IMG/VR virus record: IMGVR_UViG_3300009183_000002
Span: 18,434 to 82,433 of that record
DNA: 64,000 nt
Strand: one strand, 5' to 3'
Source: a virus
In this document: positions 1 through 64,000 of the stretch, piece after piece
How positions within the stretch are numbered: the stretch's first letter is position 1
Layout of the letters: every line of letters begins with the position of its first letter
The notes under the pieces: model-generated
The model's input: the letters and a program-made list of their open reading frames with translations, nothing else
What the model was told of the DNA's origin: nothing
The model's database searches: none
Translations under genes and position numbers: made by a program

Positions 1-1401
1 CGTAGTCACGTTCAACGTGGTGCCACTGATTGTTGTACCAGTGACTGAAGTAAACCCTGCGGCTCCACCTGTAAGAGTTGTGAATTGAGCCGTATTACCG
101 GTAATGGTTGCACCACTGATACTGGTAACAAAGACCGCTGCGATACCGGTTAAGTTACTAAATAATCCCGTATTACCTGTAACAGTTAAACCTGAGACAA
201 CAGTTGTGAAAGTACCAGTACCACCAGTAACTGTTGTAGCAAGAACCGTATTACCGGTAACGGTCGCACCACTGACACTAGTTGTAAAAACACCAGTTTC
301 TCCCGTTACGGTGGTAAACCTACCTGTATTTCCTGTGACTACAACACCAGAAACAACATCAGTAAAGACGCCGGAAACACCAGTAACAGATGCAAGTTTT
401 ACAATGTTTCCAGTGATTGTGGTACCAGACAGGGCTGTGTAAACACCAGAAACACCTGTGATATTACTAAATAATCCAATGTTTCCCGTAATGGTTGCAC
501 CAGAGATAAGCTGTGTGTAGATACCAGAGAGTGCAGTTACTCCTCCAAAAGAACCCGAATCACCGGTAATTGTTGCACCAGATACCCTTGTGGTGAATGT
601 ACCGGAAACACCTGTGACGTTAGAAGCCCTTATGGTGTCACCACTGATAATTGCACCACTTAAAGATGTAGTAAATATGCCGCTAACACCTGTAACACTA
701 GTTGCGCGAACCGTTGTTCCAGTAATTGTGGTACCTGAGAACGTACCCGTGGCAGTAACAGTGGATGCAAACTGAGCAGCACCAGAAACAACCAGTCCGC
801 TTTCAACGGTTAGGTTGCCGCTAACAACAAGAACAGGAGTGGCGAGTGTTGCAAAAACACCTGAGGTTGCACTAACGGTTGTGCCGGTGATTGTTACACC
901 ACTTAACGTATTAAAAACACCTGATGTACCAGAGATATTGTTTCCAGTAATTGTTGCACCGCTTAGGCGGGTAGAAAAATTACCGGTGATTGCATTGACG
1001 GTTGTACCTGTAAAAGTCGTAGCCGTAACCGTTACACCATTGATGGCGTTACCTTGTATGGTATTGCCCGTAATTACGAGACCACTAAGGGTTCCGCTGA
1101 CAGTTGCATTGTTCTGAACAATTAAACCACTGACAGATGCCTGGTTGCTTACGGTTAAACCGGAGGTTGTTGTTAAGCCTGAAACACTAAGATTTCCACT
1201 GATTGATGTATTACCACTGATGGTTCCCCCCGTGCGGGGAAGGTAGTAAATATTAAGATATTCTTTAGTTCCTGAAATGGTAATCTTTTTATTTTTTAAC
1301 GCCGGGTCAACCTCAAAAACATGCACAATAGTAAAAAGATCCTGCTCGGCAACGTCAATGCCAGCAAGTTCTTGTAAATCGCTAATGCGCCGGTTGGCCA
1401 T
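1..1401 (-). CDS. Tail fibre/spike-like protein with Thr/Gly/Ser/Val beta-repeats (3'-truncated by window edge)
   Basis: Not in the ORF track because it runs off the edge. ATG at 1401 (MANRRISDLQELAG...), open to position 1, recurring SGATITGNT/TGVSGVFT units, TATAAT at 1434-1439 upstream. Confidence 0.8.
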   Translation of the reverse strand, partial: MANRRISDLQELAGIDVAEQDLFTIVHVFEVDPALKNKKITISGTKEYLNIYYLPRTGGTISGNTSISGNLSVSGLTTTSGLTVSNQASVSGLIVQNNATVSGTLSGLVITGNTIQGNAINGVTVTATTFTGTTVNAITGNFSTRLSGATITGNNISGTSGVFNTLSGVTITGTTVSATSGVFATLATPVLVVSGNLTVESGLVVSGAAQFASTVTATGTFSGTTITGTTVRATSVTGVSGIFTTSLSGAIISGDTIRASNVTGVSGTFTTRVSGATITGDSGSFGGVTALSGIYTQLISGATITGNIGLFSNITGVSGVYTALSGTTITGNIVKLASVTGVSGVFTDVVSGVVVTGNTGRFTTVTGETGVFTTSVSGATVTGNTVLATTVTGGTGTFTTVVSGLTVTGNTGLFSNLTGIAAVFVTSISGATITGNTAQFTTLTGGAAGFTSVTGTTISGTTLNVTT

Positions 1402-1457
1402 TTATTTGTTTACGCGCAGGTACCCTTACTCAAATTATAATGCGCCCGTATCCAGGT

Positions 1458-1793
1458 CTACTTGATTTTAACTTCAATACGGGGTAAAGTCGTGGAGGCT
1501 AAATCCCAAGCAACTTGACCTGCTGTAACAAGACCACAAGCCATCACAAGAACAAGAATAAGTTCAGCAACTGTCAAATTGCGACGAACGTAAACGACTT
1601 GTGGTTTTGTAGCCGTCACTGGAAACCCTTGGCTTTGTGGAGGTTGCTGCTGAGCAAAGGCTTGTTGAATCGCCATCTCCCTAGCACGTGCCTTCATCTC
1701 TGCCAACTGCTCTGGCGTGATCTGTACAGGGGTAGGTGCAGCTGGTTGGCTGGGGGGTACTTGGTCTTCCATGTAAGCAACTTGTTTTCCCAT
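1458..1793 (-). CDS. Hypothetical protein, Q/P-rich with C-terminal TM helix
   Basis: ORF track; hydrophobic segment ELILVLVMACGLVTAG. Confidence 0.7.
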   Translation of the reverse strand: MGKQVAYMEDQVPPSQPAAPTPVQITPEQLAEMKARAREMAIQQAFAQQQPPQSQGFPVTATKPQVVYVRRNLTVAELILVLVMACGLVTAGQVAWDLASTTLPRIEVKIK

Positions 1794-1822
1794 ACATTAG
1801 CATCTAACAAACAGGTGTTGTT

Positions 1823-2239
1823 ATGAATTACGGATTAAGGAAAGGACTGGAAGATATCGCATGGGAGCTAAAAGGTATTAGGAATATCTTGGGTTCCATG
1901 TGGCACAGCCGTTACCAAGATGGTGAGACAGACGTTTTAAATCCGGAGGCTTTTGCCGATGAGTACATCTCGACAGAAGAATGTGCACGTCGCCTAAGTG
2001 TCTCTGATCAAACACTGCGTAATTGGATGGCTATGGGTCGAAAGAATCCAGAAAAAGGCTGGGTTGAAGGCATTCACTATGTCAATGCATCCCCAGATCC
2101 CAACCGTAAAGCAATCATCCGGGTGCCTTGGAATCACTTGATACGTTCTTTTGCTAAAAATCGTGATCTTGATGCGCAAGACTACCGGAAAAAAACATCG
2201 CCCATGTATGTGTCCACAGGTTTTGACAGGTTGGAGTGA
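1823..2239 (+). CDS. Helix-turn-helix DNA-binding protein (excisionase/MerR-like)
   Basis: YISTEECARRLSVSDQTLRNW HTH pattern followed by WVEGIHY. Confidence 0.7.
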   Translation: MNYGLRKGLEDIAWELKGIRNILGSMWHSRYQDGETDVLNPEAFADEYISTEECARRLSVSDQTLRNWMAMGRKNPEKGWVEGIHYVNASPDPNRKAIIRVPWNHLIRSFAKNRDLDAQDYRKKTSPMYVSTGFDRLE

Positions 2240-2697
2240 TGGCACATCGTTTTAAAAATGTAACAATCGATCTTGTTACCATTGAAAATCATGAAGACCT
2301 ACTTCCTGAATCATTGATTCGACAAGTAGCAGACTTCTTACCTCCGGGGGGTTCATTTGATGATGTGTGCTTGCGTCGATACTTAGAAAACCTGCTTAAC
2401 TACGAAGAGGAAGATGCCAACTCAGGCATGACCTTGGCAAATAGGTTACGCATTGCTTTTAAAGATATGACCCCAGACACAATCTGTGGTAAATTTCCGC
2501 AAGCTGAATTACCACTAAAACGACGTCTTCGTTGCGTAGCCGAATACCTGATCCGGTCTGGAGAATTTGATAAGGTAAGAGATGAAAACGGCAAGCTCGT
2601 TAAAAAACGCGGCATCTTGGGCAAGATGGTTGTCTTGTACCAGCCGATGCCTAAACTTCTAGATTCACTTACACGCCAAGGGCTCTTAACACCATGA
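2236..2697 (+). CDS. Hypothetical protein
   Basis: ORF coupled to both neighbours by 4-nt overlaps. Confidence 0.7.
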   Translation: MMAHRFKNVTIDLVTIENHEDLLPESLIRQVADFLPPGGSFDDVCLRRYLENLLNYEEEDANSGMTLANRLRIAFKDMTPDTICGKFPQAELPLKRRLRCVAEYLIRSGEFDKVRDENGKLVKKRGILGKMVVLYQPMPKLLDSLTRQGLLTP

Positions 2698-3080
2698 ACC
2701 GTAGAGAACAATTAATTGCTTCTGTGATTGGTCCAGAGATGGACGAAAAAAAAGCACGGATGCTTGATGTCACTATCAAGTTAATTCTTGGTGATATGGG
2801 AGAGCAGTACTGCCAAATGTGGGAACACGAAGGGCCTGGCGTCATGGTATTTCAACCTGACAGTAGTGAACGCTCCATGTTTTTCTTGACACTTAAAGAA
2901 ATACACGCTGCACAAGAAGAGTGTGAGCGATCAAATGACGGTGATATGGCCGAGACGTTCCGGCGTATCCTTGGTGCAGCACAGAAGATTGATCCCTTAG
3001 AAAAAGCTGGGTACATCATCAATGATGGCCAGGGTATTCGCTATCTGGAAATAGACTATAACAATATATCTGAAAAGTAG
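2694..3080 (+). CDS. Hypothetical protein
   Basis: ORF, ATGA overlap with upstream gene. Confidence 0.7.
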   Translation: MNRREQLIASVIGPEMDEKKARMLDVTIKLILGDMGEQYCQMWEHEGPGVMVFQPDSSERSMFFLTLKEIHAAQEECERSNDGDMAETFRRILGAAQKIDPLEKAGYIINDGQGIRYLEIDYNNISEK

Positions 3081-3667
3081 TGGGCTTACAAGATATTCAC
3101 AAACGCTCTGAAGATCTTGAGCTAATTACCAATTATGATCTGGTAGCTTCAGCTCATGCTCTTCTAGAAGGAATCGACTTAGATGTTGCTAGTTCCAAGA
3201 CGGCAAATCAGTTTGTCGAAGCAAAGAATTATTTCACACCTTCGGATGATGGATTGAACTGTCAACAGTGGTTTGGTAGTGCATATTTGTTTCCACCCAG
3301 GGGTGCTTACTTCTGGGATAAAAAAAACGACAAGTGGAAGATGACACGGGCTTCGTCACCCACCTTGACATCTTCACATGCCGTATGGTTCCGCAAGATG
3401 TATCGTACGTGGCTATCCAGGGAAATTGATCAAGGTCTTTATTTTACCAATTGTCCGGACATGATTCGGTACGAGCAAAAAATCTTTGATTTTCCTGTCT
3501 GCATCTTAAAAACTCCACCCTTATTAAGAAAAAACACAAGCGAAGGCATTGGACAACATAAGACGTGTACTTCATTTTTGGTTTATTTGCCACCAATGGA
3601 TGATCCAACTACTGCCACTGAACGGTTTGTGGATATTTACAGCGAAAAGGGTCGAATTCTCTGCTAA
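3080..3667 (+). CDS. DNA N6-adenine methyltransferase-like protein (degenerate catalytic motif)
   Basis: IDLDVASS...NYFT..DDGL..QWFG..YLFPP layout of phage Dam-type MTases; NPPY replaced by FPPR. Confidence 0.6.
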   Translation: MGLQDIHKRSEDLELITNYDLVASAHALLEGIDLDVASSKTANQFVEAKNYFTPSDDGLNCQQWFGSAYLFPPRGAYFWDKKNDKWKMTRASSPTLTSSHAVWFRKMYRTWLSREIDQGLYFTNCPDMIRYEQKIFDFPVCILKTPPLLRKNTSEGIGQHKTCTSFLVYLPPMDDPTTATERFVDIYSEKGRILC

Positions 3668-3700
3668 GTTTTGTAGACTAAAAGACGTTTCAACGCAGCC

Positions 3701-4288
3701 ATGAGCATCCTGGCAGATTGGGAAATCAAGTACTTGGCCCAAAACAAGGAGATGATTGCTCCGTTCAAGGACCATCTTGTCAGTCAACGAGGTGAGCAAC
3801 GTATCTTAAGTTATGGGCTCAGTTCCTATGGCTATGATATTCGCTTATCCCCTAAACAATGTTTAATCTTTGGTCGCATCCAGGCTGGAGAATGTGATCC
3901 AAAAGAATTCAATCCTGAAATTCTTTGTGAATCAGAATTATTAAAAGATGAGAAAGGCCAATATTTTATGCTGCCTCCTTATGGTTATTGTTTAGGTGTT
4001 GCTCAGGAACGTCTTAAACTTCCACGGGATGTAACCGTTGTTGCAGTTGGTAAATCTACATATGCCCGGTCGGGGATCCTGGTTAACATTACCCCTGCAG
4101 AATCTGGGTGGGAAGGTTATCTAACTTTGGAAATCAGTAACTGCACCGGTTTATTTAATCGGATTTACGCTGATGAAGGTATTACGCAATTGTTGTTCTA
4201 TCGAGGCAATCCTTGTGAGGTTACTTACCAAGACCGTAAAGGTAAGTATCAAGATCAGCCAAATAACATAGTATTTTCGCAGGTATAA
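3701..4288 (+). CDS. dcd: dCTP deaminase
   Basis: SYGLSSYGYDIRL, GKSTYARSG, TPAESGWEGYLTLEISN, YQDRKGKYQDQ motifs. Confidence 0.95.
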   Translation: MSILADWEIKYLAQNKEMIAPFKDHLVSQRGEQRILSYGLSSYGYDIRLSPKQCLIFGRIQAGECDPKEFNPEILCESELLKDEKGQYFMLPPYGYCLGVAQERLKLPRDVTVVAVGKSTYARSGILVNITPAESGWEGYLTLEISNCTGLFNRIYADEGITQLLFYRGNPCEVTYQDRKGKYQDQPNNIVFSQV

Positions 4289-4294
4289 ACTGAA

Positions 4295-4669
4295 TCAAAC
4301 AAACGCTTTGCCAAATTGGGCGTCTGGTTTATCAGCATAGTTTGTACTACCAGCTCGCCCAATTTTGTCACCCATACTAGGCAACGCACTACCAGCAATT
4401 GAAAGTTCAGTTCTTGGTGTTTTACCGTTGACAGTCGGCTCTGCAATTAAAGAACGCTTTTTGTATTCACCTGCACTCTTGGCAGCACGCATGAATTTTC
4501 CAATGCGATCTTGATTGTTATTTATTGCTTCAACTGCGCCCCGTTCTTCTGGAGCTACGCGCCGCATATCTGTGTCATACGCTTGTTCCGGATGTAAGTC
4601 CGAACTTTCAGCCGCAGATGTACCTGAGTCGTTACGCGGATCGTAAAGAGCGTCAAAGAATTTTGCCAT
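4295..4669 (-). CDS. Hypothetical protein
   Basis: ORF; start moved to MAKFF (ATG 4669). Confidence 0.65.
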   Translation of the reverse strand: MAKFFDALYDPRNDSGTSAAESSDLHPEQAYDTDMRRVAPEERGAVEAINNNQDRIGKFMRAAKSAGEYKKRSLIAEPTVNGKTPRTELSIAGSALPSMGDKIGRAGSTNYADKPDAQFGKAFV

Positions 4670-4707
4670 AGTATTATTGTAAAAGGAATAAATCAAGCTA
4701 GAGAAAA

Positions 4708-5082
4708 ATGATGCACGGCGCTGCTGGCTTCTTAGATAGCTTCGTTCAAGACGAAGTTAAATGCCGTTGTCTTGATGAAGAAGATTTTGGTCAACCCATC
4801 GATAACGAAGAAAATGATGTACCCTTGTATGACATGTACAACAGGGGTTTAGCAGCATGCGAACAGGGAATGGAACGGACGAATCTGGGGCTGGAAGGGA
4901 ATCCAGCGTTGCAGGGCCAAAGGCCGGGAATGACTGGGTATATTCCTTCGATGGAGGAAGCACTGGAACAGTATCCGGGATCTTCACCCAAACCCAAGGC
5001 GTTAATGATTGCACTACCTTCGGCGGACAAGATGGAGCAGGAACAACTGCTGTCACAAAAACGCCGTGGTTTGAGCCGGTAG
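4708..5082 (+). CDS. Hypothetical protein
   Basis: ORF with natural composition; overlaps next gene. Confidence 0.6.
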   Translation: MMHGAAGFLDSFVQDEVKCRCLDEEDFGQPIDNEENDVPLYDMYNRGLAACEQGMERTNLGLEGNPALQGQRPGMTGYIPSMEEALEQYPGSSPKPKALMIALPSADKMEQEQLLSQKRRGLSR

Positions 5083-5402
5083 AAGACAACGGTTGTAAAG
5101 ATGGGGTTTGTCCAGTTCCATGGGCAACAACAAAGGCTGAAGTCAAGACCCTTCCATGGATAACAACACCTTCACGTCCCGAGCTACAACCTGATCTAGT
5201 TAATCATCCGCCGCATTACACCGACGGATCAATCGAATGCATCGACGCAATTGAAGCGCAGCTGACACCAGAAGAGTACCGAGGTTATCTAAAAGGGAGT
5301 ATCGCCAAGTACGGCTGGCGTGAGCGCCATAAAGGCGGGACAGAATCACTGAGGAAGGCACGTTTTTATTTAAACCGTCTGATAGAGTTTGACGAAAATT
5401 AA
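4857..5402 (+). CDS. DUF3310 (SaV-like) protein with N-terminal extension
   Basis: DLVNHPPHYT..SIECIDAI...GYLKG...KY.WR..HKGG.ESLRKA.FYL. Confidence 0.85.
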   Translation: MRTGNGTDESGAGRESSVAGPKAGNDWVYSFDGGSTGTVSGIFTQTQGVNDCTTFGGQDGAGTTAVTKTPWFEPVEDNGCKDGVCPVPWATTKAEVKTLPWITTPSRPELQPDLVNHPPHYTDGSIECIDAIEAQLTPEEYRGYLKGSIAKYGWRERHKGGTESLRKARFYLNRLIEFDEN

Positions 5403-5704
5403 AAAGGAAGAGCTTCTTCCTCATCATCATCCTCATCTTCATCTCCTATGCAGCTGGCGACCAATTCAGCCAGCTCTAGGTCAGTGGGGATGTCAAAATC
5501 AATCTCGATATTCTCATCGGCCATCAACGATTTAACGGCATACCACTCCATCAATCGCTGGTGGTACAGGTTAAGGAGTGCGGAATAGAGCTGGTCCCAG
5601 GTCATCTCCTGTGCTTGCAACTCAGCTTTACGCATAGAAAACTGCAGCTCCAAGGGAAGCTCAAACTCCCGTGGTTCAACCGAACGTTCCATTCCGCTCT
5701 GCAT
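5399..5704 (-). CDS. nblA: NblA-like phycobilisome degradation protein with acidic tail
   Basis: ELPLELQFSMRKAELQAQEMTWDQLYSALLNLYHQRL fits the NblA pattern LSLEQQF...VQ.MS.EQ...L..LY.Q. Confidence 0.7.
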   Translation of the reverse strand: MQSGMERSVEPREFELPLELQFSMRKAELQAQEMTWDQLYSALLNLYHQRLMEWYAVKSLMADENIEIDFDIPTDLELAELVASCIGDEDEDDDEEEALPF

Positions 5705-5728
5705 GTCTTCAGTGCAACTATTCTAATC

Positions 5729-6388
5729 CTAGCTGTTAAAGATGCCTGTCAATTCTTCTTGGGTGTAATCATCCCAAGAGGTATCGTCAATCTTAAATTC
5801 GTTAGCAAACTCTGACAGTACATAAGGACTAACGCGTTCTTCTAGGTGGCGAATTGCTTTGACTTGACGAGCTGAGGCTTCATAATTCCGAAACGCTCGC
5901 AATAAAATTTCAGTTGTGCCCCAGGGGATGGCCTCTGTTTCCTGAAGAAACAACGCTGCTTCTTCCTTGCGTCTTTCCAGAAGACCCCCAATTACCTGAT
6001 GCTCTTCGTCAAAAACCCAACGACCAATCTCTTCTGTTGCCAAACAAAAATCTTCATTCTCAATAGCATCCACAAGATGACTGTAAAGGAATGATTCCCA
6101 TCCAATAGAATGAATAAAAGAAATCAAGGCCTGGCGCATGGAATCATCCAGTCCCAGATTTAATTTATCTAATTGAGTGTCAATGATATTGGTTTCATGA
6201 AACAAGTACTCCAGTGCTTTTTCTTTACTGCAACACTGTCCTTGCTTTACGGGGGCACCGTCAGGATAAAATTGCGTGCCGTATCCAAACGTGTAAGGTT
6301 CTCCGCCAGTTACAGGATCGGCATAGGCTTTTTCATTAAACCCTTCGTATTTACGAATGAGATTAATGGCACATGAAAAATCTGCCAT
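5729..6388 (-). CDS. GH24 (T4-type) lysozyme / endolysin with C-terminal extension
   Basis: IRKYEGF...AYADP......TFGYGT (E-D-T triad) and GGLLERRKEEA. Confidence 0.85.
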   Translation of the reverse strand: MADFSCAINLIRKYEGFNEKAYADPVTGGEPYTFGYGTQFYPDGAPVKQGQCCSKEKALEYLFHETNIIDTQLDKLNLGLDDSMRQALISFIHSIGWESFLYSHLVDAIENEDFCLATEEIGRWVFDEEHQVIGGLLERRKEEAALFLQETEAIPWGTTEILLRAFRNYEASARQVKAIRHLEERVSPYVLSEFANEFKIDDTSWDDYTQEELTGIFNS

Positions 6389-6423
6389 GGGAGTAACTAC
6401 TGTTACTCTCAATCATACACAAT

Positions 6424-6549
6424 TTATTTACCTTGTCCGCGCATTTTTTTGCGACCATGATTAGGTAATGAGTTTTGACCTTGTCCTTGCCGTGTTTTTT
6501 TCGGCTTGGATTCAATCTTGGTGCTGGAAGTTGTGTTTGCTTTTGCCAT
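6424..6549 (-). CDS. Small basic protein, 41 aa (MAKANTTSSTKIESKPKKTRQGQGQ...RGQGK)
   Basis: Hand-translated, below ORF-track cutoff; KKTRQG/RGQGK motif typical of cyanophage small basic proteins. Confidence 0.65.
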   Translation of the reverse strand: MAKANTTSSTKIESKPKKTRQGQGQNSLPNHGRKKMRGQGK

Positions 6550-6576
6550 AGATTCACCAGTTGTGTGTACAAGTTT

Positions 6577-7044
6577 TTACTTGTTCTGACAGTTTACTTG
6601 GTGCGTGACCCAACGGCAGTTCTCTGGGCAGTAATTGCCATAGTTATCGGTACGGTCTAGTTCCAGGGCTTGATCTGCTCTATTTTCTTCCGCCCATTTT
6701 TTAAATGCTGGGTAACTCGCCATCCATTCATCACACACCTGAATTCCTTTGGCTAAATACGATGGATACTTTTTGCAACGACGTTTCATTTTCTGCCATC
6801 TTCCATATAGCCAATGACCTTTGTTGTATTTATTTTTAGCATCTCCGTGGACTGTGTGTATATGTTTTGTAATTTCAGAAACATGCGGATTTTTTACATG
6901 CATTTCAACTGCTGAGCATGAGCGGCAACGCCAGCTACCCTTAGCTCGATTCCATTGATCAATCCTAATTTCTTTTGTTTTTAGCTTGCAAGTCTGGCAG
7001 GTTGCTAAGACGTAATTCCAATTATTCCGTTTAATGTAGTCCAA
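6577..7044 (-). CDS. HNH-type homing endonuclease
   Basis: CxxC...CxxC, LY.RW..MK.RC, GIQVCDEW, LDRTDNYGNYCPENCRW. Confidence 0.8.
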   Translation of the reverse strand: MDYIKRNNWNYVLATCQTCKLKTKEIRIDQWNRAKGSWRCRSCSAVEMHVKNPHVSEITKHIHTVHGDAKNKYNKGHWLYGRWQKMKRRCKKYPSYLAKGIQVCDEWMASYPAFKKWAEENRADQALELDRTDNYGNYCPENCRWVTHQVNCQNK

Positions 7045-7376
7045 TCAAGGGAAGAAGCAATACTGGATAATCCTACCACAAGTAATACACCCCAGTTGAA
7101 GTTACAGGCCCACCACCCCGGAGTCAGTTTGTCCTTCTTCTCGGAGCAGTTGTGCCTGGCCTTAAAGTTAGCACGTCTTCCCTCATCCTTGTGCGATAGG
7201 TAGTCGTCGTACCCACGCAGTCCAAACCGTACGATGGCTTCCTTCCCGTCCTGGCACGCTTTGACGACGTACTTGTGCTTGTCCCCCTTGGGAGCCCGCT
7301 GAGGCTTGTTACACTCCATCTTATCTTTTTGGAAGCGCTTGGCTGCGGCTGCTGCTTTTTTACGTTTGTCCGCCAT
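7005..7376 (-). CDS. Basic hypothetical (probable virion) protein
   Basis: VRFG......HKD..RRANFKARHNC...KDKLTPGWWAC motif common in phages. Confidence 0.7.
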   Translation of the reverse strand: MADKRKKAAAAAKRFQKDKMECNKPQRAPKGDKHKYVVKACQDGKEAIVRFGLRGYDDYLSHKDEGRRANFKARHNCSEKKDKLTPGWWACNFNWGVLLVVGLSSIASSLDWTTLNGIIGITS

Positions 7377-10084
7377 CAGAGTCCTTTAAACATAGAGGTA
7401 AATTCACCAAGAATTTTCTGTCCTGTATTGGATTTGTAATCGGTGTCATCATCTTCTTCCTCTTCTAATCCTAAGTTAAAAAAGCTTGGGGTTGAAGAAG
7501 TAGTGGTTTTAGTTTTTTCACTTGTTGAAACTGGTTCTTCAGCAAACAAATCTTCAACACTTCCAAGAGAAGCAAATGGATCGCTGGTATCCAAGTTAAA
7601 CGCGCCAAGTGCTGAACCTTTACCTGCTTTTGTTAATAGTGTTTGCTCGGATCGATCTACATCAGGGAAGAATTTAGTGTAGAACTCATCTTCTGTTCCT
7701 TGATATCCAGCGGATTGAAACACACTGAATAATTGAGTTGTAGCTTTTGATGTTTCATCTTTAAAATCTTCTGGCCGCTCAATGTATGTAATACCTAGTT
7801 TTTCTTGTGTTGGTCGTTGGCGTTTTTCATTTAGGTATTTAATATTTTCTCGTATTGTCTGTGCAGATCCTGTTCGTAGCGTTTCTTTAACATATTCTTT
7901 TAGTTCGTCAACAGTGCCTTTAAAGTTATCTATACCATAACGTTTTAACACTTCGTCCCAAGTTGACTTGTCATTTGGATCTACACCGCGCAGAACCTCA
8001 TCAGCAAACTCTTCCGGTGTAATAAATTGACCAAAAACTGATCCTTGTTTTAATGCTTCATCTTTAAGTGTTGGAAGAATATTGTTAAAGATTTGATCCT
8101 TTACTTTACTTGCATTAAGAATGTCATCTGCACCGTCATAACCTTTCCCCTGCCCTTTTACTTGAAAGTGCATGCGTGCAAATGCTTGCTTATCATTTAT
8201 GTCGACACCAAATCGATAAGCTTGCTGCGCCCAATACTCATCACCTTTCTTAGCGGCTTCCCAATCAGACCCAACTGTAGAAGCTTGTTCTACATAATTA
8301 CTTTCTCGCGCTTTGTCTCCGGTTGGATTAAAATAAAAATCAGAATCAAAGTAACGGTCATTAGTTGTCTTAAGTTGATCCAAATAAGACTGTGCTCTTA
8401 AATTTGCAACTCGACTAGTTGCACTCAACATGTCTTCAGTTTGGAATGGGTTTTTCTCTTCTTGTCGAATGTCAAGATACTCAACAAACTCATCCATGGA
8501 TTTTGACTGATTAAATCGTGGGTTTAAATAATCGTCTATAAACTGTTTTGCAAAATCAGCATCAATTTTAATTTGTTCTTTTGCTTCTCCTGCTGTATAT
8601 CCAAGTTCCAGATCTTTGTCGTATTTGGTTTTTAACGCATTATCAAACCATTGTTGCCAATTGTATGTTGTATTATTCCTAACGCCTGTAATATTTTGTA
8701 GGCTTTTTTCTAAGGATTCTTCGGCTTTGCCTGCAGATGTCATAGAAAGCAAACCGCCCAGTTCAGTATCTCCAAGAATTGAATTGGTTAATGTCTTGTT
8801 AACATTCATGATTTCACTGAAGCCACCAAGGCCGCTTAACAAACCCAAAGTTGATTCTTTGGCTTTGGCTTTTTTCATTTCATTGATAGTGTCTTTAAGA
8901 ACATTTTGAGTTAATGCGCCAAAACGTTTGGTATCTACCAAAGACTTTTCTCCCACCGCCTGGTTAAGAACATCTTCTAAATCAGTGACACCATAACCAG
9001 CATTGACGTTGTAATTCAAACTGACTTGTTTGTCTTCCGGACGTTCTGACAAACGAAATAAAGCAACAAACTCATCTTCTTTTGATGGGTCCAAGAATTT
9101 TTGTTTGGCTTGCTTAGACCAATAGGGATCTCCATCTTGAGCTTTTTGAAATTCTGCTGCAATTTCTGGAATGTTTAACAGACGTTGTGTTTGAGTTTCA
9201 GTGTTGATACCAAGTTGTAAATCTCTTACCTTTTGTAACTCTTGATCTGTTGGTTTTGTTTCAATGTATTTATTTGTTTGCTCAGTTATCTCGGCAGCAT
9301 TACCACGTAATTGAGGATTGCCTATGCGTTGTGTTGTGTAATTTTGTAGGTAAAATCCATTCTCTCCGTATCGTTCAGTTACGTCAATGTCATCATTTGC
9401 TTTATACTTTTCCCATTCTTCAGCGGCACCAGGGTTTTGAGTCTTGTAATACTCAGGGTCAAAATCACCGTAAAGTGGTTTTGCGCCTAAAGCAGGGTCC
9501 CATGTTTGTAGTTTTTCTGTGCGGTAAAAAGTTTTATACTGATCGGTTACATTAGAAATTAACCTATCAGCATCTATTTCTGAAATCCCTGCTTCAATTA
9601 ACGAAGGTTTAAGTTTGGCAATAGCATCACGGTTTGCAACATAGTCCCCACCTCGCGTATTTGTTGCTGTTGCAACAATAGTATTGTAAGCGTTATTTTT
9701 TACTTCATTTTGTTTATTAAGTGTTTCCGCTTCTTTGTTGAGAAGATCATTATATTTCCAATCTCCTGCACCAGGGATCTTAGCTAATAGATCCGGAGAG
9801 GAGCTTGCATCTGCTTGAAAGCCGTCAGCAATTTTAATGTAAGGGCTATCTGGTTTGTTATATAATCTTCCAACAGCTTTATTTTTATCAAAAAAACCCC
9901 ATTTACCAGCATCTACTTCTGCTTTTGTTGTGTAACCTTGTAGATGCCTTTCGTAAAACGTTTTACCAATAGAATCTTTGTATATTGGATATACTGTGTC
10001 ACCTGTTGGACGAGACTTGTTATTGTTAGTGTCTTCTGGTGTATTGACCCAGGTTTTGTCTACTGCGTTATAGGTTAATGCCAT
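7376..10084 (-). CDS. Large 902-aa protein, probable virion/internal protein
   Basis: Long ORF in late block; FDxxYY repeats, acidic tail. Confidence 0.75.
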   Translation of the reverse strand: MALTYNAVDKTWVNTPEDTNNNKSRPTGDTVYPIYKDSIGKTFYERHLQGYTTKAEVDAGKWGFFDKNKAVGRLYNKPDSPYIKIADGFQADASSSPDLLAKIPGAGDWKYNDLLNKEAETLNKQNEVKNNAYNTIVATATNTRGGDYVANRDAIAKLKPSLIEAGISEIDADRLISNVTDQYKTFYRTEKLQTWDPALGAKPLYGDFDPEYYKTQNPGAAEEWEKYKANDDIDVTERYGENGFYLQNYTTQRIGNPQLRGNAAEITEQTNKYIETKPTDQELQKVRDLQLGINTETQTQRLLNIPEIAAEFQKAQDGDPYWSKQAKQKFLDPSKEDEFVALFRLSERPEDKQVSLNYNVNAGYGVTDLEDVLNQAVGEKSLVDTKRFGALTQNVLKDTINEMKKAKAKESTLGLLSGLGGFSEIMNVNKTLTNSILGDTELGGLLSMTSAGKAEESLEKSLQNITGVRNNTTYNWQQWFDNALKTKYDKDLELGYTAGEAKEQIKIDADFAKQFIDDYLNPRFNQSKSMDEFVEYLDIRQEEKNPFQTEDMLSATSRVANLRAQSYLDQLKTTNDRYFDSDFYFNPTGDKARESNYVEQASTVGSDWEAAKKGDEYWAQQAYRFGVDINDKQAFARMHFQVKGQGKGYDGADDILNASKVKDQIFNNILPTLKDEALKQGSVFGQFITPEEFADEVLRGVDPNDKSTWDEVLKRYGIDNFKGTVDELKEYVKETLRTGSAQTIRENIKYLNEKRQRPTQEKLGITYIERPEDFKDETSKATTQLFSVFQSAGYQGTEDEFYTKFFPDVDRSEQTLLTKAGKGSALGAFNLDTSDPFASLGSVEDLFAEEPVSTSEKTKTTTSSTPSFFNLGLEEEEDDDTDYKSNTGQKILGEFTSMFKGL

Positions 10085-10085
10085 T

Positions 10086-10454
10086 TTAAATTGCCAGTTG
10101 TAACGTATCTACCTGATACACAAAGAGGTCTATGGCCTCTTGAGACGTCCAGGTTTTAATTCTATCCATCTTAGCCTGATTAAAGAATTCTTGTTTTGTG
10201 TACCAAGTTTCCATTGGTTCGCTTGCCTTAGACGTATTGCAACGTCGACATGCAGGCAGTAGGTTGTTTCGATTACTAGAACCAGATTTAAACCGTGGGA
10301 TGATGTGGTCTAGGCTTGTCGCCTCGTCTCCACAGTAACCACACTTACAGTCCCAGGAGTCGTAGATAGCTTGTCTAAATCGTTTCTTTGCAAGTTTGGG
10401 AGTCAGTTCAAGGAGCAATGCGAGTGGTTCGTGTTCGCAGCTGAACATACTCAA
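10086..10454 (-). CDS. HNH endonuclease
   Basis: CGYCG...LDHIIP...G.....NLLPACRRCN..K. Confidence 0.9.
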   Translation of the reverse strand: MSMFSCEHEPLALLLELTPKLAKKRFRQAIYDSWDCKCGYCGDEATSLDHIIPRFKSGSSNRNNLLPACRRCNTSKASEPMETWYTKQEFFNQAKMDRIKTWTSQEAIDLFVYQVDTLQLAI

Positions 10455-10532
10455 TTTGCAGTTATCTTATTTTAATTTGACCTCACACATTTTCAGCTTA
10501 AATGTAAAGATAAAAAAACTGTAAACACCCCC

Positions 10533-10560
10533 TTGACAGGGGTCGGCATGCTGATAGGGT
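10533..10560 (+). promoter_or_regulatory. Sigma70-type promoter for the HTH gene
   Basis: TTGACA-16 nt-(TGn)TAGGGT; -35 flanked by CCCC/GGGG inverted repeat. Confidence 0.5.
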
Positions 10561-10587
10561 AGATGCGCACACGATTTTCTTCAAGTC

Positions 10588-10806
10588 ATGACTAAAAACC
10601 GCGAGTGGGTGTCCATCCAGCAGGCAGAAACACTGCTTGGAATTGATCGCGCAACTCTCTTCAAGTACCGTGATGACGGCACCCTGAAGCTTGGGCCGCA
10701 CTTTGCTGCCTTCCCTGGCACCTACTCACGGGATAGTTATCGCTGGAACGTAGCTGCCGTACAGAAGCACTTGCGCAAGCAACAGAAGCTTGCTGCTGCT
10801 GTCTGA
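10588..10806 (+). CDS. Small HTH DNA-binding protein (excisionase-like)
   Basis: WVSIQQAETLLGIDRATLFKYR..G.LKLGPHF. Confidence 0.7.
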   Translation: MTKNREWVSIQQAETLLGIDRATLFKYRDDGTLKLGPHFAAFPGTYSRDSYRWNVAAVQKHLRKQQKLAAAV

Positions 10807-10824
10807 GCTACTGCACCACAACTT

Positions 10825-10855
10825 AACGGTCCTGCCTTGTGTAGGGCCGTTTTTT
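10825..10855 (+). terminator. Rho-independent terminator
   Basis: AACGGTCCTGC-loop-GTAGGGCCGTT followed by T-run. Confidence 0.75.
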
Positions 10856-12638
10856 ATGGCGTGAAAGCATTGCCATTTTTGTCAAACATTGTAAAGTCTT
10901 TCACTTCGATGTATGCTGTCGGGACGTTGAATAACTTTTGAAGGATTGGGGCAAGTGACGGGGATTGACAGTTGTAAGGAGGGACATCCATTGTGGATAA
11001 TGCTCGCCTGGCAATACTAAAGGCGTATGCTTCTTTCTGTTCGCCTTCAGTGCTATCAACTAAGTTTTGCTCCCACTCAACCATGCTTCCCATCCCTAGG
11101 GGAAAATCAGAAGGTTCTGGGGGAAACACACCATCTTTAAACTTAAGAGCATAAATATGTTTGCAGTAACGCATCTCATCCAACAAAGGAGTCCAGTTGT
11201 CAGTAAGAGAAGTGATCTGATCCTGTGTTGAAGAATAATCATTATATGTAGGCATGCCTTCTGCTGTAGAACCTTGCGAACTAATTGCGTTTTGACTTCG
11301 TAAGTACGTTGCACCAAAATCCCTGTATATGCCGGGATTATCCCTGTTTGAATTAACAAGCGTTACGTTGTTAATGGACGTTGAGATTGGTGGTGTAAAG
11401 CCCTGTGGGGCATACACGGTGGTTGTTTTATTAACCCCGTTAGTTGTCATTGCTGCGTTAGATACTACCTCAGTTGCTTGAAAGATTTTGGTAACGCCTG
11501 GATTAAGTATGGACCCTGTACCAGCGTTGACTAATACTTCATACCTAAAGCTAACTCCTGGATTGACTGCAAGCACTTGAAAAACACCATCAGCTATTCC
11601 ACCGGTAGTACCTTCAACATAGACAAAGCTATTCAATAAGGGCGGAACACTGGTGCTAACCGTGACTGACGAAGCACTGGCTGTGATCGCATCAAAAAGA
11701 ATCGGAGTAGAAAGCACTGCCTGTGTAGTTGTTTCAAAACGACCTGGCTTAACCGATGCAATACTGGTCCGGGGATAAAACTTTTTGGTTCCAGTGGCAG
11801 CAGCAACGTCCAACATGAAGCTGTATTCGCGGTGTGTAAAGTCTTGACAAGAGCACGCAAAACGAGCGCCCGTAATTAAAAACCTACCTACAGTAAAAGG
11901 AACCGGCGAAGGTGTAATGTACTCCTTGTCGGGACTAATGTAGATAGAACCTGCTTTTTTAACTGTTAGTATCCCAGAAAAAGGATCTGTGTTTACCAAG
12001 ACAGCTTGTACATAGCCGTAGCGTTTCTGAGTGGCTGGGTCAATGGTATTTGCTGTGATGATATCGCCGTTTTCTACAATGATGCGATCTTCAAGTATCT
12101 CACTATCTAACGGCTTCAAGCCTGTGGCTTGCCCTGGTACAGCACTATAAAAAGGAGGAGGTAAGGGATTGGCAGCACTCCAATTACCCGCAAGTTTTAC
12201 GTACCAATTCTGAGAATCAGATGTGATGTATTGAATGGAAAGTGTGTCACTAGATATTGGATCAGTTAATTTATCAGTTCTTGTAGAGCCTGCATATCTC
12301 CATAAGGCCCAGTGCATACCAAGCTCTCGGTTGGTTGTTGGATAACCAACAAATACTCCTGATACAACAGGGTTTGGATTTGTTGTTGAACTAGGTGTGC
12401 CCTCTGGTACAGGCAGCTGATAACTAAAACGATAAGAATAATCGTTGTCATAGGTACTGGCTGTTGCCAGTTCATATCCCCTACGCCATCTAGCCCAAGC
12501 TGATTCCCTATTGACTGTACTTATAGAACCAGGTACTGAACCTTTGGAGAACTCTGTTGTGATTGGAGATATGATGTTTGGCTGGAAGTTTTCAACCTTG
12601 CCAAACGATCCAAAAGAGTTCCCGCCATTAGGCGACAT
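10854..12638 (-). CDS. Protein with split SWIM zinc finger, probably virion-associated
   Basis: FACSCQDF ... YCKHIYA separated by about 230 aa. Confidence 0.65.
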   Translation of the reverse strand: MSPNGGNSFGSFGKVENFQPNIISPITTEFSKGSVPGSISTVNRESAWARWRRGYELATASTYDNDYSYRFSYQLPVPEGTPSSTTNPNPVVSGVFVGYPTTNRELGMHWALWRYAGSTRTDKLTDPISSDTLSIQYITSDSQNWYVKLAGNWSAANPLPPPFYSAVPGQATGLKPLDSEILEDRIIVENGDIITANTIDPATQKRYGYVQAVLVNTDPFSGILTVKKAGSIYISPDKEYITPSPVPFTVGRFLITGARFACSCQDFTHREYSFMLDVAAATGTKKFYPRTSIASVKPGRFETTTQAVLSTPILFDAITASASSVTVSTSVPPLLNSFVYVEGTTGGIADGVFQVLAVNPGVSFRYEVLVNAGTGSILNPGVTKIFQATEVVSNAAMTTNGVNKTTTVYAPQGFTPPISTSINNVTLVNSNRDNPGIYRDFGATYLRSQNAISSQGSTAEGMPTYNDYSSTQDQITSLTDNWTPLLDEMRYCKHIYALKFKDGVFPPEPSDFPLGMGSMVEWEQNLVDSTEGEQKEAYAFSIARRALSTMDVPPYNCQSPSLAPILQKLFNVPTAYIEVKDFTMFDKNGNAFTP

Positions 12639-12640
12639 CG

Positions 12641-13426
12641 TTAGAAGAAGCCGCCTTGAGCGATTACGTGGGCTCCAGGAATGTATCCAGAAACGTTGGG
12701 ACCATCAGGAAACACACCAACGTAAATGCGGTCGCCACGCTCCAGGTAGATACCTTTGTTGCGTAGTGGTGCAGTTGTCCCTAGACCGTTGGTGTTACCC
12801 GCGCTAACACTAGGAACAGCAAGCTGAGGCATCACATCAGAGCAATCGACAATTCCGCTGTTGGCAGGGATTGTTTTAGCAAATAAAACTTTGTAGTCAC
12901 CAGAGCCAGGGATAGGAACGGTTGTACCACGTGTCTGGTAAAACACAAAGGTTGCGGCAGGTTGATTCCCATAGGCAATACCTTGGTACAGAAAACCTGT
13001 AGCTGTGCCACCTGAGTAATTCAGTGCACTGTTGATGCCGGTAAGAGTGGTAGCACCTGTGTAGGTATAGTAACCGTAACCACTGAAGGGAGCCCCGCCA
13101 CCAGTCAGCGCTCCAGTAGTGGAGATAAGAACAATCTGCCCGCTGACAAGGGAGATTGGGGTACCTGACGTTGCGGTACTAACGGTGTAGTCAGGAGCGC
13201 GATAAGAATCATTACGCGTAATGGTAATGGAATCAACTACGCCACCACTATTATTGTCTTCACTTAACTCCGCGTCCATGTCAACCAGGATCGAAGGAGC
13301 TTGGCCGCCTTGTACGAATAACGTATTGGTAGCAGCACTGCCTACAGTCTGTGTAGTAACACGGACTGAATCAAATAGGGGACGGTCAACCAATAGCGGT
13401 TGCTTGTTGGTAGAGGTTGATGACAT
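12641..13426 (-). CDS. Probable virion structural protein
   Basis: G/T/S-rich beta-type composition, late block. Confidence 0.65.
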   Translation of the reverse strand: MSSTSTNKQPLLVDRPLFDSVRVTTQTVGSAATNTLFVQGGQAPSILVDMDAELSEDNNSGGVVDSITITRNDSYRAPDYTVSTATSGTPISLVSGQIVLISTTGALTGGGAPFSGYGYYTYTGATTLTGINSALNYSGGTATGFLYQGIAYGNQPAATFVFYQTRGTTVPIPGSGDYKVLFAKTIPANSGIVDCSDVMPQLAVPSVSAGNTNGLGTTAPLRNKGIYLERGDRIYVGVFPDGPNVSGYIPGAHVIAQGGFF

Positions 13427-13487
13427 TTACTTCTTCCTGTATTCAGCCTTTTATGCTAGGCTGGTTTTGTTCACTGAGCCCATTCTA

Positions 13488-14078
13488 ATGGACAACATTT
13501 TTACTTGCTCAAAATGCGGCCAGCCATTCTCTAGTGCTTGGCCGTCTTCCGTTCGTCATCGTCTAAGAAAAAACGGAAAAATCTTCTGTTCTAAAAGCTG
13601 TGCAGCAATCACACATGGTGCGTGGCTTGTTACTGATGAGTTTAATTCTGAGTATAGAGCTTGGCAAGCAATGAAATCTCGTTGTAATTGTAAGGGCAAT
13701 ACTTACTACGAGCGTTATGGTGGCCGTGGAATTACCTACGATCCCAGCTGGGATGATTTTAAAACTTTTTTAAAAGATATGGGGCCGAAAGAAAATGCAA
13801 AATTAGAGCTAGAAAGAATTGATAATGATAAAAACTACTGTAAAGAAAACTGTCGTTGGGCTACACATAAAGAACAGACTCGCAACAGAGGAGGAAAACG
13901 TGCGACAAGACTTTACACATTTGAAGGAAAAACAATGTGTATTGCCGATTGGGCAAAAGAGATTGGCATCAGTCCTCAGTCAATGCAAAAACGTCTAAAC
14001 AATAACTGGCCTTTGGAAAAAGCTTTTTGTAAAGAACGACGCGATGGCAAAGGAAGTAAACAAGTAAAACCTAGGTAA
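13488..14078 (+). CDS. HNH-type homing endonuclease, inverted relative to late operon
   Basis: EYRAWQAMKSRC...YGGRGI...LERIDNDKNYCKENCRWAT...Q.RN; start moved to ATG 13488. Confidence 0.85.
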   Translation: MDNIFTCSKCGQPFSSAWPSSVRHRLRKNGKIFCSKSCAAITHGAWLVTDEFNSEYRAWQAMKSRCNCKGNTYYERYGGRGITYDPSWDDFKTFLKDMGPKENAKLELERIDNDKNYCKENCRWATHKEQTRNRGGKRATRLYTFEGKTMCIADWAKEIGISPQSMQKRLNNNWPLEKAFCKERRDGKGSKQVKPR

Positions 14079-14090
14079 AAGTTACGTACT

Positions 14091-14351
14091 TTACCTGCCG
14101 AAACCTGACATGGCATCCGTAAATCCTTTGGGCAACTGGATGCCAGCCATCAGTGCTCCTTCAGGATTGTTTTGTAATGCAAGGAACTGTTGAAAGTATT
14201 CACCCGCATCGCTACCAGGTTTAAACTTAAACCTTTTGTTGCTCATGTAAGTGAGCTTATCCTGGGGCGATAAATTGCTATCACTAAGACCAGCTGAGTA
14301 CACCTCCCCAGGTAGGTAAGCGGTGTCTAGATATTCGTTAAATCTAGCCAT
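14091..14351 (-). CDS. Hypothetical protein
   Basis: ORF in late operon. Confidence 0.6.
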   Translation of the reverse strand: MARFNEYLDTAYLPGEVYSAGLSDSNLSPQDKLTYMSNKRFKFKPGSDAGEYFQQFLALQNNPEGALMAGIQLPKGFTDAMSGFGR

Positions 14352-14353
14352 AG

Positions 14354-15010
14354 TTAAAAACGCATGGGGTTAATGATGGACGGAACAAGCGATTTTATTA
14401 GTGCACTTTTCATGTCACCCAACAAAGACGAGGCTTGTTGATTGACAGCGTCAAGGCCAGGCTTGGAGGCCAGGCCAAGTGCTGCACCAAGGACTTCTTC
14501 CACGGAACGACGATCAGCTGATACAGGTGGCGGTGCCATAGGACCTGCTGCTTGTCCATCCAAGCCAAGACTGTTAAGTTGCCCAAGTACGTTGCGTGCT
14601 GCCTTAAAACGATTTTCGTCTTTAGGATCACCAGCTCTTTCAAAGTCACGCCTGAATACCAACGCAGATTGCTCTGGTGATACCGCACCACGCAATGATT
14701 CAAGCGAACTTCTTTCCGGACCTTCTAACTCACTAATTAAAAAGTCTGCTTGCAAAGAGGGATCGCCTGGATCTTTTTTCCTTTGCTTAGCAAAGTTTAC
14801 AAGATTAGCTTGCCTCCCACCGGTCCATTGCGCAAAACCATAACCGCCTTTGCCAAGGGGATTACCAACTGCACCGCCTTCATTTACACGCGGATTAAAA
14901 CCAGACTCTTGCGAAAAGTTACCAAGCACACCAGCAATCTGGGAATTGGTTAACTTAAGTCTTTCTTTTAGTTGCCGCGCAACAAGTGCTGCGTTGGGGT
15001 TGATGGTCAT
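14354..15010 (-). CDS. Phage tail lysozyme domain protein (Phage_lysozyme2-like)
   Basis: AGVLGNFSQESGFNP...GYGFAQWTGGR...Q.DFL..EL...FERAG. Confidence 0.85.
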   Translation of the reverse strand: MTINPNAALVARQLKERLKLTNSQIAGVLGNFSQESGFNPRVNEGGAVGNPLGKGGYGFAQWTGGRQANLVNFAKQRKKDPGDPSLQADFLISELEGPERSSLESLRGAVSPEQSALVFRRDFERAGDPKDENRFKAARNVLGQLNSLGLDGQAAGPMAPPPVSADRRSVEEVLGAALGLASKPGLDAVNQQASSLLGDMKSALIKSLVPSIINPMRF

Positions 15011-15017
15011 TGGCGCT

Positions 15018-15140
15018 CTATCCTCTTTCTCCTACCCAGTTTGATTCAGCTTTGAGACCAGGGGTAAAGACTGTTTGGGAAACCAGGAACAGACTTACGG
15101 TAGTAGCAAGACGCTTAACAAACTTAGGGCAGAGAATCAT
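15018..15140 (-). CDS. 40-aa signal-peptide-like ORF (MILCPKFVKRLATTVSLFLVSQTVFTPGLKAESNWVGERG)
   Basis: Hand-translated; basic n-region, hydrophobic h-region, PGLKA; fills the intergenic gap. Confidence 0.55.
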   Translation of the reverse strand: MILCPKFVKRLATTVSLFLVSQTVFTPGLKAESNWVGERG

Positions 15141-15244
15141 CGGTTTAATGCAACAACACTGGTCACCGTGAATCAAAAAGATTCGTCATCCAGTAGGTGG
15201 GCTTACGTGCAGAACACTGCCAAGTGATCTTAGTCTATCAAAGG

Positions 15245-16249
15245 TTACTTGATGCGTTGGTTGTACGCCTGACGCAGGAGACCTCTCGTCGTTTCATCAA
15301 TATTTGCAAATTTAGCATTTGCTTTCACTGGGTTTGTCCAGTAGTCCGTGATGTTAGCTGGTAATGTTTCACTAAATGCACCAGGAGCAACCGCAGACCC
15401 TACTGTGGCTGGATTAAAGCCTGTAATAGCAACTTGCGGTGCGCTGGCTCCATAGTTCATCTCAATGCCTGGCATGGCGCTTGCTGCGGGCATTGCAAAG
15501 GAACTGGCGGGCATCTTACCAATGATCCCTGTGATAGGGCTTAGGTTTTGGAATGCTGTGGCTACGTCAGAATAACCGGTCTGCCCAGGCTTCATCTTGG
15601 CTGCCAACTGTGGGTTGGTTTGCGCCCAGATTTGCATTCCAATCTTTTCTCTTTCATCACCCGTAGCAGCGTTGTACTGCTTGGACAGTTCCGCAACCTG
15701 GTACTTTTTGAACAGAGGATCCTGCTCAGTTAGTTGCCGGGCACGTTCTTTTTCTGCTGCGTAGGCACGATCAGCAATTCCGCTATTATCTGTATTTGTT
15801 TTAGGAAAATATTTACCAACAGCTTGAGCGCTTTGTACTAAATCTGAACCAGTCACAGGTTTGCTTGGATCAAAGCCAGGGGGGTTATATTGCCCCAACC
15901 GTACACCACCCGAAGATGATGACAACGGATTTTGCCCACCCGTAAGACTGTTTACCAAACGTGCGGGGGCAGAGAGTGCTTCTCTAACACGATCAGTAAA
16001 TAATTGGCCTTGAGGTGTTTTACGAAAGCCGGTCCAAGCGTTTGCACCAGCATTAAGAAGTGATGCATAAACACTTGATTGGCCAAGAGTATTTACGAGA
16101 CCACCAACTCCTCCAGCACCGCTTCCCGATCCACCAGGGGCTGCTCTTCCTGCAGACACAGAAGAAGGAGCACCGGCCTGTGTTCTTAACCTATCCATAC
16201 GAATATCGTATGAACTGGGAGAATTTCGACCAACAGTTACATTAGCCAT
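15245..16249 (-). CDS. Probable internal virion protein
   Basis: G/A/S-rich ORF; TAATG coupling to upstream gene. Confidence 0.65.
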   Translation of the reverse strand: MANVTVGRNSPSSYDIRMDRLRTQAGAPSSVSAGRAAPGGSGSGAGGVGGLVNTLGQSSVYASLLNAGANAWTGFRKTPQGQLFTDRVREALSAPARLVNSLTGGQNPLSSSSGGVRLGQYNPPGFDPSKPVTGSDLVQSAQAVGKYFPKTNTDNSGIADRAYAAEKERARQLTEQDPLFKKYQVAELSKQYNAATGDEREKIGMQIWAQTNPQLAAKMKPGQTGYSDVATAFQNLSPITGIIGKMPASSFAMPAASAMPGIEMNYGASAPQVAITGFNPATVGSAVAPGAFSETLPANITDYWTNPVKANAKFANIDETTRGLLRQAYNQRIK

Positions 16250-16710
16250 TACCGCCAAACCTCATGAAGATAGATACGTGAACCCACTGCCGTGTCAGCG
16301 GGGCCAGGGAGTGCCTGGATAAATTCAGCGCCAGAGCGCTCATAACGATAACGAGCTTGGTACGGATCCTTGTAGTTAGGTACGTAAAGGATACCGGCAA
16401 GACGGTTGGTTTCGTAAAGATAAATCTCGTCCCAAACCTTGAGTGCTTCCCTAGCATTACTTGATCGAATAGTACGATCAACGTCACCAGCAATGTTCTC
16501 AATACGAGTAGAAGGCGAAGTCGCTACCTCAGTCTTTTTTTCTGCGGTATCACAGCGTCCGATTTGAATAGCAATCTTGTCATAGAAGTATGAATCCGGA
16601 ATCGTATTCATACCTTCTTCCAGACGGGCGTAGTCGCCCGCTGGAACAGACACAGTGAAGTACCCCAAATGGTACCTAACTCTGCTCTTGTCGAAATCCG
16701 ACAGCTGCAC
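16249..16710 (-). CDS. Probable head-completion/adaptor protein
   Basis: Conserved-looking 153-aa ORF (DKSRVRYHLGY) downstream of capsid genes; function by position only. Confidence 0.5.
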   Translation of the reverse strand: MQLSDFDKSRVRYHLGYFTVSVPAGDYARLEEGMNTIPDSYFYDKIAIQIGRCDTAEKKTEVATSPSTRIENIAGDVDRTIRSSNAREALKVWDEIYLYETNRLAGILYVPNYKDPYQARYRYERSGAEFIQALPGPADTAVGSRIYLHEVWR

Positions 16711-16749
16711 TTCTATGTCTCCTTATCTTTCAATTATAAAAGCAAGTAA

Positions 16750-17469
16750 TCAACCAAAGATTCCCTGAAAGTAATCTCCACTTGCGGCTGAACGACCGCT
16801 AAGAAAAGGATCGTTTGTTGCATAAGAAGACAAGAAACTAGACGGATTTAAAGCCTGGGAAATTAAACCGCCGACCACCTGCTCTTTTAACTGTTGCTCC
16901 AGGGTTTTCTCAGGCTTCTCTTGAGCTTGCCTGCCATATAAGAAAGCTTTTAGAAGGTCTTCGGTACGTGTGTCTTGACTACTGGAAGCCGTTTGTGCTG
17001 CAACCGGTGAATCTGTGGCACGTGTGGTTGCGGCATCTGGTACTTTGTCGAGATGAAATGTATCTAGCTGATAAGGACCAGTGCGTAATGAAGAAACGTT
17101 ACCGGCTGCTCCTGCATTCATGTTGGTTGCAACAGAGCCAGTGCCACGGTAACGTAACTGGGTACCAGGGGCAAAGGCAATATCCATCCCTTGGTGATCT
17201 GTAGATGCACCTGCTTTTGGTGCTTTGCGAGGACCCATCTCGCTTGTGACCGTACCAGCGGGATTCAATTTAAAACCTTGCTGCTCCGATCCATACAACG
17301 GAGACCAGTTTTTACTCCCAGGGGTTAATACTTCTAGATATTGTCCAACATCTTTGCGTGCAATATCTAAAGGAATCTGCTTTCCATCTTTTTTCAAACC
17401 AAAATGAAAGTGCGGACCGGTAGCTGTACCCGTTGCCCCCTGGGTTCCAAGATTTAAATAACTTGCCAT
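16750..17469 (-). CDS. Circularly permuted M23 peptidase
   Basis: TGTATGPHFHF (HxH) at N-terminus precedes DHQGMDIA (HxxxD) and TFHL. Confidence 0.75.
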   Translation of the reverse strand: MASYLNLGTQGATGTATGPHFHFGLKKDGKQIPLDIARKDVGQYLEVLTPGSKNWSPLYGSEQQGFKLNPAGTVTSEMGPRKAPKAGASTDHQGMDIAFAPGTQLRYRGTGSVATNMNAGAAGNVSSLRTGPYQLDTFHLDKVPDAATTRATDSPVAAQTASSSQDTRTEDLLKAFLYGRQAQEKPEKTLEQQLKEQVVGGLISQALNPSSFLSSYATNDPFLSGRSAASGDYFQGIFG

Positions 17470-17495
17470 TATCGTTTTATTTTCAATTCTAAAAT

Positions 17496-17520
17496 AAAAA
17501 ACCCCCGGTTTCCCAGGGGC
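17496..17520 (-). terminator. Rho-independent terminator after capsid operon
   Basis: Minus strand GCCCCTGG-GAAA-CCGGGGGT then TTTTT. Confidence 0.75.
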
Positions 17521-17538
17521 TGTTGAAGGAGATGAGTG

Positions 17539-17949
17539 TTACACCCGAATAAGGTCGGCGGCCAAGAGGGAGTCCCAATCAACACGCTTGATTTGCTTCA
17601 GCTGTTCGAGATTATTAAATCTTTCACCCGACAAGGACATCTGTAGATCTTTGATCTCACGGGCTGTCTTAAGGCCGATACCCTTGACATGATCTGCGAT
17701 CATCTGGGCAGTAGCTGAATTTACATTCAGCCTGTGATCAGGCGGGAAATTGCGAGGTTCCTCTTTGGCTGCCTTATCCTTTACTTGAAGAGTCTTCACC
17801 TTTTTGGTGGCCTCTTCATCGGGACTTAGTTCGGTCTTGTAAGCGGTAAAAAGGCGACCGTCTTGGTCTTCAACCATTGACCAATCGCCATTGTCAAACT
17901 CACTAATAACCTTGACGCGAGCACCCGTTTTCTTATGTTGATAAAGCAT
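17539..17949 (-). CDS. Helix-hairpin-helix (ComEA-like) DNA-binding protein
   Basis: LNVNSAT...VKGIGLKTAREI.......RFNNLEQL. Confidence 0.75.
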   Translation of the reverse strand: MLYQHKKTGARVKVISEFDNGDWSMVEDQDGRLFTAYKTELSPDEEATKKVKTLQVKDKAAKEEPRNFPPDHRLNVNSATAQMIADHVKGIGLKTAREIKDLQMSLSGERFNNLEQLKQIKRVDWDSLLAADLIRV

Positions 17950-17990
17950 TTGAGACCAGGAAGTAATTCACTGGTCTCAGTTTAGCTTAA

Positions 17991-18806
17991 TCAGCTGACG
18001 GTGCGGTTAGTCAGATAGGCTTCGATATCTTCGTAGCCAGGAGCAACGTCAGGTTGGACGTAGCACACTTCAACAACCAGGTAGCCAACACGGCCAGCGG
18101 CGGAGTCGCCACTAGAGATGTAGAAACCACCAGCGGTAGAACCTGAAGTGTTTGCGCTTGCCTTGGAGAACACCTGAACGGTAGTGGAAGCAGCAACGCC
18201 ATAGTAGGCGGTACCAGGACCAGGGACCGTACCAGCAGCACCAGTAGAGGTGATGAAAGGATCGGTGCTAAGGGCGGTTGAGCCAGCAGCAAAGAAGATT
18301 TCACCAGCTTGCGTACCAGAAGTAGTGGATACCAGGTTTGCCTGGAACACACCTTCGCCAACACCAGAGGCGGCGGTAGGGAGGCTGCTGACGGAGCGAC
18401 CCACGGAGATCACGTTACCCGTAGCGTTGTAGATACCAGAAGCAACACGACCATCACCCCAGCCAGAAGCCACGGAGATAGCGGTGCGGTACACATAACC
18501 AGTGCTTGTGGAACTACCTGAGATCACCATGCCGGTGATGTCGGTACGCGTATCGTCTTGACGATAAGGAGAAGGAACGATAATCGAAGCAACGGCAACG
18601 GGACCGCTACCAGAAGTTGCGGTAACGGGGACATAACCACGTTGTTGGAAATAACGATAGCCGGGGACGGCCAGCACAGAAGTGGGGCCGCCTATGGTGC
18701 TATCGGTGGTTCCGTCGACAGGGTTGGCGTCGGTATTTTTGTACCAACCGTTTAAAGCATTTACCCAGTTACCGGGATAAATCTTTTTAGCAGACAAGTA
18801 AGTCAT
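17991..18806 (-). CDS. Probable capsid decoration/minor structural protein
   Basis: Directly downstream of MCP, G/S/T/A-rich, highly-expressed-type codon usage. Confidence 0.6.
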   Translation of the reverse strand: MTYLSAKKIYPGNWVNALNGWYKNTDANPVDGTTDSTIGGPTSVLAVPGYRYFQQRGYVPVTATSGSGPVAVASIIVPSPYRQDDTRTDITGMVISGSSTSTGYVYRTAISVASGWGDGRVASGIYNATGNVISVGRSVSSLPTAASGVGEGVFQANLVSTTSGTQAGEIFFAAGSTALSTDPFITSTGAAGTVPGPGTAYYGVAASTTVQVFSKASANTSGSTAGGFYISSGDSAAGRVGYLVVEVCYVQPDVAPGYEDIEAYLTNRTVS

Positions 18807-18834
18807 TTATTTTTCCTAAAGTTATTGTTGATTA

Positions 18835-19995
18835 TCAAACGATGCCGTCGTCAGAAACGAAGCTGAATGCAGTGGTGACGAAATCTTTGTTCAGAATTTC
18901 AAAACCAGCATACAGTTGCCAAATCAAGATGATAAAGCGGCTGAAGTCATCGTTGTTGTTGATGAGCACCTGAGCATTAGGACCGCCAATGCCAACGCCA
19001 ATTGCCTGAGGACCAAAGAAGTAACCTTGGGCAATTTCTTGTTGGGCAAAGGTGCTGGCGTTAAAGCTAGCGTTAATGGTGCGGTTGGGGAAGTTAGTCG
19101 ATTCGAAGAACTTCACACCTTCAAACTGAACACCAGTAGGCATTACAGGTTCGCCAGCCAAGAAGTAGGCTTGACCAGCCTGAGGGCCTTGGTAGAAGCT
19201 AGCGTTGTTAGGCATCATGGGGTTACCCATGTACATGCCTTGGCCAGGGTTACCAGCGTAACGAGCAATCTCACGGAAGTCAGGATCACGACGCAGGTGC
19301 ATCATGAAGGTGGGATCGCAAATACAACGATACAGACCGTCTGCGTAGGTAGGAGTGTTGCGCTTGCGCAGGTCCTTAACAACAGTCAGAAGGTCGGTAC
19401 GCACAGAGAACTGCTGAAGATCAGCGGTGTACTCAGTGCTGGTATAAGAAATAGAACCGTTGGCAGCCTTGGTCTTGCCACCAGGGAAGTAGTAACCACC
19501 TTGAGTTGTAGAAGCTTGACCGTTGGCTTCTGCTTTTGACAGTTCGTCAATAAAGACGCGGTCACGCCACCGACGATAGTCATCAAGCAGCGTGAGGCTA
19601 CCGATGGACTGGTGGAACATATTCAGGTTGCCGGTGTCGAGCAGCAGACGCTGAGCGGTCACCAGGGTTTCCCGAGCAATCTTGAAGGTGCTGGGCTGGG
19701 TAGGATCACCGGGGTCCGCAGGGCCAGTGTATTCCTTAAGCACCACCAGGACTTTCTCCTTGGTGATGTTACGGCTGTTGGCGCTACCAATGGTTTGGTC
19801 GGCAATACGCTCGCGGCTGTCCTTAGTACCAGGGGTGCCCCAGAACTTGTAGCGATCCAGCTGAACGGTTTGACCAGGCTGACGAGTGAAGTCGTGAACG
19901 ACTACGGGCTCAACAGCCATCTCAGCAATGTAAGCGGGGTGGGGACGATAAAGTTCCGCACCCAGGATTTTTGGAAAATCGTTATCAATAAACAC
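18835..19995 (-). CDS. Major capsid protein (N4-gp56-like)
   Basis: 386 aa; DFTRQPGQTVQL and DDFSRFI..IW..YAGF..L motifs; downstream of portal and scaffold. Confidence 0.85.
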   Translation of the reverse strand: MFIDNDFPKILGAELYRPHPAYIAEMAVEPVVVHDFTRQPGQTVQLDRYKFWGTPGTKDSRERIADQTIGSANSRNITKEKVLVVLKEYTGPADPGDPTQPSTFKIARETLVTAQRLLLDTGNLNMFHQSIGSLTLLDDYRRWRDRVFIDELSKAEANGQASTTQGGYYFPGGKTKAANGSISYTSTEYTADLQQFSVRTDLLTVVKDLRKRNTPTYADGLYRCICDPTFMMHLRRDPDFREIARYAGNPGQGMYMGNPMMPNNASFYQGPQAGQAYFLAGEPVMPTGVQFEGVKFFESTNFPNRTINASFNASTFAQQEIAQGYFFGPQAIGVGIGGPNAQVLINNNDDFSRFIILIWQLYAGFEILNKDFVTTAFSFVSDDGIV

Positions 19996-20116
19996 TTTGT
20001 TCTATCCTCCAGTGTCGCAGGAAATGTTTTTAACGGGTGAAAGATTCAGACATTATCATGTCTTATCTAACATAAATTTTAGCAGTCGGTAATTTACTAG
20101 AACTACCGACTAACTA

Positions 20117-21088
20117 TCACTCCATTACAAACAGTTTGTTTGCAACGGTTTGAGGTTGTGCTTGATTCAGAAGACGCCATGCGTTCTGAGGATCGCGGTT
20201 CATTTGCTCATTGAAACCACCCCAGAAATTCTCGGGTGCTTGGGGAGCAGCAGCGGTGGGAGGGGCAGGGAACTGGCCCATCTGAGGTTGTCCCACAGCC
20301 TGAGTCGGATACCCACGAGTCTCCAGTTGAGCTTCGTTTTCGTACACGGGATAAGGACCTTCAGGTCCAAAGAACTTCAGCGTGTAGTCGCTAAGTACGT
20401 CGGGATTGGTCAGAATCTCGTTATAGGCCAGGTTCTCCTGGTGCTCGTTGACCGCAAAATTAGCGTAACCAACGATTGTGTCAGTTGCGCGGTTTCCCCA
20501 CGCGACCGCGCTGTCCAGCATCCCTTCCAGATTTAGGGCGTAGTTGTTCAGAACTGCCGGAGCTTCGATCCCGAACGCGTCCATTACTTGGCGGCTTTCC
20601 TGGCTCATTCCCACCAGGTCCGCGACGTCCGCTAAGGACGGAGTCGAGGAGGTTTGGGAATAGTTGGGCGAGGATACCTGGTTGGGAGACCAAGTCAGCG
20701 GAGCCGATTGTGGCGTAAACTGGCTGCTGGGTTGTCCGTAATTGGCCGGGGTATACGCTGTCGTCGGCTGCGACTGTTGACCCTGGAATGGGGATTGGAC
20801 TGGAGCGCTCAGCAGATTCACCACCTTGTTGAACGCCGACTCCCAAGGATTCCCCGCCGAGTCCGCCACCGGTTGGGATTGGGGGGCGTACTGAGTAGGG
20901 GCTGATTGGTAGCTGGGGGCTGCCTGAGGTACCGCCTGGGGGTAACTCATACCCACTTGATAAGCCTGCGGAGCTGCCTGGTAGCTTGCCGGTGCTGCTT
21001 GTGGTGCTGCCACCACGTAGCTGCTCGGAGCGACGGCTGCTGGTGCTTGGCTCGTCTGTGGGATCGATTGGACGATAGCGTCCTGCAT
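20117..21088 (-). CDS. Probable scaffolding protein
   Basis: Q/P/A-rich, AAGGAG SD before ATG, upstream of MCP. Confidence 0.65.
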   Translation of the reverse strand: MQDAIVQSIPQTSQAPAAVAPSSYVVAAPQAAPASYQAAPQAYQVGMSYPQAVPQAAPSYQSAPTQYAPQSQPVADSAGNPWESAFNKVVNLLSAPVQSPFQGQQSQPTTAYTPANYGQPSSQFTPQSAPLTWSPNQVSSPNYSQTSSTPSLADVADLVGMSQESRQVMDAFGIEAPAVLNNYALNLEGMLDSAVAWGNRATDTIVGYANFAVNEHQENLAYNEILTNPDVLSDYTLKFFGPEGPYPVYENEAQLETRGYPTQAVGQPQMGQFPAPPTAAAPQAPENFWGGFNEQMNRDPQNAWRLLNQAQPQTVANKLFVME

Positions 21089-22838
21089 AACTCATCTCCT
21101 TTTGTAGAGCTTCTAAAGTGCGATACAGATATGGAGTTAAATCCAATCTCGGATCCGCAGCCATCGGTAAATCCGGTGATTGCGGGTGAGGGGTCTGCAT
21201 CATGCCCCCCACAAGGCGAGCAAACTGAGAATAAGCACTCTGCAGTTCGCCTACCATCCTGAATGGGAAGCCTGATAGCATCCCGGCCCTTTCTTCATCC
21301 GTCTTAGACGGGAAGAGGTATTTCAGTGCTTCAATGCTATCAACACCTAATTCTTGCAGATTTCGCACAACAATGGAGTTGTTTAGCGTATCTTGCGTGG
21401 AATCTTCGTAGACAGGACCCAACCAACGCCATTGCATTGTCACGTCACCATCTGGAATTAAACCAAGAACACCTGGCGGAATCTGTTGAGTTTTAAGACA
21501 AGCCATCATTAACTGCTTGACTTGGCCCTCAAACATACTCATTGCATCGTCGTAGGCCATGATGTCCTCCTGTGACGCATTCTCTGGTAGCTCCAGGGGG
21601 CGCTCAAGTCCTGCAGCTGCCGCAAGCGTCTCACGGAACATGCGTTCTTCTTGGAAAATAATCAGCTCCAAACAACGGCAAACACCATAGCTATAAATAG
21701 CAGTTGCTTTTTTCTTTGACGTAGCTGAAACGCGACCAAACAACGATTTGTATTCAGTTGCGGTTACGCCTGCAGAAATTGATAGCTCGTCTACGCCACC
21801 AAGTGCTGTACGAATTTCTTCCCTGTACTGACGTGCAAAAGAATTTTGATCACCTGAAATTGCATCTGGAACAATGTAACCAACTCGGTCGTTTGGTTCC
21901 AGGTTGGCAATCACCCTAGGTACTCGGATCTGACCATCAACACCACGGGAGATTGGATCAGCTTTAAACCTTGACTGGCTTAATGCACCGCTACCAGTAA
22001 AACCTGAGTTAGCCGCAATAGACGGACGCTGTACCACGGAGTCACCACCAGACTCCATCAGGTCTGTCTTGGGACGAGAAGACAAGAGTGTCGGGTTACC
22101 AAAGAACTGTACGTTCTTCCGCATGTTGCGAACCATGTCGTCATGCGTACAGATGTGATTGGCTAGTGCGTCAAATTCACCAACGCCTTCTGTAGAGAAA
22201 CCCTTGGGGTTGTTAAAGATCTCAACGCAAGGAATAAAACCAAGCGTATTTTTAAACGTTTTAGTTTTTCCGGTCAGTACTTGGTAATTAGTATCAAATG
22301 AAAGCTCAGCTTCTGAGTGAGTTTCTTCAATTGTTTTACGTTTAATTGAAAGACGAATATAACGCTTAGCCCCTCCGCGTCCCATGGATGCTTGACCACC
22401 TAAGTTGGTGGTCTCAATATCTTGCTGATAGCCAAAGCCCTGGCGGACTTTGTAGCTATAGATAATTACAACTTCGTCCAGTTCACCGTCAACGTTATAG
22501 AAGCTGCGATACTCGTGCTTACGGAAATAATAAAGACGATAATTGTTTTCAGTAGGACGGATATAAAAAAGACCCTGGCCATCACAAAGAAAATAATCCC
22601 AGAGCGAATCCAAGCGTGTATCAATTTGATTGTATTTGATTACGCGTTCAATAAAATCTTTGCGTTGATTACCAAAATTATCTTGCGCAGGAAAAAATTC
22701 AACACCCTGACGGATGCCAAACAATTTCATCTGTGCCAGGTGTGACGCAACAATGCCTGTATCAATTGCTGCCCCACCATCCTTTTCCAGGTAAGAGTCA
22801 ACAATTTCTTTAAGTCTGGCTTTCGCGTCTACAGCCAT
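20481..22838 (-). CDS. Probable portal protein with C-terminal extension overlapping the scaffold gene
   Basis: Between TerL and scaffold/MCP; KNTLGFIPCVEIFN portal-type motif. Confidence 0.7.
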   Translation of the reverse strand: MAVDAKARLKEIVDSYLEKDGGAAIDTGIVASHLAQMKLFGIRQGVEFFPAQDNFGNQRKDFIERVIKYNQIDTRLDSLWDYFLCDGQGLFYIRPTENNYRLYYFRKHEYRSFYNVDGELDEVVIIYSYKVRQGFGYQQDIETTNLGGQASMGRGGAKRYIRLSIKRKTIEETHSEAELSFDTNYQVLTGKTKTFKNTLGFIPCVEIFNNPKGFSTEGVGEFDALANHICTHDDMVRNMRKNVQFFGNPTLLSSRPKTDLMESGGDSVVQRPSIAANSGFTGSGALSQSRFKADPISRGVDGQIRVPRVIANLEPNDRVGYIVPDAISGDQNSFARQYREEIRTALGGVDELSISAGVTATEYKSLFGRVSATSKKKATAIYSYGVCRCLELIIFQEERMFRETLAAAAGLERPLELPENASQEDIMAYDDAMSMFEGQVKQLMMACLKTQQIPPGVLGLIPDGDVTMQWRWLGPVYEDSTQDTLNNSIVVRNLQELGVDSIEALKYLFPSKTDEERAGMLSGFPFRMVGELQSAYSQFARLVGGMMQTPHPQSPDLPMAADPRLDLTPYLYRTLEALQKEMSYAGRYRPIDPTDEPSTSSRRSEQLRGGSTTSSTGKLPGSSAGLSSGYELPPGGTSGSPQLPISPYSVRPPIPTGGGLGGESLGVGVQQGGESAERSSPIPIPGSTVAADDSVYPGQLRTTQQPVYATIGSADLVSQPGILAQLFPNLLDSVLSGRRGPGGNEPGKPPSNGRVRDRSSGSSEQLRPKSGRDAGQRGRVGKPRN

Positions 22839-22849
22839 TAACTATTTGC

Positions 22850-22984
22850 CTATTTAGCTTTCTTGATCTTAGCAGTCTTGGACTTTTTATGGAGGCAAAG
22901 CCAAGTTTTAAAATATGCAAGTTCAGCTGGGCTGTAAAGCTCAGGACTTTTCAATGCTTTTTTAACTAACTTCTTTGTCTTCAT
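22850..22984 (-). CDS. Small basic protein, 44 aa (MKTKKLVKKALKSPELYSPAELAYF...)
   Basis: Hand-translated; ATGA overlap with upstream gene. Confidence 0.6.
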   Translation of the reverse strand: MKTKKLVKKALKSPELYSPAELAYFKTWLCLHKKSKTAKIKKAK

Positions 22985-23331
22985 GAGTAAACAGTTGATC
23001 TGGCAAAGCCTGCGGGAGCCTGACCAATTTGTGGTCCGCCATAAAAACCTGCAAAATTACCAGGGGCTCCTGGAGTCATGTTTGCAACGGCACTGTTTAA
23101 ATTACTGGTACCAGCTAAAGGTAACTTGGGGCCACCACCAGGAGTAATACCTCTGCGTTCAAACTCTTCAAGGAGTTGTTGGTTCTCTGGCAGGTTCTGT
23201 TGCAAGCGGCGGATCTGTTCTTCAGAACGACCGCCTAACGCTCCCGGTCCTTGTTGAATTACGTGATTAAAACCACCAGCTAAAAGATTGCCGGGTGCCC
23301 CTGGAACATTGGTAGTACCTGAGTAATACAT
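22981..23331 (-). CDS. Hypothetical G/P-rich protein
   Basis: ORF; repeated PGAPGN. Confidence 0.6.
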   Translation of the reverse strand: MYYSGTTNVPGAPGNLLAGGFNHVIQQGPGALGGRSEEQIRRLQQNLPENQQLLEEFERRGITPGGGPKLPLAGTSNLNSAVANMTPGAPGNFAGFYGGPQIGQAPAGFARSTVYS

Positions 23332-23357
23332 TTCTACGCTTCCTGTATTGATGTATT

Positions 23358-23540
23358 CTACTCTTCTATAATTTCAAACCCAGCAGGATCGTTTACTTTG
23401 GTAAGGATAATTCCATTGCCCTTAACATCCCAGTTAAGAACGTCCCCTTCTTCCCACCCAAGATCTTCAAGCACTTCTTCCGGGAGCGTAATAAACGGCT
23501 CACCGTTTTCGTCTTCTTCAACCTCAAGAATGTAACTCAT
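23358..23540 (-). CDS. AbrB/MazE-like DNA-binding protein
   Basis: FITLPEEVLEDLGWEEGDVL.W. Confidence 0.75.
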   Translation of the reverse strand: MSYILEVEEDENGEPFITLPEEVLEDLGWEEGDVLNWDVKGNGIILTKVNDPAGFEIIEE

Positions 23541-23830
23541 TTGGCCAAAAGCTTTTCCATAAGCTTATCAAGCTTATTGTTGATTTGCTGAAAATTATCG
23601 TGCATGTTTTGAATTTCTCTTAGAAAGTCAACTTTCAAAACATATTCAAGAGGCATCCGATTTATCTGTTGTTCCAAGGAGTCCACGCGGTTTTCTTGCG
23701 AACGTAACGATGCGTTAAGAGTTTGCAGCCGCTCATGCGTTCGGCTTAGGATCTTGTTTGCCACCCAGGATCCCCCTGTGACAGCTGATACAACTGCTGT
23801 AATTGCAATTGTTAAATACTCTGGGCCCAC
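23537..23830 (-). CDS. N-terminal TM plus coiled-coil protein
   Basis: Hydrophobic N-terminus then heptad pattern. Confidence 0.6.
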   Translation of the reverse strand: MGPEYLTIAITAVVSAVTGGSWVANKILSRTHERLQTLNASLRSQENRVDSLEQQINRMPLEYVLKVDFLREIQNMHDNFQQINNKLDKLMEKLLAK

Positions 23831-23860
23831 AGGTATGAAAGCTTTCTTCTTATTTTAAGC

Positions 23861-25387
23861 TTAGTAATCAAGATGAAGCTGACCCTTTCGTGCTAAACCT
23901 GTGACTAACCACACTAACGCGTCGACGCAGTCATCATGACCACTTACGCCGAAATTTGTGAGTTCCTCGAAGAGATTTGTGAAGTTTCGGAAACGATTAA
24001 AAATAATCTTTCTATCTTCAAACATTCCCATGATGCCCCGGAACCGTGCCAGCTTGTCTGCTCGGAACCCTTTAACGGGATGCCAAATCAAGTTATAGAG
24101 ACCTTCGTTATTGAGGCACACCCTCTTGAAGTCAGCCTCCAGTGAAGCTTGGTACTGGACAGCTTCTGACCAAATGTCACAAGTCGAGTAAGTAGGGAAA
24201 TAATTATCGTTCTGGTCTTTTGAAATAACCGACCAATCGTTCAGCAATTCTTTTAACGCGTCAAGTTTTTCAAGGTTTCCCATCACTCGAATTCGGCGGT
24301 AATCAATAATATGAATACGATCTCCAATACGGCCTCCAAGGATCATGACGGTGTAGTCATTTTTTTCTTTGATGCCAGCAGATAGGTCAACACCGATGCC
24401 TAACGTGTCAAACTCCGTGGCAATCTCAGCTTTAACAATAAGTTCTGGCGCCAGGGAAAGCTCGTTTTGTCGTACAATTTGATTCATGTACTGGAACGAA
24501 AAAGCAATAGGAGCCTGGCGTTTCTTTTCTTTTAGGTAATCCAGTGACCACATCTCAGGCCAATACGATTCCTCTTCACCTGTTTTGGGATCATTGATAA
24601 TTGCAGAAAGAACAATCTGCATCCAGTTGTTTTGCTCGTTAAATGTGGTGGCATGAATGTCGTCATGTCTAAACCTTGTTCCAAGGCAGATTGCTCGTGC
24701 ACCTTCAAACATCGTTGGTGAAATCACAGCATTCCAATTTTCCTGCATTGTTTTACGAATGTCAGGATTGGAAATGTCTGCCGCAGATTTAATAGCGTCA
24801 TCGATCATTACCAGGTGTGAACGCTTGGAGGTTACAGAACCTTTGAGGCCAGCAGCGGAAAGCGTAAACTGTTCGTCACCCGTTACCTCAATGCCAGCAA
24901 ATTTATGATCAATAGACCAGTACTCATTACTGGTCACATTCTTCAAAAGGCGTACCTTGGGAAATACTTCTTGATACCGCTTGCTTTCAATGATGCGTTT
25001 GATGGTTGCTGACTTGGAACGAGCAATATCAACCGTATATGACAAGTAAAGAATTTGTAGTGGCAGCTTGGCTTGTGTATGGATGCCAATAGCCCAAGCC
25101 GTAAACAAACCTAAGACTGTTGACTTTGCAGAACCACGGGGAGCAAGTAGGTCAATATTGGGGCCAGCAATTCGCAACAAGCAACTACTATTTTCATTTG
25201 TGACAAAATGACGATTCCAGTCTTGGTGATGTTGAGCAGGAGGTTTGTCCGCTACATAATCACAAAAGAAACCAAAGTCCTCCCGTGCTCTCTCAAGAAG
25301 GTCTAAGTTTTTAGGTGCTCTGATTTGTTGATTGCGTGCAGCAGCCTTTGCGTTACGACGGTATGCAAGGTGCTGGTAAGAAGGCAC
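23861..25387 (-). CDS. terL: Terminase large subunit
   Basis: Walker A APRGSAKST, Walker B VMIDD, GTRF..DD, RNase H-fold GVDLS and HDDCVDA. Confidence 0.92.
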   Translation of the reverse strand: MPSYQHLAYRRNAKAAARNQQIRAPKNLDLLERAREDFGFFCDYVADKPPAQHHQDWNRHFVTNENSSCLLRIAGPNIDLLAPRGSAKSTVLGLFTAWAIGIHTQAKLPLQILYLSYTVDIARSKSATIKRIIESKRYQEVFPKVRLLKNVTSNEYWSIDHKFAGIEVTGDEQFTLSAAGLKGSVTSKRSHLVMIDDAIKSAADISNPDIRKTMQENWNAVISPTMFEGARAICLGTRFRHDDIHATTFNEQNNWMQIVLSAIINDPKTGEEESYWPEMWSLDYLKEKKRQAPIAFSFQYMNQIVRQNELSLAPELIVKAEIATEFDTLGIGVDLSAGIKEKNDYTVMILGGRIGDRIHIIDYRRIRVMGNLEKLDALKELLNDWSVISKDQNDNYFPTYSTCDIWSEAVQYQASLEADFKRVCLNNEGLYNLIWHPVKGFRADKLARFRGIMGMFEDRKIIFNRFRNFTNLFEELTNFGVSGHDDCVDALVWLVTGLARKGQLHLDY

Positions 25388-25418
25388 AAGAATTATTCAG
25401 ATACTACTGAATACTATC

Positions 25419-25580
25419 CTATTTACTTTCCTTTTGTTTTTTCTGTTTTTTGTACTTGGTAGCTTTGTCAAGAGCTGCTTTACGTTTTTCTTTATCCGAC
25501 ATCTCAGTGCCGTCTTCTTTCTTAGCTTCTTTCTTCTTTAGATACTCAAGAAGCTGAGGGGGCATTTTACCTTTAGCCAT
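25419..25580 (-). CDS. Small basic protein, 53 aa (MAKGKMPPQLLEYLKKK...)
   Basis: Hand-translated; TAATG coupling. Confidence 0.65.
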   Translation of the reverse strand: MAKGKMPPQLLEYLKKKEAKKEDGTEMSDKEKRKAALDKATKYKKQKKQKESK

Positions 25581-25777
25581 TAGAAATTATCCTGTTCGCG
25601 AGAGTTACGCATGCGGTTAAGAAGTTGCTGGTACTCTGGGCTGCCTTGATCAGGCATACGCGCTGCACGACCAGTGCCAAAGTCAACGCCTGAAGTTGGC
25701 TGTCGGTCCATCCCCCTGCGCTCACCTTCTTCTTGACGTTGGCGGGGGTATGACATGCCGCCCTGTTGAGCACCCAT
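25580..25777 (-). CDS. Hypothetical protein
   Basis: ORF with upstream TAGAAT. Confidence 0.55.
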   Translation of the reverse strand: MGAQQGGMSYPRQRQEEGERRGMDRQPTSGVDFGTGRAARMPDQGSPEYQQLLNRMRNSREQDNF

Positions 25778-25815
25778 TTAAATAGATATTTGGCTTGAAA
25801 CTATTCTAGTAGTAT

Positions 25816-26421
25816 TTATTCCTCAAGCTGCATGCGAGCCCACACGCTCATGGACGCTTCTTCCAGAGGGCTTTCAATAGGATCATCTTTAAAAATAAAC
25901 AGGAGTTCACGTATGGCACGGTCAGCCCCAGCCATTAACAAACCCTTGCGATCTTTTGTACCTGTAAATTGTTCTACCTGCGCAATAGTTCCACGTAATT
26001 CTTTTTGCATAGAAGCAATACGTGCAACACCTGCGTCACGCTTGACGGACATGTTTTCAATATCTTCACGCAACTTGCGGATGTCCTCCTGCATCTCATC
26101 AATTTCGTACAGGAGTTTTTTTCGGTGATCCGGTTTTTTATAGTTGTCTTTTACCCAGAGATCACACGCAGTAATGCTTCCCCTGTATCCAAGGAATCTG
26201 GAATATAGGTAAATTTCAACTACTGAGTAATTATCTGCGCAAAAAGCGCAGAATGATTCCTGGGTAGACGCATCAAGATTGTCTACCCACCCATCAAATA
26301 ACTCAATATCGATAAGCTCGTTGGGCCTGACCGTAGTCTCGTTCTTCGTCTTTCCGTTTAAAGAGGTCTTGCTGTTCAGCGGAAGTGCGGGATTCCGCTG
26401 CGCCTTTACCGATTGTTTCAC
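25816..26421 (-). CDS. Hypothetical coiled-coil protein (possible small terminase by position)
   Basis: ORF near terL; start uncertain, overlaps upstream gene by 119 nt. Confidence 0.55.
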   Translation of the reverse strand: MKQSVKAQRNPALPLNSKTSLNGKTKNETTVRPNELIDIELFDGWVDNLDASTQESFCAFCADNYSVVEIYLYSRFLGYRGSITACDLWVKDNYKKPDHRKKLLYEIDEMQEDIRKLREDIENMSVKRDAGVARIASMQKELRGTIAQVEQFTGTKDRKGLLMAGADRAIRELLFIFKDDPIESPLEEASMSVWARMQLEE

Positions 26422-26584
26422 GTTCTTGTTCAGCAGCAGCTTTTCCTTTTGCTATGGACGAACCTACAGACACGTCCTGAAATATCTTAGTAGCAGCAGC
26501 AGCTTTCCTGGCTTTGTCTTCATCAAACAAAAAATCATACGGATCGCTTTGATCGAACGAGTTAGTTGAAGAAGAATCGGCCAT
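26303..26584 (-). CDS. Hypothetical protein
   Basis: ORF. Confidence 0.6.
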   Translation of the reverse strand: MADSSSTNSFDQSDPYDFLFDEDKARKAAAATKIFQDVSVGSSIAKGKAAAEQERETIGKGAAESRTSAEQQDLFKRKDEERDYGQAQRAYRY

Positions 26585-26596
26585 GACAATAACTAA

Positions 26597-26758
26597 CTAG
26601 AAACTATTTTTTTGATCAACAGAATCTTCCGACTCTTTTGATTGATCCTTTTCGGCTCTTTGTTTGGCAAAATTATAAGCAAGTGAAGCCGCTTTTTTGT
26701 ATTGACCTAAGTCAAAACTCTCGCTTGAAGAGCGAGAATTAGCAGCTTGCTCTTGCAT
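26597..26758 (-). CDS. Hypothetical 53-aa protein (MQEQAANSRSSSESFDLGQYKKAA...)
   Basis: Hand-translated; TGATG coupling. Confidence 0.55.
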   Translation of the reverse strand: MQEQAANSRSSSESFDLGQYKKAASLAYNFAKQRAEKDQSKESEDSVDQKNSF

Positions 26759-26949
26759 CAGAAGTTGCTCATCATCGAAGCAAGGCCCTGTTGGAAGATG
26801 TCACGACGTCCTTCAACAGACTTCTGACGTTGTTGGCGACCCTTAGAAGCCTCAAGACGATTCAAAAGATCTTCAAACTCGGCAATATTAAAACGTGAAG
26901 CGGTATCGGTGCCGGTATCTGTTAATGCATTTCCTACGGAGGAAGTCAT
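26758..26949 (-). CDS. Hypothetical protein
   Basis: ORF with upstream TATAAT. Confidence 0.6.
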   Translation of the reverse strand: MTSSVGNALTDTGTDTASRFNIAEFEDLLNRLEASKGRQQRQKSVEGRRDIFQQGLASMMSNF

Positions 26950-27001
26950 GGGTTAAAAAGTTAACTAAATAAATTATAGCAATAGTTATTATTTGGTACA
27001 G

Positions 27002-27892
27002 TCAGCTCCAGAAACCAGAGACAAGATTTGCAGCTACATTGCCAAACGAAGAGATGTTGGCTATTTCTTTCTGTCCTTCGTTTTTAATTTTTTGGGTTTC
27101 TTTATCAATCTCACCTTGAAGATTGGTTAAACCAGCGCTGTATAAATACTGACGAGTGTCACGTACATTCTGAAGTTGTTCTTGGATTTCTCCAGGTGTT
27201 CCACTAAATTTATCCTGGAAGTCAGGCGTTGAAACCTTTGCACGGCTTGCAAGCTCTGTGCCTGCATAAGTAGGCAACAAGCTTTTATCAAAAGTAAAGG
27301 AACGTTTACCCGTTTTCTTACCTTTTTCATCAACACCTTGTTTACCAAACATGGTGTCGTAATAGTTGTCAAGATAGCTCGTATTGAACTTATCTTGATA
27401 CTCAGAACCCTTGACAAGAGAATCTTTAAGATCTTGGACGCTACTGTAATACCCCTGGTTAAAACGCTCTTGAGCCTTGCCGAGTTCTTCTTCTGTAGCT
27501 TGGCGTCCAAGGAGTTCTTCATAGGCCGCCTTGGTGCCCGTAGTGCGGCGTCCGGGGAGAAGCTCTTGGGTGTAGATCTTGGTTAAATCAGATACATCTT
27601 GTTCTGGTGGTGCCAGATCATATTTAGATGCATAGTCCCGCAGTTGGGAAGTCGCATCTGAATAACCAATCAATCCTTGACGAAGCTGGGACTCAAGCCC
27701 AGAACGCATTCCGCCAAACCCAGAAGCGGCAGAAGCTTTACGTGCATCTGCAGCAGCTTTAGCTTCGGCCTTTTCAGTAGCAGCACGTGTCTCAGCAGCA
27801 GTTTCCCGATCTTGTTGGTACTTTAAATACTTCTCAAAAGAATCGTCTTTTGGGATTTCAGGAGATTTGTAAGTAACTTTAGAGCCGCCCAT
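27002..27892 (-). CDS. Probable internal virion protein
   Basis: MGGS start, helical composition, GGAGG SD. Confidence 0.65.
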   Translation of the reverse strand: MGGSKVTYKSPEIPKDDSFEKYLKYQQDRETAAETRAATEKAEAKAAADARKASAASGFGGMRSGLESQLRQGLIGYSDATSQLRDYASKYDLAPPEQDVSDLTKIYTQELLPGRRTTGTKAAYEELLGRQATEEELGKAQERFNQGYYSSVQDLKDSLVKGSEYQDKFNTSYLDNYYDTMFGKQGVDEKGKKTGKRSFTFDKSLLPTYAGTELASRAKVSTPDFQDKFSGTPGEIQEQLQNVRDTRQYLYSAGLTNLQGEIDKETQKIKNEGQKEIANISSFGNVAANLVSGFWS

Positions 27893-27902
27893 GGTTTACC
27901 TC

Positions 27903-28481
27903 CTATACAAATAAAGTACCAACGTCAACTGGCGCAATGCGACCAAACGTACCCATCATTTGAGCCTGACGTTCAGCTAAAGATTGCTTTAATGCGGTAC
28001 GAGCGTCACGTTGTGAACTTTCTTTCGCTTCTGCTGAGTTAGCTAAACCAAACCCACGGCGCTGACCTTCTGTTGCTAACGCCAATCTACGTTCAGCCAG
28101 TGGGCCCGTATCAAACATCGCGGCTTCTCTTTGCCGCCCAAATTCAACGTCAGGCATCCACGTACCTTGAGCTACGCGTGCGCCAATATTACCACCTTCT
28201 CCAAACTTGGCCATATCCCGGCCTTGGAGGATATTATATTTCAGAGCATCACCCGCAGCAGCCATCTGCGCTTGAGCAATGCTTGCTTGGGTTTTGTTTG
28301 CACCAAAACCAGCAAGGGCTCCAATGCCAGCACTGGCAAAACCTAGGCCTGCTGTTAACGGATCAAACATGCCTCCTCCTTTGTTAGCACTACCGGAAAA
28401 TCCTCCAGCTGTAGAGACTGGCTCAGTAACATTCATCCAACTGTTGTTGGGAAAGCTACTAGCTTTGACTCCGAACTGCAT
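27903..28481 (-). CDS. Probable internal virion/ejection protein
   Basis: G/A-rich hydrophobic segment plus Q/A helices. Confidence 0.6.
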   Translation of the reverse strand: MQFGVKASSFPNNSWMNVTEPVSTAGGFSGSANKGGGMFDPLTAGLGFASAGIGALAGFGANKTQASIAQAQMAAAGDALKYNILQGRDMAKFGEGGNIGARVAQGTWMPDVEFGRQREAAMFDTGPLAERRLALATEGQRRGFGLANSAEAKESSQRDARTALKQSLAERQAQMMGTFGRIAPVDVGTLFV

Positions 28482-28507
28482 AATTTATAACTTATTTTAG
28501 TGTACGT

Positions 28508-28930
28508 TTACCCACGACCAAAGTAAGATGTTGGCGTGTACTGTGCAGAACGAGCAACAACTTGAGGCCCAGGAAGTGCACGTACACCTTCCATTACCGT
28601 ATTGGAAATACGATTGGCACCTTCCATGGCTAGCTGACCAGGGAGTGTGAAAGCTTGTGTAATCTGCCCAGGGATATCAAACAGTAGCTTGTAAGGAGCT
28701 GCTGCTTTCATGCGCTCCCTATCAAATTCATTTTGAACTTTTAACTTTTCACGCATTGCTTCGGGCGTATTTTGTTCTTGTGAAAAATTCAGTAACCTTT
28801 CAAAAAAACTGCCGTCATCGCCACCTACTGGAAAAGCCTGTTGCAAACCATATCGTTGTTGCTCGTCTGTAAGCCCAGCTTCTTTAAGTTGCTTGGCAGT
28901 TGCTGCGTAAGCGTTTGCGTCAAAAGGCAT
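28508..28930 (-). CDS. Hypothetical protein
   Basis: ORF. Confidence 0.6.
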   Translation of the reverse strand: MPFDANAYAATAKQLKEAGLTDEQQRYGLQQAFPVGGDDGSFFERLLNFSQEQNTPEAMREKLKVQNEFDRERMKAAAPYKLLFDIPGQITQAFTLPGQLAMEGANRISNTVMEGVRALPGPQVVARSAQYTPTSYFGRG

Positions 28931-28933
28931 GAC

Positions 28934-29821
28934 TTAACCCCGATATTGGAAAGCAGACTGAGCATAAGGATTAGGAGCTGTCATCATAGTACGCACCGTT
29001 TCACCAGCCTGTGACTGAGCACCACCAGCAAGTTGAGCAGTGTACATCTGACGATTCAATGCACCAGTTAGTTGGGCATTTTGTTGGTTAAGCTGCATCT
29101 GACGTTGTGTTTCGTTGTTGCGGAATTGCTCTTGAAGGGGAAGCATTTCCCGTGCAATTTCTACTTGACTACGTCCGGTAATACGCGACAGTTCTGCAAT
29201 ATCTTTAAGGTTTTTATCTGTAATCTCAACACCACCACCGGTAAGACCAGACTTACCTTCTTCCCTACGTGCGCCGGTAACAGCACCAGTAACAGCACCA
29301 GCAGCATTAGCAACAGCGCCGCCAAGAGCATTGGTAACACCCCCGCCAACACCGCCACCGAGCAAGCCGCCTGCAATACGAATAGCACCGCCAACAATGG
29401 GAGCAGCAAGTTTACCCTTGGAACCCATTGCGCCAAGTGCGGTTTCAGCAGATTTAGCAAGTCCTCCGCTTAGTTTGGCGCCTACGACACCACCACCAAT
29501 TTCACCCGCACCACGTAGAAGCTCACCCTGCATCAAACTCCCAACACCATAGGCAGTTGGAGCAGCAATACCCACGCCAGGAAGTTGCATACCTGCGCCT
29601 AAAAGCCCTGCTGCTTGCTTTGCACCACCCCTAAGACTGTTTAAGAATTCTCCAAATCCAGCACCCTTACCACCACCAGGGACATTGACGTCTACTGGAA
29701 TTGTTTGTACGCCAGCAGAGGTCATGCTTCCGCCTGGAGAAGGTACTAATGCACCTGCTTGATAATTAGAGTAACGACCACCTGTCATGTCGTTATAGCC
29801 CTGTAAACTATAGCCAGCCAT
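28934..29821 (-). CDS. Glycine-zipper internal virion/ejection protein
   Basis: Extensive GxxxG repeats, Q-rich C-terminus. Confidence 0.65.
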   Translation of the reverse strand: MAGYSLQGYNDMTGGRYSNYQAGALVPSPGGSMTSAGVQTIPVDVNVPGGGKGAGFGEFLNSLRGGAKQAAGLLGAGMQLPGVGIAAPTAYGVGSLMQGELLRGAGEIGGGVVGAKLSGGLAKSAETALGAMGSKGKLAAPIVGGAIRIAGGLLGGGVGGGVTNALGGAVANAAGAVTGAVTGARREEGKSGLTGGGVEITDKNLKDIAELSRITGRSQVEIAREMLPLQEQFRNNETQRQMQLNQQNAQLTGALNRQMYTAQLAGGAQSQAGETVRTMMTAPNPYAQSAFQYRG

Positions 29822-29855
29822 AATTAACTTTACTCAATACATTAATTTTACCAGC

Positions 29856-30827
29856 CTACATACTTTGTGGGTATGCCAAAGTTGAAGGATACGTTGGACG
29901 ATTGCCTGCAGCAATTGATTCATTAATTGCATTACCAACTGCAACACCACCAAGCGAACCTGCAAGGCCACCGGCAACAGCACCAACTATGCGCTGGGTA
30001 GGCGTCCCACGGCGGGTCAAGTTTGGTATCTTGGGCTCTGGCTTGGAAGCCATTCGCGCACCTTGCGCAGCACCTAATGTTCCTCCTGCAAATCCAGCAG
30101 CCATTGGAATGCTTACAGGAAAGCCCAGTAGACGGGCTTCTGGATTACCTTGTAAATTCTCAGAAGTTCCTTTAAGAACTCCCAATCCCAACAAACCTTT
30201 GTCTTGGTACAGATAATTCATATAGTTACCGTAACGCTCGGGTGTTAAATCGGGAATATCTTGTTTTGCAGTTTCATATTTAAGTGGATCTCCAGTGCGG
30301 TTAAGAAAAAAACGTTCAAATAATTCTTGCACTGGCTGAGCGGTTGTACGGCGATCTTCTGACCCAAGCTCTGAATACGATTGTGCAAATCCCTTAGGAC
30401 GAAACTGCTCTTCCGGATTTGTAATATCATATGTACCAGAGGCTGCTACAGCAGGTGCAGCAATTGCTAATCCCGTAAGCGCTCTACCGGTTGGGGATTT
30501 AATTAAATCTTTGTTAACAAGAGTTTCTACACCTGCTTGTGCAATGGCAAGTGGGTGGTTGTATCTCCACCAATAAGTGCGAGTACCATCGTTGGCAGCA
30601 TCGACTGCTAAACGAGCAGCATATGCTCCCAAGAACTGAGCGGGTGTCTCGCCAAAAGTAATGCCTTCCCTTGCAATTGATTTTTTAAAGCGAGGATCAA
30701 GAATGCTTTGCCCATAACCTAAACCTTTTACACCACTCTTCTTCATCACCTCATCAGCTTTAACCGCACCTTGCTGGAGGCTCTTGCTGATGTTGACTAG
30801 CTCGTCTTTTAAATTTTGAATATTCAT
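29856..30827 (-). CDS. Probable internal virion/ejection protein
   Basis: C-terminal glycine zippers. Confidence 0.6.
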   Translation of the reverse strand: MNIQNLKDELVNISKSLQQGAVKADEVMKKSGVKGLGYGQSILDPRFKKSIAREGITFGETPAQFLGAYAARLAVDAANDGTRTYWWRYNHPLAIAQAGVETLVNKDLIKSPTGRALTGLAIAAPAVAASGTYDITNPEEQFRPKGFAQSYSELGSEDRRTTAQPVQELFERFFLNRTGDPLKYETAKQDIPDLTPERYGNYMNYLYQDKGLLGLGVLKGTSENLQGNPEARLLGFPVSIPMAAGFAGGTLGAAQGARMASKPEPKIPNLTRRGTPTQRIVGAVAGGLAGSLGGVAVGNAINESIAAGNRPTYPSTLAYPQSM

Positions 30828-31420
30828 CAGACTGTGCGATAGGGTAACCCTTGCATTTGATACAGAGTTCCAGGGGAAGTCATCTGTTGCTGTAGATCGT
30901 TTATCTGCTGCATCTGCTGCAACTGCTGTGCTTGAGTAGCTGCTTGCTCTTCAGCATATTGCTGTTGCATAAACATCGGCTCTATGCCTAAAGTGGCCCC
31001 GACGCTACCAGCGTACATAAGACCGTGTTCGGCAGCGCTTGGTGTGTATGTTTTTTGAAGCTGCGCGACATTAATAGGATTTCCCTGCTTTGCTGATTCG
31101 TATTCTTTAGGGCTAAGTTGATAGCCATATTTACCTGCCATTTTGGGAGCGTACTGTTGCAATGCACGTGCTCCCCCATAACTCAAGCCTAGGTCTGCTG
31201 CACCAACAGCTAAACCAGCAAGCGGATTGCCTGTTGCAATAGTGCTAACAATACCACCAAGGGCAGCCCCTGGTAAAGCAGTAGATAGAAGTTCGGAACC
31301 ACCCTTTGCCGCAATGCTGTTGGCATAGCGCAAAACATCTGAATCCGGATGCATCCGAGCAGCCCTTGACAACACTTCAGGCTTAGCTAATACTCGTCCC
31401 AGCAGTCCAGCTAACTTCAT
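30827..31420 (-). CDS. Probable internal virion protein
   Basis: Glycine zipper, poly-Q tail. Confidence 0.6.
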   Translation of the reverse strand: MKLAGLLGRVLAKPEVLSRAARMHPDSDVLRYANSIAAKGGSELLSTALPGAALGGIVSTIATGNPLAGLAVGAADLGLSYGGARALQQYAPKMAGKYGYQLSPKEYESAKQGNPINVAQLQKTYTPSAAEHGLMYAGSVGATLGIEPMFMQQQYAEEQAATQAQQLQQMQQINDLQQQMTSPGTLYQMQGLPYRTV

Positions 31421-31454
31421 CTATTTAACTCTTATCTTTCTATTTTATGTGTTG

Positions 31455-32111
31455 TTACTCTTGAGTTTTACCAGGAGATGTATTTGTGTTTATTGCAGTC
31501 TCATCAGCAGTTTCCTCGCTTTGCCTATCGTCTGGGTTTCTTTGCTCAGCTTTCATTACTCCCTTGCGATCCAAAAGCTGTGCAATAGATGGTTTGTCTT
31601 CCACTTCATTCTCGACTCGTTTTTCAGCCAGCGCCATCAAGTAGCCGTTAGGGTCGGGGTTCCGAAGCCTGGGCATTGGATTCTTAGCTGTCTTACTAGG
31701 ATTTACTGTGGGACTGATCTTGTATGCTTCCATCCACTGCGGATTAAAATCTGGTTGATCTTGCGGACGTTGTGTGGTCCTTGCCCGTCCTTCATCAAAG
31801 TCATAATCTACAGGCCGATCAAAACGACCCAAGCCTTCAAACAGTTCATACTCTGACGTAACTTCTTCATTACTATCAAAGAACGGTGAGTTACCAACAA
31901 AGTTAAGATCAGGGTTCAGTGTTGTTTTGCGTGTCATTCCACGTTTCAACAAGTCCTCGCTATTAAATCTTGATGGGTTCCAGGGATAGGCGCCTGTGTC
32001 TGGCTTAGAGCGAAACGAGTCATCAAAGTCGACACGCTTACCAATCTGCCCTTGCCTGTTAAAAGGGTTTTGAATGTAACGACCTAGATCAAGCCGAGCG
32101 TCTTTTGCCAT
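31455..32111 (-). CDS. Hypothetical protein
   Basis: ORF, TAATG coupling. Confidence 0.65.
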   Translation of the reverse strand: MAKDARLDLGRYIQNPFNRQGQIGKRVDFDDSFRSKPDTGAYPWNPSRFNSEDLLKRGMTRKTTLNPDLNFVGNSPFFDSNEEVTSEYELFEGLGRFDRPVDYDFDEGRARTTQRPQDQPDFNPQWMEAYKISPTVNPSKTAKNPMPRLRNPDPNGYLMALAEKRVENEVEDKPSIAQLLDRKGVMKAEQRNPDDRQSEETADETAINTNTSPGKTQE

Positions 32112-32335
32112 TATTCTTTAATTTTTCCTTCTTTCTTTTTCTTGTGTAATCCTACCAAGGTCTTACGGAGATTGGCTTGCTTCACCGTTTTTTCGTCGTA
32201 CTTGTCTGGATCAGACAATACGTTCTCCTGCAGCTGCGCAGTGGTAATCTTACGTTTTTTAGCTTTAGCTGTAAAAGCACCTTCCTTCATCTCGGTGCCT
32301 TGAATCCATTTTTTATCTTTCTTTTTTTCAGCCAT
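32111..32335 (-). CDS. Small basic protein
   Basis: KWIQ..MKEGAFTAKAK...KQANL.KTL motif common in phages. Confidence 0.7.
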   Translation of the reverse strand: MAEKKKDKKWIQGTEMKEGAFTAKAKKRKITTAQLQENVLSDPDKYDEKTVKQANLRKTLVGLHKKKKEGKIKE

Positions 32336-32337
32336 GG

Positions 32338-35193
32338 TTACCTGAGAGTAGAAAAGGTTCCGCCTGCGACAGAGACTCCTCTTTGTTTCATCATCTTATC
32401 AAGAAAAGACTGAGCTTCCCCTGGTTTACCCGTAAGTTGAAGTTGTCTAAGCTGGCGGGCAACATCAAAAGATTCTTGTTTTTGAGGGGTTGGTGTTTGC
32501 GTAACCATATCTGAAGCACGATAAGCGGGTTTACCAAAATCTTGAGTCATCTGTCGAATCATGTTTTCGGTCCCCGAGCCGCCAGGGAAAGCTACCAGTA
32601 CGTCACCTTCTTTAGCCATTTGCGTGTTTCGTAATGTTCCAGCGGATAACCCCTGTTCATTCCAATTAGCAGGAAATACTTGAAGACCAAGGCCACGTTC
32701 TTGAGCATATCTTTCGGCTAACGTATCCGCGCCACGAGCACCTCCTGACACAATCTTTACACTCATACCTTCTGGAATATTCAGTTGAGAAATAGTCTGA
32801 TCAAGTTTCTGGCTTAACTCAGGATAGTTCTCATACTTACGACCGCCTGCAACAACAACGTTAACTGTTTGCTTGCCTTGCTTACGAGAGCCGGCTGGTA
32901 AACGCCAAGCAGAAGGCGAATTTGATGGGGAAATAGCTGCTTCGGGAGATGTGGATGACGCACCCATAGCTGCACGTTGGACTCCATACATATCTTCAGA
33001 ACTTAAGATATCAGAATAAGATTCTCCAGAGTTTTCACCACGAATAGATGTACGGCTTGCGGCCTGCATTTTGAGAGGCTCTCCAGTTTCGGGGTCAAAT
33101 GCATTAATGTTTGAAACGGATTTAGCACGACCACCAGAAAGCAAACCACCTGGCACAATTTCTAAATCATTAGGCCCAGGTTGAGCCATCCTGGCACCGC
33201 GTTCAATATTAGAAAGCTCGCCACCCTCGGCTTCAAAAGACATAGTGTCAGGTGCGGTGCGCTTAGGGCGAACAACAGTTCCCTCACCGCTCCAATCAAC
33301 TAAGGTGCTTGGCGTCCATTTAGAAAGTTCTTCAAGTTGCTCGTTGGCTGTATTAGTTGCACCTGCTAAACGGTTGTTAAGAAAATTAAGTTCTGACTCA
33401 TTGTTTTGCATTTGATTGGCAACATTTCTAAGCTGTTGCCCAAGTTCGCGATCTGGTTTTTGATTTAAACTGTACAACAACATATTTTGTTGTTCACCTA
33501 AAGCAGCCTGTTGTTTTGCTAAAGCATTGATACGAGGAGTGACTTCAAGTCGAACACCTCCAAGCCAATTTTTAACTTCGTTTTGTTTATTGATAAAATC
33601 TTGTTCAGAATTAATTGCAGTCTGTTCTGAGATAAATGGCTTACGGAAGGCAAGTTCTGGATCATCTTGCATCACATCTTTAATATTTACATCAAACTCT
33701 GTTCCACTTACCATACGGGTGTTAGGCATTTGCGACAAAGAAGCAGCTTGCAGATAACGAGGATCTTCTAAGCCAACTTCCATTGCTTGTTTTGTTTTTG
33801 TAAACTCACTGCCATACTCGTACGATTTAGGTCCAAGGCGAGATGCTAATTCTTTTTCAACTCTTCCTGTAGTTGCAGCACCACCTTCTTGTTCTAGTTG
33901 CGATGCAATGTTTCCACGTTGCTTAGCAATAAAATCCTTAACAAAACCTGTGGTGCTAACTGGTTGACTTGTCATCTCAACACTTTGTCCAGGACCAAGG
34001 CCAGTCCGTGTTTGTCGAGGTGTATTTAAAGAAAACCGTTGGCCAGTGCGTAGGTCAATACCTTCAGCTTGATCAAGCGGGCGGCCATCAGGCATCATGT
34101 CTGCCACGGCGTTAACCGAAGCATCTTGGCGATTAGCTAATGCTTCCGTAGGTTGAGTCTGTGTACGCAGAGGTGCTTCATACGTATCTTGTAAACGGTC
34201 TACGGTACCAATGTCGATATCTTCATTACGCTGCAGTGCACTCATGGTGCGCCCCGTCATTTGATCTTCGCCCGATTCCAAGGCGTTGATTGCCTGGTCG
34301 ACGTTAAAAGCACGTGTTGTCTGTTGTTGGTTTACGAGCGTTTCATTTTGAATCTCGCTTACCAGGTTCCAGAGGTTCTTGCGTTCTTGTGATTGGATGC
34401 TGGCTGCTTGCCTTGCAATCTCACTCCTGGCGCCTTTGTTGCTGAATGCGCTGACTTCATCAATCAGATCACCAGCGGCTTGTTCTGCTGCACGATTTAG
34501 AACAGTCTGTTCAATGTAGCCACGACCGCCAAGTTGATTTGCTAAAAAGTCCGTGCCACTAGGACGAGTGGGCGGAAGAGCTTTAATTTCAGAAACAACG
34601 TCGTCAACGCCTTCTTGTAATTGACCATAAGGAGAAAATTGCCCTAACAGACCTTGACCACCCGTTGCTGCTGGTGGGTTGCCCAAATCTTCTACAGAAA
34701 CTTTCTGGATTCCTAAAGTTGCACGCGCACGTTCGGGTGAAATGTTACTTAAATCTGTTTGCACAATACCAGGCATTCTTTCTGCCCTGGCAACACGGGC
34801 ATTTTCCTCCATGGTGCCCAAACGTTCCACCATCCCACCAGGAGTTGGCCGTGCAGTAGGCGGTTGGCTAGGCGCTGGGGGACGTTGACTTGGAGGAGGT
34901 GCAGTTTGTTGACGACCAGCTGCGCGACGCACAGTTTCTTCAGCTTTACGTGCAGTGCTACCCAAATCTTCTACTGAAACATTTTGAGTTGCGGTACGAG
35001 CTGCACGATTTGCTAATAAACGCTTAGCACCTAAGCCAGCAGCTACACCAGCACCAGCAACTAACGCCGCTTTACCTAACGCATCAATAAATCCACCGCC
35101 TTGGTCTCCACCTTCTTTCTGTCTGTCGGCTTCATACGCAGCTTGCGCCAAGAGAGCAGCTTGTAAATTAGGATCGCTGTAATATGAAGCCAT
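32338..35193 (-). CDS. 951-aa putative ejected protein with C-terminal SLOG (YspA/DUF2493-like) domain
   Basis: N-terminal G/A hydrophobic helix; VVVAGGR, VSGGARGADTLAERYA, FPANW, AG..RN..M, VAFPGGSGTENMI at about 32520-32865. Confidence 0.8.
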   Translation of the reverse strand: MASYYSDPNLQAALLAQAAYEADRQKEGGDQGGGFIDALGKAALVAGAGVAAGLGAKRLLANRAARTATQNVSVEDLGSTARKAEETVRRAAGRQQTAPPPSQRPPAPSQPPTARPTPGGMVERLGTMEENARVARAERMPGIVQTDLSNISPERARATLGIQKVSVEDLGNPPAATGGQGLLGQFSPYGQLQEGVDDVVSEIKALPPTRPSGTDFLANQLGGRGYIEQTVLNRAAEQAAGDLIDEVSAFSNKGARSEIARQAASIQSQERKNLWNLVSEIQNETLVNQQQTTRAFNVDQAINALESGEDQMTGRTMSALQRNEDIDIGTVDRLQDTYEAPLRTQTQPTEALANRQDASVNAVADMMPDGRPLDQAEGIDLRTGQRFSLNTPRQTRTGLGPGQSVEMTSQPVSTTGFVKDFIAKQRGNIASQLEQEGGAATTGRVEKELASRLGPKSYEYGSEFTKTKQAMEVGLEDPRYLQAASLSQMPNTRMVSGTEFDVNIKDVMQDDPELAFRKPFISEQTAINSEQDFINKQNEVKNWLGGVRLEVTPRINALAKQQAALGEQQNMLLYSLNQKPDRELGQQLRNVANQMQNNESELNFLNNRLAGATNTANEQLEELSKWTPSTLVDWSGEGTVVRPKRTAPDTMSFEAEGGELSNIERGARMAQPGPNDLEIVPGGLLSGGRAKSVSNINAFDPETGEPLKMQAASRTSIRGENSGESYSDILSSEDMYGVQRAAMGASSTSPEAAISPSNSPSAWRLPAGSRKQGKQTVNVVVAGGRKYENYPELSQKLDQTISQLNIPEGMSVKIVSGGARGADTLAERYAQERGLGLQVFPANWNEQGLSAGTLRNTQMAKEGDVLVAFPGGSGTENMIRQMTQDFGKPAYRASDMVTQTPTPQKQESFDVARQLRQLQLTGKPGEAQSFLDKMMKQRGVSVAGGTFSTLR

Positions 35194-35295
35194 AATTCTG
35201 GTCTATAACCGTTTGATTACCTCTCAACATTCTATTGTTGGCAAATCTTAGAAATAGAGGCGTTATATTTAAAGAATAACGCATCAGTACCAGGA

Positions 35296-35508
35296 ATGGA
35301 CGCAGGAACGCGCCAACAAAGGGTAGAAGCCCTAGAAACTATTAAAAACAAAGCCATGGAGATGGCTGGTAAGGGGAAAGATTCGCTGGAAGTACGTGAT
35401 TTTGTAACTTCAGCTAAAAAAGAACTGGCATATGAGCTTCCCGATGAGGATGCTTTTAAAAAAGCCATGAATGCAACGCTCGCATACAAGGCTAAGAAAG
35501 GAGAATAA
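35296..35508 (+). CDS. Hypothetical protein
   Basis: ORF followed by terminator. Confidence 0.65.
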   Translation: MDAGTRQQRVEALETIKNKAMEMAGKGKDSLEVRDFVTSAKKELAYELPDEDAFKKAMNATLAYKAKKGE

Positions 35509-35530
35509 TAAATTTTTTACAATGGTAATC

Positions 35531-35557
35531 GCCGGGGGTATTTACCCCGGCTTTTTT
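35531..35557 (+). terminator. Rho-independent terminator
   Basis: GCCGGGG-loop-CCCCGGC then TTTTTT. Confidence 0.85.
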
Positions 35558-35559
35558 GT

Positions 35560-36090
35560 GTGAATTCTTGGGCTACTTACCGCAATAACGTACAAAAACC
35601 AACTTTTACCCCTAGTTAGGTATTGTAATTTTTAAAAAATAAACCAAATCACCCCCAAAATGAGTCAATGTACTTACTAAAGGGGTCGTATACATCTCAA
35701 ATAGGGTACAGAATTAGCTGACGCTTCTCCCAACCCCTATCCGAGTGCGAATATGGGAGGAAAAAAAAGAACTGCGTGATGGTATCAGAAAGCGTTCTTG
35801 GTTCTGAACCAGAGCATGAGGAGGGAAAGTTGGGAAGTTAACCTCGCTTCGCTCGTAGGAAGAACGAAGACCGCTCACTTCGTTCGCTAAGAGAGTAAGT
35901 AGCACCCCCGAGGGTAACGATACACTAAATCAAGGCTGATACGAATTCGTATCGCGCCTGAAATTGGGGAAGGATCCTTCGCACGACAGGGTTCAGATAG
36001 AACTGTAGTTCGCTTGGCACTGGGGTTTTCCACAGGTTTTCCACAGGTAAGCCCAAGCATTCACATCTAACACTCGCACACATCTCAACA
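35560..36090. other. Non-coding late/early switch region; candidate origin or genome terminus
   Basis: No credible ORF; AT-rich tract, hairpins, 16-bp palindrome, two TTTTCCACA boxes. Confidence 0.5.
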
Positions 36091-36092
36091 CA

Positions 36093-36278
36093 ATGACACG
36101 TTCACTCATCGCTTCATACATGTTTGTATTCGGCGTCATCGCAACTGTTGGCACACAGCTCAGCGTACAGAAACTTGAGGCTGCAACTGCAACTCAATGT
36201 ATCCAGCATGACTGGCCAGTGAAAGCTCACCAGGTTCACATGGCTTGGTGTGCAGCCAACAACTATCGAACTAACTGA
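36093..36278 (+). CDS. Small early protein with N-terminal TM/signal
   Basis: ORF; C..HDWP...H...M.WC motif. Confidence 0.65.
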   Translation: MTRSLIASYMFVFGVIATVGTQLSVQKLEAATATQCIQHDWPVKAHQVHMAWCAANNYRTN

Positions 36279-36345
36279 GTACCAGGCGTGAGCCGAGGGA
36301 TCGAATCCCTCACTCAGTATTACCCCCAGCGGAGATGGGTACCGC
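36274..36345 (+). ncRNA. tRNA-like element 1 (type A) plus downstream pseudoknot
   Basis: ACTGAGT/ACTCAGT, GGC-GTGA-GCC, GAGGG-ATCGAAT-CCCTC; then TACCC/GGGTA with GCGG/CCGC. Confidence 0.65.
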
Positions 36346-36361
36346 ACACACGAGTAACACC

Positions 36362-36517
36362 GTGGCAATTCGTAAGAACCTTGCTCAACAATTCGCTAAT
36401 GCCGCCAAGGCATTGGAGAAAGATCAGAGCAAGGAGAAGCTTGGCTTAGCAATCATGGCTGCTCGCATTGGTCTTGCCAATGCAATCATGCCGAAGATTC
36501 CTCCAGTCAAGCGCTGA
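36362..36517 (+). CDS. Small early protein
   Basis: GTG start after element 1. Confidence 0.6.
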   Translation: MAIRKNLAQQFANAAKALEKDQSKEKLGLAIMAARIGLANAIMPKIPPVKR

Positions 36518-36585
36518 TTCGTACAAGCGAGTTGGGAGGTGCAAACCCTCCCACAGCTATTGCCTCCCGCAGAGATAGGCACTGC
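36513..36585 (+). ncRNA. tRNA-like element 2 (type B) plus downstream pseudoknot
   Basis: GCTG/CAGC, ATTCGT/GCGAGT, TGGGAGG-TGCAAAC-CCTCCCA; then TGCCT/AGGCA with GCAG/CTGC. Confidence 0.65.
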
Positions 36586-36601
36586 ACAACAGGAGATTCC
36601 T

Positions 36602-36826
36602 GTGGACCAAGTCTACGTTCTTATGGGTTCTGTAATCTGTGATTACGACCAAGGAGACACTTGGGTACAAGGCGTTTATGCAGATGAAGAATCTGCTTAT
36701 CGCTACAGGGCTATTCTTGAAACAGAACAGCTCCAAAGAGGGATTGACTTAATTAAGTCAGATCCCAAAGCGAGCATCACCATTGATCGTCAATGGTCTG
36801 TTCGTCCTCATAAGCTAATCCGTTAA
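36602..36826 (+). CDS. Small early protein
   Basis: AGGAG SD plus GTG; VYVL...VQGVY..EE.A motif. Confidence 0.65.
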   Translation: MDQVYVLMGSVICDYDQGDTWVQGVYADEESAYRYRAILETEQLQRGIDLIKSDPKASITIDRQWSVRPHKLIR

Positions 36827-36881
36827 AGCGGGTGACCAGGTGCAAACCCTGGTCTAGCAATTGCCACACACTGAGTGTGGC
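36814..36881 (+). ncRNA. tRNA-like element 3 (type B) plus downstream hairpin
   Basis: GCTA/TAGC, ATCCGT/GCGGGT, GACCAGG-TGCAAAC-CCTGGTC; then GCCACAC-ACTGA-GTGTGGC. Confidence 0.65.
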
Positions 36882-36893
36882 TCACTCAAGACC

Positions 36894-37049
36894 ATGACAA
36901 CCACATATCAACAACTCCGTCAGTACTTTACTGAACAAGAGTTGGACAACGCAACAGTTATCACACGTCATGTGCAACACGATTTTCCGCACATGACATA
37001 CGCAGAGATTTACATCAACCTTCTGGTTCAGATGATTGCTGAACGTTGA
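36894..37049 (+). CDS. Small early protein
   Basis: ATG after element 3. Confidence 0.6.
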   Translation: MTTTYQQLRQYFTEQELDNATVITRHVQHDFPHMTYAEIYINLLVQMIAER

Positions 37050-37117
37050 GTACCAGGCGTGAGCCGGGGAATCAAATTCCCCACTCAACTATTGCCTCCC
37101 GCAGAGATAGGCACTGC
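37045..37117 (+). ncRNA. tRNA-like element 4 (type A) plus downstream pseudoknot
   Basis: GTTGAGT/ACTCAAC, GGC-GTGA-GCC, GGGGA-ATCAAAT-TCCCC; same pseudoknot as element 2. Confidence 0.65.
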
Positions 37118-37133
37118 ATACATAGAGTTATCC

Positions 37134-37418
37134 ATGGCTATCAACGGTGATCTTGACCTTAGTAAAGGTTGGATCAAACATGCCAATGTTCCAGGGGGTT
37201 ACTTCCTGGAATATACGGACGACGTTGTGTATCTCACTATCGTCACAGGCCCTCCAGGTTCTGGACTGATGGGCATTATTGCCCCAGGAGTAGAGACTAC
37301 ATACGAGGCCTGGCTTCCTGGTTTAGCCAACCCAACAGGTCATCTAACTCTCCAGGAGATACGTGGCGTCATTCGTTACCTTCATGAGAAGGCAATAGAA
37401 GATGCTATGTATGACTGA
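37134..37418 (+). CDS. Small early protein
   Basis: ATG after element 4. Confidence 0.65.
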   Translation: MAINGDLDLSKGWIKHANVPGGYFLEYTDDVVYLTIVTGPPGSGLMGIIAPGVETTYEAWLPGLANPTGHLTLQEIRGVIRYLHEKAIEDAMYD

Positions 37419-37494
37419 GCTGTAGTACTGCACTACAAGGTGTAGGGCTAGGTGCAACTCCTAGCCTCAGTAATTGCCACACACTGAGTGTGGC
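37414..37494 (+). ncRNA. tRNA-like element 5 (type B) plus downstream hairpin
   Basis: ACTGA/TCAGT, GGCTAGG-TGCAACT-CCTAGCC; same hairpin as element 3. Confidence 0.6.
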
Positions 37495-37506
37495 TTAACT
37501 TAACTC

Positions 37507-37707
37507 ATGTCACTTATCAAGAACGCATACGTATGTGTTGTGAATGGTGAACCAGAACTGTTCCAGACGCAACAACAAGCAGAAGATCATGCCATGGAAC
37601 TTAGCTTCGCATGGTATGACGCACAGCTTGATGTTCCGGCTCCACGACTGGCAGTCATGTCAGTTACCAACTGGTTACAGCTTCAATCACAACTAGTTCT
37701 TGTCTAA
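37507..37707 (+). CDS. Small early protein
   Basis: ORF. Confidence 0.6.
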   Translation: MSLIKNAYVCVVNGEPELFQTQQQAEDHAMELSFAWYDAQLDVPAPRLAVMSVTNWLQLQSQLVLV

Positions 37708-37732
37708 CATTTATTAATTTCAATTCAAACCA

Positions 37733-37957
37733 ATGCAAATCTATCAACCCTGCATCGATTCACATGACAGAGTTATCTGGAATGGCGGTGATTCTACTCA
37801 ACTCCATTTCCAATTTGACGATGGTCACTTTGGTGAAACAGAATGGATCGATGAGTACACACGTACTTTTATGGAATTCCCTACCAGCATGAGTGCCCTT
37901 CACGCAGCAATGGTTGACTTGTACAACTATTGTTCTGCTGGTCTACATAACTTCTAA
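37733..37957 (+). CDS. Small acidic early protein
   Basis: ORF. Confidence 0.6.
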   Translation: MQIYQPCIDSHDRVIWNGGDSTQLHFQFDDGHFGETEWIDEYTRTFMEFPTSMSALHAAMVDLYNYCSAGLHNF

Positions 37958-37970
37958 TTTGATTCAAATT

Positions 37971-38019
37971 TGATGTTTGCCCAGAGGGTTTCGGCCCTTT
38001 CTGCAGACTTCATGTCTGC
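37971..38019 (+). repeat. Long-stem (RNase III-like) refolding element, copy 1
   Basis: TGATGTTTGC...GCAGACTTCA stem with UUCG-capped inner hairpin; alternative GCAGAC/GTCTGC hairpin. Confidence 0.6.
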
Positions 38020-38044
38020 TATCAACTCAACCTAGTTCAATACC

Positions 38045-38302
38045 ATGAACGTTGCACAAGTTGAACATCTTCTAATCCACGATGCCCGGCTATTGGCTCG
38101 TCGAGACTCCAATGCCCATCTACCTTGTATCGATTGGAACATCGAAGAGAAGCGTCAAGCTGCTCTCGAATTGTTCTATGAGTTCCAAGATGGCATGGCT
38201 AAGTTCGAAGACCTGCTGCCAATCTGTGCCATACTTCAGAAGAAGGTTGACATCAACCGACTAGCACTGAAGTGGGAACAGGAGTACGGCATCGAAGACT
38301 AA
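38045..38302 (+). CDS. Small early protein
   Basis: ORF flanked by repeat elements. Confidence 0.65.
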   Translation: MNVAQVEHLLIHDARLLARRDSNAHLPCIDWNIEEKRQAALELFYEFQDGMAKFEDLLPICAILQKKVDINRLALKWEQEYGIED

Positions 38303-38303
38303 C

Positions 38304-38353
38304 TGATGTTTGCCCAGAGGACTCCGGTCCTCTCTGCAGACTTCATTGTCTGC
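38304..38353 (+). repeat. Long-stem refolding element, copy 2
   Basis: Same outer stem; covarying inner AGAGGAC-TCCG-GTCCTCT. Confidence 0.6.
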
Positions 38354-38390
38354 CGTAGATACATATGTACTACGCCACTAACTCAACTCA

Positions 38391-38753
38391 GTGTTAACCA
38401 TGCTTAAAGTCAACGGCACCGGTAAGATTATCCACACTCGTCTCGCCACCTTTGACGACAAAGAGTGGCTGGAAGTTACTATCGCCTACGAAGATGCCAA
38501 GCAAAACAAGCTGCGGGTGGTAGTCACCAATAGCAATGGCTTGCTCTCTGCTGTAAAAGCAGGTGAAGACCTAGTCAATACCTGGGTCGTCTTCCATGGC
38601 GACTTAGCTATCAACCGCGTCCGCTCCCACTACACAGAAGACGGTGTTCATAAAACACTCAAGTGTCCAGAAATCCGTCTTAACTACGCTTATTTAGAGC
38701 GTATGCCAATGAGCAAAACTGTAACATCAGTTGAACAAACTGCAGTTGCTTGA
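38391..38753 (+). CDS. Possible OB-fold/SSB-like protein
   Basis: Beta-strand pattern resembling SSB (G.I...VTIA...VVFHGDL). Confidence 0.5.
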   Translation: MLTMLKVNGTGKIIHTRLATFDDKEWLEVTIAYEDAKQNKLRVVVTNSNGLLSAVKAGEDLVNTWVVFHGDLAINRVRSHYTEDGVHKTLKCPEIRLNYAYLERMPMSKTVTSVEQTAVA

Positions 38754-38834
38754 CGCCTACACTTAACCCTTCCCTATGATACGGCATCGTATCGCTCGGT
38801 AGGTTTTCTGTAGGCCTCACACCTGAGGTCTACA
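38751..38834 (+). repeat. Long-stem refolding element, divergent copy 3
   Basis: TGACGCCTACA...TGTAGGCCTCA then alternative partner TGAGGTCTACA. Confidence 0.55.
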
Positions 38835-38856
38835 TCAACACTACTAACCTGCCTAC

Positions 38857-39069
38857 GTGAAACACATTATCAAACTAGACAAAGGCAAGTACATCCAACT
38901 TGATTCTTATGGTGAGCAAACTACTCATCCATTAGAACCATTCATCGTTGGATTCTTTGTCACTGCTATCGCCGCAATCACTGTTGGTGCAGTACTTGGT
39001 ACTGATGTAACCAAGCTTATCCAAATGCCCAACCACTCAACTCAACCAACTCAACCCCTCAAGCCATGA
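38857..39069 (+). CDS. Small membrane protein
   Basis: One TM helix. Confidence 0.6.
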   Translation: MKHIIKLDKGKYIQLDSYGEQTTHPLEPFIVGFFVTAIAAITVGAVLGTDVTKLIQMPNHSTQPTQPLKP

Positions 39070-39263
39070 CTAACCTTTCCCCCGCCGCGCAGGCTGTGTT
39101 GGATGCCTTCAGTGAACGCTACGAGCTTTGCGGCCCGTTCGATGGCAACTGGCAGGAGCTGTGCCTCGCCGCCGCCCTTCGCGCTGCTGCGCCAATGATG
39201 GAGTGTGTGCAAGATCACCTAAAACTCCTCGCCATCGCCGCCGAACTGGAGGCACAGCCGTGA
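39066..39263 (+). CDS. LSPAAQAVLDA-family small protein, paralog 1
   Basis: Paralogous to next ORF; GC-rich. Confidence 0.7.
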   Translation: MTNLSPAAQAVLDAFSERYELCGPFDGNWQELCLAAALRAAAPMMECVQDHLKLLAIAAELEAQP

Positions 39264-39505
39264 CTGACCAATTTCCTGACGCCACGAAAATGGTCCTTTC
39301 CCCCGCCGCGCAGGCTGTGTTGGATGCCGCAATGACCACTCCCATAGTTCTTGGTTGCTACACAGCAACTCGCAGTCATCAAATTGCCGCCGCCCTTCGC
39401 GCTGTTGCAGATCAGGTTGAGCCTGAGGGTGGCACACCTGCTGAGGTGCAGCAAGTGCTTGACAAACTTCTTACTATTGCCGCCGAACTAGAGGCACAAC
39501 CATGA
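39260..39505 (+). CDS. LSPAAQAVLDA-family small protein, paralog 2
   Basis: GTGA coupling; shares LSPAAQAVLDA, AAALRA, IAAELEAQP. Confidence 0.7.
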   Translation: MTDQFPDATKMVLSPAAQAVLDAAMTTPIVLGCYTATRSHQIAAALRAVADQVEPEGGTPAEVQQVLDKLLTIAAELEAQP

Positions 39506-39750
39506 CTCATTACGTAGCACTTGTCACGGACCTAACCGGTCGCTATGCTAACGTCCTGGTCCAGGCCAACACCTGGGACCAAGCCATTGACCAGCTCGAA
39601 GATGCTGGCTGTGAAGTAATCGAAGATCAATCTGAAGATTACGAAGAGTATGGCATTGGGCTACTCCCACAACTTGAAGAACTCAAGGGTGTGGACGTCA
39701 TCCCCATCAATGAGCTAACTACTCATTCAGACTTTGTTGTACACAACTAA
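39502..39750 (+). CDS. Small acidic protein
   Basis: ORF, ATGA coupling. Confidence 0.6.
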   Translation: MTHYVALVTDLTGRYANVLVQANTWDQAIDQLEDAGCEVIEDQSEDYEEYGIGLLPQLEELKGVDVIPINELTTHSDFVVHN

Positions 39751-39983
39751 TCACATGATGCTTACTGATCAACTCGATTTCAACAACCCCGATCATGTCA
39801 CAGTTTGCTGTAAGAATGATCGACTAACTATCTACATCAGCAACAATAAGTCTTCTGTGCGTTTAACTTACGCACTACAAACAGAAGATAGTTGCTCACC
39901 CCCACCACCCCCACTGCAGCAGTCGTAACCACATCAATGGTTTAAGAGTGCCAGGGGGGGGATCTAAAATCTAATAGTTGAAT

Positions 39984-40010
39984 GGACCTGAGTACGTCCT
40001 TAAACTACTC
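39984..40010 (+). ncRNA. H-type pseudoknot element, copy 1
   Basis: GGAC/GTCC stem 1; GAGTA/TACTC stem 2; TTAAAC linker. Confidence 0.65.
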
Positions 40011-40066
40011 GGATTCCTGATAACTGACAGTTATCGGGATTCCAACTATCCCATTGCAACTCAACA

Positions 40067-40213
40067 TTGACTTACTCACAACCAGAACTTGATCAACTCC
40101 AGGACCAAGCCGTTGCTGACTACGTAGACGCAATGGCGGACCTGGCCTACGAAATGGCTAATGCATTACGCGAACAATACGAGCCTGACTACTATGAAGA
40201 CGCAGCAATCTAA
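40067..40213 (+). CDS. 48-aa acidic protein (MTYSQPELDQLQDQAVADYVDAMADLAYE...)
   Basis: Hand-translated, TTG start. Confidence 0.5.
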   Translation: MTYSQPELDQLQDQAVADYVDAMADLAYEMANALREQYEPDYYEDAAI

Positions 40214-40634
40214 CTATGACACCGTCACATTAATTGTGGCGGGTGTCTACATCCTATTCACCTTACTCATCCAAGCAATCACATGGCTCTTACAACGGAA
40301 CAACAACTCATTGCCTACGCAGTTGGCTACGAACCCCTCACTGGTGACGAAGCTGAACTCCAGTTCGAACCAGAAGTTAACTACGATCCAAACGAAGGAG
40401 GTATCCCCAAGCCCGGTAGTATCTACCGAAACAAGCGTGGAACCTATCGCTACTACTGGGTACCAAGCGGAGGTAACTACAGTCGTGAAGAACGTAAAGA
40501 CCTCGAAGGTTGGTACGACATCCCGTGCCTCGAAGACCTCGAAGAGTGGACCTTCGACTCAGTCTGCTTCACGCCAGGTGAAGACGAGGTCGAACCAGAC
40601 CATCCAGACAGCTGGATTAGGCTTCTCTACCTAA
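40194..40634 (+). CDS. Possible overprinted membrane-anchored S/T/K-rich protein
   Basis: Clear TM helix then low-complexity tail overlapping 40283-40639 in another frame. Confidence 0.4.
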   Translation: MKTQQSNYDTVTLIVAGVYILFTLLIQAITWLLQRNNNSLPTQLATNPSLVTKLNSSSNQKLTTIQTKEVSPSPVVSTETSVEPIATTGYQAEVTTVVKNVKTSKVGTTSRASKTSKSGPSTQSASRQVKTRSNQTIQTAGLGFST

Positions 40635-40639
40635 TCTAA
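40283..40639 (+). CDS. Hypothetical acidic protein
   Basis: EEWTFDSVC.TP..D.VEPDHPDSW motif. Confidence 0.7.
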   Translation: MALTTEQQLIAYAVGYEPLTGDEAELQFEPEVNYDPNEGGIPKPGSIYRNKRGTYRYYWVPSGGNYSREERKDLEGWYDIPCLEDLEEWTFDSVCFTPGEDEVEPDHPDSWIRLLYLI

Positions 40640-41094
40640 CGACGCATCATCCGTTGACGCATTGCTGCAGCAGCAGGATCTAATGTGTCGTAACCACCTC
40701 CAGTGGACGCAGGAAATGCCATGTCAGTTCCAAGGCTAGTGACTGCAGCCGCACCTAAGGTAGGCAACGAGCCTACTGCACCTGCTGTTGCTAGCCCCGG
40801 AGCTGCATAACGCATTCCTTTAGATATCACATTACCTACTGCGTTACCTACTGCATCAATGCCTCTACTCCCTGCATAATCAAGTATTAATCCAGCTATT
40901 CCACTTTTATTTGCATTAGATGCATTCACTGCTGTGTTCAAAGAATTACCTCGACCAAACATCTTGTTCAACTGCAAAGCAGATAAACTTTCAAGTGGTT
41001 GCCCAGGTAATCTTGATGCATCAAACTCAGCTCCTTCATTAAAAGCTCCAGGATTATTGTTAAATATTCCTGCAAACTTACCAGCTAACTCCAT
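40636..41094 (-). CDS. Virion-type G/A-rich protein inverted within early region
   Basis: MELAGKF start and glycine zippers like late-block genes. Confidence 0.6.
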   Translation of the reverse strand: MELAGKFAGIFNNNPGAFNEGAEFDASRLPGQPLESLSALQLNKMFGRGNSLNTAVNASNANKSGIAGLILDYAGSRGIDAVGNAVGNVISKGMRYAAPGLATAGAVGSLPTLGAAAVTSLGTDMAFPASTGGGYDTLDPAAAAMRQRMMRR

Positions 41095-41246
41095 TGATCC
41101 TTTACTGTTACACCTAGTTTAACTCAGGGGTATTGACAGATAACTACTGTCCACCCCCTGCACCCCCGTCAAGAGTACCAGGAATACCTTTAATCTCTTA
41201 AGGTACTTCCTTCTAACTATCCCCTATCCCCTCACTAACTAATCTC

Positions 41247-41498
41247 ATGACAGTAGCAGACTATCCTGATGACATCAATGATTACTACAAAGCTAAAGCT
41301 AGAGACTTACCTACACGTAACCGTACTACTGTCGATGATCTAATGGATGCATTGGACTATACAGTAATCGATGCACTGCACCATGGTGGTTCCAATGATG
41401 CAATCGAGGAAGCATTCGATGCAGTAATCAATCATCCAGACAGTACCTGGTCAAGGGATGTCCTTAGCTATCGCATACGCCAAGTCCATTACAAGTAA
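41247..41498 (+). CDS. Hypothetical protein
   Basis: ORF. Confidence 0.6.
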   Translation: MTVADYPDDINDYYKAKARDLPTRNRTTVDDLMDALDYTVIDALHHGGSNDAIEEAFDAVINHPDSTWSRDVLSYRIRQVHYK

Positions 41499-41530
41499 CC
41501 GAGCAAGTACCGCGCATGCACCGAGCATGT
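41498..41530. repeat. Three tandem 11-bp repeats
   Basis: ACCGAGCAAGT ACCGCGCATGC ACCGAGCATGT. Confidence 0.75.
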
Positions 41531-41851
41531 ACTCATACGGCAAGGTTAAGAATAAGTTAATGATGTATTGGCTGTTTTGTGTACTCAACTAATACATCAG
41601 TCATACCAAGGGGTTAGACCATTTTGTTGACATCAACAAGATGGTTAAGCATGGAGTTGGTTCGCATTAGAACCTAAGTTTGGTGCGGCCAGACACTCCA
41701 TGCATTTCCATTGGCCTGAACAATGGAACCCCTAACGAAACAACCAGTGGCCACTGGGTCTTGCAAGACTCAGTCATCGTAACACTTGTTACGTGCCCAT
41801 GGCCAAGGGTTGACAGCCATGATAGATTACACACTCACTCAACTGAAACTC

Positions 41852-42070
41852 ATGTCCCTAATCAACGACGCACCCAAGCCACGCATCCCTGATGCAGTAG
41901 ATCGCCAACGCCTTGAAGCTATGCAACTTGTTGCGCGGATGAAAGAATCTGCAGATAAGTTTGGTGTTGGATTCGTCGGTGGCTTTATTAGTCCCGACGG
42001 ACAAAAGTTTATGATGACCAACATGGACGAAGCTGATACTCAGGCACTACTGCCAGAGGATCTCAAATGA
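41852..42070 (+). CDS. Hypothetical protein
   Basis: ORF; start moved to ATG 41852. Confidence 0.6.
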   Translation: MSLINDAPKPRIPDAVDRQRLEAMQLVARMKESADKFGVGFVGGFISPDGQKFMMTNMDEADTQALLPEDLK

Positions 42071-42372
42071 ACGACGAGATTGATTACATTCTCGAGACGT
42101 TTAACTTTGAACGTGTCCATGTAGCAATGACTGCTCTCGATTGGTGGTGGACTGATCCACATGAAGTACCAACAATTGCACGTCTTAAGAAACGTGCACA
42201 AATATTGTTAGAGGTTGCATACAAAGAGCACATTACTATTGCTACCGGTGGACTACAAGCTATGTACTATCCACCGATCAAAGACTCAGATCTATTAGTA
42301 GACTCTGGTCCAATCCTTTCATTAAGCTTTGTGTTAACTGAAACCAACTCTGAGGATTACAACGATGACTAA
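42067..42372 (+). CDS. Hypothetical protein
   Basis: FNFERVH.AM..LDW.W...P....LK..A..LL...TGG motif. Confidence 0.7.
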   Translation: MNDEIDYILETFNFERVHVAMTALDWWWTDPHEVPTIARLKKRAQILLEVAYKEHITIATGGLQAMYYPPIKDSDLLVDSGPILSLSFVLTETNSEDYNDD

Positions 42373-42706
42373 CCAACACCCAATCACCCCACCGCCTGAG
42401 CTGATGCAGCAGTGGCGCCATAGTTGGCTTCCCAGTCATGGTGAGTTTGTTGAATACGTTGCCACCCAAGCCGCCCGCTGGGGCGCCGACCATGAGCTTG
42501 AGGCGTGTTGTGAGTACATGCAGCACGAAGACTTCCACGGCTTTGCCACCGAACTCCGCGCCGCCCGCCGCCCCAAACCTCCGACGCTGAAGAAGCAGGC
42601 GCTGACTGCAATGCTTCACTTGCAAAAGGCTGCAGAAACTAATATGGATACCATTGAAGCTGTGCACATTATCTGCCGCGCACTGGAAGCATTACCAAAT
42701 GACTGA
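42365..42706 (+). CDS. GADQELEACC-family protein, paralog 1
   Basis: Paralogous to next ORF. Confidence 0.7.
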   Translation: MTNQHPITPPPELMQQWRHSWLPSHGEFVEYVATQAARWGADHELEACCEYMQHEDFHGFATELRAARRPKPPTLKKQALTAMLHLQKAAETNMDTIEAVHIICRALEALPND

Positions 42707-43064
42707 CCTTATCCCGACCCCAAATCAACTCCAGTATTGGATAGATAAAATCTGCTACCCCCACGAACAAGGAGTTGGTCCTTCACTCAAGGACAAAGAG
42801 TTGGCAGCTTTAGCATTCAAAGCTGGCGCCGACCAGGAGCTGGAGGCGTGTTGCCAATACATAAATGAAGCTAGGTGGTTTGGTAATCCAACTCATCGCA
42901 AAGACCCATTGGTTGAACTTCGCGCCGTTCGCCGCCCCAAGCCGCCGAGTTTGAAGGAGCAGGCGTTGGCATTGGTGAGCCATGACTTCTCAGATCAACC
43001 GTGTCTTAGTGAGGAGGGTTACGCCCTTATCCGCCGCGCACTGGAGGCATTGCCCAATGACTAA
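42699..43064 (+). CDS. GADQELEACC-family protein, paralog 2
   Basis: Shares GAD.ELEACC, ELRA.RRPKPP.LK.QAL, RALEALPND. Confidence 0.7.
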   Translation: MTDLIPTPNQLQYWIDKICYPHEQGVGPSLKDKELAALAFKAGADQELEACCQYINEARWFGNPTHRKDPLVELRAVRRPKPPSLKEQALALVSHDFSDQPCLSEEGYALIRRALEALPND

Positions 43065-43254
43065 GAAATCTGTAATCAATTTTGATCAAACCATTGCCGG
43101 AATTAACATTTCTGAGCATGGAATACGATCTTTTAGCAAATCATTTAAACTTGGACCGTTTCAACTCACGTTGAACGCCCGTAACTCTGGTGTCCGTGGA
43201 TCGATCTCGATCCCTGGCACAGGGTTGTCCAAGCGCAACCTGAAACTTCTCTGA
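43057..43254 (+). CDS. DUF4236-like protein
   Basis: FSKSFKLGPF.L.LN...G...SIPGTGLS. Confidence 0.65.
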   Translation: MTKKSVINFDQTIAGINISEHGIRSFSKSFKLGPFQLTLNARNSGVRGSISIPGTGLSKRNLKLL

Positions 43255-43264
43255 TCTAACTCAC

Positions 43265-43462
43265 ATGACATCAACTCAACTCCACGCCATGATCACACTG
43301 ATGGATCAATACGGAGGCTCATTTGTATCCGCACTTGCACAAGCATTACGCTATGCAGATCCAACTAATCGTCAACGTTTGCTTGATGCATTCCCTGATA
43401 TCGTTGCCAAGTATGGTCCTGGTACCAGGTTTGCACAAGTCAAACAACCTATCGAGGTCTAA
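43265..43462 (+). CDS. Hypothetical protein
   Basis: YGGSFV.ALA.A...AD..N..RL..AFP motif. Confidence 0.7.
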   Translation: MTSTQLHAMITLMDQYGGSFVSALAQALRYADPTNRQRLLDAFPDIVAKYGPGTRFAQVKQPIEV

Positions 43463-43465
43463 CGC

Positions 43466-43726
43466 ATGTCAGTCCTAGCTATCCACAGATTACAAATTAC
43501 AGATGACTATTGCACAGTTGAAGCACTGGTTGAAAACAGTATCCTTGTTTATCCACCATCAAACATCAGCCCTGCTGAGTTTGATCATGGAGTATGTGAA
43601 GCAAGGTTTATTGTGGATACAGAGGAATCAATTCCTGTGGATGAAGATGACTTCTGTAGCTATCTTGATTCACTCAATCTGGATTGGCGACTGGTCGAAG
43701 TTGACAACTCCGATCTAGACGTGTAA
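43466..43726 (+). CDS. Hypothetical acidic protein
   Basis: ORF. Confidence 0.65.
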   Translation: MSVLAIHRLQITDDYCTVEALVENSILVYPPSNISPAEFDHGVCEARFIVDTEESIPVDEDDFCSYLDSLNLDWRLVEVDNSDLDV

Positions 43727-43731
43727 CCTAC

Positions 43732-43759
43732 CGTCCTAAGCATGACGTTAAACTGCTTA
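43732..43759 (+). ncRNA. H-type pseudoknot element, copy 2
   Basis: CGTC/GACG; TAAGCA/TGCTTA. Confidence 0.65.
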
Positions 43760-43790
43760 TCAAATCACACATCCCTTAACATTTAATCTA

Positions 43791-44168
43791 ATGACTTTCC
43801 CTTCTGGTTCTACTATCAACGAATGGTTTCAAAGCGCACACTCTGATGCTCTTGCAGCAGGAGGTAGTGTATACAACATAAAGAAACATGCTGAAGAACA
43901 GCTTGTTAAAACTGTTCTACGTTGGTCATACGCTAGCTTGATTCAAGATTTAGAACAACTTGGTTACCGCGACAGGTCAAGGGTTGTTATTCATATACAA
44001 GAACTAGCAAACAGTTTGTACAGTACAAACAATGAAGAGTTTACCGATGATTATGAAGATGAAGACAGCAATGAGTATACAGAAGATAACAATGATCTTG
44101 ATCAAGTTTTAATGACAAAGGAAGCACTCATCGATTTGCTAAATGAAACTATTAAAACTCTTAGTTAA
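43791..44168 (+). CDS. Hypothetical acidic protein flanked by 36-bp direct repeats
   Basis: ORF. Confidence 0.6.
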   Translation: MTFPSGSTINEWFQSAHSDALAAGGSVYNIKKHAEEQLVKTVLRWSYASLIQDLEQLGYRDRSRVVIHIQELANSLYSTNNEEFTDDYEDEDSNEYTEDNNDLDQVLMTKEALIDLLNETIKTLS

Positions 44169-44181
44169 TTAAATAACCTAC

Positions 44182-44209
44182 CGTCCTAAGCATGACGTTA
44201 AACTGCTTA
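44182..44209 (+). ncRNA. H-type pseudoknot element, copy 3
   Basis: Identical to copy 2. Confidence 0.65.
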
Positions 44210-44236
44210 ACATTACTCACTCACTACAAACTCACT

Positions 44237-45949
44237 ATGCAATTCCAACTCCCTGAAAACTTACAAGTCGAGTTACTTGCGTATGACCCAACGCTCAAGC
44301 AACTAGCTCGCACTACTAACTCAAAGACTAAATCAGCTAAGCCTAAGTTTCCACTGGGTCAACCCTATACTTTTGTACCAGAAGATGCAATCAAAGCATC
44401 ATTGGTACAAGATGCAATTGACTTGATCAATCCTGAGCCTGTCGAACGTAGGTGGCATGAATTCAAACGTGCTGTAGACACAAGTTTTAAAACCGTAAGT
44501 ATCTTGTATCACTATGAATCAGTATGGTATGCCGCATGGCTACCGCCTAAAGGTAAAGAACAAGACTATGTGTATGGCTTTGCCTTTGCATATAAAGATA
44601 ACAAGACTTCTAGGAATATGATCCCTTATGAATTAAACAGAATACAAGACACACAATTAATTCCACATGGCAAATCTAATTTCATTACCTATTCACGTGT
44701 TGTAACCAGACAAAATATTGTTGATGGTTATGACAGGCTCATGTCTCTGATACCACAGCTAGCTTGGAAGAAAGGTGGACAAATACGTGAATTAGTTAAA
44801 CGCTTCAACGATTCACTAGCAGAAACAATTCCTACATGGAATGATTCTCGTCATGGGATATTTGGACGCATCAAGAATTCAAGCTATGTTAAGTTACTTG
44901 AGATGGAACGTTACATACCAGAAGAAGACTGGCATACTTGGAAGCCTTCAGTTAATAATGTTTTTGCAATTATTGATGGCTTAAAAGGTGCCCCGTATGA
45001 TTACAACTGGGGTTACCACAAACCCATTCGTCACATCATTGACAAACCATTCTTTCGTAAATGGATTCAAACCAAGTGTGATGAAGTTATACTGCGTCTA
45101 AATGATACAGAAAATCAATCAGAGATGGTTGTTAAACATCCATGGAATCAAATCACTGTGTTGTTTGAAGCCATTGGTTATGTCAATCGTGTATGGCCTG
45201 ATTGTCCTGTTGATTACTACCAAACACATATCAATAATCTATTAGCTCTTTATAATCCACGCTGGCAATTCGAAGGTAACCGCGTAAGTAACTGGTTGAA
45301 TGAACACATGCCTGTTGCATCCTACTTTCACATAGTAGATAAACATGTTACTCAAGCTCCGGAGTTGACTAATGCTTATCGTATGACTAGTACTATCTCT
45401 AGTAGCACTGGGCTTACTCAGTATTACTTTACCGAATGGAAAGATACATTGCAAATGCTGCATAAAGTATTGTGTCACAGAGAAGAGAAGAATATCGAAA
45501 CACTAACGCCACCAAAGCGTTGGCGACTTACTGAGTTCCATGATTATGTACAAGCAGAAGCATGGAAGGTTGAGAATACCAATCACAAACTACCTCAAGA
45601 CCTATTCCCTGAACCTATCAAGTTGACGCTAGCTAACCAGGCTTGGACATTCATCCAACCTATTGATACACACCAACTAGCAGCATGGGGTCAAGCCGTA
45701 CGCAATTGCGTTGGTGATGCATCCAGCTATGCCGATGGTGTTCGTAAGAAGAAACATTTCATTGTCTTAGCAATGCTTGACAACAAGCCAACGTTCACTA
45801 TCCAACTGGAAGTAGACAAAGGCATGATGTCCGTCAAGCAGATTGTTGGCACATGCAATGCAAGACTTGATAGTGGCCAAGAGGTTTCCTACACACAAGC
45901 TTTTTCACAAGCGTTGAAGGTCCAGGAATCTAGGCTACAATCTGCTTAG
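44237..45949 (+). CDS. PcfJ-domain protein
   Basis: EFHD...L..WG...RNCVG...YA...FTIQL...QIVG.CN. Confidence 0.75.
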   Translation: MQFQLPENLQVELLAYDPTLKQLARTTNSKTKSAKPKFPLGQPYTFVPEDAIKASLVQDAIDLINPEPVERRWHEFKRAVDTSFKTVSILYHYESVWYAAWLPPKGKEQDYVYGFAFAYKDNKTSRNMIPYELNRIQDTQLIPHGKSNFITYSRVVTRQNIVDGYDRLMSLIPQLAWKKGGQIRELVKRFNDSLAETIPTWNDSRHGIFGRIKNSSYVKLLEMERYIPEEDWHTWKPSVNNVFAIIDGLKGAPYDYNWGYHKPIRHIIDKPFFRKWIQTKCDEVILRLNDTENQSEMVVKHPWNQITVLFEAIGYVNRVWPDCPVDYYQTHINNLLALYNPRWQFEGNRVSNWLNEHMPVASYFHIVDKHVTQAPELTNAYRMTSTISSSTGLTQYYFTEWKDTLQMLHKVLCHREEKNIETLTPPKRWRLTEFHDYVQAEAWKVENTNHKLPQDLFPEPIKLTLANQAWTFIQPIDTHQLAAWGQAVRNCVGDASSYADGVRKKKHFIVLAMLDNKPTFTIQLEVDKGMMSVKQIVGTCNARLDSGQEVSYTQAFSQALKVQESRLQSA

Positions 45950-46020
45950 TCCCCACAGACTTGCCAGCTTTAACTACAAAGTTAAGGCTGGCATTCAAAT
46001 GCAAATTAAACTAAGTTAAA

Positions 46021-46233
46021 ATGAACAAAGAACTGTTAGACCAAGCTTATTCCCTTTATACAAGGTTGTCCAAACAATGTTGGAACGCATCTTACAAGCA
46101 AGATGTGAATTTGTATGCTCGGTTAAAACCAGTTGAATCCAAAGCTTTAGATAGATATGAGCGGCGTTTTACAAAGTATAAAGCACATACTGAAACCCGG
46201 TCAGTCAACCATAACCAGGGAGCAAGTGTTTAA
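46021..46233 (+). CDS. Hypothetical protein
   Basis: ORF. Confidence 0.5.
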   Translation: MNKELLDQAYSLYTRLSKQCWNASYKQDVNLYARLKPVESKALDRYERRFTKYKAHTETRSVNHNQGASV

Positions 46234-47137
46234 TGATCTGTTTGCTCAAGCAGATAAGTCTAAACAATTTGTCATCGATCCTCAAGCAATTGTTACACGC
46301 CAAAATAACCCTGAATTAAACCAAGTATTACACCAAGCACAAGCATTTGCTCAACGTCAACTATCACAACAAGTCGATAGAGGTGCATACGAATTTGATC
46401 AGTTGCTTGGACGTGTAGGAATTACTTCTAATCTTTCTGAAACGCTTAAGTATCCAACAACTCACTATGTGTTAGAGCCTGGAGTTTATTACAAACGTCA
46501 ACACAAACTACCAACAAATCAAGTTCGCCCAACAACAGAATCACCTGGTGTGATCCAAGAGTTTATTGGATTTAAAGATACACCCATGATGGATTGGGAT
46601 GTTGCTGGTCCGTACCATGCAGAAAGGAATGCAACCATTCGACATCTTGGTGATGTAGAAGACCGCATTCAAAATTATCTTAAACAAAATCCAGAAACAA
46701 CTTTAAAACTTTACCAATCACCAGGAGGCTATCGTGCATTTGATTTAACAAATAGACAATCACCAATTGAATACAATCCATCTTTTGAATTATTAGATGT
46801 TGATCCAGACTATCGTGTTATCTCTCAACAAAAACCTGATGTATTAAAGTACCAAGGATCAATTGCAGTTAATGATACCGAAAGATTCAATTCAAGAATT
46901 AATCCTAAGGTTGGACGAGTAGATTGGGTTGCTCAACCCATTGCTGAAATTGCTGGAGCAAATGCAACCGTAGACCCTACAAGCATTAGACGTGTGCGTA
47001 TGTATCACGACGAACCTATTCAGCAAAACTTTTTAACAGGCGTTGCGCAAGCCGCAGGTTTTAATAAACTTAAAGAAAATTTACCAACCGCATCTCAGTT
47101 TTTACAAAAACAAATCCAGGCATACCTCGGTTTATAA
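46157..47137 (+). CDS. Hypothetical protein with AEP (primase-polymerase)-like motifs
   Basis: MMDWD, LYQSPGGYRAF, VDPDY, RINPK in AEP-like order. Confidence 0.5.
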   Translation: MSGVLQSIKHILKPGQSTITREQVFNDLFAQADKSKQFVIDPQAIVTRQNNPELNQVLHQAQAFAQRQLSQQVDRGAYEFDQLLGRVGITSNLSETLKYPTTHYVLEPGVYYKRQHKLPTNQVRPTTESPGVIQEFIGFKDTPMMDWDVAGPYHAERNATIRHLGDVEDRIQNYLKQNPETTLKLYQSPGGYRAFDLTNRQSPIEYNPSFELLDVDPDYRVISQQKPDVLKYQGSIAVNDTERFNSRINPKVGRVDWVAQPIAEIAGANATVDPTSIRRVRMYHDEPIQQNFLTGVAQAAGFNKLKENLPTASQFLQKQIQAYLGL

Positions 47138-47203
47138 GCTACAATCTGCGTAGTCCCCACAGACTTGCTGGCCTTAGCCTCGACACTAGGACCAGCACCA
47201 CCT

Positions 47204-47470
47204 ATGACTGAACCATTCACCAAGCACACAGATCAAGATCATGAGCACCGTAACATAACATTGGAAGAAGAACAGCTGCTAGCAATGGCACTGGCAAATC
47301 TTGGTGAGTACATACATGACAACTCACCTCACTACGTATTGATAGAAGATCCTCGCAATGAGGATGACTACGATACATGGGCATATGGCTGTGAGCCATT
47401 GCCACAAGATCACACTTGGCATTCAACGTCAATAGACGTAGATGTGAGTCCAAGTACGGGAGCGTGCTGA
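47204..47470 (+). CDS. Hypothetical acidic protein
   Basis: ORF; start moved to ATG 47204. Confidence 0.6.
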   Translation: MTEPFTKHTDQDHEHRNITLEEEQLLAMALANLGEYIHDNSPHYVLIEDPRNEDDYDTWAYGCEPLPQDHTWHSTSIDVDVSPSTGAC

Positions 47471-47543
47471 AATTAGTAAACAGAACGCACTTAAAATGCG
47501 TCGGTCTTTGACCTTGCAGGTGCAAGTCCTGTCGCTCCTACCA
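47458..47543 (+). tRNA. trnL: tRNA-Leu(UAA), CCA encoded
   Basis: GGGAGCG/CGCTCCT acceptor, ACGCA-CTTAAAA-TGCGT anticodon arm, long variable arm GGTC-TTT-GACC, GCAGG-TGCAAGT-CCTGT, ACCA. Confidence 0.85.
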
Positions 47544-47563
47544 ACCATCACACATTTAACTCA

Positions 47564-47926
47564 ATGGAAATCTTTGCTTGTTTTAAAAACCTAATCCCAA
47601 CCGTACATGCGTATCAAGATTCTGATCAGCGTTACAACGTTGGTGCTACATGGACTGCAACAGATGGGCTACAAGACTATCACAATGTTGAACTCAAGTA
47701 TGTTCGTAACTCAGAACGTCTTGCGCTCCAAGGCCAACCACAACCTGACGGTAGCTGGGTCTATGTAGAACCTAATGGTTGTGTACATACCATTAACGCT
47801 GAACGAGCTAAGCACTTCATGGAAAAGACCCGTGAACATGCCAACATCATGTGTGACATGATTGACAAGCTACGCGATGCAGGCGTAATGGATGACATAC
47901 TAGACACCAGCGCTCAAGCAGCGTAG
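47564..47926 (+). CDS. Hypothetical protein
   Basis: ORF. Confidence 0.65.
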   Translation: MEIFACFKNLIPTVHAYQDSDQRYNVGATWTATDGLQDYHNVELKYVRNSERLALQGQPQPDGSWVYVEPNGCVHTINAERAKHFMEKTREHANIMCDMIDKLRDAGVMDDILDTSAQAA

Positions 47927-47974
47927 GATCAACACTACATCCTCTGGCCCCAGTGCAAGCTGGGGTCTTACCTC

Positions 47975-48316
47975 ATGACAGAAGATCAATTCATTGACCA
48001 TGACTTAGTTAACCAAGTACTCGAACACATTCCTCGCTTTGCTTGGACAATAGTGCGTGATGCAATCATCACAAACTTAGTTGATAGTATGCCTAGCGAT
48101 GTTGTTAAACGTTTAACTGGAGATCCAGAAAACTTTGATCGGGCTGATGAAATCCTCCAGGATTACTACAAGCCAGATGAACGCAAGTTTAACTTGATTG
48201 AAGATGCATTCAAGCTTCTTGGAGAAGAAAACACTATGTATTTACTGGATGGGTTACAGCTTGACAAGCTTGTTCCACCTGATGACAATGCACCTTGTTC
48301 TACTGATCCACAATGA
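47975..48316 (+). CDS. Hypothetical protein
   Basis: ORF. Confidence 0.65.
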   Translation: MTEDQFIDHDLVNQVLEHIPRFAWTIVRDAIITNLVDSMPSDVVKRLTGDPENFDRADEILQDYYKPDERKFNLIEDAFKLLGEENTMYLLDGLQLDKLVPPDDNAPCSTDPQ

Positions 48317-48663
48317 GATGCCGTGCATGCAACAGTATTAACACTCGTGTTACTTCTACTGACCGCCAAACTAAAAATGTAACGTTTCGTTATTGTCGTT
48401 GTTTAGATTGCAAAGCACACTATAAAACAATTGAAAAATATGAAATACCTAAACCAGGTCCAGAACCAGATAGTGTTACACTTGTCAATCCTTTTGGAGT
48501 TGGTTCAGCAAATCCTCAATCAGTCTTGCTTGAGTCCAATGTAATAAAACTTAGGCATATGCATAAAAAAGGAATGAACCAACGGCAACTTGCAAAAATA
48601 TTTGGTATCAGTAATCAAACTGTATCTCGTATAGTAAACCGCAAAATCTGGACTCATGTCTAA
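48313..48663 (+). CDS. NrdR-like zinc ribbon plus C-terminal HTH
   Basis: MRCRACNS..TRV......RYCRCLDC...YKT.E; QRQLAKIFGISNQTVSRIV. Confidence 0.75.
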   Translation: MRCRACNSINTRVTSTDRQTKNVTFRYCRCLDCKAHYKTIEKYEIPKPGPEPDSVTLVNPFGVGSANPQSVLLESNVIKLRHMHKKGMNQRQLAKIFGISNQTVSRIVNRKIWTHV

Positions 48664-48958
48664 AGCAAATCCACCTCGGTTCAAAACTGGTGATCGCGTA
48701 GCTGAAAAGCCTAAGCCCACCTATATACAAACAAAAGACAAAGCAACAAGTGATCGTATTGCACAGTACCGAGTACAACGCTTAGGTACAGTCACTGGTT
48801 ACATTTACAAAACTTCACGTACTGGAACTAGATCTCCATATGTACAGGTACAGTGGGATCACCTTGCATCACCATGTACCCACGCTCAATGCAGGTTATG
48901 TTTTGAGTGTGAGTTACCTATTGTTCAAGCAACCTACTGTGAATCAATTACACCATGA
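48656..48958 (+). CDS. SH3-like hypothetical protein
   Basis: FKTGDRV...GTV...YVQVQWD. Confidence 0.55.
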   Translation: MSKANPPRFKTGDRVAEKPKPTYIQTKDKATSDRIAQYRVQRLGTVTGYIYKTSRTGTRSPYVQVQWDHLASPCTHAQCRLCFECELPIVQATYCESITP

Positions 48959-49317
48959 CTAACCCCGACTTCCGCGCCCTGTGCGAAGAGCTGGTTGATT
49001 CAGTTGAGCTGCTACTTGAAATGAGAGCAGTTGACGCCAAGCCTATGGCCATCACTGAGGATCGCGTTTCCCGAGCCCGCGCCGCCCTGGCTGAGCAGCC
49101 GGTGTGGCCGCCCATGCCAGTGCCTGGTGATGCAGAAGGGTTGGCCGAAGTGTTCTGGAACCGTTACGACCAGCCCGAGCCGGTGGCGCCGACGAATGAG
49201 GAGCTGATGGACCTGGCCGAGGAGGCATGGGTTCCGTTCGCCAAGTCACAGCCTCACCCGCAAGGTCATCCGTGGGATCTGGTACTAGCCCGCGCCGTCC
49301 TTGCCCGCTGGGGGTAA
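48955..49317 (+). CDS. DFRALC-family hypothetical protein
   Basis: DFRALC.EL...RARAALA...ARAVLARWG; GC-rich. Confidence 0.65.
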   Translation: MTNPDFRALCEELVDSVELLLEMRAVDAKPMAITEDRVSRARAALAEQPVWPPMPVPGDAEGLAEVFWNRYDQPEPVAPTNEELMDLAEEAWVPFAKSQPHPQGHPWDLVLARAVLARWG

Positions 49318-49319
49318 CC

Positions 49320-49610
49320 ATGACGAAAGTTTCTCCAGAGGCTGTCCGCGACATTCTCTTGTCGCCAGATAGTCCCAAAGCAACAGCTCAACGACACAAC
49401 ATCTCGCGCCATACTGTGGAGCAGATATGGTTTGGTGTTGGCCACAAGAAAGTATTTCCTGAAATCCCTAGGCGAAATTCTGTTGTTACACATTCTTGCG
49501 AACGTTGTGTTATGTGGCTTAAGGGTAAATGTTCGCTTGACTTTCCCGAACCTGAACAAAATTTATTTTTTGCTAAAGAATGTAATATTTTCACTGAACT
49601 TGTGGCTTAA
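49320..49610 (+). CDS. HTH plus Cys-cluster protein
   Basis: AQRHNISRHTVEQI; SCERC..W...CSLDFPE...AKEC. Confidence 0.65.
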   Translation: MTKVSPEAVRDILLSPDSPKATAQRHNISRHTVEQIWFGVGHKKVFPEIPRRNSVVTHSCERCVMWLKGKCSLDFPEPEQNLFFAKECNIFTELVA

Positions 49611-49633
49611 ACTTTATTCCCGTACGGGACAAT

Positions 49634-49660
49634 GGACCTGAGATGTCCTTAAACTCATTC
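49634..49660 (+). ncRNA. H-type pseudoknot element, copy 4
   Basis: GGACCTGAGATGTCCTTAAACTCATTC. Confidence 0.6.
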
Positions 49661-49682
49661 ATTAACTTTACTTATCATTCAA

Positions 49683-49904
49683 ATGCAACTTACTCCACTT
49701 CAAACTGATTGTGTTATAAAGCTAGCCGAAGCTGATGTCCGTTCTGCAGACACTATGCTTGGCTTGCTTTTGTTAGAAGGTATTCGATTCTTTTACTGTG
49801 ATAGCGAACCAGTTAATTCTATTAATAATAGCGATTCAAATCACCAGGTATTAAAAGAAATGGCTGATGCACTTAACAAAGAAATCCACAACAACCTCAA
49901 CTGA
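49683..49904 (+). CDS. Hypothetical protein
   Basis: ORF. Confidence 0.55.
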   Translation: MQLTPLQTDCVIKLAEADVRSADTMLGLLLLEGIRFFYCDSEPVNSINNSDSNHQVLKEMADALNKEIHNNLN

Positions 49905-49910
49905 ATTCAA

Positions 49911-50693
49911 ATGAAACTCCTCAAGTTTGCTACAGGAAACGCCAAGCTTTCTAAGCGTCTTATCTTTTCATTACCAGCTGGATACTCATGTCCTTGTGCT
50001 GGTGTTTGTAAAACTTTTGCAGACCGTACCACTGGTAAGATCACTGATCTACCGCAATACACCGGCACAGTTGCAGATGAGTTCCGTTGCTTTGCAGCCA
50101 TGGCAGAGGTACGTCCTAACGTACGTGAAGCTCGTTGGCATAACTGGGATTTGATTCGTGAAGCTATCTATTCCACCGAATCAGATACCAAGAAACAACT
50201 TAATGTATTGACAGGTGTTATTGAAATGTCTCTTGCTGTACAACCAGTACTGGACCTTGTCCGTGTACATGAGTCAGGTGATTACTACACAGAGCTGTAC
50301 ATGCATGCATGGATGAATGCTGCCAGGAATTTTAGTAACATGACGTTCTATTCGTTTACTAAATCCCTTGGCATGTGGTACAACCTACGCAAGCATATGC
50401 CTAAAAACATGTACTTCACTGCATCATATGGTGGTGTACTTGATTCAATGATTGCTCAATACCCAAGGACATTCAAGCGTTATGCCCGTGTGGTATACAC
50501 AGAGCAAGAAGCTATTGACTTTGGGCTTGAGATTGATCATGATGACAGTCACTGCTTAGGTGACAAGCCATTTGCATTGTTAGTGCATGGTAGCCAGCGT
50601 GCTGGATCAGAAGCTATGGCTGCATTAACGCAACGTAAAAAAGCTGGTGGATTTGTTGGTTACAACAAGTCAAACCAAAAGGTTGCAGCCTAG
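49911..50693 (+). CDS. Gp88-like (radical-SAM-like) protein
   Basis: GNAKL...FSLPAG.SCP.AG.C...CFA...RVHESGDY...FYSFTKS. Confidence 0.75.
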   Translation: MKLLKFATGNAKLSKRLIFSLPAGYSCPCAGVCKTFADRTTGKITDLPQYTGTVADEFRCFAAMAEVRPNVREARWHNWDLIREAIYSTESDTKKQLNVLTGVIEMSLAVQPVLDLVRVHESGDYYTELYMHAWMNAARNFSNMTFYSFTKSLGMWYNLRKHMPKNMYFTASYGGVLDSMIAQYPRTFKRYARVVYTEQEAIDFGLEIDHDDSHCLGDKPFALLVHGSQRAGSEAMAALTQRKKAGGFVGYNKSNQKVAA

Positions 50694-50732
50694 TAAAAAT
50701 GTAGTAGTATCTGATCGTCTTGTTACCGCAAC

Positions 50733-50966
50733 ATGTCTTACGTCATTGCGTGTTACCAGGATGGCATCCCGCATGCCATCTCGGCCAACCGTCAATCCAA
50801 TGCATTTGAATTGGTACCACTCGATTCAGATACTGCTCTGAATAAAATCTTCTCTCATCCTTACCGTGCGGGTGCACAACAAATCCTGACTTGGATCAAT
50901 AAAAATGACGCAGCCCTTGCCGGTAATGAATTCGAAGTTTGCGACGAAGCCAAGTTCCGCAAATGA
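50733..50966 (+). CDS. Hypothetical protein
   Basis: ORF. Confidence 0.6.
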   Translation: MSYVIACYQDGIPHAISANRQSNAFELVPLDSDTALNKIFSHPYRAGAQQILTWINKNDAALAGNEFEVCDEAKFRK

Positions 50967-53550
50967 ATCTTGGTTGATCTTCGATTGTGAAACCAACGGG
51001 CTTTATGATCAGGCAACTGTTGTCTATTGCATTGTTGTATATGACATCACAAAGCAACAAACTTTTACTTATGGGCCTGACAGCATTACTGCTGCTCTTG
51101 CTCATCTGGCAGCTGCCGATGTACTCATTGGCCACAATGTAATTTTTTATGACATACCAGTTTTACAAAAGTTACACAACTTTCAACACAACGCACGTGT
51201 CTTAGACACACTCATCTGTACCAGATTGATCTGGCCCAAAGAACTACTCTATGAACTTGATACAGAACAATATACGGAAGTTCCACCGAAGTTACGTGGT
51301 TCTGCCGGACTCAAAGCGTGGGGTTGGCGACTCGCTGATCACAAGATTAACTTCAAAGATTTCTCGCACTACTCAGAAGAAATGCTGCAGTACTGCGTCC
51401 AAGACGTTGAGGTTACAAAGAAACTTTGGGAACACATTTGCAAACAAGACTATCCAGAACCTGCACTCAAAGTTGAGCACGACTTTGCCTTGGCAATTAA
51501 TAAACAAATTAGAGCAGGCATTCCTTTTGATGTGGATGCAGCTCTTGATCTTGTGGATGTGTTACGAGCAAAGCAAGCAGACCTCGAAAGTCAACTGAAA
51601 CAAATCTTCCCACCTATTGAACACAGCGATTGGTTCACGCCAAAAGTAAACAACACTACCCGAGGTTATGTCAAAGGAGTTCCGTATGAAAAAATTCGAA
51701 TCGAAGAATTTAATCCTGGATCTCGTCAACAAATTGTCGATAGGCTCAAGTCCAAGTATGGATGGCAACCTGAAAAGACAACTGAAAAAGGAAACCCAAT
51801 CCTTGATGATGAGGTACTTGAACGATTGCCTTACCCAGAAGCAAAGCCTTTAGCGGAATACATGCTAGTCAAGAAACGACTAGGTCAAATTGCAGATGGA
51901 AACAATGCTTGGCTCAAGCTTGTTAACAATGAAGATGGTCGCATGCATGGTGATGTAGTTACTAACGGTTGTATTACCGGGCGTTGTGCGCATCGATTTC
52001 CAAACATGGGTCAAGTTCCAGCAGGTTATTCACCCTATGGACATGAATGCCGCAGTCTGTTTCATGCGCCAGACGATTGGAATCTTATTGGTATTGATGC
52101 AAAAGCATTAGAGCTACGTTGTCTTGCTGGATATCTAGCCCTGTGGGATAACGGTGAATATGCTTCTATGGTTATCAATCCTGAAGTAGATATCCATAGT
52201 TACAACCAAGAACAATTTGGTGTGGCTACCAGGGATATTAGTAAACGTTTACTGTATTGTGTACCCGTGGATAGTACTCAAGTACTTACAAAAACAGGAT
52301 GGAAAAAATATGAAGAATTAAACATTGGAGAATTAGTGTTGACTTATAACGAAGAAAAAGAAATTAAAGAATGGAAACCTATTCTTGAAATTATTAACGC
52401 ATATGAAGATGATGTTTGGCAGATGCAACACAACCATTCTTTTTGTGTGCAGTCAACCTTAGAACATCGTTGGTATGTTAAAAAACGTAAACGAAATAAC
52501 AGTGCACAATGCGGATGGGAAACTGGAAAAAACTATATGCTTTCCAAAGTAGAAACCACTGCTGAAATCAATACTGAATCAAACATTATTGTTAACGCTC
52601 TTTTAATAGAAGAAGAACATGAAGGCATTGAAGTTGATTGGACATGGCGCAAATACAGAACAAATTGGACAGAAAAAATATTACAAATGAATTCAAAACA
52701 ACGCAAAGCTTGGTTGTCAGGTTTTTTGTTGGCAGATGGTTTTCAATCTTGTAAACCAAACCAAAAAGAAAAATGGCATTGGACACAAGTTCGCAATGAA
52801 CACTATGAAGCAGCGTTACTAGCAAGTTATCTTGAATTTCCTGGCGTTATTCATGTTTCAAAGCCACGTCTAAATCCCAGTGGAAAAACGCAAATGCATG
52901 TAAGCATTGCAAATAAAGGACATGTAACAGGACAGAAGCTACAAAAAACATATGTTGGCCGCAAACAAGTTTTTTGTATTGCAACTGAAAATAAATCTTT
53001 TGTTATGCGCCAAGGTGATTGTATTACCATTACTGGAAATTGTATTTTATACGGGGGTGGTGCAGTTAAAGCAGGTACAATTATTGACCCGGATGAAAAA
53101 AGTGAAGTAGTTCTTAGGAAACTAGGAAGTACTGCAATTAATTCATTCATGAAAGGTGTGCCTGCACTTAAAAAACTAAAACAACAACTGGAGGAAACTG
53201 TTGGTACTCGTGGTTATCTTATCGGCCTTGATCGTCGGACGTTACATTGTCGTTCCGCTTTTAAAGCATTGAATGTTTTATTACAATCATCAGGAGCAAT
53301 CTTGATGAAACAAGTTGTTACATTCACGCAACGTAACATTGAACAAAACCTTGGCTTGGTGCACGGCCAGGATTGGGAGCAACTCCTAATGGTGCACGAT
53401 GAAATCCAGATTGCTTGCAAGCCTCAACACACCGAAGTAATTCGGGAACAGGCTATGATGGCATTCCCTCAGGCCCAGGAGTTCTTTGGCTTCCGTTGTC
53501 TTATTGAAGGTGACAGCAGAGTCGGGCACAACTGGTCAGAGACTCACTAA
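50905..53550 (+). CDS. polA: Family A DNA polymerase (T7 gp5-like, 3'-5' exo) with intein
   Basis: Exo FDCETNG, GHNVIFYD, YCVQDV; TGR; motif A IDAKALELR; motif B K..LY|CILYG; motif C VHDE. Confidence 0.95.
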   Translation: MTQPLPVMNSKFATKPSSANESWLIFDCETNGLYDQATVVYCIVVYDITKQQTFTYGPDSITAALAHLAAADVLIGHNVIFYDIPVLQKLHNFQHNARVLDTLICTRLIWPKELLYELDTEQYTEVPPKLRGSAGLKAWGWRLADHKINFKDFSHYSEEMLQYCVQDVEVTKKLWEHICKQDYPEPALKVEHDFALAINKQIRAGIPFDVDAALDLVDVLRAKQADLESQLKQIFPPIEHSDWFTPKVNNTTRGYVKGVPYEKIRIEEFNPGSRQQIVDRLKSKYGWQPEKTTEKGNPILDDEVLERLPYPEAKPLAEYMLVKKRLGQIADGNNAWLKLVNNEDGRMHGDVVTNGCITGRCAHRFPNMGQVPAGYSPYGHECRSLFHAPDDWNLIGIDAKALELRCLAGYLALWDNGEYASMVINPEVDIHSYNQEQFGVATRDISKRLLYCVPVDSTQVLTKTGWKKYEELNIGELVLTYNEEKEIKEWKPILEIINAYEDDVWQMQHNHSFCVQSTLEHRWYVKKRKRNNSAQCGWETGKNYMLSKVETTAEINTESNIIVNALLIEEEHEGIEVDWTWRKYRTNWTEKILQMNSKQRKAWLSGFLLADGFQSCKPNQKEKWHWTQVRNEHYEAALLASYLEFPGVIHVSKPRLNPSGKTQMHVSIANKGHVTGQKLQKTYVGRKQVFCIATENKSFVMRQGDCITITGNCILYGGGAVKAGTIIDPDEKSEVVLRKLGSTAINSFMKGVPALKKLKQQLEETVGTRGYLIGLDRRTLHCRSAFKALNVLLQSSGAILMKQVVTFTQRNIEQNLGLVHGQDWEQLLMVHDEIQIACKPQHTEVIREQAMMAFPQAQEFFGFRCLIEGDSRVGHNWSETH
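52258..53040 (+). mobile_element. 261-aa intein in polymerase motif B
   Basis: Starts CVPVDSTQVLTKTGWK, T.EH block B, WLSGFLLADG, ends TGN followed by Cys+1; AT-richer than flanks. Confidence 0.9.
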
Positions 53551-53555
53551 AGTTT

Positions 53556-53582
53556 CGTCCTAGGCAAGACGCTAAACTGCTT
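53556..53582 (+). ncRNA. H-type pseudoknot element, copy 5
   Basis: CGTC/GACG; AGGCA/TGCTT. Confidence 0.6.
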
Positions 53583-53602
53583 TTAAATAACCATCTGAAC
53601 TA

Positions 53603-54394
53603 ATGAACCACGCAAGCGTTTGCGCCGTCCTTTCCGAAGATCCTCGTGAAGTATCTACTGGCGTAACATCATCCTGCATCCGTTGTGTTGTAACACTTCC
53701 AGCGGTTAGCAACAAATCTCCAACTTCAATTGAATACAACTCTTATGGAAAAGTCTCTGAACAATTCCGTCAACTTAAAAAGGGAACTCGTGTGTACATA
53801 CACGGCGCCAAGCTACGTTATGACTTGGACACAAGAACGTACGCGTTACATGGCGGATCTTATAGCGAAGTTACGGAAGCATTCCGCATCTATAACACGG
53901 TGATCCTTGCAGGGCGCTGCGTTAAAGATATTAACCATGAAGATGCACGTTCATTTAGAACAACTGCAAATGGTTATATGATCTGTAATCAAACGCTTTC
54001 AGTTAATACTGGTCGCAACCAAGGAGATCTCTTTAACTTTTATGCAATCAATTCCTCTGAAGATAAGTTTAACCAAGCAGAGCTGCTTGCAAACTTTACA
54101 CGTAAAGGAATTGGTTTGACAATTGAAGGGTGCTTGGTCACCGACTCATGGATTGACCAGAACACCAAGGAGCGCCGGACTCAGACCAAGATCCAACTGA
54201 CCACTATGACCTTGGCACCAAAGCCAACCGAGAATGCTCCTGTTGTAAAACCACAAACAACGGTTGCATCCGGTGAAAATGTTGCTAGTCTATGGGGCGA
54301 TGCTGACGTATGGAACCAAGCTGCCAACACTGGTTTGCCTGAGCTTCCTGGTCAGTACGGCACCGCACCTAGCCTAGAAGAAGCTCCCTTCTAA
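53603..54394 (+). CDS. ssb: Single-stranded DNA-binding protein with two tandem OB folds
   Basis: LKKGTRVYIHG and NTVILAGR...RKG...IEG.L..DSW.D; C-terminal EEAPF. Confidence 0.75.
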   Translation: MNHASVCAVLSEDPREVSTGVTSSCIRCVVTLPAVSNKSPTSIEYNSYGKVSEQFRQLKKGTRVYIHGAKLRYDLDTRTYALHGGSYSEVTEAFRIYNTVILAGRCVKDINHEDARSFRTTANGYMICNQTLSVNTGRNQGDLFNFYAINSSEDKFNQAELLANFTRKGIGLTIEGCLVTDSWIDQNTKERRTQTKIQLTTMTLAPKPTENAPVVKPQTTVASGENVASLWGDADVWNQAANTGLPELPGQYGTAPSLEEAPF

Positions 54395-54406
54395 CTCATG
54401 TGTAAT

Positions 54407-54433
54407 GGACCTGGGATGTCCTTAAACTCATCC
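54407..54433 (+). ncRNA. H-type pseudoknot element, copy 6
   Basis: GGACCTGGGATGTCCTTAAACTCATCC. Confidence 0.6.
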
Positions 54434-54454
54434 ACGCTTAACCCTGAATTAACC

Positions 54455-55468
54455 ATGACTTCTCTAATGACTACCAAGAAAACTTCTGCACTTGCAACAC
54501 GTGGACTCGATTCATTCCGGTTGTTTCAATCCAAAGAATTTGTATCCGGATACCAAAATTTCATCACAATGCAACCTCTTAACAAATCAAAAACAAGAGG
54601 TTGGTTTGTTCGAAAGTCCGACTTGGAAACTTGCAAATGGAGTGCAACCGAAGATCAGTTTGCTAAAGGTTCAGTTATCTGGGACTACAAGCAAACTTTC
54701 GGTATGGCTCCCAACACTACAACTGAAGAAGGGCTTAATTTTGTTGCACCTCGAATGCAAATCCTTTTGGTTTCTCCTCTTATGGTTGAGGAAACATTTG
54801 ACAAAAAACAAACAATCGGACAATTTGATGATGAAGAAGTGATACCAAAATGGAACGCTGACAAACTTGCCGCTGACTTAGCACAAAGCAAAGGTGAAAT
54901 GTACAAGCGTAAGTACACTGTACGTACCAAGTACTTGATTTATATGCTTACTGAAACTAATCAACGTGCTCATGAACTTCCTATCGTGCTCAGCATGAAA
55001 GGTTTGAATGGTACTGATCTTGCTGACAAACTTAAACTGTATGAAAAAGAAATGTCTAAATGCTTAAGCAAAGCTTTAGACACTGAAGTACCCTTGAAAT
55101 TTAATGAAAAGTTTTATGCAACTACCATCTTTGCTCCAGTTCTAGCTAATGAAATGCGCGGCGCTAACAACGTTGAGATCTGCGCAGTTGAATCATTTGA
55201 CATTCCTGATTACAGTAATCAAGAAACTGCAATTGAGTCACTGAATCGCTTGTCGATTCTTGATGAAGATCGTGAGTTTACTTGGAAGCGTCAAGAGCTG
55301 TTCTTTGATTACATCAATCAACATGCTCGGCAAGATGCTGAGAAACTAAACGGTGCTTATGGTATCAAACCCGGAGTTGAAATCCTGCCTGTTTCTAGGA
55401 CTTTGCATACAGAAGTTAAAATGCTTTCTGCTCGTGATCCAATGACTGGTGAGGACGAATCATTGTGA
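54455..55468 (+). CDS. DUF5895-like protein
   Basis: PR..IL..SPL, RTKYLI..L...N...H..P..L..KG..G motifs. Confidence 0.55.
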   Translation: MTSLMTTKKTSALATRGLDSFRLFQSKEFVSGYQNFITMQPLNKSKTRGWFVRKSDLETCKWSATEDQFAKGSVIWDYKQTFGMAPNTTTEEGLNFVAPRMQILLVSPLMVEETFDKKQTIGQFDDEEVIPKWNADKLAADLAQSKGEMYKRKYTVRTKYLIYMLTETNQRAHELPIVLSMKGLNGTDLADKLKLYEKEMSKCLSKALDTEVPLKFNEKFYATTIFAPVLANEMRGANNVEICAVESFDIPDYSNQETAIESLNRLSILDEDREFTWKRQELFFDYINQHARQDAEKLNGAYGIKPGVEILPVSRTLHTEVKMLSARDPMTGEDESL

Positions 55469-55720
55469 TTTAACTGGGGGATTAGCCAGGTCATCTTGAT
55501 TAACTGCAACGTTATTAAAGATGAACATATCTTGGACTAATCCCCTGATACATCCTTGTCTAGTTGTGGCGATCTGCGCAAGCAAGGTCGCCATTTCTTT
55601 CAACACACTAACTGAATTACAATCTTGGATCGCACGTTTTGTTTTTTCAAACCAGAACTTATCATCAATTGATGGTTCGATTTGGAACTGAGTCAACGGA
55701 ACGTACTTGATCTCTTCCAT
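55460..55720 (-). CDS. Second, divergent NblA-like protein
   Basis: PSIDDKFWFEKTKRAIQDC.SV..LKEM...L...R two-helix pattern. Confidence 0.45.
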   Translation of the reverse strand: MEEIKYVPLTQFQIEPSIDDKFWFEKTKRAIQDCNSVSVLKEMATLLAQIATTRQGCIRGLVQDMFIFNNVAVNQDDLANPPVKSQ

Positions 55721-55761
55721 TGTTTATTAAATTGTTACGTTAATTGTACAACCATTCAATC

Positions 55762-56703
55762 ATGACAACTCAACTAACAACTCTTAATGCTGCCCAAGCT
55801 TGTATTTACACCCGTTCAAATTTACTCCGTGCTTTCCAGGAGTTTGATGACACGGATATCACTGACATTAGTCTGCGAGATGACACTTGTATTGTGGTGC
55901 GTACTGATGGTAGTGAGCAAAGCTACCCCAGAGAAACCATTAAGACAGCCTATCAAAGTTACACCAATCGTCTTAAAGATTTCTTTGCATACCTTGGTCC
56001 CAACTACAGAGGCCCTAGTATCTGGCACCAGAATGCCTATATCATGTTTAAAGGTTGGAACTACACCCACTCCCTTGGTCACCTGACATCTAATGCAAAG
56101 CTCCAATCCCACTGGATCGACAAGTTCATCCACCTCTCAGACCCACAGAAAGTCACAACGTTACTTCAATCAGATCAGACTGATATTGGGCACTTGGTTG
56201 CCCCAGATGGGCTGCGGCTTCCGACTGGACCGATTGACTTCAGCTCTGACAGTGAACAAGAATCCAACACAGGATCCCCTGCGCCTGAGCCTTACTGTTC
56301 ATGTGGGTCCTTTCAACGTCAGCTGGCAAACCTCAGTGATTTCCAAATGGAAATTAAGGGCTATAAACCAGGATGCATCCACCTAACTTGGTTCTATAAG
56401 TATCGGGAACTGCTATGCCATCGCACAGATGTACGCAATAAGTTTCCTGGTGGTTCACCAGATACATGCGTTGCTTGGTGGTACGCGCCTCCCTCAGATC
56501 ACATCAGTGACGGACGCTTTGTTCTGTTGCATACCAAGTCAGGGGCACAGGCACCGCTAAGTCATTGGCGTGCATACAAACCTAAAGAAATTTTTACACA
56601 ACACAATGCATGGGATTTGTTTTCCAGTATGCTAGATGCGGGTTACGTCCCGTTCCCTGGCACCTCACTTCCACAACTAGCCAACGCTGTTAAAAAACAA
56701 TGA
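55762..56703 (+). CDS. SWIM zinc finger protein
   Basis: YCSCGSF...PGCIHL. Confidence 0.65.
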   Translation: MTTQLTTLNAAQACIYTRSNLLRAFQEFDDTDITDISLRDDTCIVVRTDGSEQSYPRETIKTAYQSYTNRLKDFFAYLGPNYRGPSIWHQNAYIMFKGWNYTHSLGHLTSNAKLQSHWIDKFIHLSDPQKVTTLLQSDQTDIGHLVAPDGLRLPTGPIDFSSDSEQESNTGSPAPEPYCSCGSFQRQLANLSDFQMEIKGYKPGCIHLTWFYKYRELLCHRTDVRNKFPGGSPDTCVAWWYAPPSDHISDGRFVLLHTKSGAQAPLSHWRAYKPKEIFTQHNAWDLFSSMLDAGYVPFPGTSLPQLANAVKKQ

Positions 56704-56921
56704 AATTTGACTTTGTAGATTGGATTGTTCCTATTTATGTTGTAACGGTTCTAGCCGTTATTACAATTGGTCCCATTTCTTTTTTCATTAAAACAATGAC
56801 AATCCAGCAAGCGCTTAACAAACAATGTAAGACTAACTACAGTATTCTTCAAGTCGCTGTAGCAGGAGATAACTTGTCTCGTATCTGCCGTATGGAAAAC
56901 CAAACCATTACAATCAAATGA
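56700..56921 (+). CDS. Small membrane protein
   Basis: N-terminal TM. Confidence 0.6.
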   Translation: MKFDFVDWIVPIYVVTVLAVITIGPISFFIKTMTIQQALNKQCKTNYSILQVAVAGDNLSRICRMENQTITIK

Positions 56922-57109
56922 TTCAAGCAATTTCAGTTGTACCACCTAACTATCCTTTAGTTTATGCCAAGCTTTCCAGATATGTTGCAATCGTTAATGT
57001 ATTACTAGAACAGCGATGTTACCTTCAGGCATCATCTGAAATAGAAGAGGCAATGAAAACTATTGAAACATTTGAAAATTTAATGTACACACTTTCTCCA
57101 AATGACTGA
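56918..57109 (+). CDS. Hypothetical protein
   Basis: ORF, ATGA coupling. Confidence 0.5.
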   Translation: MIQAISVVPPNYPLVYAKLSRYVAIVNVLLEQRCYLQASSEIEEAMKTIETFENLMYTLSPND

Positions 57110-57200
57110 ATGTGCTGACCCTACTACTTGGGCAAATGTTGCAAGCCAACTTATTTGGACTAGTGCTTTTTGTTTTTTTCTTTGGCGAGTTTCACGATGA
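57102..57200 (+). CDS. 32-aa hydrophobic peptide (MTECADPTTWANVASQLIWTSAFCFFLWRVSR)
   Basis: Hand-translated; coupled to both neighbours. Confidence 0.45.
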   Translation: MTECADPTTWANVASQLIWTSAFCFFLWRVSR

Positions 57201-57391
57201 CTAATGACACATCTTGGGTAAGCAAAATGACTATTGAATGCATTGAAGAACCAAATGGCGGCATGTGCATCCGCTTTGACTGGGACGAAACGGATCCCGA
57301 GCTGGCCTTGTGGACCGGCTGGGGTGAGGAAGGGCAACGCGCATTTGTCCTCGACGCACTGAACCGTGCTACCGAATACTACTTGGGTTGA
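57197..57391 (+). CDS. Hypothetical protein
   Basis: E.NGG..I.FDWDETDP motif. Confidence 0.6.
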   Translation: MTNDTSWVSKMTIECIEEPNGGMCIRFDWDETDPELALWTGWGEEGQRAFVLDALNRATEYYLG

Positions 57392-57409
57392 CAGACCTGG
57401 TAGACTCAA

Positions 57410-57438
57410 CGTCCTGGTCATGACGTAAAAAGGACCAG
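57410..57438 (+). ncRNA. H-type pseudoknot element, copy 7
   Basis: CGTC/GACG; CTGGTC/GACCAG; TAAAAAG linker. Confidence 0.65.
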
Positions 57439-57458
57439 CCCTCATCTCATTACAAATC

Positions 57459-57578
57459 ATGTTCGAAGCCATTGCCTCATTCGTACTTCCCGTACTCAAA
57501 GACATTCTTTGGGCAGCATGCGCAGCATTGCTGGCCTATGCACTAAACAAAATTCAATCCCACTTCCAGGTAATCTGA
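57459..57578 (+). CDS. 39-aa membrane peptide (MFEAIASFVLPVLKDILWAACAALLAYALNKIQSHFQVI)
   Basis: Hand-translated. Confidence 0.55.
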   Translation: MFEAIASFVLPVLKDILWAACAALLAYALNKIQSHFQVI

Positions 57579-57581
57579 ACA

Positions 57582-58283
57582 ATGTCACAACTTACCGAAG
57601 CAAAACTTAACAACCTCAACGTACTTAAACTTTACGAACACTACGGAGCATTAGAGCGCAGTCTTCCTCTCCTCACTCCTGAATCCCAGGAGTTGGCCAA
57701 AGCTGAACTGGAGACTTGCGCAACGTTACGGTCAGAGAAGATCGATAGAATCCATTATGCAATGGCTGCGCATGAAGACGCAATCGAACGTATTAAAAAA
57801 GAAGGTGGTCTCATTGCAGATGCCAAGCGTCACCATGAGTCCCAGCTGCGATCCCTCAAAGGATTGCTAAGCTATCTGCGTCGGTCACTACCTATTGAAA
57901 GCAACAAGATCACAGGCCGCAACTACGAATTTACACTGATTAAAAAGAAGGAGTTAACTGTTGAAATCCAATCAGATCCAGACGTTTGGCAAACTGAAGA
58001 AAGAACAAATTATTGCATTGAACAAGAAGTCACTACAACCAAACAAATTGTGTTACGTTCAATGTCAGGAGAAGTTCTCGAAGAAAGAACCGAACCCTCA
58101 ATTAAAACCACTGTTGTACCAAATCTCGATGCCATACGCAGCGCCTATCAAACAGGTAGACTCTTACCGACTGGAGTCAAAGTCCTTCAAGAATACAGTA
58201 TCCGATCTAAACGAATCTATGACAAACGTGGCGTGGAACTGGAAGCATCCGAATATCCAGGACAGTTTCTACCTGAAGATTGA
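57582..58283 (+). CDS. Siphovirus Gp157/Mu Gam-like coiled-coil protein
   Basis: EKID.I......I..IKKE.......K.......LK..L; LPTGV. Confidence 0.65.
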   Translation: MSQLTEAKLNNLNVLKLYEHYGALERSLPLLTPESQELAKAELETCATLRSEKIDRIHYAMAAHEDAIERIKKEGGLIADAKRHHESQLRSLKGLLSYLRRSLPIESNKITGRNYEFTLIKKKELTVEIQSDPDVWQTEERTNYCIEQEVTTTKQIVLRSMSGEVLEERTEPSIKTTVVPNLDAIRSAYQTGRLLPTGVKVLQEYSIRSKRIYDKRGVELEASEYPGQFLPED

Positions 58284-58536
58284 AGCACCAAAAAATACTG
58301 ATGATGCACGTATTAAGATGACGTGCCACCAACATGCAGTCAATGATTTTGAATTACAGATTTCAATGAATGAAATGGAGGTATCTCGTTTAAAAGAAAA
58401 TGATGATGTCCTACCGTATCACCTAGACAAAGTTGATGAACTAGAAGAAAAGAAACTTAAACTTTTTCTCGGGAAGCGTTTTCACCAAAACGCGACCAAT
58501 GCATATTGGTTCTGGTTAGCTAAGACTGGTAAGTAA
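58219..58536 (+). CDS. Hypothetical protein
   Basis: ORF; start moved to ATG 58219. Confidence 0.55.
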   Translation: MTNVAWNWKHPNIQDSFYLKIEAPKNTDDARIKMTCHQHAVNDFELQISMNEMEVSRLKENDDVLPYHLDKVDELEEKKLKLFLGKRFHQNATNAYWFWLAKTGK

Positions 58537-58556
58537 ACTGACATACAATTAAAGAT

Positions 58557-58832
58557 ATGAGTAACAGTCCCATGGCTAATGATGACCTGACCAAACTATT
58601 GGCTGGGTTTACCAGCGATGGGACTCCTCTTCAAGCATTGGTTGGTTCCAAGATGGAGTGGGGTGTCACCATTCTTACTGCAGCAATGCTGGCTAATGAA
58701 AACTTGGCTGCTGGAATGACGGCAGAAGAAATGGTTGATGGTGGAATTAATTATTACAATGTGATTCAAGAACGGCTTGGGTACTACCAACAACACCAAG
58801 CTGTATCGTTAGAAAAACTTTTAGGTAATTAA
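58557..58832 (+). CDS. Hypothetical protein
   Basis: ORF. Confidence 0.65.
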   Translation: MSNSPMANDDLTKLLAGFTSDGTPLQALVGSKMEWGVTILTAAMLANENLAAGMTAEEMVDGGINYYNVIQERLGYYQQHQAVSLEKLLGN

Positions 58833-58865
58833 TCTGCTAACCTACTCAAGTCTTTACCACCACCA

Positions 58866-59063
58866 ATGGAACCCGTTTACGTACCAAAGTTGACCGTAAC
58901 TTTTACGGTTGAACTTGAAGTTGAATATGATCCTTTCAAGGGTCGCACCACAGATCAAACAGCTGCTGGCTTAGTGGAAGTAGCTGAGAATCTACTCTGG
59001 GAAACAAGCCCCAAAGTAACATCTGTTGTCACAAACATCATTGCAGTACACTCCAATGACTGA
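58866..59063 (+). CDS. Hypothetical protein
   Basis: ORF. Confidence 0.6.
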   Translation: MEPVYVPKLTVTFTVELEVEYDPFKGRTTDQTAAGLVEVAENLLWETSPKVTSVVTNIIAVHSND

Positions 59064-59403
59064 AGACGCTACTAGCAAAGGTGAGCTGTGTAAACGCAAG
59101 TACAGTGTACGTACCAAGTACCTTTTACTTAAAAAACTTAATACAACTGGTGCTTTTGATACACCATGGCTTAGGGAACAGCTTGAAAATTGGGACGTTG
59201 TTGCGGAACAAAAGAAAGCTGACTTCATGGAACATATGTACCAGGTGTACAAGCCTGTTAACAAATGTTACACCGGACTATGGCAGCGCTTCTGTATTCA
59301 AGAAGCTGGCCCTGCTGCACGGGAACAGTACTTTGAAATGTTAGAAGCTATCCGCATGTACGAAGAACAACAAGCCAAGGGTCTTGACACTATCGAACTT
59401 TGA
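59056..59403 (+). CDS. Hypothetical protein carrying a 16-codon fragment shared with the DUF5895-like gene
   Basis: ORF; KADFMEHMY.VY.....YTGLWQ. Confidence 0.6.
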   Translation: MTEDATSKGELCKRKYSVRTKYLLLKKLNTTGAFDTPWLREQLENWDVVAEQKKADFMEHMYQVYKPVNKCYTGLWQRFCIQEAGPAAREQYFEMLEAIRMYEEQQAKGLDTIEL

Positions 59404-59410
59404 CCTATAG

Positions 59411-59448
59411 TTGGGGGCACACCACGCCAGTGGGGTCCCCCATTTTTT
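59411..59448 (+). terminator. Possible rho-independent terminator
   Basis: TGGGGGCACCAC-loop-GTGGGGTCCCCA then T-run. Confidence 0.5.
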
Positions 59449-59892
59449 ATGACTACTCAACTCCCTGAAGATCCACTTAAGAACATCATTACATGGCAAA
59501 CCGAATACAAACAAATCAAACAAGAGTGTGGAGTAGCTGAGATGGATACTCCTGGTACTACCAAGGATTCACGCGAAGCATTGCACGACACCAGTAACGC
59601 AACCGATGCCATAAAAGATTGGCGTACTTTCTGGAAAGATGTGTTGGATGAACCAGGGACCGGCTATTATTCTGAAGATGAATTAACCGAAGCAATCAAC
59701 GCACAAAAAACAATGGCCAAACAAAAAGCTGTTGATGATTTTCTTGACACACTTTGTGGTGCATTAGAAGAGCTGAGTGGTGAAGAAGTCTTTGATTGTT
59801 TCTTTGAGGCTGTGCAAAGTCAATTTGACTATACAAAAAAAGAACATGACAAAACTAGTGAACTTCTAGATCTATTGGCTGGACTCAAATGA
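59449..59892 (+). CDS. Hypothetical acidic protein
   Basis: ORF. Confidence 0.6.
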   Translation: MTTQLPEDPLKNIITWQTEYKQIKQECGVAEMDTPGTTKDSREALHDTSNATDAIKDWRTFWKDVLDEPGTGYYSEDELTEAINAQKTMAKQKAVDDFLDTLCGALEELSGEEVFDCFFEAVQSQFDYTKKEHDKTSELLDLLAGLK

Positions 59893-60149
59893 AAACACCT
59901 AAAGAGCCCACGCCATTGCAGCTATTTAAGCAATGGAAAAAATACAATCTTGCAGCAGATAAAGCAAAGGCTGAAAAAAAAGTGTTAGACGCTATGGCGT
60001 ATAACGCTGGAAATCTTTGTAGAACCCGTATTACTGTAGATGGTTTTATTTATGAACTGACTGCAAGAAGGGGTAACTACAGCTGGAACGCAGACCTTGT
60101 GGTAACAAAACTTGGTTCAGTTGAAGAGTTTACTAAGCTAGTCAAATGA
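59889..60149 (+). CDS. Hypothetical protein
   Basis: ORF, ATGA coupling. Confidence 0.55.
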   Translation: MKTPKEPTPLQLFKQWKKYNLAADKAKAEKKVLDAMAYNAGNLCRTRITVDGFIYELTARRGNYSWNADLVVTKLGSVEEFTKLVK

Positions 60150-60337
60150 TTAAACAACATATTGCCTGGGTGTGTTGCGACTGTGGTGAGAAGTATGGTA
60201 AGTGGTACCAGGAGGGTGAGTATATAGGACCAAGTAGTCACTATTCCACCATGCACTATGACACTTGTGATGTGTGCGGTAAACATAATGTCCCTTGCAC
60301 TGAGCCAAGGGACTATGGGTACCTACGTGACAATTAA
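60146..60337 (+). CDS. Small zinc-ribbon protein
   Basis: WVCCDCG...TCDVCG...TEPRDYGYL. Confidence 0.7.
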   Translation: MIKQHIAWVCCDCGEKYGKWYQEGEYIGPSSHYSTMHYDTCDVCGKHNVPCTEPRDYGYLRDN

Positions 60338-60615
60338 ACAAACACCCGATATGGATTAGTGGGAGTTACTAAGTATTCATCCCACCCTTGTGGTAAGTTG
60401 CCAGCAAAGTTGACGTGCCAGCCATCGAGAACCTCAGATGCAACGATCACGTTGCCAGTCTTTGGGTCGTACTCACCGCCACGGGTGATCGTGCCAACAA
60501 CGTCAATAGCGTGACCGTGGGTGTAGGCAGTCAGCGTGTCGTCAATCAAGAACCCAGCCTCAGTGGCAGCAGCGGTCCAGGCGGATTCGTCGGGGAAGCG
60601 TAGGAAGTTCATCAT
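60334..60615 (-). CDS. Fibre-associated small protein
   Basis: FLRF.DE...AIDVVGTI...DGWHVN...P..P.RVF; follows fibre gene. Confidence 0.65.
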   Translation of the reverse strand: MMNFLRFPDESAWTAAATEAGFLIDDTLTAYTHGHAIDVVGTITRGGEYDPKTGNVIVASEVLDGWHVNFAGNLPQGWDEYLVTPTNPYRVFV

Positions 60616-61937
60616 TGGGTTATCTGTTGCAAAACAGGGTCCGGCAACCGAGCGGGCCAGTAAGTGAGACGGCGTATTGATGTATTGGAATATGTGCCAG
60701 CCCCCGTGGAATTAGAGCCGATAAAAATCCGGTCAATGCCAACAGAAAGCAAGCCAGATGTATCAGGAGCACCGCTAGCCAATACGCCTGCGTTTGCCAT
60801 TGAGAAATAATTAGAAGCGTACGAAAAACTAGTTTTTAGCTGCGTTCCGTATGTATAACTAGGTGAAAAAGCAGCCTGCTCACTCCCTCCACTGATAAAT
60901 CTAGTCCGTCGCGTATTTGTGCCGTGGTCGAGAAGCATACGGTTGTTATTGCTTCCGTCTGAAAAGGTAAGAACTGAACCAGTGGAATAAATACCAGGGG
61001 CTTCCGCAAACACCGTTCCCTCCGTCTGGTTATACCAGGAGCTAAAGTTCGACCCGGTAATGCTGGCCACATCTGCGGCGCGGGTTACGGTTGCGGTGGT
61101 GGTGGGGATGTAGGAGGTGGGAAATGCTCCGGCTTCTAGTTGGGCGCCCCACAAGTAGATGGCTTCGTCCCCTGTTCCGGTGTATGTTTGAGCGGATCCA
61201 GTCAAACTGGAGCCAATTCGCATTGTTACAGTTCCAGGTATTGCGGTTGTCGTAGCAGTAGCAGTGCAGCGATACCATCCATTAGGTAGTGCTTGAATTG
61301 TTCCAGTTGCATTGGCTGTTGTTCCAACAGTACCATTGTTTAAGTCAAAAAATACGCTTGCGCCTGTTCCAATTCCCCAAGATGTGTTAGGCGCAAAAAC
61401 CAATACTCCGTAGTTTTTACTTCCTTTTTTCATAAAACAAGTAAACGTATGCGATGTGCTTCCAGCAAGCCCAGATACGGCTTGTGTAAAGTTGTGAGTT
61501 TCACTGATTGCTGTATCTACAAGTGCATCGGCAGTCGACGTGCCATCAGGCGCCACGGCAACGTTCGTGTTTTCGCTGCTACCCGCGTTAGTCCAAGTAG
61601 TTGAGAAATCTTGTGATTGCAGAATACTGTTTGTCCGCGCCTCTTCCACCAGCAGGCCGAGGCTTTCGCCCGTTGTTGGGTTGTGGTCGAAGCGTGGCTC
61701 GTTGGTGGTTGCCGTCTTGATCAACCCATCGCTGCCGACATACGTGCCGCTGCTGGCGCGGGTAAAGGTGACAAGGTTTTGGCCAGTTACACCATCAACC
61801 AGTGATTTATTATCAGCTAGTTGTAGGTCAAGACTAGGAACAGCTCGGGCATTACGCCACAACGGATTACGCACCCACGGGCCAGCAAGCGCACCACCAG
61901 GGGCAACACCAGTACGAAACGCTGCTGAACCACGCAT
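60612..61937 (-). CDS. Tail/head fibre with carbohydrate-binding and LamG-like domains
   Basis: TFTRAS...PRFDH...GLLVEEARTN, NGWYRC, WGAQLE.G.F.TSYIPT....TRAAD. Confidence 0.8.
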   Translation of the reverse strand: MRGSAAFRTGVAPGGALAGPWVRNPLWRNARAVPSLDLQLADNKSLVDGVTGQNLVTFTRASSGTYVGSDGLIKTATTNEPRFDHNPTTGESLGLLVEEARTNSILQSQDFSTTWTNAGSSENTNVAVAPDGTSTADALVDTAISETHNFTQAVSGLAGSTSHTFTCFMKKGSKNYGVLVFAPNTSWGIGTGASVFFDLNNGTVGTTANATGTIQALPNGWYRCTATATTTAIPGTVTMRIGSSLTGSAQTYTGTGDEAIYLWGAQLEAGAFPTSYIPTTTATVTRAADVASITGSNFSSWYNQTEGTVFAEAPGIYSTGSVLTFSDGSNNNRMLLDHGTNTRRTRFISGGSEQAAFSPSYTYGTQLKTSFSYASNYFSMANAGVLASGAPDTSGLLSVGIDRIFIGSNSTGAGTYSNTSIRRLTYWPARLPDPVLQQITQ

Positions 61938-62587
61938 TACAGACCAGCCTCTAATGTGCTCACTCGCAATTCAACCGTGCTGGCACTTACGGGTGTGTAG
62001 GCCCCACGGGTTTCAATTTCGGTAAACAAAGACGTACTAGCTGCGGCAAGTTTGATTAGACGTCCAGGGTAATCAACTTGGGTGTAGATTGTGCTCCCAA
62101 AATCTTGAGGAGAAGACAAGTCAACGTAGCCCATGTACGCAGCACGATCACCACTGACTAAATCAAATGGTGCGTTATCAGCAATTGCAGTGGGAGAAGT
62201 ATTGTAAAAATGAATACGGAATGCGCCCATGCCAGCAGGCACAGTGCTATCACTAAAGATTAAAGCTGCGGATTGAATGAGAATATAACCAGCAGAAGGA
62301 CCAATACCGCTGAGTGTTAAAATTGCACTGCCGCTAGTACTACCTACTACATCACCAGCGGTGTAGGCAGTGGTGTTACTGGGCCTAGTAATTGTAACGG
62401 TAGAGCGATATGCTTTGCCGTCAACAGTTAAACTGCTATTGGCATCGTTAACGGCAATAGAAGTTCCGCTCGCAGTAGTAACAGTGACGGAAGTTCCGGA
62501 AATAGTGTTGACTGCAAGGGGAATACCGCTGACAGTACCAACTCTAATTACTTCGTATAACTGAGAATTTTCCCTAACTAACGGCAT
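61937..62587 (-). CDS. Virion structural protein
   Basis: ITRPSNTTAYTAGDVVG motif, beta-rich. Confidence 0.65.
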   Translation of the reverse strand: MPLVRENSQLYEVIRVGTVSGIPLAVNTISGTSVTVTTASGTSIAVNDANSSLTVDGKAYRSTVTITRPSNTTAYTAGDVVGSTSGSAILTLSGIGPSAGYILIQSAALIFSDSTVPAGMGAFRIHFYNTSPTAIADNAPFDLVSGDRAAYMGYVDLSSPQDFGSTIYTQVDYPGRLIKLAAASTSLFTEIETRGAYTPVSASTVELRVSTLEAGL

Positions 62588-62684
62588 GGTATTTAACTAT
62601 TTTTTTAATTCTACCAGAAGTTGATCAGAAGTGTAGGCTTTGCATTAGTGCCTTAAAATAATAAAAAGTATCTGTGTTAGCAAA

Positions 62685-64000
62685 ATGCAAATTCGTTATA
62701 TCAATGATTTTGGTGATGGAACCTCTGGTTACGCTGACTACGGTTCTGGGATTGTGGTTACCACAGCTAGTGGCCAACCTATTGAAGTAACGACTACTAC
62801 CAGTGGTGCTGTAACTATTCAAGCTGGTGGTACAGGCTCGGATGCTTTTGGGCGTTTACGCACGTCTTCACCTTTAACACTATTTGATTCAAGCCATCGA
62901 TACAAAGATAATGGACTGTGGACTACTGCTACCGGAACTGGTGGTACAACAACGTTTGATGCTAATGCTGGTCTTGTCACACTAAATACAACTACTGCTT
63001 CTGGCTCGTCAATTGTTCGGGAAACAACTAAGTGTTTCTCATATCAACCAGGGAAATCCCTATTGGTAATGTCTACGTTTGTAATGAACGCAGCTAAAAC
63101 AAACCTACGGCAACGTGTTGGATACTACGGTGCTAGCAATGGCATGTTCCTTGAGCAAGATGGAACAACCATATCATTTGTTGAGCGCAGTTCCGTAACT
63201 GGTTCTGTAGTTGACACCAAGGTAGCCAAAGCTAGTTGGAACATTGATCCGATGGATGGTACTGGTCCATCTGGTTACACACTTGACTTGACCAAAGCTC
63301 AAATCTTTTGGATGGACATTGAGTGGCTTGGGCTTGGTACGGTTCGTCTTGGTTTTATTATCAATGGAGAATTTGTACACTGCCATTCATTCCATCATGC
63401 AAATTTGGTTACTTCAACGTATATCACTACGGCATCGCTCCCTCTTCGTTACGAAATTGCTAACACCGATACAACGGCTAGTATCAGTACGTTAAAACAA
63501 ATTTGTTCAACTGTTCTTTCAGAAGGTGGTTACGAATTACGTGGAGCGCAGCAAGCTGTAGGCACAACCATTACGGGAGCATACAATCTAACCGCGTCTG
63601 GAACTTACTATCCACCAGTAGCTATTCGACTTAAAGCTGCTAATTTAGATGCAATTGCAATTGTTACAGCAGTTGCAATTATGGCAAGTGGGGGAACTGC
63701 CAATTATAGCTGGCGTGTTAACCAAGCCGCAACCGTTAGTGGCGGTACATGGACCAGTGCAGGAGTTAATTCTTCTGTTGAATATAACTTATCTGGTGTG
63801 TCAAGCAGTGGTGGTCGTGTTTTGGCTCAAGGATATTTTGCTGGTGGTAACAACAATCAAGTTCCTATTGATATTCTTAAAGAAGCCGTGTTTCAATCTC
63901 AATTGGAACGAGATGGTTTAACAAGCACTCCTTATGAAATCAGTGTTACTGTTGCGGCTAGCTCAAATAACCAAGGTGTTTATGCATCGATGGACTGGGA
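62685..64000 (+). CDS. Virion structural protein (lectin-like), 3'-truncated by window edge
   Basis: Not in ORF track; ATG 62685, DAFGRLR...YQPGKS...WN.D.MDG.G.SG..LD..K.QI...D.EWLG.G.VR. Confidence 0.8.
   Translation, partial: MQIRYINDFGDGTSGYADYGSGIVVTTASGQPIEVTTTTSGAVTIQAGGTGSDAFGRLRTSSPLTLFDSSHRYKDNGLWTTATGTGGTTTFDANAGLVTLNTTTASGSSIVRETTKCFSYQPGKSLLVMSTFVMNAAKTNLRQRVGYYGASNGMFLEQDGTTISFVERSSVTGSVVDTKVAKASWNIDPMDGTGPSGYTLDLTKAQIFWMDIEWLGLGTVRLGFIINGEFVHCHSFHHANLVTSTYITTASLPLRYEIANTDTTASISTLKQICSTVLSEGGYELRGAQQAVGTTITGAYNLTASGTYYPPVAIRLKAANLDAIAIVTAVAIMASGGTANYSWRVNQAATVSGGTWTSAGVNSSVEYNLSGVSSSGGRVLAQGYFAGGNNNQVPIDILKEAVFQSQLERDGLTSTPYEISVTVAASSNNQGVYASMDW

Follow-up and report, generated by a model that had tools for sequence, protein, structure and literature searches.

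The window analysed here is a 64,000-nt stretch of the genome of an 82-kb S-EIV1-like freshwater cyanophage. Five tRNA-like, Y-shaped RNA folds separate the first small genes of its early region, and each fold is coupled to a second small structure, with a ribosome-binding site and start codon approximately 10–25 nt past the module. Searches of PHROGs and Pfam with nine of the small proteins from this region returned nothing usable, and the flanking proteins are ORFans. The original prediction, made without database searches, had placed five elements in this region, each of which overlaps the preceding gene's stop codon and leads into ATT and a second structure. All five fold as three-way junctions at the predicted positions, the overlap with the stop codon holds for every one of them, and the downstream sequence was in all five cases (N)ATT and then a structure.

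All of these features lie on the + strand. The first junction, of type A (36274–36318), is supported by fold and covariation; its closing stem (36274–36280 with 36312–36318) is followed by an ACCA linker, the hairpin GGC-GUGA-GCC and a T-arm-like hairpin (GAGGG-AUCGAAU-CCCUC), and the junction holds the stop codon TGA 36276–36278 of the ORF at 36093–36278. An AUU linker (36319–36321) leads into an element of two overlapping helices, the two together spanning 36319–36345 (S1, 36322–36325 with 36337–36340; S2, 36329–36332 with 36342–36345; AGAU between), and the downstream gene starts with GTG at 36362. This ORF (36362–36517) ends with TGA 36515–36517 in the first type B junction (36513–36557; covariance model score of 72.1 bits, with support from fold and covariation), which consists of a closing stem GCUG/CAGC, hairpin 1 (AUUCGU-ACAA-GCGAGU) and a 7-bp stem UGGGAGG/CCUCCCA with the loop UGCAAAC. 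The linker UAUU and an overlapping-helix element (36558–36585; S1 GCCU/AGGC, S2 GCAG/CUGC) are followed by a Shine–Dalgarno sequence, AGGAG, and then GTG 36602. The second type B junction (36814–36858; 77.8 bits, again with fold and covariation) has a closing stem GCUA/UAGC, hairpin 1 AUCCGU-UAAA-GCGGGU and a stem GACCAGG/CCUGGUC with the loop UGCAAAC; here the ORF at 36602–36826 ends at TAA 36824–36826, inside the loop of hairpin 1. A linker AAUU and a 7-bp hairpin of family D2, GCCACAC-ACUGA-GUGUGGC (36859–36881), precede the next start, ATG 36894.

The second type A junction (37045–37089) has a closing stem GUUGAGU/ACUCAAC and a T-arm-like hairpin GGGGA-AUCAAAU-UCCCC, and holds the stop TGA 37047–37049 of the ORF at 36894–37049. 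It is followed by the linker UAUU and an overlapping-helix element (37090–37117; GCCU/AGGC, GCAG/CUGC), with the next start at ATG 37134. The last junction is a divergent type B copy (37414–37471; 29.4 bits, E = 5e-6) with a longer hairpin 1 carrying an ACAA loop, a stem GGCUAGG/CCUAGCC with the loop UGCAACU, and the stop TGA 37416–37418 of the ORF at 37134–37418. The closing stem of this copy required correction to ACUGA/UCAGU (37414–37418 with 37467–37471); the alignment to the covariance model gave an alternative register. The linker AAUU and the 7-bp hairpin GCCACAC-ACUGA-GUGUGGC (37472–37494) then lead to ATG 37507.

Both type A copies share a 7-bp closing stem, the ACCA linker, a 3-bp hairpin with a GUGA cap, and a 5-bp stem with a 7-nt loop (AUCGAAU or AUCAAAU), for which ViennaRNA prefers 7 bp and a triloop over 5 bp and the 7-nt loop. 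In type B, a closing stem of 4–5 bp joins hairpin 1 to a stem of 7 bp whose loop is UGCAAAC or UGCAACU, and the junction contains no unpaired nucleotides. Folding energies of the elements gave z-scores of −1.6 to −4.0 against shuffles, and an 18-nt type A core occurred twice where 0.01 occurrences were expected. Compensatory changes, noted initially between the two type A copies, were recovered among relatives for both types. In type B (92 distinct copies), 98.2% of cells were paired and 11 of 18 pairs had changed on both sides; in type A (seven distinct aligned copies), 99% were paired with double changes at five pairs. None of 500 shuffles equalled either result. The junction structures are real and under selection, far beyond chance. 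Within hairpin 1 of the type B alignment there are invariant U·G pairs, and one closing pair is G·U in 32 copies. Because such pairs can form on one strand only, the fold is strand-specific and the element acts as an RNA of the sense strand. An Rfam search at E ≤ 10 yielded only noise, ruling out the known RNA families as an identity, and the elements make up a well-supported RNA motif family absent from Rfam.

The family occurs in an abundant lineage of freshwater phages, where well over 80 viral contigs carry it. All copies are on the coding strand, and in each genome they are confined to a single stretch of about 1.2 kb in the first part of the early region. We rejected host chromosomes as a source of the motif because none of the six matches in a scan of genome contigs came from a cyanobacterial chromosome: one (L242) was a misbinned S-EIV1-like fragment, two (L241 and L243) were short contigs of metagenome-assembled genomes with a related junction, a hexaloop variant, and the other three lacked the junction fold around the match.

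The relationship between the junction and translation is strict. Of 105 distinct contexts, 101 had the upstream ORF ending within the element, usually at the UGA of a CUGA junction, and in 95 of the 105 the stop codon occupied a fixed place, far above the one-third expected per frame. Read-through into a fusion protein was considered as an explanation and rejected, since the frame was open for at least 60 codons past the UGA in 36% of cases, as compared to 25% for the next frame and an expectation of one-third, which is no enrichment. With the stop codon inside the junction, a ribosome that terminates there would have to open both the closing stem and hairpin 1. The element might then be a sensor or operator tied to translation termination, whose fold forms only on untranslated message and either binds a host or phage protein or is cut by RNase P 5' of the stem, giving non-stop mRNA and early shut-off. 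The fixed stop position, the occurrence among the first early genes only and the near invariance of hairpin 1 and of the T-like loop, as for a binding site, are consistent with this proposal, as are the plant mitochondrial t-elements that yield stop-less 3' ends inside reading frames (PMC1920247). However, the flanking proteins are ORFans, making non-stop mRNAs would be a wasteful use of early genes, and a few copies sit 3' of the stop codon (e.g. after gene 1 of S-EIV1), so that we consider a termination sensor quite unlikely.

Directly after the junction there is an invariant AUU linker, of which U52 is invariant, and the stem that follows starts with RCC, conserved at 90% or more; the linker and RCC columns had been left unconstrained in the search pattern. 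This second element is either a hairpin or a pair of overlapping, covarying helices. For the latter, 100% of cells were paired and five of nine pairs covaried, with contributions from both helices. The loop after S1 is only 0–1 nt, which is too short for an H-type pseudoknot by the usual geometric rules, and the alternative hairpins are nearly isoenergetic (−4.5 versus −3.8 to −5.3 kcal/mol). A two-state switch is as possible as a pseudoknot.

The likeness to tRNA is partial. The tRNA-like anatomy of the original prediction stands insofar as a closing stem is stacked on a T-arm-like hairpin, without a 3'-side linker, giving a stack of roughly 12 bp whether in type A (7+5) or type B (5+7); membership of the tRNA family does not. 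Identity with tRNA was rejected because there are only three helices, without a D arm, an anticodon arm or an encoded CCA. In addition, both junction types are followed by AUU-RCC instead of a discriminator and CCA (N-CCA). The only tRNA that ARAGORN reported for the window lies at 47458, so none of the five elements was recognized, and the Rfam tRNA model (RF00005) gave no match at E ≤ 10 over 36250–37520. In all 82 of the 82 type B copies compared, the long loop was U-G-C-R-A-N-Y; it is closed by a G-C pair, agreeing with the T-loop consensus except at position 55, and its variation is restricted to sites that vary in tRNAs (R57, N59 and Y60). The type A loop is A-U-C-R-A-A-U, and each type matches the consensus at six of seven positions in sequence. 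The probe GGTTCRANYCC, a T-arm motif used to find plant t-elements (PMC1920247), matched four of the five elements at 10 of 11 positions, the exception being the second type A copy. Across the window there were 11 one-mismatch matches, the number to be anticipated by chance (10.8), although four of the 11 fell within 1.2 kb on one strand.

These features bear on the possibility that, across this widespread freshwater cyanophage lineage, stop-embedded, anticodon-less tRNA mimics recruit host RNase Z, RNase P and possibly a CCA-adding enzyme. Such mimics would convert the early polycistron into single-gene mRNAs, as in mitochondrial tRNA punctuation, with RNase P cuts giving non-stop mRNAs as a timed shut-off. 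Hairpins of acceptor stem, T-stem and T-loop suffice as RNase P substrates, and phage RNAs and mRNAs are also cut (PMC11143913), while mRNA ends in plant mitochondria are made by t-elements (PMC1920247). Counting against mimicry, and against the processing module preferred below, are the G, not U, at position 55 of the type B loop and, in the same type, a branch point 5 bp from the base instead of 7. The phage's own tRNA-Leu has the same unusual G55 loop, yet scores 49.7 bits with the Rfam tRNA model. Furthermore, since the upstream stop codon is inside the closing stem, cleavage by RNase P at the 5' border would strip it from the upstream mRNA, which argues against a productive cut there. The rest of the early region is punctuated by other families of intergenic structures without tRNA likeness, indicating that mimicry may be dispensable for a shared function. 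We regard recruitment of the tRNA-processing machinery by mimicry as unlikely. An alternative use of the same geometry would be the excision of stable tRNA-like RNAs of 45–60 nt that work in trans, titrating tRNA-binding enzymes or tRNA-directed defences as decoys or sponges. The acceptor/T-arm geometry and T-loop signature, and the presence of several copies right where the early region begins, which may be a frequent site of anti-defence functions, would fit such decoys. The elements, however, lack both CCA and the anticodon arm that is the target of most known tRNA-cutting defences, and their tight coupling to stop codons and downstream leaders favours a role in cis; a decoy function is very improbable.

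Small ribozymes are common in phage intergenic DNA, and a three-way junction whose branch and loop nucleotides are conserved, beside a pseudoknot-like element, could be a new self-cleaving ribozyme or an unconventional transcription terminator or attenuator. There were no matches to Rfam ribozymes even at E = 10, the hammerhead is ruled out by the absence of its core (CUGANGA ... GAAA), and a type B junction free of unpaired nucleotides also speaks against catalysis. A scan of 35200–39000 for canonical terminators and sigma-70 promoters found none in the five modules. There is no U tract at the elements, and the only + strand intrinsic terminator nearby, a G+C-rich hairpin with a U tract, lies at 35531–35551 instead. 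Both proposals thus seem remote.

A different explanation places the primary function in the DNA. The modules may chiefly be cassette joints, intergenic repeats for homologous recombination of early ORFans similar to the PeSLs of T4-type phages (PMC2839356, PMC4122927), with the RNA fold as a secondary property. The 141 junctions border 61 ORF families, and 14 of 37 upstream families pair with two or more downstream families. In S-EIV1, orthologues of genes 1 and 2 of the window are separated by an additional ORF with a type B copy on each side. Junction types combine freely with types of the second structure, and a few stem alleles are repeated over many contigs. When the AUU was examined as a recombination joint, associations of the second structure with the downstream gene and of the junction with the upstream gene were equally strong, which speaks neither for nor against a joint at the linker. 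Recombination, though, needs identity and not compensatory changes, whereas these stems covary and their loops are fixed. Similarly, the strand-specific fold imposed by U·G pairs and the fixed stop position suggest a role in the transcript, and the promoter and U-tract terminator of PeSLs are missing. A primarily DNA-level function is therefore rather doubtful, but joints for cassette exchange and a processing module are mutually compatible.

Our preferred reading, to which we would give slightly less than an even chance, is that the elements form a bipartite, cis-acting module for processing and stabilization of mRNA in the early polycistronic transcript; the cleavage and the enzyme involved are inferred. 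The 5' half, a minimal tRNA-like three-way junction starting from the upstream stop codon, would provide a structured 3' end for the upstream cistron. Cleavage is proposed to fall in the AUU linker, through a tRNA 3'-processing activity acting after the discriminator-like A or through RNase E acting before AUU, and the RCC stem would then be a 5' cap for the downstream cistron, just before its ribosome-binding site. The outcome would be single-gene mRNAs shielded at both ends through selective processing and stabilization, comparable to the RNase III sites of phage T7 and to the t-elements of plant mitochondria. Stem-loop-flanked processing sites that set cistron stability are a known mechanism (PMC4423207, PMC10667835). 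The folds, conservation, strand specificity, fixed stop position, linker, regional confinement and cassette mosaicism are all observed, whereas the occurrence and position of cleavage and the enzyme are proposed. The covarying stems, the tRNA-like stack and loop, the precedents of minimal RNase P substrates and t-elements, and the absence of terminators and promoters from the modules speak for this reading. One orthologous junction holds type A in one of the two phages and type B in the other when this phage is compared with S-EIV1, which indicates that the types are functionally interchangeable. Occurrence of the same module between unrelated ORFans implies that it is also a joint for the exchange of gene cassettes. 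Counting against processing, the single-stranded linker of 2–3 nt is short for RNase E, and the elements stay below the threshold of every tRNA model and have no CCA. Moreover, a role as generic stabilizer gives no explanation for why the modules are confined to the opening ~1.2 kb of the early region, and a pure 3'-cap model does not require strict placement of the stop codon in the stem.

If these modules are processing signals, they would to our knowledge be the first tRNA-like mRNA punctuation in a bacteriophage, and would provide a compact, portable pair of RNA parts, one capping the 3' end and one the 5' end, with which the stability of single cistrons could be tuned in cyanobacteria. 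Whatever the mechanism, the elements follow a strict and unusual rule, a stop codon at the junction, and mark the joints of early ORFan exchange. S-EIV1 is the one cultured member, with Synechococcus sp. PCCC-A2c as host, in which the question of function is directly testable.

Several known systems share parts of this design. Minimal RNase P substrates (PMC11143913) also have a coaxial stack of about 12 bp capped by a 7-nt T-like loop; the phage elements differ in having no 3' RCCA, an extra side hairpin and a stop codon that a 5' cut would take off. PeSL cassettes of T4-type phages (PMC2839356, PMC4122927) are likewise conserved intergenic stem-loop motifs on either side of small, variable ORFans of the early region and mark shuffling joints, a pattern evident here from the 61 families at 141 junctions and the extra cassette of S-EIV1. 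PeSLs, however, combine an early promoter with a terminator-like stem-loop; within 35200–39000, neither a sigma-70-type promoter nor such a stem-loop with a U tract was found in the five modules, whose stems covary like those of a functional RNA. The t-elements and mascRNA/MALAT1 likewise depart from the canonical tRNA fold while keeping an acceptor stem and a T arm, and are located in long transcripts at gene borders; their T-arm motif is the one that four of the five phage elements match at 10 of 11 positions. In contrast, the elements described here belong to a bacteriophage with a cyanobacterial host, have no D or anticodon arm, carry G at position 55, are split 5+7 and not 7+5 in type B, and are in every case accompanied by a second structure as 5' cap, with cleavage as a proposal. 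Finally, the early RNase III sites of T7 and other cases of selective processing and stabilization (PMC4423207, PMC10667835) involve long duplexes, whereas the phage elements are branched, tRNA-like and have a stop codon built in; in both, neighbouring cistrons of a single operon are separated by structured elements, and a hairpin would be left at the upstream 3' end and at the downstream 5' end.

The virus record comprises 82,433 bp with direct terminal repeats, of which the window represents bases 18434-82433, and its sole named relative in the phage collection searched is Synechococcus phage S-EIV1, which comes from a high-arctic lake and has Synechococcus sp. PCCC-A2c as host. Structural genes occupy the minus strand and extend to 35193, while on the plus strand a row of small ORFs begins at 36093 and is followed by a replication module (PcfJ-like, DNA polymerase A and SSB genes). 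From this layout we infer that the small ORFs are early genes; none of the nine small proteins encoded around the elements had a PHROG or useful Pfam match. Folding and reading of the sequence confirmed that all five sites predicted here, each on the plus strand, are three-way junctions, with the stop codon of the preceding gene inside each one and (N)AUU and then a second structure on the 3' side. In type A, at 36274-36318 and 37045-37089, the closing stem spans 7 bp and is followed by an ACCA linker and the hairpin GGC-GUGA-GCC; a 5-bp stem capped by a 7-nt loop then adjoins without a spacer and returns directly into the closing stem. The type B copies (36513-36557, 36814-36858 and 37414-37471) have a closing stem of 4-5 bp, a 6-bp hairpin 1 and a 7-bp stem with the loop UGCAAAC or UGCAACU.

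A scan of IMG/VR with the type B hairpin-1 sequence detected the whole type B element in more than 80 contigs, and S-EIV1 carries two copies. Across 92 distinct copies, 98.2% of cells were paired and 11 of the 18 pairs were altered on both sides; none of 500 shuffles, nor any slid register, came close to this pairing. The 7-bp stem takes many sequence forms around constant top two pairs and loop, while hairpin 1 is near-invariant, with one compensatory change (C-G to U-A) that is found in the window. Type A is less common, with 12 distinct element sequences; the compensatory changes originally proposed for it were upheld by five pairs with double changes, across two long stems, in the seven sequences alignable without an 11-nt insertion. 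Since sequence patterns were used to gather the members, and many of the contigs are related, these counts are of cells rather than independent events; our argument rests on the columns free of search constraint, which are the linker and the two covarying stems. Every copy shares its strand with the flanking ORFs. U·G pairs are invariant at two positions of hairpin 1 in the 92 type B copies and 32 of them have G·U at one closing pair; these would be A·C mismatches on the opposite strand, so the type B element is a coding-strand RNA. We conclude that the elements form an RNA motif family that is real, conserved and, it seems, not previously described, and that its partial likeness to tRNA is genuine.

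This likeness was assessed with an unbiased loop census, in which copies were selected on hairpin 1 and the subsequent 7-bp stem alone. In 82/82 real copies the type B loop reads U, G, C, A/G, A, A/U, C/U, matching the T-loop consensus U-Psi-C-R-A-N-Y except for G at position 55; it varies solely at tRNA-variable positions and has a G-C closing pair. The type A loop is A-U-C-R-A-A-U. Four of the five elements match 10 of 11 positions of GGTTCRANYCC, a T-arm probe for finding plant t-elements (PMC1920247), and the stacked stems total 12 bp (7+5 in type A, 5+7 in type B), the length of the acceptor/T-arm stack, which by itself suffices as an RNase P substrate (PMC11143913). The phage tRNA-Leu(UAA), with encoded CCA (47458-47543, plus strand), has an unusual T loop, UGCAAGU, with G55 as in type B, and nonetheless scores 49.7 bits with the Rfam tRNA model; a G55 loop occurs in the tRNA-Leu of one relative and the canonical UUCAAGU in that of another. 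Against mimicry of a whole tRNA, neither ARAGORN nor the Rfam tRNA model detected the five elements, all five are devoid of a D arm, an anticodon arm and a 3' CCA, and the type B branch departs from the stack at 5 bp rather than at 7 bp as in tRNA. In predicted fold and loop sequence the elements thus mimic one half of a tRNA, and they are not tRNAs.

Of 105 distinct contexts, 101 have the stop of the longest upstream frame within the type B element: 91 use the UGA of the CUGA junction, 4 a UAA at this same position and 6 a UAA in the loop of hairpin 1. The upstream frame likewise ends inside the type A copies, including the insertion variant, and stop-codon placement clearly departs from the chance expectation of one-third per frame. 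Stop-codon read-through as a reason for this fixed position was ruled out by testing whether the frame is open after the UGA. The A-U-U linker lies 3' of the closing stem, its middle U being invariant in 92/92 type B copies, and the RCC that follows opens the next stem. This second structure is either a plain hairpin, of several families, or a 27-nt element in which two helices, S1 (5 bp) and S2 (4 bp), overlap; both are 100% paired in 83 distinct copies, covary at 5/9 pairs and are separated by a conserved AGAU. The post-S1 loop is 0-1 nt, a length unable to cross a 4-5-bp helix by the usual geometric rules, and the S1 and S2 hairpins are nearly isoenergetic; the element may equally be an unusual compact pseudoknot or a two-state switch. 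Within ~10-25 nt on the 3' side of the second structure there is a Shine-Dalgarno sequence and a start codon, in many cases GUG. On three contigs (L007:503, L036:2513 and, on the minus strand, L075:13108) the overlapping-helix leader occurs without a three-way junction or AUU and behind a different hairpin, which in L007 is GGGGCUGCG...CGCAG; this form may be the leader of an operon's first gene. The UUG of AUUGCC (36560, 36861, 37092 and 37474) lies 33 or 42 nt 5' of the annotated start and, because of this spacing, is always in frame with it. The intervening frame is open in three of four cases, and the in-frame UUG is probably a mere reflection of fixed leader lengths, at which ORF callers may place gene starts.

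Several familiar signals were ruled out as explanations of the modules. Canonical termination was rejected because the modules have no U tract, in contrast to a textbook intrinsic terminator (7 G-C pairs then TTTTTTG; 35531-35551, plus strand) 3' of a conserved 70-aa ORF (35296-35508). A promoter scan excluded sigma-70-type promoters, the elements have no Rfam assignment, the hammerhead core is absent, and a motif scan of genome contigs excluded a copy of a cyanobacterial chromosomal element.

A covariance model run with filters off over all 82 kb found type B at the three known sites only, while five complete relatives carry 2-4 copies each, within ~1.2 kb and on one strand. The 141 junctions are flanked by 61 ORF families, many with several different neighbours, and any second structure pairs with either junction type. 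Window genes 1 and 2 have S-EIV1 orthologues (44% and 62% identity), between which S-EIV1 has an extra ORF flanked by two type B copies and this phage a single type A copy; types A and B are therefore interchangeable at one junction. As a pattern, a cassette-joint role is demonstrated, and it fits with every RNA-level reading. A related junction, in which hairpin 1 has the hexaloop AACCAA and the 7-bp stem the loop UGCAAAC, occurs on the minus strand of two short MAG contigs labelled Proteobacteria and Nitrospirae (L243:1972-1995 and L241:3170-3193), followed in L243 by a small hairpin, a Shine-Dalgarno sequence and ATG. The motif family may extend beyond S-EIV1-like phages.

Other features adjoin this region. 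At 32338-35193, bordering the divergent region, the minus-strand arm ends with a gene that encodes a Pro/Gln-rich, low-complexity protein of 951 aa with a C-terminal YspA/SLOG-type domain (PF10686, 51 bits). The ~540 bp between the terminator and the first early gene are non-coding, and a simple scan called no promoter there. A second intergenic family, unrelated to the three-way junctions, consists of a long hairpin with an internal loop (37971-38013 and 38304-38346, plus strand; 88% identity; folding z = -3.3 and -4.1); as these copies also lie at gene ends, several structure families punctuate the early region. Direct plus-strand repeats within 39066-39505 (34 nt at 100%, 35 nt at 83% and 23 nt at 96%) indicate that a small gene has been duplicated in tandem, each copy ending in ...AAELEAQP.

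The most likely reading, to which we give slightly less than even weight, is that the module is a processing and stabilising joint. In such a joint the upstream cistron would be capped at its 3' end by the tRNA-like junction and the downstream cistron at its 5' end by the RCC stem, and the conserved AUU between these two structures would be the cut site. A tRNA 3'-end activity could cleave 3' of the discriminator-like A, or the cut could be due to RNase E, which prefers to cleave before A/U-U-U; that host tRNA-processing enzymes specifically do the cutting seems unlikely. An RNase P 5' cut would be odd as a productive step because it would remove the stop codon, but could act as a shut-off, and stop-less ends of that kind occur in plant nad6 and ccmC mRNAs (PMC1920247). 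Processing and stabilisation do not fully account for the strict stop-codon rule or for the restriction of the elements to the first genes, and a termination-coupled regulatory role therefore stays viable. The processing and stabilising joint would follow the same logic as intercistronic processing with flanking stem-loops (PMC4423207, PMC10667835) and would match the processing logic of plant t-elements (PMC1920247). By analogy, the motif family is akin in its putative function to tRNA-like processing signals, intercistronic stabilisers and cassette joints.
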